A DNA stretch of 63,324 nucleotides, filler included, from Octopus bimaculoides (GCF_001194135.2; 6 parts of 6 records of this genome joined end to end with filler, not necessarily neighbours in it), one strand, 5' to 3'. Shown: positions 1 to 63,324, counted from the first letter of the whole stretch. Numbers and translations are program-made. Notes: generated from the letters alone by a model not told the origin.

Positions 1-56
<56 letters not shown>

Positions 57-970
57 TAAATACTACATGCACGCTACGTCAATAGTGGAAGTTGACATTT
101 CATCACAAGTATGTAAGCATTTGGTACAAAAACCTCAAAATAGAGAGTGAAGTTTTGTGCCGTTGTTACGTCAATACCGGAAGTTGACATTGAGGAACCT
201 TTTTAAAGAAGTGAATCATAAATATAAAGAAATATTATTTATTTTTATTAAAAAAAATCAAATGAAGAGCCTAACATTNNNNNNNNNNNNNNNNNNNNNN
301 NNNNNNNNNNNNNNNNNNNNNNNNNNNNNNNNNNNNNNNNNNNNNNNNNNNNNNNNNNNNNNNNNNNNNNNNNNNNNNNNNNNNNNNNNNNNNNNNNNNN
401 NNNNNNNNNNNNNNNNNNNNNNNNNNNNNNNNNNNNNNNNNNNNNNNNNNTATATATATATATATATGATATACACGCGTGGATGCTGAAAGGTTTCTAG
501 CTCACGGCAAATGTAAGATAGGAGAATTAATTAACTATGATTTTCATCATATTCCCCTCTCAGATTCACACAATTATTGCAGGGGTCTGTCAGTTTTTAC
601 CAAGCCCTATAAAAGAACTCGGAAGATTATACCGCCAAACTGGTCTTTCGCCACACACACACCATTAAATCCAGAAACTTTGAGTGTTATTGAGACTGAA
701 CTCTTACTACTTCATAAATGTTAGCTTGACTATGTTTCTAAAATTGAATGGATCAGCAAAAAGCTAAGAGAGAATAAGTACTAGATTTAAAGCATTAGAT
801 ACCGGTGTCAATCCAATCGAGAAGATTCAGCAAGGTAATGTACCTAGGGTGGTTTCTCTCTGATGACAGAGACAAGTAACAAAATTAAATAGTTCAAATG
901 CCGAAATAGAAAAAATTAAATCATTTAGAATGTAATTTTTTTATTACTATTTAAAGAAACACTTAACATA

Positions 971-1360
971 GGCGCAGGAGTGGCTGTGTGGTAAGTAGCT
1001 TGCTTACCAACCACATAGTTCCGGGTTCAGTCCCACTACGTGGCACATTGAGCAAGTGTCTTCTACTATAGCCTCAGGCCGACCAAAGCCTTGTGAGTGG
1101 ATTCGGTAGATTGAAACTGAAAGAAGCCCGTCGTATATATGTATATGTATGTGTGTGTTTGTGTGTCTGTGTATGTCCTCCCAACATCGCTTGACAACCG
1201 ATGCTGGTGTGTTTACGTCCCCGTAACTTAGCGGTTTGGCCAAAATGACCGATAGAATAAGTACTAGGCTTACAAAGTCCTGGGGTCGATTTGCTCGACT
1301 CATGGCGATGCTCCAGCATGGCCGCAGGCAAATGACTGAAACAAGTAAAAGAGTAAAAGA
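971..1360 (+). mobile_element. SINE family A (tRNA-like head, CORE-like segment, internal microsatellite, CR1-type tail), full length
   Basis: Head GGCGCAGGAGTGGCTGTGTGGTAAG...GGGTTCAGTCCC; TTGAGCAAGTGTCTT CORE-like motif; (TA/TG) spacer; tail GCTCCAGCATGGCCGCAG..CTGAAACAAGTAAAAGA; many homologs in the window. Confidence 0.9.
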
Positions 1361-1784
1361 GAAAGAGAGTATAATATAAACCTTTTGGTAGATTCGAAGA
1401 GATCTGATCAATTCAGGATTGCATCTACCCTGCAAGAACATGGAAAGAAAGTAAACTATTCATATACACACATACGTATGTTATTATTCAGTTTATTAAA
1501 AGATTTCTTGCCAACAGAGAAAGAACCGGTTTCTAGCCTGGATTCAAAGCTCCTGCATTGGAATTTCAACATCAACAACATGGTATTTTTGTTTATTTGT
1601 ATGTATGCATGCATGTATGTATATATCTATGTATGTATGTATGTATTTGTGTATACGTACATACATATATGCAAAGGTCTATACCTATGCATACATATAC
1701 ACGGATACACATACACCTACGCGTGCACACACATACACACAGAAATAGTTGTACGTGTATGTACGTACGTATGTACATTGCAGC

Positions 1785-2031
1785 CATGTAATTCTGGTTT
1801 CAATCTCACGCTGTGACACCTGGGGCATGTGCTTTTACTAATCTCCCGCGTCAACCAATGCTTTGTATGTGAATTTGGTAGACGTCATGCATGTGTGTGT
1901 GTGTGTGTGTGCACGTGTGTGAGCGCGTGTGCGTGCTTGCATGTGTGTGCGCGTGTTCGTACCTGTGCGTGTGTGTGTATGTGTTTGTGTCTTTCCAATC
2001 GTTTGGCAACCAATGTTGGCTTGTTTACGTC
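1785..2031 (+). mobile_element. SINE family A, degenerate
   Basis: GAATTTGGTAGACG and TTGGCAACCAATGTTGGCTTGTTTACGTCC align to 971-1360. Confidence 0.55.
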
Positions 2032-2266
2032 CTTCTTATCTGTTTACATCTCTTATAGATATATTCCTGTGATGTTTAACACTATATTTCTATTAAAAAA
2101 ATTCTTTTTCAAGACGAATACCACAGTTTAGCATGCTTTAGACAACATGTTTGCTTTAAGTATGATATTCACACTGCAATTTTGAACTAATGTTCCTTGT
2201 CTTAAATAACAAAGTTGCAATCAACCTCCGGTTAAATGCAGTATCAGTGATTTTCAACTACGAATT

Positions 2267-2313
<47 letters not shown>

Positions 2314-2397
2314 GTGTGCGTGGGTGTCTGTGTCTGTGTCTGTGCGCGCACGCGTGTGTGACTATTTTTCATCATTTACTTGATTAAATCACTAGAC

Positions 2398-2566
2398 GCC
2401 GGCCGTGCTGGATCACCGTTTCGATGGTTTTGAGTCGTAAGATTCGACCACAATACTTATATTCTAAAAAATTCTGGTACTTATTCTACCGTTGTCTATC
2501 GCCGAACGAACCACTAAATTACGGGGATATAAGCAAACCAACACCGGTTGTCAAGCGGTAGCAGGG
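2398..2566 (-). mobile_element. SINE family A 3' half
   Basis: GGTACTTATTCTA and CAACACCGGTTGTCAAGCGG are the reverse complement of the family A 3' half. Confidence 0.7.
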
Positions 2567-2574
2567 AACAAATA

Positions 2575-2652
<78 letters not shown>

Positions 2653-2870
2653 TGGAAGAACCCTTTGATATTATTTGATCGATATTTATGTCCTACGCGG
2701 AAGGAGGCATTAGATATGTATAAGATAGTCATAAGAAGGTCGTTAGATATGTTAACAATTTATTAACTGTTGTTTTTCATGATGATATTGTCCTTGAGTA
2801 ATTAACGTCGGTGAGTTATTGTTTTTAATTATGTTAATTATGCTAATTTTACTCACCTGTTCGTATAGAT

Positions 2871-3211
2871 CAGGGGTTCTCAACCATTAAAAAAATCTAT
2901 GGACCCTTTTGATTATAATTTCATTCTGGTTGACCTCCATAGTCATTCGATATTTACAAACTAGAAACTTCTTTCAAAATTACCATTTTGTTTTTCACAC
3001 ATTAACTTGTGTAAGTTGCCCTATGTTAAACGCTTGCGAAAGAAACCTAGCTATTTCTTCCAATGCATACCAAAACATACATCTAAATCCAATTTTTTTC
3101 AGTGGGTCAGAAAATATTAACGTGGATCCCCAATTTACTATTTTGTTGTATGGTCCTCAGAAATCTCATATTCACCGTCAGGGCGATGTTGACCACGATT
3201 GAGAACCACTG
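2871..3211. mobile_element. Non-autonomous hAT (Charlie-like) MITE
   Basis: TIRs CAGGGGTTCTCAACC / GATTGAGAACCACTG (13/15 match) and a perfect 8-bp TSD GTATAGAT at 2863-2870 and 3212-3219. Confidence 0.92.
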
Positions 3212-3959
3212 GTATAGATTAGTGTTCGTGTTACTTAGTAATTCTCTCATCAGTAGTTTGACAAGCACAATTTAGTTTGTACTTCTCTGAGAATAGGTTA
3301 TTAGATTCTCATACTTACTACATTAAATAATTAATACCATCTTAACTAACATTAGACATCGTCGAATATACAGAACAATGTGAATAATATTTTAACACTA
3401 AGTAGCACGCGATGTATACACTGATAATGTCCTTTTAATTAATAATATTCTTTAAATGGTAGTATTTGATGGAGCCATTGCAAATATGCTACAATTATGA
3501 AGTTTTGCTGCTTATTGATAGAGAATTAATAACTGAGTAATTGTAATATCTGAAGTGTTTGGTTTAGTGGTCGTGTCTTAGTAGTTTATAATGCTATGGG
3601 ATTAATATACGTTTGGGGAAAATGAACTTTAACAATGATTTTAGATACAAACGTAGCCATAGTAAATGTATTACTACTAATGTGTGGGAGGATAAAGATT
3701 AGATGTAAAGTTATTGTTTAAAATGGCGGCTGAAACAAATACCTATAATCTGATAGAGTAACAATTTGATAAGTATACAAGAGCACTCAGAGAGTGCAAA
3801 ATTCCGCCAAGGCAACACCAACGTCCTCTTAATGATTAGCCAGAGATGATTTTTGAAATGAGAATATTTGAAATAAACTCGACTTCTCTCATACACAAGA
3901 ATACTAAAAATGGACCCGACCGCTCTCAAAAATTATATTAAAAAAATTGGGAAAATAAT

Positions 3960-4143
3960 CTAGAGTCCTTGTCCGGTACCAGATCGATCCCAAAATCTAA
4001 CCAGTTCGTGCCAGTCACAAGGTGATACTTCTCTGAAAGTTTTATCCGAATCCATCCAGTGGTTCTTGAGATATCTTGTCCACTGACAAACAAACAAGCA
4101 CGACTGAAAACAGTACCTCCGCCTTCGTTAAGGTGGAGATAAT
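3960..4143 (+). mobile_element. Helentron/HINE-like non-autonomous element 3' end
   Basis: (CAAA)n tract followed by terminal hairpin CTCCGCCTT-CGTT-AAGGTGGAG (4117-4138), an arrangement typical of HINE/DINE elements. Confidence 0.55.
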
Positions 4144-5684
4144 AAGAGTAATAATGGAGGAGAATATGAGAAAAAAGGAATGAGAAGAAGTAAGACAAAG
4201 AAAAAGGTTAGTAGGACAATTTTGATATGGCTTCATCAGAGAAGGAAGCGCGGCGCCCATGATCTTTCTGCAGAGTCTCCAAGACAGCAGGGGTGAACGG
4301 AAGAGGAAACCGAAATTTATAGGTTATCCTTAGATCAAAGTTTTGCACAGAATGTTTGAACAGTGTACACTCCGCTAAATGCACCTAAGGGTAGGGTGGC
4401 GGTGTGAAACCGGGCGACGCATTATGTCTATCACTCTATAGGGAGACAGATTAGGTGAAAGGTAAAAATAAGTGTAGTTAATGAAATAGTGAGAGAAAGA
4501 GAGAGGGTGAGAGAAAGAGAGAGAGTGTGAGAAAGAGAGAGAGGGGAGTAACATGGAGAAAGGAAGAAAGGGAATAAGAGAGGGTAAAGTGACAGGAAGG
4601 AAAGAGAGTGAAGCAGCTTTGGAATAAATGCAAAACAAAATTAAATGCGTGAAGTGAAAAGGAAGAGAAAAGAAAAGAGGAAATGAAACTAGGAATCAGG
4701 AAGGAATTGAGGAAGCAGAGGAGGAGAAAGGTGAAATGGAGTCATACATAATATACACGTTAAGAATTGCAACAGTGAAACTCTAATGAGACAATATAAG
4801 TAGCACAACGATATACCAAATACTATGGAATATATAATAACAAACATAAGTTTACATTCATACGCACACATGCTATGCACATACACGCATATGTATGTGT
4901 GTATATGCATACCATCTTTAGAGTATTCAGCTTCGTTCACTGTTGCAAGCATTTGTATCAGGTTTTTGGTTTGTGGATAAATTCTCTGAAAAAAGATAAA
5001 GGTTCTAAAATAATAAATTATTTCTGACAAAATGGCATGCATGTATACATGTATAAACATACATACATACATACATACATACATACACAAGCATCTACAT
5101 ATATAAATATACGTGCAGATACATAGATAGACGAACACATACTTAGTAGCTTTATATCTTTCACATGCCATACTTCTTTCTAGCTACTAAAAATCATTAT
5201 TTTCCTTTATCGTTTGGCTTCTGATGGAATTAATTATTTAATATTCGATACCAAGCATGTGATGTTTAAAATCCAGCTAAAACGTAAGCTTTTGTCTTAT
5301 ATTTATTTAACGGATCTTTCGTTCTCAGCATCATTTTAAGTCTTCAATTTAATGCATGAATGAAATTTTCAATAGGTATTCGAAAATTTCTCCTAAGATT
5401 TATATATTTTTCAAAAGCAATCACCTCAACACTAAAGCAAAAAGCAAAATCAAAAAAGAAACAAAAGTGAAAAATTAGCTATTCTACTCGACGTAAATTA
5501 AAACAGTTGGAGAAATGGAAATTACGTCGAGTGTATTTGACTACTTATTTACTATCATTCTTGACTATAAACAGCATTTGCTAGAGCAAAAAGGGATTTA
5601 GCCATAGAGTGTGGGAATACTACAGCACAGCATATATTGGTTTCATCATTAATATGAACATCTTCGCAAGCAGACTGTCCATCC

Positions 5685-5685
5685 C

Positions 5686-5744
<59 letters not shown>

Positions 5745-5798
5745 GTCTGTCTGTCTATCGATCTGTCTGTCTGTCTGTCTGTCTCTCTATCTATATGA

Positions 5799-5889
<91 letters not shown>

Positions 5890-5890
5890 A
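5685..5890. repeat. Compound microsatellite (TATC)/(TGTC)/(TA)/(TG)
   Basis: Read directly; representative of dozens of similar arrays in the window. Confidence 0.95.
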
Positions 5891-6666
5891 CATACACAGT
5901 TCATTTTCTTGAGTCTCCTCCTACAAAAAAATATGAAAGAAAATAAAAGCAATCAATATTATACGGCTCATTGCGAAAACGACAAATGTAATTTACCACA
6001 TGTGCTGGAAAGCCTGCTAGTACTAGAAAAGTATTACCGAGGCACAATCAAACTTAATTAGATTTAAAATGCGTAAGAGTTCCTTCTGTATTGAGGACAA
6101 TTACACTTTGAACACGTTCTCATCAACCAGATAAAAGATTGTATTTGACATAATAATTCCTGCCAAAATACTTTGGAAAGTTCCATGAAATCTTTCGAAC
6201 AATTTAAAAACTTCATATATTTGAGGATTAATGTAAAAAATCCTATATTCTAAACACTACCCAGAAAACAATGCTTCTGACAAACAACATTAGAAAAATA
6301 TAGTAAAAAATCTATGCTCAGTAATATAACAACGTGTTTTGCTCGCTGCTTACACTACCCTGAAGGACCACAGTGCTTATCTCCTCCACATTTCCTCAAT
6401 GTAGATTATTTAACTCTTATAAAAGCGAACTGGGAATATCTGAGCACATTTCCGGTGCTGCTAATCTTGGTATTAGAAGTATTTTAAGTATAGAAGAAAG
6501 AAATTGTGGTGACCTTCATTAAGGGATTTTAAGACATTGAAAACAAATGAGTCGGGAGATGAAAGTAATTAGATACCTTGGACATAACTTTTCTATATCT
6601 AAATATCCCCTACTGAAAAAGTTGAAAATCTAGGGACAATGCACCACATTCAGCCATGAGCATATT

Positions 6667-7102
6667 CTTTTCTTTTCTACTCTAGGCACAAAACCCGAAA
6701 TTTTTGGGGAGGGGGCCATTCGATCAGATCGCCTCCAGTACACAACTGGTACGTAATTTATCGATCCCGAAAGGATGAAAGGCAAGATCGACCTCGGCGG
6801 AATTAGAACTCAGAACGTAACAGCAGACGAAATATTGCTAAGCATTTCGCCCGGCATGCTAACGTTTCTTATTTCTTTACTGCCCACTAGGGGCTACACA
6901 CAGAGCGGACAAACAAGGACAGACAAACGGATTAAGTCGATTATATATACCCCAGTGCGTAACTGGTATGTATTTAATCGACCCCGAAAGGATGAAAGGC
7001 AAAGTCGACCTCGGCGGAATTTGAACTCAGAACGTAGCGGCAGACGAAATAATCGCAAAGCATTTCGACGGTGCGCTAACATTTCTGCTAGCTCTCCGCC
7101 TT
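6667..7102 (-). mobile_element. SINE family B dimer with shared 15-bp TSD
   Basis: Two head-to-tail units (7102-6870, 6869-6667) containing GTTCTGAGTTCAAATTCCGCCGAGGTCGAC; AGCCATGAGCATATT at 6652-6666 and 7103-7117. Confidence 0.9.
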
Positions 7103-7374
7103 AGCCATGAGCATATTAAAACAGTAATGGATACCATGAAACCGTTGTTATACCACGAGGAATCCTATTTGTTTAAAACTGTAGGGTGATCTTCAATTCA
7201 ATGTCTATGACAGAATTCAATGGACAGATCTTTCTGAGATTATTTATTTTTCATACACTCTGAAAACGAAAACCACCGAAAGCCGGCTAATACTGAGGGG
7301 GCGGTTGACTGATCTCATGAAATATGAAGGCCACACAATGGAGAAATTTATCAAGTAATTAGTAGTAATATTTT

Positions 7375-7578
7375 ATGAATCTAGATTCCGACATGACCAT
7401 TAGCACAAACTTAACGATAGAAAATTTACAATTTTTTACACAATATTTAAATACTTACAAATATTTAGGGTACCATGTATATACGAAAAATGCCAGCCAC
7501 CTTCAGCCTGAATTAAAAATTATGCAGACGAGAATTAAAAAGTATCTCCGAGGACAACTGCAACAGCGTAGTCTCTAA
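7375..7578 (+). mobile_element. Possible non-LTR reverse-transcriptase relic
   Basis: A YKYLG motif in a short ORF is the only support. Confidence 0.25.
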
Positions 7579-8680
7579 TTATAAAACTGCACCAGGTAGA
7601 AGTTGCCTGAAGTGAAATACTAATTTTCATAGAGATCGCTACATTCACCCCATACCAGACTAGAAGCAGCAAGAGAATAATATTCCTATTTAATTCACAG
7701 TGTAAGTGTGAAGTTTCATATAACACTACCGGAAAATATCTGACTAGCAAGTTAGTAATTCACACCATTACAAAGAATGAACATTTCAATATATACAACA
7801 TTAAGACCAATTTTCTTCCATGTAAACATTGCATATCAGATCGCATATTACAACGGAAATTAAACATCTACAATAGAAAACAAAAAACACCTTCTTATTG
7901 ATGAAATCCATTTACATGTTTCATCAGCATATTCTAACTCTCCAATGGAGGTGGTATAGCGGGTACTCTTAACACCCACTATGTAATCAAACATCAACAC
8001 TTTCATTGATGGCTGTCGTGGCACACGAAGATTCTAAATGCTCAATTTATCTGCAAACTAAGACGATAAGGATATGACATATCTCTGAATGAGCCGGAGT
8101 ATTGTCCATAAAGCAAAGCCCCATTTCAAGGAATAAAAACAACGAGCTTTCTATGACTGAGAAAATTAATATGTAATGCAGCTAATGAATCACTCAGCAT
8201 GTAGGACGGATATATTGTCTAATTGTCACTATCGTATGAAGCATTTTGTTGATAATACCCAAGTGTCGGAAAACGCTAGGCAACGGGAAACAAACTTAAG
8301 GCGAAGATGTAATGACTGCAATATGGAATGGCAGCTATGGTGACCATAGATTTGGGTTGCCAGGCTTAAAATACAGGAGACAAGGCCTTTCAAAGATAAG
8401 TTCTTTTCGATTATGCCATTGCTTTTCTAATAACTAATTAGTGTAACTAAAATTTACATACATGAAACGATGTGTGAACTGAAGGGAATTACCAAATAAA
8501 TATAGGCATAATGCACGCATACATTTAAGCAAATAAAAGCGTGTATGCTTTTTACTGAATGTGAACTTCTATCTTGTGACACGATATCTATCTATCTATC
8601 TATCTATCTAGAAATATTAATATTTATGTATATAAATATATATGTATATATATATATATATATATATTAATATTTCTACT

Positions 8681-8719
<39 letters not shown>

Positions 8720-9419
8720 NNNNNNNNNNNNNNNNNNNNNNNNNNNNNNNNNNNNNNNNNNNNNNNNNNNNNNNNNNNNNNNNNNNNNNNNNNNNNNNNN
8801 NNNNNNNNNNNNNNNNNNNNNNNNNNNNNNNNNNNNNNNNNNNNNNNNNNNNNNNNNNNNNNNNNNNNNNNNNNNNNNNNNNNNNNNNNNNNNNNNNNNN
8901 NNNNNNNNNNNNNNNNNNNNNNNNNNNNNNNNNNNNNNNNNNNNNNNNNNNNNNNNNNNNNNNNNNNNNNNNNNNNNNNNNNNNNNNNNNNNNNNNNNNN
9001 NNNNNNNNNNNNNNNNNNNNNNNNNNNNNNNNNNNNNNNNNNNNNNNNNNNNNNNNNNNNNNNNNNNNNNNNNNNNNNNNNNNNNNNNNNNNNNNNNNNN
9101 NNNNNNNNNNNNNNNNNNNNNNNNNNNNNNNNNNNNNNNNNNNNNNNNNNNNNNNNNNNNNNNNNNNNNNNNNNNNNNNNNNNNNNNNNNNNNNNNNNNN
9201 NNNNNNNNNNNNNNNNNNNNNNNNNNNNNNNNNNNNNNNNNNNNNNNNNNNNNNNNNNNNNNNNNNNNNNNNNNNNNNNNNNNNNNNNNNNNNNCATACT
9301 AACATACAGCCATTTTGAAATCGTTAAACACCGCACTTTTCCATCTTAAACTGAGCGTCGACCTTATACATTCACTGTGTACGTCCTTGTAACTTTTGTT
9401 TCGTTTTTATTTTCGATTA

Positions 9420-9421
9420 GC

Positions 9422-9488
<67 letters not shown>

Positions 9489-9535
9489 CACTACTGTTAT
9501 TACTACTGTTATTACTATTACTACTACTACTACTG
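9420..9535. repeat. Compound trinucleotide array (CTA)/(CTG)/(TTA)
   Basis: Read directly from sequence. Confidence 0.95.
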
Positions 9536-10270
9536 CAACACACACACACACACACGTACACACACGCACACATTAATATAGAGAGAAAATGACAGGCGAA
9601 AATGGTGAAAGAAATGAAACAGAGATGAGATAGATAAATAGATAGATAGATAGATGGAGAGAGAGAGAGAGAGAGAGATAGAGAGATAGAGAGAGAGAGA
9701 GAGAAACAGAGAGAGGGAGGGAGAGAGATAGAGAAAGGGAGGGAGCTTTCAGAATGAAGAGTAAGAATACGCAGCGAGGTGAATCGCGCATGGAATATAC
9801 TAAGAATGCGAGTTGACACTTTTTTCGGTATGTTCACTCATTCAGAACACAGCTGCCCTCCCACTCTGTTGTGCGCATATGTGAGTCTGTGGAAATATTT
9901 TGGCGTAAATGCATAGCGTACGTATCTGCGTAGGCGAAGATGCTTGTATCTGTGAGTGAGAGGGTTCAAGCACGTGCGTGTGAATATGAATGTAGCTGAG
10001 TAGATATCACGTTTTTCACCTTTAACATTAATTCAGAAGACAGCAGTTTAGGATAATGGCAAAGTGTTGCTTAATGAAAGCTGGTCACGTGCCGCTCATT
10101 CAGAACGTGATTTTTTTTTTCCTTTTCAGACTTTTATATAGGTNNNNNNNNNNNNNNNNNNNNNNNNNNNNNNNNNNNNNNNNNNNNTTAATTAATTAAN
10201 NNNNNNNNNNNNNNNNNNNNNNNNNNNNNNNNNNNNNNNNNNNACACACACACACATACACACACACGCA

Positions 10271-10462
10271 TGGCTGAATCGTTAAGACGCTGGCTTAGCG
10301 GCATTTCGTCGGTCTTGACGTTCTGAGTTCAAATTACACCGAGGTTGACTTTACCTTTTATTCTTTCGGGGTCTACAAAATAAGTACCAGTTGAGTACTG
10401 AGGTCGATGTAATCGACTTACCCCTTCCCCCGAAATTGCTGGCCTTGTGCCAAAATTTGAAA
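10271..10462 (+). mobile_element. SINE family B
   Basis: TTCTGAGTTCAAATT..GAGGTTGACTTT..AAGTACCAG..GTCGATGTAATCGAC..GGCCTTGTGCC. Confidence 0.85.
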
Positions 10463-10511
10463 TCCATCCATCCACCATACATACATACATACATACTTAC
10501 ATACATACATA

Positions 10512-10662
10512 TATACGACGGGCTTTCGCACAGTTTCCGTCTGCGAAATTCATTGACAAGAAATTGACCCGCCGGGGTTATAGCTGAATGCACCTGGCCA
10601 AAATTCCGCGCAGTGGGGCTGGACCCGAAACCACGTGGCTGCAAAGCGAGATTCGTAACCAT
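10512..10662 (-). mobile_element. SINE family A-related 5' half
   Basis: TACGACGGGCTTT..CAGTTTCCGTCT..GAAACCACGTGG, the reverse complement of the family A head. Confidence 0.65.
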
Positions 10663-10949
10663 ACCATCATTCGTATCGATCAAATGTATCGACTTGTATT
10701 GACGATTGATTATCTACGAGTAGCTATAAATCTCTGTCTCATAGAAGTGATAGATTTAGGCCGAAGCAAAGAATTGTAAGAAAGATGTGACCCTATTGAG
10801 AAGGAATGTAGAGGGTTCGCAGGCCAGCGCCTCTGCACAGCTAATAACATACTGGATATGACAGGGACCACTAGGAACAAGACTTTCAAGTTGGCTATGG
10901 AGGCAGCAGAAGATGTCTCAATGTGGTTTAGATCAGAAGGAGTGAGCTG

Positions 10950-11331
10950 TTTGTTGGCACTTCGTTGCTTACGACGTCGAGGGTTCCAGTTGATTCTATC
11001 AACGGAACAGCCTGTTCGTGAAATTAACGTGCAAGTGGCTGAGCACTCCACAGACACGTGTACCCTTAACGTAGTTCTCGGGGATATTCAGTATGACACA
11101 GTGTGACAAGGCTGACTCTTTGAAATACAGGTACAACAGAAACAGGAAGAAAGAGTGAGAGAAAGTTGTGGTGAAAAAGTACAGCAGGGTTCACCACTAG
11201 CCCCTGCCGGAGCCTCGTGGAGCTTTTAGGTGTTTTCGCTCAATAAACACACACAATGCCCGGTCTGGGAATCGAAACTGCGATCCTATGACCGCGAGTC
11301 CGCTGCCCTAACCACTGAGCCATTGCGCCTC
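10950..11331 (-). mobile_element. SINE family C (tRNA-derived, (CAA)n tail), full length
   Basis: Near-identical reverse complement of 61091-61478; A box TGGCTCAGTGG, B-box-like GGTTTCGATTCC. Confidence 0.92.
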
Positions 11332-11915
11332 TAGGAGCATATACACACACATACACACATATGCGCACAAACATATATACGCGTAGGAAAACACGCACGT
11401 ACACACATACACAGCACGTTTGTGTTTTCACGCAAAAATATAAAAGCGCGCCATACGCATGTTTAACAGAAATGTGTACGGTCTCCTATAACACCATTTC
11501 CTCGTATCTACAGGTTTCGTGCAATTTACATTTCAACAGAACTTGTCGATATGTCCACAATAACTCATGTTCTTTAATATTTTTTTATTAGTTTCAGCAA
11601 AATATAGTGGCCATGCTGGGGCACATAAATGTATATTTCACTCGAAATCTAATAAAGAAGGTCGCTTCTAATGATCGCATTAAGCTCAATCAATGGCATT
11701 TAAATAACAATAACAACAACAATAAAATTAAATATTGATATGTTGAACTTTAAAGAAGTCTTGCACATTCTCAGTGTTCCGCTTACAGGCTGTATTTGCA
11801 AATTTAATGATAAATTGTCCATTTTCTTTTTTTTTTTCTTTTTTGTATAGACATACCTCTTCATTTTCTTTTTTCTCATTTTCTTGTTCCGGATGTTACA
11901 TATATATATATATAT

Positions 11916-11978
<63 letters not shown>

Positions 11979-12309
11979 TAGCAAGTTGACTGCTCGGTAG
12001 ATAGAAGTATATGTGTATGTGTATAGGGATATACATATATACACATACACACACATATGTGTGTNNNNNNNNNNNNNNNNNNNNNNNNNNNNNNNNNNNN
12101 NNNNNNNNNNNNNNNNNNNNNNNNNNNNNNNNNNNNNNNNNNNNNNNNTATATATATATATATATATATATATACGTATATCTACATATGTATGTGTGTG
12201 TGTCTGTGTGTTGCATGAATGTGTACGTATGTATATATACTTGTATCTATGAACGCGTATATAGATATGTCTATGTGTGTGTATATAGATATGTCTATGT
12301 GTGTGTGTG

Positions 12310-12357
<48 letters not shown>

Positions 12358-12392
12358 AACGCACGCATGCACGCAAACGCACGCTGATGTCT

Positions 12393-12657
12393 CTCTTGTT
12401 TTCTTCTACTTTTTTAATTCATTGGTCTACGGCCATGCTGGGGCACACTCGGAAGGGTTTAGTGGAACAAATCTAGTACCCAGTGCCTATTGTTTTTTTT
12501 TAATTTTATTTATTTGTTTATTTATTTATTAATTTGATAAACATCTGGAGTTTATTCTATCGGTCTCTTTTGTCAAATCACCAAGTTGCGGGGACGCAAA
12601 CAAACTAAAATCGATTGCCAAGCGCTGGAGATAGGATAGACAGAGACAAACATAGTA

Positions 12658-12691
<34 letters not shown>

Positions 12692-12845
12692 GTGCTATGG
12701 GCTTTCTCACACTTCCCGTCTACAAGAATCAGTCACAAAGTACTAGTCTGTCCATGGGCTGAAGTTAAGGATACGTAACCAAAGCGACGCGCAGCGGGAC
12801 TCAACTCGAAACCACGTGGTTACTATGCGAGTTCTTTAACCACAC
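12393..12845 (-). mobile_element. SINE family A, diverged
   Basis: GGCCATGCTGGGGCAC tail, TTATTCTATCGGTCTCTTTTG body, (CA)n spacer, GAAACCACGTGG head. Confidence 0.75.
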
Positions 12846-13080
12846 GAACACATACCCTCACACGTTTGTGTGTGTATGCGCGTGTGTGTGAGTGTGTGTG
12901 TGTATGTGTGTGTTTGTGAGGGCCGCGTTAAGACCCATTGAGGCCCTGAGCACTTAAGAGGTTTTAGTGCCCCCATATATATATATATATACATACTTCA
13001 AAATATAAACAACAATAAATCATAAAGTAATTTTTTTTTTAATGAAACAAAACTAAGATGGAAAATAATATCTAATTTCA

Positions 13081-13375
13081 TTCTTTCACTTGTTTCAGTC
13101 ATTTGACTGTGGCCATGCTGGAGCACCGCCTTTTAGTCGAACAAATCGACCCCAGGACTTATTTTTTTGTAAGCCTAGTACTTATTCTATCGCACACCCT
13201 TGTCGAACCGCTAGGGTTTCGGAGACGTGAACACACCAACATCGGTTGTCAAGAAACGGTGGACACACACACACAAATATATATGTATATGCATATGTGT
13301 GTGTGTGTGTGTGTATGACTCACTCAAGGTGTAAGCAAAAACAATAGTAGTAGTCGGAGCGAGAAAAGAGCTACT

Positions 13376-13437
<62 letters not shown>

Positions 13438-13572
13438 GACGGGCTTCTTTCAGTTTCCGTCGATCGAATCCACTCACAAGGTTTTAGTCGGCCCGAAGCT
13501 ATAGTAGAAAACACTGGCCCAAGGTGCCATGCAGTGGGATTGAACCCAGAACCATGTGCTGGGAAGCAAGCT
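13081..13572 (-). mobile_element. SINE family A, full length with expanded (TA)n spacer
   Basis: High similarity to the reverse complement of 971-1360 on both sides of the microsatellite. Confidence 0.9.

Positions 13573-27048: not shown

Positions 27049-27112
<64 letters not shown>
25595..27112. repeat. Long inverted repeat: arms 25595-25730 and 26941-27112
   Basis: GATATTCCCTAACTGACGCATCTTCTGTTTGTAGTGCTGCAACAAAGTTGAAATCA.. is the reverse complement, with scattered mismatches, of ..TGATTTCAACTTTTTTGCAACACTACAAACAGAAGATACGCCAGTTTGGGAATATC; both arms end in (GATA)n. Confidence 0.85.
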
Positions 27113-27114
<2 letters not shown>

Positions 27115-27554
27115 CATATACTCTTATCTCTCGCGTACGCAGACACATACGCATAAATGTGAAGTAATTAAAAGAATCCGATAAAAAGTGCACCTACGAA
27201 AGAAACAAAATTTCTTTTCCTGAAGACATATGTAATAGATAGATTCGAAACTGCACGCTTCTGGGTCGCTATATTGGCAGAACGAAAAAAACAAAACGAC
27301 AAAAACAAAAAGACCCAAGACAAACAAACAAGAAAGCAGCTAAAATACCAACAAAGGCAACAAAATACTGCACATTATACAAGACTTGTACAATTGAATC
27401 AAACAACTTCGGCAGAAAACGCAATCTATTTGGCACAATTCTTCGTTCGTTTCCTTGAATCTTATCGCTCCGCTCGCTTTTTAATTTCCCTTATGATAAG
27501 AAATACATTTAAAAGAATTACAGTCATGTATTACACATTCTTTGCATTTAAGCC

Positions 27555-27622
27555 TTCTTCTTCTTCTTCTTCTTCTTCTTCTTCTTCTTCTTCTTCTTCT
27601 TCTTCTTCTTCTTCTTCTTCTT
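27555..27622. repeat. (TTC)n microsatellite
   Basis: Read directly from sequence. Confidence 0.97.
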
Positions 27623-28239
27623 CTGTTTTTATTTTTGTTACCTTTTTTATTTTATTCTTAATCAAACACAATCCTTTTCATTTTAACTTGTTTTTCTTTG
27701 TTTTTTTCTTTTTGCGGTTTTTCTTTTAGTTTCCTTTCGACCGTTCTATCTCTAATTGGATATTTTTGTAAGAAAATAAAACGTTATTTTGAAAACAATT
27801 CCTTGATAGGACTAACTTTCCCGCCACTGTACATTGTCGCCAACTTCTTCTTCCACCTCACCTTCTTTTTATCTACTTCTTTTTATTTTTTGATAAATCT
27901 AACATTCCCGCCAGCTATTTTGCTCACTACACTGTGAAAACTGATAGCTTTGTAAAAAGCGACGCCGCAAATTCACATTGCCATACTTAAATTCTGCATA
28001 TATTTGTCAAAGACGATATCTTTCAGCAATGTAATATATGTGTATGCATGCATGTATGTATGTATGTATGTATGTATGTATGTATGTGTGTATGTATGTA
28101 TACAAATGTGACGGTGTAAGTATGCATGCATGCATTTGCACACACACGCACACACACGCACATAAACACACACAAATCCGTACTTATAGACACGCATATA
28201 TACATACTTATACACGTGCATACATGCATACATATGCAG

Positions 28240-28274
<35 letters not shown>

Positions 28275-28760
28275 CATGTATATATATATATATAAACAAG
28301 TATTTATATTTATGTATATATGTATAATATGCATATATATATATATATAATAAATAATAAGTAATGTATATAATATACAATATAATATATATATATATAT
28401 ATATCTTTATCTACATATATACATATATATATATGTGTGTATATATATATATATATNNNNNNNNNNNNNNNNNNNNNNNNNNNNNNNNNNNNNNNNNNNN
28501 TTAATTAATTAANNNNNNNNNNNNNNNNNNNNNNNNNNNNNNNNNNNNNNNNNNNNTATATATGTATTTTTTTTTTTGCAAGTCTTTCCTTGTTTATTAA
28601 ATTTTTATTTTAATATGGTATCTCTTCGCATTTGTCGTAGGAGAGGGGTTGCTTCTTTCCACCTGGGTCTGATTAGGGAGCTTGTTAAGATATATTAAAT
28701 GGCAAGATACAGTAATCAATTAATCAATTGAACGAAATATGGACTTCGTATTTGTCATAA

Positions 28761-28821
<61 letters not shown>

Positions 28822-29186
28822 TGTGTGTGTGTGTGTATGTATGTATATGCATATGTGTGCAATATGCATGTATATATATGTGTATGTACATATACATATA
28901 TTTATATATGAACAAAGAGTTGTCACCGGAAAAATGTTATGTAATGAACTTCATAAGCTTGCAGCTGTTTCTGCTATTGAATGTGGTGGTCTCTTATTTG
29001 AGTCGCTGGGTAACATCTCCTAGCTTCATCAGAGCCTTGAATACGGAGTGCACTTTATTTGGGAAAATTACGTTTTCAGGATATACAGGCGTTAGGAGTG
29101 AGGAAGTTAATGCCGATGGAAAGGTATGTTCGAAAATAGAAAAACATATGCAAATATACGTTATTAGTCTCGCTATGCCTTCCTTA

Positions 29187-29218
<32 letters not shown>

Positions 29219-29253
29219 TATTTATATACATATATAAAATATGTGTGTATGTG

Positions 29254-29288
<35 letters not shown>

Positions 29289-29320
29289 ATATATATATAT
29301 ATATATATATAAACATATGA

Positions 29321-29687
29321 GTATGCAGACGTGGCTGTCTGGTATGAAACTTGCTTCCTAACCATATGGTTCCGGGTTCAGTCCCACTGCGTGGCACCTA
29401 AGGCTTGTATCTTCTACTATAGCCCCGGGCCGACGAGTCTTTTGAGCGGATTTTATAGACGGTAACTGAAAGAAGCCCGTTGTATATATATTATGTGTGT
29501 GTGTGTGTGTGTGTCCCACCGCCGCTTGACAACCGCTGTTGGTGTGTTTACGTGCCCATAACTTAGCGATAGAATAAGTACCAGGCTTAGCAATAAAAAT
29601 AAGTAATGGTGTTAATTCTCCGATTAAAAATTCTTCCCGGTGGTGCCCCAGCATGACCCCAGTCTAATAACTGAAACAATTAAAAGT
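29321..29687 (+). mobile_element. SINE family A, full length
   Basis: GGTTCCGGGTTCAGTCCCACTGCGTGGCACC head; GATAGAATAAGTACCAGGC body; CAGCATGACC..CTGAAACAA tail. Confidence 0.88.
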
Positions 29688-29789
29688 TAAAACATCACAG
29701 TATCGACCAGACTATCAGATGATCGTATACACCGCTGTTCACAATACGCTTCGCTTTGTTTTAGCTTTCGAATGTTGCCACACCGCAGG

Positions 29790-30003
29790 GAAGGCGGGTT
29801 GGCGGGCGATCGGGCTAGCAGACTAACATCCTGTTTCCTGGATGGAACGTCAGTCCGGCGTAGGGTTACCAATCAACAGGAGAGTGAACTGCTGCAGCGT
29901 GAAATGAAGCGTTCTGCTCAAGAATAGACCGCACTACCTGCCTGGGAACTGAAACCACGATCTCGTGATTGTGAATGCAACGCCCTAACCAGCTGGCTAC
30001 GCA

Positions 30004-30008
<5 letters not shown>
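29790..30008 (-). mobile_element. SINE family E (tRNA head + TTGAGCA..CTTCATTTCAC core)
   Basis: The reverse complement shows a tRNA-like head and TCTTGAGCAGAACGCTTCATTTCACG, shared with 41608-41760. Confidence 0.6.
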
Positions 30009-30045
<37 letters not shown>

Positions 30046-30055
30046 NNNNNNNNNN

Positions 30056-30105
<50 letters not shown>

Positions 30106-30648
30106 GTTTGTGTATGCATGTTTATGTATATAGAGCAGTATCTATATAGAGATAGATAGATAGAAAGATACATATAAACATCTATATATATACTTATATA
30201 TGTACACACACAGGCATACATATATACACACACATATATATATACATATATTTATGCATGTATATATACGTATATATATATATATATTTATATACACTTA
30301 CATTATATTTAAGTAAATATATACACACATATATATCGTATTTACTAAATATTTTTTGCTATTTCTCATAAGCAATTCTCCCTACATTAGATTTTGTGAG
30401 ACATTTGTGTATATATTCCCTATTCTCATGACTCAGTATTTATGATTCGCCTTCCGTAGTGTATACGGTTCAATACAACGCCCTATGTATATATATTTAT
30501 ATTTTTGTCATAATTATTACATCCTCACAGAGAAATACCACCCATCTCTGTATTTCTATGACAACGCTTTCTGTTGTGGGATGTGTACTTTGCCAAAGAA
30601 TATGTAGTCTTTAACTTTATGTCTGTCATTGTTTTGAAGCATTGGTCT

Positions 30649-30815
30649 GTATGCATACTAATGTACCATCTATGTCCCTAATAAGGTACTGTTTGTGTCC
30701 ATACTAAGGTATCGTTTGTTTCCATTCTAAGGGACGTTCTGTGTTCGTACTTTGGTAGTGTGGGTAGATCTGTTCATTCCGAGGTACCATGTGCGTGCAA
30801 ACTTTGGTACTGTCG
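30649..30815. repeat. Degenerate 23-bp minisatellite, about 7 units
   Basis: Units such as GTGTCCATACTAAGGTATCGTTT, GTTTCCATTCTAAGGGACGTTCT and ATGTCCCTAATAAGGTACTGTTT at 23-nt spacing. Confidence 0.75.
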
Positions 30816-31910
30816 GTCTCCATTTTGCGTTACCGGCTTCCAAACAACTGGGGATATCAACCCCGCTACGTATTTTGTTCTATTGTCCATTTTATCGATA
30901 TCTACTTGCCTAACCGATATTAGATACAGGATACAAGAACAGACAAACGTGCATATACACACTTATATGCTATACTGCTTTCAGTAGTATAGTAACGATC
31001 TCTTTTTCTCATATCTTCGTAATTAGTAGATTATGTTTAACGTGGAACGATTACGTTACTAAACGCATAAAAGTTTCAGGGCTTTCTCGATTCCAACAAA
31101 GTAAATGAGAACTGATGACAATGCAGTATTGATGCGTTTTGTAGTAGAAATCGAAGGATCATTGAAATGATGATATAACAATAAAGTCCAGATAACATTT
31201 CATAGCATATATAACACGCGTTCTATATACTCGCATACGTTTATTTTCGGTTTGTGCCTCGCTATTACTTAGGCTTTCAAAGCTCATCTTTTCTTTTTAT
31301 GTTTCTGTAAAGGATGCCAGTGTTATCAACTAATGTTTTCCTTTTATCTACATATAACACTTTCATTTCGATACCCTGTTTCACATATGAATTTGCACTT
31401 GTGTGCTTCTCTTTGTTTATTAATGTATATGAGTATGTTCTGTTTTCGTATCCTTCGAAGGCCAGCTTTACATTTCGTCCAGCCGTCGCTAATGAGGAAC
31501 GAGGGTAAAATATACAACAGCAAGATACAATGGTTTATACGTTCGCTCATAGAAATAGACCTCGTAGGAGATCTTGTGTGAATGTCATATATCAATGTAT
31601 TTATGTATACGTGAATATATAAAAACATGCGTGCGTGTGTATGTATATGAATGCATGTGTGTGTGTCTTCAACTTTTATTAGCTATTAGAATTCTTCCGA
31701 GAAGGAAGAAGTTGGTTTCTAACAAAACAAAAAAAGCTCTTTTGCGAGAATTTCCTAAACAACAGCGGTAACGGCTACATATCGAACTTTAAGAAATTCT
31801 TGCATACTTTTACTCTTCCACTTACAGATTGTATCTGTAAAGTTCGTGTTAATCGGTTTGTTTCTTAACTTAGAAATCTCAACTTCTCCCGACTGTCACT
31901 TAAACATTTA

Positions 31911-31986
31911 CTAATATAATCAAATGCACCAATGAGCATTGGTACATTTGCTAACATAATCAAATGCACCAATGAGGATTGGTACA
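31911..31986. repeat. 40-bp tandem duplication with palindromic double-CCAAT core
   Basis: CTAA(T/C)ATAATCAAATGCACCAATGAG(C/G)ATTGGTACA twice. Confidence 0.9.
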
Positions 31987-32317
31987 AATATAAATTTATA
32001 CTCGGAGTAGAGGAGTTGCAGGTTTTAAAGCACTTCTGATTTTGGAGAGGTTCACATCTGCAAGGCAGCTAATCTCAATGACTGTACATGTGCTTTCTTT
32101 TCAGCCCTAATAAAAATGTCAGGTCTATTATTTTTTAACTTGATAGTTGTACCAGGAATATTCATTGTGCTGGCATGTCTCTATGTACGTATGCATGCAT
32201 GTATGTATTTATGTATTTATGTATGTATGTATGTATGTTTGTATGTATGTATGTATGTATGGATGGATGGATGGATGGATGGATGGATGGATGGATGAAA
32301 TGTATGTATGTATACGA

Positions 32318-32560
32318 TCTTTGGGTTAGGGTGTTTTCCAGCCGACCTGTACTAATAAGGCACATGAAAGTACACAACCAAAGTGCAGTGCAGAAAGAGC
32401 ACCAACTGTAATACAAGAACACAAATGCTGCACCTGTAACAAAGCTATAAGTCACTTACTGGTTTTCAAAGCCATCGTAGGTCCCACAATCAACGCAACT
32501 GAAAAGCAGAAATAAGATAACTTGCCAGCGATAGTTATACTCGTCTAAGGAGTCGATAGC
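32318..32560 (+). mobile_element. Degenerate twin C2H2 zinc-finger sequence, probably an RTE-like LINE 3' end
   Basis: RVFSSRPVLIRHMKVH and, after shifts, HKCCTCNKA..SLTGFQSHRRSH; broken by a stop and frameshifts. Confidence 0.45.
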
Positions 32561-33576
32561 CTCCATTCTGTTTATGCATGTAAGTATGTATGTATGTATT
32601 TTTATACGTATGTTTGTATGTATGTATGTATACTTCGTGTTCTCTATTGTGGTCTACTCACATGCGACGTCGAGGCAAATGCATGGCCATTCGCCCAGAA
32701 AGTGTCGTACATGTATGCCAGATGTTGCAGTTTTGGTCATGACGTTTACAACTATCAAGTTTACTTTGAAACTTCTGTACTCTATTGGTCGTCTTCTGTA
32801 TCTTCCGTGGCTTGCAAGCTTACGGTTCCCCATTGGTAAAAGGTGTTTGTAATATATTGAGACGGCCAGATCATACTTAGGTGCCTTACAATATGTGCTA
32901 TACTCCATGAGGGTCTTTCTGAATGATGCATTCAGTTGTTCTATTACTAGGGTGTATTTGATTCGTGTAGTATACTAAAATTTTGATCAGTGTGTGTTTA
33001 TTGTTTGTTGGGTCTGTTGTATCTTTCATGGTAAAGTCAATTTATTCTTGTTCTACTGCTTGGTCTCTTTACCTGTTCAAGTAGCATTTGGTCAAGGACA
33101 AGAATAAGATATGTGTGTGTGCGTGTGTATTTGCAAGTGTGTAGGCTTGTGTGCATGTCTATGTTTATGTGAGTGTGTGCATGTGTGTATGTGTATGTGT
33201 GTGCGTGCGGGCGTGTGTGCGGGCGCCCGCGTAAGCGCGCGTATTTATCTGTTCTCATTATGATCGGTTTAACCTCTGATCATCTTCGGATGCACCCGAA
33301 GCTCTACAATTGTATGTTGCACTGTGTATTATATATAAAAGTAATCAACTTGTACCGAAATAATTTAATTAAAGTAAACCTGCAGCATATCTGCACACAC
33401 ACACACACACACACACACATACTGCACCAAACCACCCCACCACAGAAACATACGCATATATTATGCACAAGACTGAATAAGTACTGAAATAAATTTATAT
33501 ATAAAAAAAAAACCTTTAGCTATGATTAAAAATTATAATAGTGAAAATAAATTCCTTGTCTGGTTTCGATATGCAG

Positions 33577-33813
33577 AGGTCAAAAGAGCGGTAAGTCACC
33601 TGACCGATCATTTCACAGCTTGTTGATCGCTCCTCCGAAAAGACGCCCTCACTTTCCTGCAATATATAGCGACAGATGTTATATAATCTATACTATCAAA
33701 TGGGGAAAAAGATGGAGTACGACTTCTCTGAGGAACGATCAACGAACACTGAAACGATCTGTCAGGGAACTCGACCATTTTTTCCACTCATCGAAGACAT
33801 AGAAAGACCATAA
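33577..33813 (+). other. Candidate exon pair of an unidentified gene (14-nt exon, 79-nt intron, terminal exon)
   Basis: Acceptor ..TTCGATATGCAG|33577; donor GTAAGT at 33591; acceptor ..CCTGCAATATATAG|33670; open frame RQMLYNLYYQMGKKMEYDFSEERSTNTETICQGTRPFFPLIEDIERP*. No homolog recognised. Confidence 0.3.
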
Positions 33814-34015
33814 ATTACATTCTCAAATTACTCATTATCAAAGAAAAGTCATTCTTATATATGCATATACATATGCATGTATATGCATATACATGTGTGT
33901 GTGTCTTTGTATATATATATATATATATACATATATCAGAGTTTGTATGATTGTGTACAGCTATCATACATATATATATATATATATATATATNNNNNNN
34001 NNNGTGTACAGCTAA

Positions 34016-34274
34016 ACATATTAGCCAATGAAATTCCAACACCGTCTGATATTCAAGTTTTACTCTTGTATTTTGCTACAATTTTACAACTGACTGTCAA
34101 TTGTGAAGCTCAGCTGTCGATTAATACTGCAACTACATAAGTCTGAAGATTATGGAAAGCATGAAAGTACCTCACAGCTGTGCATTACATTTGACAGTCA
34201 ACTATATAATTGTAATAAAATACAAAAATAAGGCCTGAAAGTCAGACCAGGTTGAATTTCATTGGCTAATATGT
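34016..34274. mobile_element. Fold-back MITE with long imperfect TIRs
   Basis: ACATATTAGCCAATGAAATTCCAAC / GTTGAATTTCATTGGCTAATATGT plus an inner pair TTGTATTTTG..GACTGTCAA / TTGACAGTC..AAAATACAA. Confidence 0.75.
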
Positions 34275-34656
34275 GTATATGTGTGTGTATGTGTATGTGT
34301 GTTTCTATGTATATATATGCGCATGTGTATGTATGTATGTATGTATATANNNNNNNNNNATGTATGCATGTATGTATGTATATATGTACGTATGTATATA
34401 TGTATGTATGAATGTATGTATAACAATAAATAGAGCCAAGATTCATAAATAAAAATTTCCCCAAATTACCGGGGCAAGTAACTAAATCAATAAATAAGGG
34501 AGTAGAAGGGTATAGAAATAGAGATATGAAACAAGTCGGCAGTGTTTTATTGATAATAACTTCCGGTTAAGTCAGCAACAGCGTCCGCTATATTACAAGG
34601 CAAAAAAGAGACAAGAGAAATTTGATATCTCTCTTTGATATTGTGGTTTATTGCAG

Positions 34657-34704
34657 TTGACTGACATTGTCATCACTTGTATTGGAAACAAATGCGACAG
34701 GATA
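34657..34704 (+). other. Candidate exon encoding a small-GTPase G4-like motif
   Basis: Acceptor ..GTGGTTTATTGCAG| then LTDIVITCIGNKCDRI; only a weak donor (GTTGGC) follows. Confidence 0.3.
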
Positions 34705-35299
34705 GTTGGCTGCCTACCCTGTTTGGAACATTAAAAGTGACGCGTATTAAAGTGCAAGCATCTCGCATGACTATGCGGGTATATAATAGATGCGAACAAT
34801 ACGTACGTACATACATACATACATACATGCATTCATGCATACAAGCATAGATACATNNNNNNNNNNATATATGAATTTATATGTATATGCATTTGACGAA
34901 CATACATGAACACTATGTATACATTTAATGTATATACATATATATTACATGTATGTAATAAGTGAAGAATGGAACAGCTGATATTACATTTGTTCCATGG
35001 TTTACAATTGTTTCATCAACATCCAGGTGATAAATCAAACATATATGTAGACATTGATGAGAACAAATATATAGTCATGCCCATTATATTATGTATATTG
35101 CATAAGAGCCTTCACAGTCATTAAATTATAACCGAACGAACGAACATAAAACAAAAACAAGTTGGCTTATTTCACTAACTGCGGATAGTAGTGGTGGTGC
35201 CGGTGGCGCTGCTGTAGGAGTGTTAGTGTGCCTGAAATGGTATTGTGGTAGTAGAGTAGGCTGCCGTGGAGCTCGCAATGTTAGTAGTCGTACTAATGA

Positions 35300-35308
35300 A
35301 GTAGTAGC

Positions 35309-35375
<67 letters not shown>
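35300..35375. repeat. (TAG)n microsatellite
   Basis: Read directly from sequence. Confidence 0.97.
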
Positions 35376-35764
35376 CAACAACAGCGCCCTACATTGATAT
35401 GTATATAGCATAATTCCATACACTATCCAGTTGTTAAAAACAGGACTAACGTGCTCACACACACCCACACGCACATATACATACATACACACTATATATG
35501 CACACACACACACACACACCTATGAACCTATATACTCACACACACACACACGCACACACGCACACACACACACATTAACACTCATCAGTAAGTTACAGAA
35601 GACACGTACAAAACTAGTTACCATCTAACTGTCACCTGTTTCCCTTTCATTTCAAACACGAACCCCCACCTCTCTCTCTCTCACACTCTCCCTCTCTTTA
35701 TCTCTCTCTCTCTATCTATTTATCTATCTTACCCTGTCTCTCTCAGCTTCCGCTTGTGCCATTG

Positions 35765-35795
<31 letters not shown>

Positions 35796-36747
35796 CATCA
35801 TCGTTATCATCAACACGTTCTTCCACTTAATTCCCCTGTTCTTCTTTACCGCTCTCGCTATCTCCTTCTTTTTCTCATTCTACCTTTTTTCTCCCATGCG
35901 CGCGCGCGTGTGTGCGTGCTTGTACATACATATGTATACAAGAATTACATATAAGCTAATGCTATCATAATACAGCAGTATTCCAAAAGCCTTAGAGTGC
36001 CTTTAGTAAACTGGAAGGGGTACACCAAGCGAAGATGAAACAAACAAAATCGGCTTAGCATATGCATGTATCTTAATGTAAATGTATACATACATGCACA
36101 TACATATATATACATATGTGTTTGTATATAATTATATAATTGGATTTATATTCAAATTGTATGACAAACTGTGTGTAGAACTCCATGTGTATCCCGAAGG
36201 AAAAGTGAATGGAGGACTTGTATTACATTCCAAGTTGCACTTGATTCGAGTCTACTGTGTCTGTAGGTCACAGGGTACATATACATACATATTTATATAT
36301 ATTTATGTGCGTGTGTTTGTGTGTGTGTGTGTGTGCATGTATGCGTGTGTGCATTTAACTCTGTGTGTGTGTATGTGTAATTCCCTTTACTCTGTACAAT
36401 ACCTGTCTGTCACTGTGACAGTATTTACTATTATATATTCATATACAAAGATATCCGGCGGGGCCCAGACATATCTTACACTGACAGAGAAAGAGAGAGA
36501 AATAAAGACACCAAGTATGAAGTGAGGGAGGAGAAAATTAGAGGGAAGGGTACATATATAGTACATTCAAATATATACGCATATATATTTATACGAACAC
36601 ACAAGCGTGCACACATACACAAACTCACATATATATGCGTATGCTATACAACGGGTTTTTGACTTTCCAATCAGCTGACAGAGACCGATTGAACGAAACG
36701 TTAGTCTAGTGAGGGGTTCCTTTTTATCTCACACATATATATTTTAT

Positions 36748-36800
<53 letters not shown>

Positions 36801-37026
36801 NNNNNNNNNNNNNNNNNNNNNNNNNNNNNNNNNNNNNNNNNNNNNNNNNNNNNNNNNNNNNNNNNNNNNNNNNNNNNNNNNNNNNNNNNNNNNNNNNNNN
36901 NNNNNNNNNNNNNNNNNNNNNNNNNNNNNNNNNNNNNNNNNNNNNNNNNNNNNNNNNNNNNNNNNNNNNNNNNNNNNNNNNNNNNNNNNNNNNNNNNNNN
37001 NNNNNNNNNNNNNNNNNNNNNNNNNN

Positions 37027-37054
<28 letters not shown>

Positions 37055-37058
<4 letters not shown>

Positions 37059-37330
37059 CAAAATGGGACAAGAATGCAAAACATCCGGACAGTTAGGTGA
37101 TACAAAAATGGGACAACAAAACATCTAGACACAGGATACAAAGAAAACAAAGACGGGTCATTCGAAGTTTTCTTTCCTCAGTCGAGTACCAGATTATCTT
37201 CGCAATTTCGGCTGATATATATATAGCCTTTATGGTCTGGCTAAGTCAAAATGATTTTCTGTATTCTTCCTTCCCACTTTATACAGACAAACATATACAC
37301 ACGTATGCTTTTGAACGAAGTGTTAGATGA
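37055..37330. mobile_element. Probable Penelope-type terminal-repeat fragment
   Basis: Internal direct repeat ATACAAAA(A)TGGGACAA..AAAACATC and TTTCG-type motifs resembling other PLE ends; family assignment from memory only. Confidence 0.35.
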
Positions 37331-37848
37331 GTATAGAGCGGTAATATGAAAAAGAGATGACGAAGGAAAATGATGGTTATGTTATGAACTTCATTGGCTT
37401 ACTGCTGTTTCTGCTATGAGGTGCAGTGGATTCTTAGTTGAGTTCCTGAATGACATCTTATAGCTTTATCTGTGCCTTGAATGTGAAATGCAATTTATGA
37501 AGGAAAAAGAATTAAATTTGCGCAAAATACAGGGAAGGCATTACCAGGGAGAAAATCACTACTGATGTATATAAAAAAAAAAGTGTATATCCAAAAGACA
37601 ATGAGATTTAATAGTAGTAATATATGTATGTATGTATATATAGGCACCCCCCACACACACAGTACACAGATACACACACACAGACACACACACATATATA
37701 TATATATATATATGTACATACATGTATATGTACACCTACATATATACACACACACAAAATATGTCGGAGTCTGTGGAGCAGATTGCACATGCACCCCAAG
37801 AGGTAAAGTCTTGCCTCACACACACACACCCATACACACACACACACG

Positions 37849-37917
<69 letters not shown>

Positions 37918-37920
<3 letters not shown>

Positions 37921-37998
37921 GTGTCACGCTCATTCCACATGAGAATTACGTTAAGGGTACCCGTGTCTGTAAAGTATTCAGCCACTTGTATGCTAAAA
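37918..37998 (+). mobile_element. Isolated fragment homologous to the SINE C central domain
   Basis: TGTGTCACGCT..GAGAATTACGTTAAGGGTACCCGTGTCTGTAAAGTATTCAGCCACTTG matches 61323-61395; a similar fragment lies at 13925-13975. Confidence 0.7.
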
Positions 37999-38094
37999 CA
38001 ACGGATAGCCTTTTCCATTCATCGAACTTTTGGAACGATCATTGTTGAATCGACGGAGATCCATTGATTATTTACGTGGCTCATAGTAAGTTAA

Positions 38095-38187
38095 CTAGAG
38101 TATCCCTTCACTAGAGTATCCCTTCACTAGAGTATCCCTTCACTAGGGTATCCCTTCACTAGAGTATCCCTTCACTAGAGTATCCCT
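38095..38187. repeat. 16-bp minisatellite (CTAGAGTATCCCTTCA) x5.8
   Basis: Contiguous units, no spacers; one internal substitution (CTAGGG) and a truncated last unit. Confidence 0.95.
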
Positions 38188-38789
38188 CTATCTTGAAATC
38201 ACAACACAAAGTCAATGATTTCAATGGTGCATTCCAATAGCCGCCATACGTTTTGTATTTTGTTCGATGTTGGTGCATGAAATTTTTGGTTGTTGTCTCA
38301 ACGATCAAGAGACTCTAGCAATGGTTTCCATCATTTTTCCAGTTTCTATTTCATTTTTCATATGATAAAGAGATATGATACTGTTTTTTTACTCCAAATA
38401 AAGAAATTACGATGTCCTGAAGAAAACTCGCGACACACTGCAACAACAGTGCACTACGGTTAAGAAGGAGTGAGTTAGAATGTACAACTTTGCTTAATAT
38501 TTCATTCATCGGTTTTAGGCCATTATTGAACGTTAAATTAAATCTCTCCACTGAATCGTAGTAAGAAATTAGAGCTTAGTAGCTGATCACCTATACAGAT
38601 CACCTAGACGATATGTAATCGATTGATCAGTTGGATCATAGTATAGGACCATCAGCAATGACCACTATATTGAATCTTCTAATCACGCACTCAACAACAA
38701 AACTCAGCTCACTTTTAGCTGTGTGAACTGATTGGAGTATCGAGCAATAAAGCGCCCCGGGGTGAAGCGGAACGTGTAGTCAGGCCCGA

Positions 38790-38870
38790 GAGTTGATTAA
38801 CAAAACTCTTCAAGGTGATGCCACAGCATGGCCGCAGTCTACAGCCTACTGTTTGAAACAAGTAAAAGGA
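38790..38870 (+). mobile_element. SINE family A 3' tail fragment
   Basis: GGTGATGCCACAGCATGGCCGCAGTC..TGAAACAAGTAAAAG. Confidence 0.7.
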
Positions 38871-38879
38871 ATGCATGTT

Positions 38880-38910
<31 letters not shown>

Positions 38911-38940
38911 GTGTGTGTGTGCGCGCGCGTGTGCGTGGGG

Positions 38941-38989
<49 letters not shown>

Positions 38990-53340: not shown

Positions 53341-53546
53341 TTTGATAGAGGAATAATGAAAGGATAAATCTCACGAGGTGAGATAATTTCGTATCAGGGG
53401 AGTTAACTCTAAATTTTAACACAGGAAGCTTTCTTGTAAAAGAGATATGAAAGTATAACGATTGTTAATCTGTTGTCTGATGCAACGTGCGATCAATTCT
53501 ACAACAAAGATCTACAAAAGTATATAAAAAGGCAAAAGTCAGAAGG

Positions 53547-54404
53547 ATGGCATCTGAATCTGCGATCCAGCACTTAAGTCAACGGGCTACTCTTGCCGAG
53601 GAAATCCTGGCTAAGTTGAAACACCAACTAGAAGACGTGAAACGTACAGCAATGAAAAATATTGTGAAAAAAGAAGAACAACAAATCCGTCGGGAAAACG
53701 AACGACTGAAAGTCGAGGTGAATGAATACAAAAAGAAGTTAATGCTTGCTGAAATTGGTAACGGGATAAGACAGATACCTATTCCGAACAAAAGAAATTT
53801 AGATCAAATAACTACAGACCAGAGAGTTTCACCAACGAAAGAAGTCGAAGTTAAAAAAGTGAAAGCTGGTCCTAAGCCTGCTGATTCCGTTAATCCCGAC
53901 AAGACTTCTGAGGTGGATGTATCCAAATTATATATCCGGGTAGGATTTGTTAAGTCTGCACAAAAGCACCCTGATGCTGACAAGATGTACGTTGAAGAAG
54001 TCGATATGGGAGAAGAGAAACCAAGAACTGTGGTTTCCGGTCTCGTTGGTGCCGTTCCGTTATCGGAAATTGAGGGCCATTTGTGTGTTTTCTTAAGTAA
54101 CCTGAAACCTGCTAAGCTGCGTGGTGTCTTATCTGAAGGAATGATTCTTGGTGCCAACAACGGAGAGAAAGTTGAACTGTTGAGACCACCGCCAGGAAGT
54201 GTTCCGGGTGACCGTGTCGTGTGTGCCAAATACCCCGGCGAACCGGAACGCGTCATCACTTCCAAAAACAAAATTTGGGACCTCGTTAAAGCAGACGTAA
54301 AAACCAACAACAGCTGCGTTGCTACTTATAAAGGTGAACCACTTATAATCGAGGGCAAAGGACAGGTGACAGTACCATCAGTAGGTGACAGTCAGATTTG
54401 TTAA
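53547..54404 (+). CDS. AIMP1: AIMP1/p43-like protein, copy 1 (N-terminal coiled coil + EMAP II tRNA-binding OB-fold), intronless, 285 aa
   Basis: ATG at 53547 (the ORF-track start 53487 is a GTG), open to TAA 54402-54404. N-terminal heptad region MASESAIQHLSQRATLAEEILAKLKHQL...ENERLKVEV; EMAP II motifs IRVG, KHPDAD-MYVEEVDMGE, RTVVSGLV, NLKPAKLRGVLSEGM, PPPGSVPGDRV, KNKIWD, CVATYKGEP match AIMP1 as I recall it. Confidence 0.93.
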   Translation: MASESAIQHLSQRATLAEEILAKLKHQLEDVKRTAMKNIVKKEEQQIRRENERLKVEVNEYKKKLMLAEIGNGIRQIPIPNKRNLDQITTDQRVSPTKEVEVKKVKAGPKPADSVNPDKTSEVDVSKLYIRVGFVKSAQKHPDADKMYVEEVDMGEEKPRTVVSGLVGAVPLSEIEGHLCVFLSNLKPAKLRGVLSEGMILGANNGEKVELLRPPPGSVPGDRVVCAKYPGEPERVITSKNKIWDLVKADVKTNNSCVATYKGEPLIIEGKGQVTVPSVGDSQIC

Positions 54405-54541
54405 TCAGAACTATAACAACTGGAGAAAATGTTTGTGAAACCAGATTGAAAGTTTTTGACTTTTCCATCTTCCTTCCTTTTGACTTTTTTAAACTGTTTT
54501 TTTTTCTCGCTCTAACTTTTCAGTATCAACACACAAGTATT

Positions 54542-54547
54542 AATAAA
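54542..54547 (+). terminator. Candidate polyadenylation signal of AIMP1-like copy 1
   Basis: AATAAA about 140 nt after the stop, followed by T/GT-rich sequence. Confidence 0.5.
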
Positions 54548-55005
54548 TACTGAATTATTATGGTAATTATGTCTTTATTTTTGCTAGAGGGCTAAGTGTA
54601 GAAATGTGTCAACTGTAATTTGCTATAGTTATGTTTCATGTAATTATTGACAGTGAACAAAAAAATGAAAGTGAATTAAATATACATTTAAAAGATATAA
54701 AAGAATTTATTTTCCCCACCCCATTAAAATATTTCTTACATAATTTTTAAGTAATCATTTTTTCTTACGATCCTTGAATTGTCTGTAAAAACGTGTATTT
54801 TCGTACAGATATTATTGTTTAACCCGAAGTTGGCTATTCTGTAGCAGACAGATCAAAGCCATTACAGCCATGACCATCCCATTTTATTTTCAGGAATAGT
54901 GTACCCCAGACACTATTATCCAACATGTCTCATTTAAGATGCAGAGGAACCAGCTGTAAAAACCCTGCCAAAACAGACAGTGACACTGGCTGCAGTTTTC
55001 TGCCT

Positions 55006-55150
55006 AATGAAAAACAAATATACACATATACATCATCATTTACTGTCCGTTTTCCATGCTAGTATGGGTTGGACAGTTTCAACCCATACTAGCATGGAAA
55101 ACGGACGTTAAATGATGATGATGTATGTGTATATATTTGTGTGTTTCATT
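55006..55150. repeat. Fold-back hairpin made of two inverted retroelement 3' tails ((GAT)n-tail family)
   Basis: 27-bp perfect stem GTCCGTTTTCCATGCTAGTATGGGTTG / CAACCCATACTAGCATGGAAAACGGAC, 8-nt loop 55072-55079, imperfect extension to about 65 bp. Confidence 0.9.
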
Positions 55151-55448
55151 CAGAATGGGCTGGAGCAAGATCAGATTATTCAATGTCCATAATGTGCCAC
55201 TTGTGCATGTATGTACTGGACTAGTTGAGTTACTGATGTCTGGGAAAATGGCAGTCACAGAGAGGTAACAAACTAGATTTACGGTTTCAATTCTCTTGCG
55301 TACAGACAAGATTTGATGTTGAGACTAGAGTCGCGACATCATATTTTGGCCTGCTAGAAATAGTAACTAAATCTTCTAGATGTGCCTGAAGAAAAGAAAA
55401 ATGTGATGGTCATGGCTGTAACATTTCTGATGATAAGTCTGCTCTGTC

Positions 55449-55561
55449 AGAAACAAGTTAAAAGTAATGGTCATTACATAATTACAATTTTTTTCCTTTA
55501 TTGCAGCAATAAAGGAAAAAAATTGTAATTATGTAATGACCATTACTTTTAACTTGTTTCT
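55449..55561. repeat. Perfect 56-bp palindrome with 1-nt loop
   Basis: 55449-55504 is the exact reverse complement of 55506-55561; centre A55505. Confidence 0.95.
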
Positions 55562-55785
55562 TAGATATCACTCTGTGTAAAAACCAGTTTGTTTGGAGCC
55601 CATCCATGGATTTACAATATAGAGTTGTGATGAACTGTAACCTTGGATCCTACCACTAGATTACCTAGAGTTCTTCACTAGTCTAAGTAATATTGTTAGC
55701 TTGGTGTACCAACAGAGAGCTTAATTATTTTATCTGGATTGATAATCCCTCTCTATTTGTTCCATATATATATATATATATATTT

Positions 55786-56027
55786 GACAGGAAGGACCAC
55801 AAAAGAAAGAAAGAGACCTCGATATTATGCAAATAGAGGAATTCATCTGTAAAAATATGTGACACTTATTCAGTAGCCATGATAAAACTCCGAGTTTCGG
55901 ATGCCAGGGTGGGAGGAATTTTCAATTGACCAGATAACTGAAGAGATGTTGGCATGGGCTCCCACCCTGGCATCCGAAACTCAGAGTTTTATCATGGCTA
56001 CTGAATAAGTGTCACATATTTTTACAG

Positions 56028-56029
<2 letters not shown>
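55786..56029. mobile_element. Penelope-like element terminal repeat fragment in inverted (fold-back) arrangement
   Basis: 71-bp arms 55845-55915 and 55959-56029 (70/71 complementary) with a 43-nt spacer; carries the hammerhead motif. Hammerheads and inverted 5'-truncated ends are established PLE features. Confidence 0.6.
55930..55997 (+). ncRNA. Type-I hammerhead ribozyme motif (Penelope-like-element type, probably dimer-dependent)
   Basis: Helix I CCAGATAA (55930-37) / TTATC(A)TGG (55989-97); core CTGAAGA (55938-44); helix II GATGTTGG..CTGGCATCC with G55945:C55975 closure; GAA 55976-78; helix III ACTC/GAGT (55979-87) with a 1-nt loop; cleavage triplet GUU, H17 = 55988. Confidence 0.7.
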
Positions 56030-56058
<29 letters not shown>

Positions 56059-56062
56059 ACAT

Positions 56063-56230
56063 TTTAAATGCACAGATGATTCACTAGAAGCATCTGATAG
56101 CTTTTGTTACCTGGAAGATGTGTTTAGCAGGGCAGGTGATTGCTCTGAAAGTATAGCACCCGGGCTAAGAAGTAAGAACAGGCTGGAGGAAGTTCAGGGA
56201 GCTAATATTACTACTGACAACAAAGGATCA
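56063..56230 (+). mobile_element. RTE-type LINE ORF2 relic
   Basis: Translates DSLEASDSFCYLEDVFSRAGDCSESI then, after a shift, RTGWRKFRELILLLTTK; resembles the RTE post-RT motif FCYLG..GGC...RI..GWxKFREL. Confidence 0.7.
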
Positions 56231-56389
56231 GGACTACAGGACCTTCCTACATGAACAGGAATTGGTAGATAGGTAGAATGAAAAAGAAATCAAAGAAGCT
56301 GAGAGCAAGGTGAAAGGAAAAGAGGAAGAGAATTGAAGAATAAGAAAGTGTTTAAGGAATTAAGCAGAGGTGAAGGAGTAGAAGGGAAA

Positions 56390-56610
56390 ACATTTAAACT
56401 TGTTAGTAACATGGTGCCAAGCTTGAATATAAAACATTGTTCCTTCCATTTCTTTGAGATGTGGATCCTTGGTGGATGGTGACACCACCCACTGGTAAGT
56501 GAGTGATGGAATGGACTGAGGTGTTGGAGTGGGTGGCAACGGATTGGCAAGTTGTTGGCCTGTTTCCTACTGTAAAGGGTGGCACAAAGTTTGCATATGA
56601 CATGTGATCA
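56390..56610 (-). mobile_element. Penelope-like GIY-YIG endonuclease C-terminal relic
   Basis: KEQCFIFKLGTMLLTSLN resembles the PLE terminal motif EQxxIFxLGTLxPxGLN; frameshifted. Confidence 0.6.
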
Positions 56611-57073
56611 GTTATGCTAGCAATACATGGACTATATTATCATCATTTATATTCACCCTTCCATGCTGGTATGGGTTGTGCAATTTATTATGGTCTGATT
56701 CATGTCTTATTCAGAGTTATATGTTACAACTGCAGGTGTGATTTCTTGAGTTGGGTGCTTTTCATATCTTCAATTATCTTATAGAATATACTGGGTGTTT
56801 TTATCATGACACAAGTTCCTGAGAAATCATCTTGCTACTGGGATTACTTAAAGGTTCTCTCCATCCTATACTGTCTCTGTTCACTCATCAGTACAAAGAG
56901 GTTTTCACACTACTGGTTTGGAAAAGAACCAGAGTAAGAATGTGATAGAAGCTGAAAGCAATACTAAGCAGTACACTTCACAAATGTAACAAAGAAATTT
57001 ATCATTTGCTAAATTATGCACTGAAAATGCAGCAAGTCAAGTATGTTCTTTGAAGGACAGTTATATTTTCTGG

Positions 57074-57310
57074 CATCATCAGTTAACATCCGCTTTCCAT
57101 CTAGCATGGGTTGGACGATTTGACTGAGGACTGGCGAACCAGATGGCTGCACCAGGCTCCAATCTGATCTGGCAGTGTTTCTACAGCTGAATGCCCTTCC
57201 TAATGCCAACCACTCCGAGAGTGTAGTAGGTGCTTTTTATGTGTCACTGGCAATGGCCACGCTCAAAATGGTGTTTTTTATGCGCCACCTGCACAGGAGC
57301 CAGTCCAGCC
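57074..57310 (-). mobile_element. Retroelement 3' end with (GAT)n tail (same family as the 55006-55150 hairpin arms)
   Basis: CATCATCAGTTAACATCCGCTTTCCATCTAGCATGGGTTGGAC matches the hairpin arms; continues with GAATGCCCTTCCTAATGCCAACC. Confidence 0.65.
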
Positions 57311-57340
57311 ATATATATGTTTGTGTGTCTGTGTTTGTCT

Positions 57341-57506
57341 CCCACCATTGCTTGACAACTGATGCTGGTGTGTTCACATAGCGGTTCGGCAAAAGGAAAC
57401 GACAGAATAAGTACTAGGCTTACAAAGAATAATTCCTGGGTTGATTTGTTCAACTAAAGGTGGTGCTCCAGTATGGCCACAGTCAAATGACCAAAACAAA
57501 TAAGAG
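57341..57506 (+). mobile_element. SINE family A 3' half abutting the piggyBac relic
   Basis: CTTGACAACTGATGCTGGTGTG..GAATAAGTACTAGGCTTACAAAG..GGTGGTGCTCCAGTATGGCCACAGTCAAATGA. Confidence 0.88.
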
Positions 57507-57745
57507 TACATGGGAGGTGTGGACCACTTAAACTGGCTTATCCAAAGGTATTGCTTCTCTGTTACATCTAAGAAGTGGTGCTTTAGTCTATTCACAAATT
57601 TCCTTGATACTATAATGGTTAATTCCTGGATTGCATATTGTTTTGTAAATAGAAATACTTTGACATTACTAGATTTCAAGAGGTCAGTTACACAAGCTTG
57701 TTTGGAGTTTTTCTCTGATTCCGATCCCAAAAATTTGGGATAGCC
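57507..57745 (+). mobile_element. piggyBac transposase C-terminal relic
   Basis: YMGGVDHLNWLIQRYCFSVTSKKWCFSLFTNFLDTIMVNSWIAY...TLLDFKRSV fits the piggyBac third-Asp motif (MGGVD) and the downstream K(K)W / N(A/S)W motifs; 5' side abuts a SINE tail. Confidence 0.8.
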
Positions 57746-58362
57746 AAAGGTATTTTCTTCAAAAGTAATACTAGAAATTAGATTTTCTACTACTAGACAT
57801 ATACTCTTGATAGAACAGAGGGAGAGAAACAAAGAAAATGTGCCATTAAAANNNNNNNNNNNNNNNNNNNNNNNNNNNNNNNNNNNNNNNNNNNNNNNNN
57901 NNNNNNNNNNNNNNNNNNNNNNNNNNNNNNNNNNNNNNNNNNNNNNNNNNNNNNNNNNNNNNNNNNNNNNNNNNNNNNNNNNNNNNNNNNNNNNNNNNNN
58001 NNNNNNNNNNNNNNNNNNNNNNNNNNNNNNNNNNNNNNNNNNNNNNNNNNNNNNNNNNNNNNNNNNNNNNNNNNNNNNNNNNNNNNNNNNNNNNNNNNNN
58101 NNNNNNNNNNNNNNNNNNNNNNNNNNNNNNNNNNNNNNNNNNNNNNNNNNNNNNNNNNNNNNNNNNNNNNNNNNNNNNNNNNNNNNNNNNNNNNNNNNNN
58201 NNNNNNNNNNNNNNNNNNNNNNNNNNNNNNNNNNNNNNNNNNNNNNNNNNNNNNNNNNNNNNNNNNNNNNNNNNNNNNNNNNNNNNNNNNNNNNNNNNNN
58301 NNNNNNNNNNNNNNNNNNNNNNNNNNNNNNNNNNNNNNNNNNAAAATCGGCATTGTTAAATT

Positions 58363-58678
58363 TTTTCCCCCTTCCCCACCAAATTCTTTAATTTTGACTT
58401 ATTTCCCCAACTCTGACCCTTACCCTAAAACACTAATCCTAACCCTGAAACCCCAACCCTAATCCTAAATCCTAACCCTAAAACCCTAACCGTAACTACA
58501 GAAATGTTTTGAAATTTTTGTCCGTATTAGGAAAAAATAAAATTCTTAATAAAAAATTTTACAAAAATTTTCGTAAATTTTTTTCAGAATCATAATTAAA
58601 TAAAAATATCTGATATACGTAAACAACTAAAATGTTGCAAAATATAAACAACTTGATTTTCGGCAGTAAAAGAGTTAA
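58363..58678. mobile_element. Probable DNA-transposon right end terminating in TTAA
   Basis: ...CGGCAGTAAAAGAG|TTAA at 58675-58678, downstream of the piggyBac relic across a gap; the left end is not visible. Confidence 0.4.
58414..58497. repeat. Degenerate (CCCTAA)n telomere-like array
   Basis: About 12 degenerate units such as AACCCT, AATCCT, AACCCTAA. Confidence 0.75.
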
Positions 58679-58778
58679 TTATTCGGTGTTTTACTTCACA
58701 CCTGGAATAACAACATTCAATTGTTTTTCATTTTTTGACACGTTTATCTTCTAAACAATAACATTTTTTACCAAAAAC

Positions 58779-59639
58779 ATGACGACCGTATCAGCGATGC
58801 AGCACCTTAGTCAACGGGCATTATACGCCGAGGAAATCCTAACTAATTTAAAACAGCAATTAGAAGAAGTGAAACGTACAGAAATGAAAAATATCATGAA
58901 CAAGGAAGAAAAACGAATTCGTCGGGAAAATGAACGATTGAAAAGAGAGGTGGATGAGTACAAAAAGAAGTTAATACTCGCTGAAATTGCTCATGGGATA
59001 AAGCAGGTACCTCTTCCGAACAAAAGAAATTTAGATCAAATAACTTCAGACCAGAGAGTTTCACCAACGAAAGAAATCGAAGTTAATAATGTGAAAGCTG
59101 CTCCTAAGCCTGTGGCTACTATTAACCCCGACAACAAGACCTCCGATGTGGACGTATCAAAGTTAAATATTCGGGTAGGATTTGTTAAATCTGCTAAAAA
59201 GCACCCTGATGCTGACACAATGTACGTGATTGAAACTGACATGGGAGAGGAGAAACCGCGAAACGTGTTGTCCGGTCTGGTCGGTTCCCTTGCGTTATCG
59301 GAAATCGAGGGTCGCATGTGTGTTTTCCTATGCAACCTGAAACCCGCTAAGCTGCGAGGTATCTTATCTGAAGGAATGATTCTCGAAGCCAACGGGGGAG
59401 ACAAAGTGGAACTGTTGAAACCACCGCCAGGTAGTGTTCCGGGAGACCGTGTCGTGTGTGCTAAGTACCCTGGTGAACCGGAACGCGTAATCAATTCAAA
59501 AAACAAAATTTGGGACCTCGTCAAACCGCATATGAAAACTGACAACGACTGCGTTGCTACGTATAAAGGTGAACCGCTTATAATCGTGGACAAAGGACAA
59601 GTAACAGTACCATCACTTGCAAACAAACAGCTTCGTTGA
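58779..59639 (+). CDS. AIMP1: AIMP1/p43-like protein, copy 2, intronless, 286 aa
   Basis: AAAAAC-ATG start, open to TGA; collinear with copy 1 with one 1-codon indel; same motifs (KHPDAD, SGLV, NLKPAKLRG, PPPGSVPGDRV, CVATYKGEP); about 66 of 286 positions differ by manual count. Confidence 0.93.
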   Translation: MTTVSAMQHLSQRALYAEEILTNLKQQLEEVKRTEMKNIMNKEEKRIRRENERLKREVDEYKKKLILAEIAHGIKQVPLPNKRNLDQITSDQRVSPTKEIEVNNVKAAPKPVATINPDNKTSDVDVSKLNIRVGFVKSAKKHPDADTMYVIETDMGEEKPRNVLSGLVGSLALSEIEGRMCVFLCNLKPAKLRGILSEGMILEANGGDKVELLKPPPGSVPGDRVVCAKYPGEPERVINSKNKIWDLVKPHMKTDNDCVATYKGEPLIIVDKGQVTVPSLANKQLR

Positions 59640-59794
59640 ATATAAACATGACGAAGTGGACAGAAGTGTGAGAAAACTGACAGGGGTTATTAAGATTTTA
59701 GTCTCCTCCACCCTCATACTATTTGTTATCGCTAAAAATGTTTTTCTTTTGATTTTTTTTCCATGTTAACACACACACACAAGCACTACAAGAA

Positions 59795-59845
59795 TTATTC
59801 TTTTCTACTCTAGACACAACACCCGAAATTTTGTGGGAGGGAGGC
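59795..59845 (-). mobile_element. SINE family B tail, cut by a gap
   Basis: TTCTTTTCTACTCTAG.CACAA.ACCCGAAATTTT, as at 6668-6706. Confidence 0.7.
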
Positions 59846-60087
59846 NNNNNNNNNNNNNNNNNNNNNNNNNNNNNNNNNNNNNNNNNNNNTTAATTAATTA
59901 ANNNNNNNNNNNNNNNNNNNNNNNNNNNNNNNNNNNNNNNNNNNNCTTCCACTCCCACCGGCGGACATAAATTATTCCCAGAGATCAAGGCCTTTTTGCC
60001 GATCCTAGTATTGAACTTTCCTACTGGTGCAGCGTGACCTGAGGGGGGTGGAGGTGGACCGATTGCCGTGTCCCAACACCTGGGGGG

Positions 60088-60162
60088 ACAACAACAACAA
60101 CAACAACAACAACATCAACCATCGACGATCATCATCGTTGAAGTTGAGTCGTTGTCATCATC

Positions 60163-60197
<35 letters not shown>

Positions 60198-60560
60198 GCT
60201 CATTATCATCATCGTGGACATCGTTGACGTCATAGTCGTCATCATGGTCGTCGTTGTCATCATCATCATCATCATCGTTGTCGTCATCGCCCTCAGCATC
60301 GTTTTCGTCGTCGTTGTCATCATCACCATTATCATCGATATCATCATCATCATGACCACCACTACCACCACCACCACCACCACAAACTCCCACCATCACC
60401 ACCACTACTACCATCATCATCATCATGACCACCACCACCACCACAAACTACCACCACCACCACCATCACCACCTCCATCACCACCACTACTTCCATCATC
60501 ATCATGACCACCACTACCACCAACAGCACCAAAACCACATAAACATCATCATCATCATCA
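60088..60560. repeat. Compound trinucleotide array (CAA)/(CAT)/(CGT)/(CAC)
   Basis: Read directly; source of the poly-His/Val/Asp ORFs in the track. Confidence 0.92.
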
Positions 60561-60572
60561 CTCAGGAATTAC

Positions 60573-60644
60573 GTCCCATCCCTAAATTATTATCAAACGA
60601 GGGGCACATGGGAAGATTTTGGTGACGTACCCCACAACATGCAC
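60573..60644 (-). other. Candidate 72-nt exon between microsatellites
   Basis: Minus-strand acceptor TTGTCTGCAG|G and donor GTAATT; one open frame (ACCGVRHQNLPMCPSFDNNLGMG); a plus-strand reading is also possible. Confidence 0.25.
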
Positions 60645-61090
60645 CTGCAGACAACCACCACCACCNNNNNNNNNNNNNNNNNNNNNNNNNNNNNNNNNNN
60701 NNNNNNNNNNNNNNNNNNNNNNNNNNNNNNNNNNNNNNNNNNNNNNNNNNNNNNNNNNNNNNNNNNNNNNNNNNNNNNNNNNNNNNNNNNNNNNNNNNNN
60801 NNNNNNNNNNNNNNNNNNNNNNNNNNNNNNNNNNNNNNNNNNNNNNNNNNNNNNNNNNNNNNNNNNNNNNNNNNNNNNNNNNNNNNNNNNNNNNNNNNNN
60901 NNNNNNNNNNNNNNNNNNNNNNNNNNNNNNNNNNNNNNNNNNNNNNNNNNNNNNNNNNNNNNNNNNNNNNNNNNNNNNNNNNNNNNNNNNNNNNNNNNNN
61001 NNNNNNNNNNNNNNNNNNNNNNNNNNNNNGTCAATAAATAAATACTATAGAACCCGCTGCACTGATTTACCCGTGGGGGTATAATGTTGC

Positions 61091-61478
61091 GTGGAGGCGC
61101 AATGGCCCAGTGGTTAGGGCAGCGGACTCGCGGTCATAGCATCGCGGTTTCGATTTTCAGGCCAGGCGTTGTGAGTGTTTATTGAGCGATAACACCTAAA
61201 GCTCCACGAGGCTCCGGCAGGGGATGGTGGCGAACCCTGCTGTACTCTTTCACCACAACTTTCTCTCACTCTTACTTCCTGTTTCTGTTGTGCCTGTAAT
61301 TCAAAGGGTCAGCCTTGTCACACTGTGTCACGCTGAATATCCCCGAGAACTACGTTAAGGGTACACGTATCTGTGAAGTGCACAGCCACTTGCACGTTAA
61401 TTTCACGAGCAGGCTATTCCGTTGATCGGATCAACTGGAACCCTCGACGTCGTAAGCGACGGAGTGCCAACAACAACA
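61091..61478 (+). mobile_element. SINE family C, full length, with 11-bp TSD
   Basis: GTGGAGGCGCAATGGCCCAGTGGTTAGG head and (CAA)n tail; TATAATGTTGC (61080-61090) / TATAATGCTGC (61479-61489). Confidence 0.95.
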
Positions 61479-61759
61479 TATAATGCTGCAAAACAGCTTT
61501 GATCCCGGTTTCAGCAGCGCATATTCAGGGCCAATTTTTCTTTAGTCCATTAAAGCTTATAGGCGGCTCAACTTCACATATCGGATACAGAGTGACTTTT
61601 TGTGGCATTTTTGAAAAGAAAATGACTTTTATATGTTATGAAATTCGGTTTTTAGTCACAACTTAATATTCCCAAACATAATCATTGAAGAAGATTTAAA
61701 TGCGCACAGAACCAAATCAGGATAATGTATTTGGTTACTTCCTTTATATTCTAAACAAG

Positions 61760-62370
61760 TCATTCATCCATTTATCAATCCATCTGTCCGCCCGTTCCTC
61801 CATCCATCCATCCATCCATCCATCCGTCGGTCTGTCGGTCCGTCCGTCGGTCCGTCTGTCTGCCGGTCCGTCTATCTATCTTTCTATCTATCCACCCATC
61901 CACCCATCCAGCCAGTTAGCCAGCCAGCCAGCCATCTGTCTGTCTGTCTGTCTAGCTATCTATCCATCCATCCATCCATCTACCCATCCATCCATCCATC
62001 CACCCATCCATTCATACACTCGCCCATCCACCTATCCAGCCATCCACCCGTCTGTCCGTCTGTCTATCTATCTTTCTCTCTATCCACCCATCCATCCATC
62101 CAGCGAGCCAGCCTATGTATCTGTCTAGCTACCTACCTACCTATCTATCTATCCATCCATCCATCTACCCATCCATCCATCCATTCAGACATCCACCTAT
62201 CCATCCCTCCATCCATCCGTCCGTCCGTCTGTCCGTCTGTCTGTCCATCTATCTATCTATCTTTCTATCTATCCACCCATCCAGCCACCGAGCCAGCCAA
62301 TCTGTCTATCTGTTTGTCTGTCTATCTATCTATCCATCCATCCATCCATCCACACATCCATCCATCTCCC
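61760..62370. repeat. Mosaic tetranucleotide array (CCAT/CTAT/CTGT/CCGT/CCAG) with higher-order repetition
   Basis: The block TATCTATCTTTCT(A/C)TCTATCCACCCATCC recurs near 61872, 62064 and 62254. Confidence 0.85.
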
Positions 62371-62596
62371 TAATCACAAGGTCATAAAAACTTCAAATTT
62401 CGGTACAAGGCCAGCAATTTCCGGGGAGGGGCAAGTCGATTACTTTGCAGTAATGTCAAAGGAATAGCTCAGCGTATTTTATGAAAAGCCACAGATATAA
62501 AATAAGGACGTTAATAACGAGGATTCCGTCAGCGCATCAAAACGACGTCAAATCCAAGAAATAAATACGTTATAATTTTCTTATACCAGTTAAAGG

Positions 62597-62766
62597 GTGG
62601 AGGCGCAATGGCCCAGTGGTTAGGGCAGCGGACTCGTGGTCGTAGGATCGCGGTTTCGATTCCCAGACCGGGCGTTGTGAGTGTTTATTAAGCGAAAACA
62701 CCTAAAGCTTCACGAGGCTCCGGCAGGGGGACGGTGGCGAACCCTGCTGTACTCTTTCACCACAAC
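62597..62766 (+). mobile_element. SINE family C, 3'-truncated
   Basis: Same head; similarity stops at ..CACCACAAC. Confidence 0.9.
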
Positions 62767-62924
62767 AAAGAAACGTGGACAAAATGAAAAACAGAACATA
62801 AAAAAAGCACGGAAAACAAACTTTATTTCGGAGAACGGTAGGAACACACAGGAAAACAGACAGGCCACATAGAGAACATTTCCTTCATCAGCTGCCTCTA
62901 TTCTAAACTAAACGTTTCGAAGAA

Positions 62925-63089
62925 TTACGATGGACTTCTTTCAGTTCCCGTCTATCAAATCCACTCGCAAGGCTTTGGTTGGCCCCAGGCTATAGCAGAA
63001 GACACCTGCCCAACGTGCCAAGTTGTGAGACTGAACCCAGAACAATGTGATTGGTAAGCAAGCTACTTACTAAAAACCACTCCTACGCT
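62925..63089 (-). mobile_element. SINE family A 5' half
   Basis: Reverse complement of the family A head (..GCAAGCTACTTAC..CCACTCCTACGC). Confidence 0.85.
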
Positions 63090-63324
63090 GACACTCGTTG
63101 ATGCTGCATCGAAGAGGCCAGGGAATGGAAGAAAGAAGACATACACCCAACACCAGAGCTGAAGACACCTCCGAAAGGAGGGGCCCCGCCACGTCAAAAC
63201 GGTAGAGGAGTAGGGGCCGAAACCGGACGTGGTTCCTCCTGATAATGTCTTCAGCTAACTGGATCCGAATCCACCAAGGGAAGGTATGTCGGAAGAAAGT
63301 AATTCAACAACGCGGGTTGATGAA

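What the first reader, a model, noticed from the sequence alone, without database searches (positions are those of the whole stretch)
53547..59639. Tandem pair of intact, intronless AIMP1/EMAP II paralogs
Seen: two single-exon CDSs about 4.4 kb apart on the same strand, about 77% identical in protein. Neither has a stop or frameshift despite that divergence, and I see no similarity outside the CDS. Established: animal AIMP1 (p43) is normally a single multi-exon scaffold gene of the multi-synthetase complex and the precursor of the cytokine EMAP II. Inference: a retrocopy was tandemly duplicated long ago and both copies have been kept functional. That would be a lineage-specific AIMP1/EMAP II expansion, possibly serving immune/secreted or germline roles.
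Basis: partly seen in the sequence, partly recalled or inferred. Interest (0 to 1): 0.75.

Follow-up and report, generated by a model that had tools for sequence, protein, structure and literature searches.

The report
Octopus AIMP1 single-exon tandem duplicate
Two intact, intron-free copies of the housekeeping gene AIMP1 sit side by side in Octopus bimaculoides; the intron-free form is the normal AIMP1 of squid, cuttlefish and octopus, the second copy is a younger octopus-only duplicate, still under selection here but dead in a sister species: a tidy but ordinary case of gene duplication.

Summary
There are two single-exon AIMP1 ORFs on the + strand: c1 at 53547-54404 (285 aa) and c2 at 58779-59639 (286 aa). 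They are 77% identical. The N gap lies between them, not in either coding sequence.

The source is Octopus bimaculoides (GCA_001194135.2), where both are already called genes.

- **Intronless state is old.** Argonauta, a cuttlefish and another decapodiform also have an intronless AIMP1. Limpet and scallop AIMP1 have at least 6-7 exons.
- **No parent found.** No intron-containing cephalopod AIMP1 appeared in two protein searches. The single-exon gene is most likely the only AIMP1 of coleoids, an ancient retrogene that replaced its parent.
- **The duplication is younger.** It falls after the Argonauta split (bootstrap 99.5%; dS 0.49 against 1.1) and before the O. bimaculoides/O. sinensis split.
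- **c2 has different fates.** In O. bimaculoides it is under purifying selection (omega 0.20, p=0.0013 against neutrality). Its O. sinensis ortholog is a pseudogene, with a 348-bp SINE insertion, two in-frame stops and an N-terminal deletion.

So c1 is the essential ortholog and c2 is a dispensable, faster-evolving paralog. Nothing supports an immune, secreted or germline role. Expression was not testable. This is a new member of a known kind, of low to moderate interest.

The parts
53547..54404 (+). c1: single-exon AIMP1 gene (285 aa plus stop). It is the conserved ortholog and presumably the housekeeping scaffold of the multi-synthetase complex.
   Evidence: ORF. PF01588. 91% identical to O. 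sinensis AIMP1-like P0002 and 75% to Argonauta P0004. Same position next to INO80F in all three octopods. Full-length match to human AIMP1 4R3Z.
58779..59639 (+). c2: younger tandem paralog (286 aa plus stop). It is intact and selectively constrained in O. bimaculoides, and evolves faster than c1.
   Evidence: ORF. 77% identical to c1. Branch omega 0.20, LRT p=0.0013 against omega=1. Polarised changes are 13 synonymous and 11 nonsynonymous, binomial p=6e-4. It has 3 changes at 50 pan-metazoan invariant sites (N72H, E151I, G271D) against 1 in c1. Its ortholog in O. sinensis is a pseudogene.
53742..53882 (+). c1 side of a tract (codons 66-112) with unusually low synonymous divergence from c2. 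Probably an old gene-conversion tract.
   Evidence: pS is 0.13 here against 0.41 in the rest of the gene (Fisher p=0.002). The same holds in O. sinensis (0.11 against 0.38, p=0.004). It is not low against Argonauta (0.54-0.65).
58974..59114 (+). c2 side of the same low-divergence tract (codons 66-112).
54405..54559 (+). c1 3' flank, the presumed 3' UTR, with AATAAA at 54542-54547. It has weak collinear similarity to the c2 3' flank.
   Evidence: Read directly from the sequence. 62% identity over 109 nt to 59696-59799, E=0.001. About 90% conserved with O. sinensis. The poly(A)-signal role is inferred.
59640..59799 (+). c2 3' flank with a faint remnant of homology to the c1 3' flank. The AATAAA is not conserved.
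55453..58648 (.). O. bimaculoides-specific, repeat-rich insert in the spacer, containing the assembly gap 57852-58342. It is not part of either gene.
   Evidence: The flanking anchors are 50 bp apart in O. sinensis. It contains a SINE copy and a piggyBac-like fragment; the third hairpin (55031-55120) lies just outside it.

Best explanation
The window is Octopus bimaculoides chromosome CM046609.1 at about 16.0 Mb.

AIMP1 is the p43 scaffold of the multi-aminoacyl-tRNA-synthetase complex. It has an N-terminal helix that docks to ArgRS and AIMP2, and a C-terminal tRNA-binding EMAP II domain. In coleoid cephalopods it is a single-exon gene. The most likely origin is an ancient retroposed copy that replaced its multi-exon parent in the coleoid ancestor (inferred).

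After the Argonauta lineage split off, and before O. bimaculoides and O. sinensis diverged, this gene was duplicated in tandem. The duplicated DNA segment ran from about the start codon to a little past the stop (shown by tree, dS and shared synteny). A short gene-conversion event later re-homogenised codons 66-112 (inferred).

c1 stayed the conserved, indispensable AIMP1. c2 evolved faster, including at normally invariant residues. In O. bimaculoides c2 is still an open frame under purifying selection, so it most likely encodes a working AIMP1-like protein that is redundant or sub-functionalised (selection shown, function inferred). In O. sinensis the same copy has decayed into a pseudogene, which shows that c2 is dispensable.
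For: - **Source.** Locus L007 is GCA_001194135.2. That accession is O. bimaculoides (bioRxiv 10.1101/2023.05.16.540928).
- **Family.** PF01588. Two-domain match to human AIMP1 4R3Z and to the N-terminal fragment 8J9S. All best hits are named AIMP1.
- **Intronless across coleoids.** Gene spans equal CDS length in O. sinensis (876 nt for 291 aa), Argonauta (900 nt for 299 aa), contig L003 (864 nt for 287 aa) and cuttlefish. tblastn is uninterrupted in each.
- **Outgroups have introns.** Lottia has at least 6 exons in 2.5 kb. Pecten has 323 aa spread over 16.8 kb. Their neighbouring genes differ from the cephalopod ones.
- **One clade.** Coleoid AIMP1s are monophyletic (bootstrap 100%) on a long branch.
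- **No parent seen.** No other cephalopod AIMP1 is in the best 120 hits to c1 or to Lottia AIMP1.
- **Synteny.** INO80F(-) lies upstream of AIMP1 in Argonauta, O. sinensis and O. bimaculoides. Argonauta has one copy.
- **Timing.** dS is 0.49 for c1-c2, 1.1 against Argonauta and 0.09-0.18 between orthologs. NJ bootstrap is 99.5% for duplication after the Argonauta split and 100% for each orthologous pair.
- **Selection.** Branch omegas are c2_bim 0.20 (p=0.0013 against 1), c2 stem 0.35 (p=0.02), c2_sin 0.71 (not significant), Argonauta branch 0.11. The chance of the c2 frame staying open under neutrality is 0.04 since the species split and 2e-4 since the duplication, counting substitutions only.
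- **O. sinensis c2 is dead.** 348-bp SINE insertion, two in-frame stops, N-terminal deletion.
- **Conversion tract.**
Against: - No expression data for either copy could be consulted.
- c2 shares no upstream sequence with c1, so its promoter is unknown.
- Terminal-branch omegas for c1 (0.54 and 0.38) are not significantly below 1, because the branches are short.
- The difference between the c2_bim and c2_sin branches is only borderline (Fisher two-sided p=0.06).
- Absence of a parental gene rests on annotated proteomes and top-120 lists, not on a whole-genome tBLASTn.
- No poly(A) tail or target-site duplications survive to prove retroposition.
- Coleoid genomes are heavily rearranged, so a changed neighbourhood alone is weak evidence of retroposition.
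- Synteny with the decapodiform loci could not be shown within 10 kb.
- Only three octopod genomes were sampled.
Confidence: 0.75

Rival explanations
1. c1 and c2 are surplus retrocopies of a still-present, intron-containing parental AIMP1 elsewhere in the octopus genome, and were retained for a new role (immune, secreted or germline).
For: Both are intronless while outgroup AIMP1s are multi-exon. The proteins evolve faster than canonical AIMP1s: about 44% identity to Lottia, against 50-58% for bivalves, brachiopods and vertebrates.
Against: No other cephalopod AIMP1 protein is in the best 120 hits to c1 or to Lottia AIMP1, although O. sinensis has a RefSeq annotation. The one unnamed candidate, P0015, groups with bivalve-like sequences and not with cephalopods. 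The intronless gene is single-copy and conserved (omega 0.11) in Argonauta, and is present in decapodiforms. There is no signal peptide or other new feature. O. sinensis lives with c1 alone.
Confidence: 0.08
2. c2 in O. bimaculoides is a non-functional relic, a young pseudogene or unexpressed ORF that happens not to have acquired a stop yet, just as its O. sinensis ortholog is already dead.
For: The ortholog is a pseudogene. c2 has changes at otherwise invariant residues. It has no shared promoter region with c1. The AATAAA of c1 is not conserved in c2. The difference from the O. sinensis branch is only borderline.
Against: Omega on the O. bimaculoides c2 branch is 0.20, rejecting neutrality (LRT p=0.0013; 11 nonsynonymous to 13 synonymous changes against about 3.5:1 expected, p=6e-4). 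There is no indel or stop in 286 codons, with P=0.04 since the split and 2e-4 since the duplication from substitutions alone.
Confidence: 0.12
3. c2 arose by a second retroposition of a 5'-truncated c1 mRNA that landed about 1.2 kb downstream of c1, not by DNA-level tandem duplication.
For: Homology starts at about the start codon, extends only weakly into the 3' flank, and is absent upstream. That is the shape of a processed, 5'-truncated copy.
Against: There is no A-rich tract after the presumed poly(A) site of c2. Insertion in the same orientation right next to the source gene would be a coincidence, whereas unequal crossing-over gives it naturally. With an intronless source the two routes leave nearly identical products.
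Confidence: 0.1
4. Assembly artefact: the two copies are uncollapsed haplotypes or a mis-join across the N gap.
For: The piece is bounded by gaps, contains one, and comes from a short-read-based scaffold.
Against: Synonymous divergence is 0.49 and amino-acid difference is 23%. The same two copies occur in the same order and orientation in the independent, ungapped O. sinensis assembly, each grouping with its ortholog at 100% bootstrap.
Confidence: 0.01

Closest known systems
Metazoan AIMP1 / p43 (human AIMP1, PDB 4R3Z; EMAP II domain 1E7Z, 1FL0, 1EUJ)
   Same: The architecture is the same. There is an N-terminal helix (human residues 5-86) and a C-terminal OB-fold tRNA-binding EMAP II domain (human 117-309). 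E=4e-66 to 4R3Z. Core motifs such as HPDAD, NLKPAK, VSGLV and PGD are conserved.
   Different: The gene has a single exon, not about 6-7. There are two tandem copies. The protein is shorter, with most of the Lys-rich linker missing. Evolution is faster: 44% identity to Lottia, where vertebrates keep about 50%. Membership in the complex and cytokine release are untested.
Retrogene replacement / 'orphan' retrogenes (e.g. amphioxus SYCP1, PMC5803294; human orphan retrogenes, PMC3548309)
   Same: A housekeeping multi-exon gene is represented in a whole clade only by an intronless copy at a different genomic neighbourhood, with no parent detectable.
   Different: The retroposition hallmarks (poly(A), target-site duplications) are erased. 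Loss of the parent is inferred from proteomes only. A tandem duplication followed here.
Ordinary tandem gene duplicates with lineage-specific loss (birth-and-death evolution)
   Same: The paralogs are adjacent and in the same orientation. Omega is raised after duplication. There is a short gene-conversion tract. One copy is pseudogenised by a SINE and nonsense mutations in a sister species.
   Different: Nothing unusual. The only unusual aspect is that the duplicated gene is normally strictly single-copy.
Other EMAP II-like / Trbp111 domain proteins (TyrRS C-terminal domain 1NTG, yeast Arc1p 4R1J, MetRS C-terminal domains)
   Same: They share the PF01588 OB fold.
   Different: They score far lower (1e-35 and worse). 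They lack the AIMP1 N-terminal helix, which c1 and c2 have.

Membership tests
AIMP1 (p43) orthologs | C-terminal EMAP II-like domain: tRNA_bind OB fold (PF01588) plus C-terminal extension | tested here: met
   PF01588 E=4.5e-28 (c1) and 1.7e-24 (c2). Residues 89-282 of c1 align to human AIMP1 117-309, and E is about 1e-54 to the EMAP II structures.
AIMP1 (p43) orthologs | N-terminal helical / leucine-zipper region that docks to ArgRS and AIMP2 | tested here: met
   c1 residues 4-85 align to human AIMP1 5-86 (41.9 bits). There is a separate hit to the N-terminal fragment 8J9S (E=7.8e-9). The region is conserved in c2. This is sequence-level evidence only.
AIMP1 (p43) orthologs | Orthology: groups with AIMP1 of other animals rather than with TyrRS, MetRS or Arc1p EMAP II-like domains | tested here: met
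   All named top hits are AIMP1. The tree places coleoid sequences inside molluscan/lophotrochozoan AIMP1.
AIMP1 (p43) orthologs | Physical membership of the multi-synthetase complex; proteolytic release of an EMAP II cytokine | not testable with these tools
   This needs co-purification or cleavage assays. No signal peptide or special cleavage motif was seen by eye.
Retrogene (processed copy) | Lacks all introns that orthologs in outgroups possess | tested here: met
   Coleoid loci have uninterrupted ORFs in genomic DNA. Lottia has at least 5 introns and Pecten a 16.8-kb multi-exon gene.
Retrogene (processed copy) | Lies at a locus unrelated to the parental one | tested here: inconclusive
   The octopod neighbours are INO80F and a proteasome subunit. 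The Lottia neighbour is a TBCK-like gene head-to-head. Pecten and an oyster differ again. Coleoid genomes are globally rearranged, so this is only suggestive.
Retrogene (processed copy) | Poly(A) remnant and target-site duplications | tested here: not met
   None is visible downstream of c1, c2 or the Argonauta gene. They are expected to be erased if the event predates the coleoid radiation, so this does not exclude the mechanism.
Orphan retrogene (parent lost) | No intron-containing parental gene remains in the genome | tested here: inconclusive
   No other cephalopod AIMP1 is among the best 120 hits in two protein searches. The candidate P0015 is excluded by the tree. Whole-genome tBLASTn is not available here. 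The attempt to inspect the TBCK locus failed.
Tandem duplicate retained under selection | Paralog present at the orthologous position in a second species, and dN/dS significantly below 1 on its own branch | tested here: met
   Orthologous c2 is present in O. sinensis. Omega is 0.20, p=0.0013 on the O. bimaculoides c2 branch. But the O. sinensis copy is a pseudogene.

The most novel reading that the evidence does not exclude
c2 is not merely redundant. It is a neo- or sub-functionalised AIMP1 variant specific to some Octopus species, for example a tissue-restricted scaffold of the multi-synthetase complex or a free EMAP II-like signalling protein. On this reading its changes at otherwise invariant residues (N72H in the AEIxNG motif, E151I, G271D) reflect a changed partner or tRNA interaction. 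It would be retained in O. bimaculoides and lost in the O. sinensis/vulgaris lineage. All coleoid AIMP1 would, on the same reading, be an orphan retrogene that replaced a gene otherwise single-copy and multi-exon across animals.
Probability: 0.15. Interest if true: 0.45.

Novelty: new member of a known kind. Interest (0 to 1): 0.25.

Why it matters
AIMP1 is normally a strictly single-copy, multi-exon housekeeping gene.

Two points here are modestly useful:
- A whole clade (coleoid cephalopods) apparently runs on an intronless, fast-evolving replacement copy.
- One genus carries a second copy that is alive in one species and dead in another. That gives a small natural experiment on the dosage and dispensability of a multi-synthetase-complex scaffold.

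It also corrects two annotations:
- The O. sinensis 'AIMP1-like isoform X1/X2' models are a SINE-disrupted pseudogene.
- The cuttlefish AIMP1 model is truncated at the N-terminus.

It opens no new mechanism and does not bear on a long-standing question.

Tried and rejected
1. **Ancestral locus.** Lottia AIMP1 lies head-to-head with a TBCK-like gene. I built a partial Lottia TBCK query from its exons and searched for an octopus TBCK, to look for AIMP1 relics beside it. No cephalopod TBCK was in the listed 120 hits. An oyster TBCK locus has a GDI/Rab-escort gene rather than AIMP1 next to it, so TBCK-AIMP1 adjacency is not general in molluscs. Dead end.
2. **Decapodiform synteny.** tblastx of the Argonauta and Octopus flanks against the cuttlefish locus and L003 found no INO80F or proteasome exons within 10 kb. 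Decapodiform synteny remains undetermined.
3. **Candidate parent P0015.** This unnamed 310-aa protein shares some residues with decapodiform AIMP1. The tree puts it with bivalve-like sequences (97-99% bootstrap), so it was rejected.
4. **Retroposition hallmarks.** A search for poly(A) tails and target-site duplications around c1 and c2 found none.
5. **Duplication boundaries.** A sensitive blastn of flanks found nothing upstream and only a weak hit downstream.
6. **Rfam scan.** All hits are below gathering score and fall on three perfect hairpins in the spacer. They are hairpin-shape matches to miRNA models, not evidence of RNA genes.
7. **Synonymous constraint.** This was considered as the cause of the low-dS tract at codons 66-112. 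It was rejected because the tract is not conserved against Argonauta.
8. **Codon-model script.** The first run timed out and was redone with eigen-decomposition.
9. **Literature.** Nothing was found on AIMP1 in cephalopods or on AIMP1 retrogenes.

Full report
**What is there**

Within the piece 52435-59845 there are two long + strand ORFs.
- c1 has its ATG at 53547 and its stop at 54404 (285 aa).
- c2 runs from 58779 to 59639 (286 aa).

They are 77% identical (220/285, one single-residue gap, E=5e-166). Both carry the PF01588 tRNA-binding domain. Against solved structures, c1 matches human AIMP1 (4R3Z) in two blocks. One is the N-terminal helix (c1 4-85 to human 5-86). The other is the EMAP II domain (c1 89-282 to human 117-309). 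It also matches the isolated EMAP II structures at about 1e-54 and the N-terminal fragment 8J9S.

**The gap**

The N run 57852-58342 lies in the spacer, 3.4 kb after the c1 stop and 436 nt before the c2 ATG. It interrupts no coding frame. The ORFs that one search lists across it are N read as X.

The source locus was recovered as L007: GCA_001194135.2, CM046609.1:15,998,462-16,019,322. A preprint identifies this accession as Octopus bimaculoides (10.1101/2023.05.16.540928). The piece is a contig bounded by two further N runs.

Alignment to the ungapped O. sinensis assembly (L001, GCA_006345805.1) is collinear through the whole region. Window 54950-55452 matches L001 13851-14327, and window 58649-59221 matches L001 14378-14912. 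So window 55453-58648 (3.2 kb, gap included) is an O. bimaculoides-specific repeat-rich insert. The order and orientation of c1 and c2 across the gap are independently supported. The ancestral spacer was only about 1.2 kb.

**The intronless state is ancestral to coleoids**

The best hits to c1 are:
- O. sinensis AIMP1-like (P0002, 91%);
- c2 itself;
- Argonauta hians AIMP1-like (P0004, 75%);
- a set of decapodiform proteins (P0005, cuttlefish-like P0007-P0012, P0013; 49-54%).

In genomic DNA every one examined is an uninterrupted ORF: O. sinensis c1 (876 nt for 291 aa), Argonauta (900 nt for 299 aa), contig L003 (864 nt for 287 aa) and Acanthosepion pharaonis.

Non-cephalopod molluscs differ. 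Lottia AIMP1 has at least six exons in 2.5 kb. Pecten AIMP1 spreads 323 aa over 16.8 kb. Their neighbouring genes are also different.

Coleoid AIMP1s form one clade (100% bootstrap) on a long branch. This fits a single loss of all introns in the coleoid ancestor. Retroposition is the parsimonious mechanism, but it is inferred. No poly(A) tail or target-site duplication survives, and coleoid genomes are heavily rearranged.

**Is there a parental gene?**

None was found.
- Among the best 120 hits to c1 the only cephalopod proteins are the intronless ones.
- Among the best 120 hits to canonical Lottia AIMP1 (cut-off 1.4e-86) there are gastropods, bivalves, a brachiopod and many vertebrates, but no cephalopod.
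- An unnamed candidate (P0015) groups with bivalve-like sequences.

This is negative evidence from annotated proteomes, not from a genome-wide tBLASTn. An attempt to inspect the ancestral neighbourhood through TBCK failed. On present evidence c1 is the AIMP1 of octopus, not an extra copy.

**The duplication**

Argonauta has one copy, between INO80F(-) and a proteasome subunit gene. O. sinensis and O. bimaculoides both have INO80F(-), then c1, then c2. The INO80F first exon aligns between Argonauta and both octopuses.

| Comparison | dS |
|---|---|
| c1 to c2 | 0.49 |
| either copy to Argonauta | about 1.1 |
| c1 orthologs | 0.09 |
| c2 orthologs | 0.18 |

A bootstrapped NJ tree puts all four Octopus sequences together to the exclusion of Argonauta (99.5%). 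It pairs each copy with its ortholog (100%). The duplication therefore falls after the Argonauta split and before the O. bimaculoides/O. sinensis split.

Homology between the copies begins at about codon 4. It extends only faintly (62% over 109 nt, E=0.001) into the 3' flank, and there is none upstream.

Codons 66-112 show pS of 0.11-0.13 between the copies in both species, against about 0.4 elsewhere (p=0.002 and 0.004). The tract is not conserved against Argonauta. This is best read as an old gene-conversion tract.

**Fate of the copies**

In O. sinensis the c2 ortholog (L001 about 14509-15660) is a pseudogene. It has an N-terminal deletion of about 11 codons and two 3-nt deletions. It also has a 348-bp SINE insertion that removed codons for MYVIE, and two in-frame stops (TAC to TAA and TCA to TAA). 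RefSeq models it as 216/215-aa 'isoforms' that splice around the SINE and stop at the first nonsense codon.

A GY94-type branch model that I implemented gives these omegas:

| Branch | omega | Test against omega=1 |
|---|---|---|
| Argonauta plus stem | 0.11 | not tested |
| c1 stem | 0.20 | not tested |
| c2 stem | 0.35 | p=0.02 |
| c1, O. bimaculoides | 0.54 | not significant |
| c1, O. sinensis | 0.38 | not significant |
| c2, O. sinensis | 0.71 | p=0.47 |
| c2, O. bimaculoides | 0.20 | LRT 10.4, p=0.0013 |

Parsimony polarisation agrees.
- The O. bimaculoides c2 branch has 13 synonymous and 11 nonsynonymous changes. The binomial p is 6e-4 against the neutral ratio of about 3.5:1.
- The O. 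sinensis c2 branch has 11 synonymous and 28 nonsynonymous changes.
- The two c2 branches differ only at borderline significance (Fisher p=0.06).

Simulation gives P=0.04 that the c2 frame would stay open since the species split under neutrality, and 2e-4 since the duplication, ignoring indels.

c2 has three substitutions at 50 positions invariant in 17 other animals (N72H, E151I, G271D). c1 has one. At 120 positions invariant in the other cephalopods, c2 has 16 substitutions and c1 has 7.

**Conclusion**

c1 is the conserved, essential AIMP1. c2 is a younger, faster-evolving tandem paralog that is still constrained, and so probably functional, in O. bimaculoides. It is dispensable, as its death in O. 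sinensis shows.

Both genes are already called in the public annotation. I found no paper on cephalopod AIMP1. Retrogene replacement as a phenomenon is well described (PMC5803294, PMC3548309). The finding is a new member of a known kind.

Noticed in passing
L001 14509-15660 (O. sinensis GCA_006345805.1, CM016868.1): The O. sinensis ortholog of c2 is annotated as protein-coding 'AIMP1-like isoform X1/X2' (216/215 aa). It is actually a pseudogene, with a 348-bp SINE insertion, two in-frame stops and an N-terminal deletion. The models splice around the SINE and end at the first stop.
   Followed up: yes
window 57090-57260 (also 55031-55120); L001 14923-15257: Copies of one SINE-like repeat (core ...CCGTTTTCCATGCTAGCATGGGTTGGACG...). 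The same family is the element that disrupts c2 in O. sinensis: 91% identity over 109 nt between window 57139-57247 and L001 14956-15064.
   Followed up: partly
window 55031-55120, 55440-55570, 55845-56029: Three near-perfect hairpins (arms of 41, 65 and 71 nt, 94-99% complementary) in the spacer. The third is flanked by (TA)n runs. They draw sub-threshold Rfam miRNA-model hits, which are hairpin-shape matches only. They could be foldback or MITE-like elements or assembly artefacts. The first is also present in O. sinensis.
   Followed up: partly
window 57510-57740 (+): A short ORF resembling the C-terminal end of a piggyBac-type transposase (Pfam DDE_Tnp_1_7 positions 309-349, E=0.0016, below the curated cut-off). 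It abuts the assembly gap.
   Followed up: partly
window 58415-58490: A degenerate run of telomere-like CCCTAA/CCTAA units just right of the gap, about 300 nt upstream of c2. This is an interstitial telomere-like repeat of unknown meaning.
   Followed up: no
L004 9899-10768 (Acanthosepion pharaonis CAHIKZ030005344.1): The annotated cuttlefish AIMP1 (255 aa) starts at an internal Met. The open frame and the homology extend 34 codons further upstream, to a 289-aa protein starting MASAGILHL.
   Followed up: partly
L005 1-12507 (Lottia gigantea KB203567.1): Lottia AIMP1 lies head-to-head, about 1 kb from a TBCK-like kinase/RabGAP-TBC/rhodanese gene. From my own recollection this is the same arrangement as human TBCK-AIMP1 on 4q24. 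It is not kept in Pecten or in an oyster TBCK locus (L006, L008).
   Followed up: partly
window 53742-53882 and 58974-59114: Codons 66-112 of the two copies have three-fold lower synonymous divergence than the rest of the gene, in both Octopus species but not against Argonauta. This is probably an old gene-conversion tract.
   Followed up: yes
alignment, linker between the N-terminal helix and the EMAP II domain: Octopod AIMP1s, and to a lesser extent decapodiform ones, lack most of the Lys-rich linker present in other animal AIMP1s. Coleoid AIMP1 also sits on a long branch: 44% identity to Lottia, against about 50% for vertebrates.
   Followed up: no
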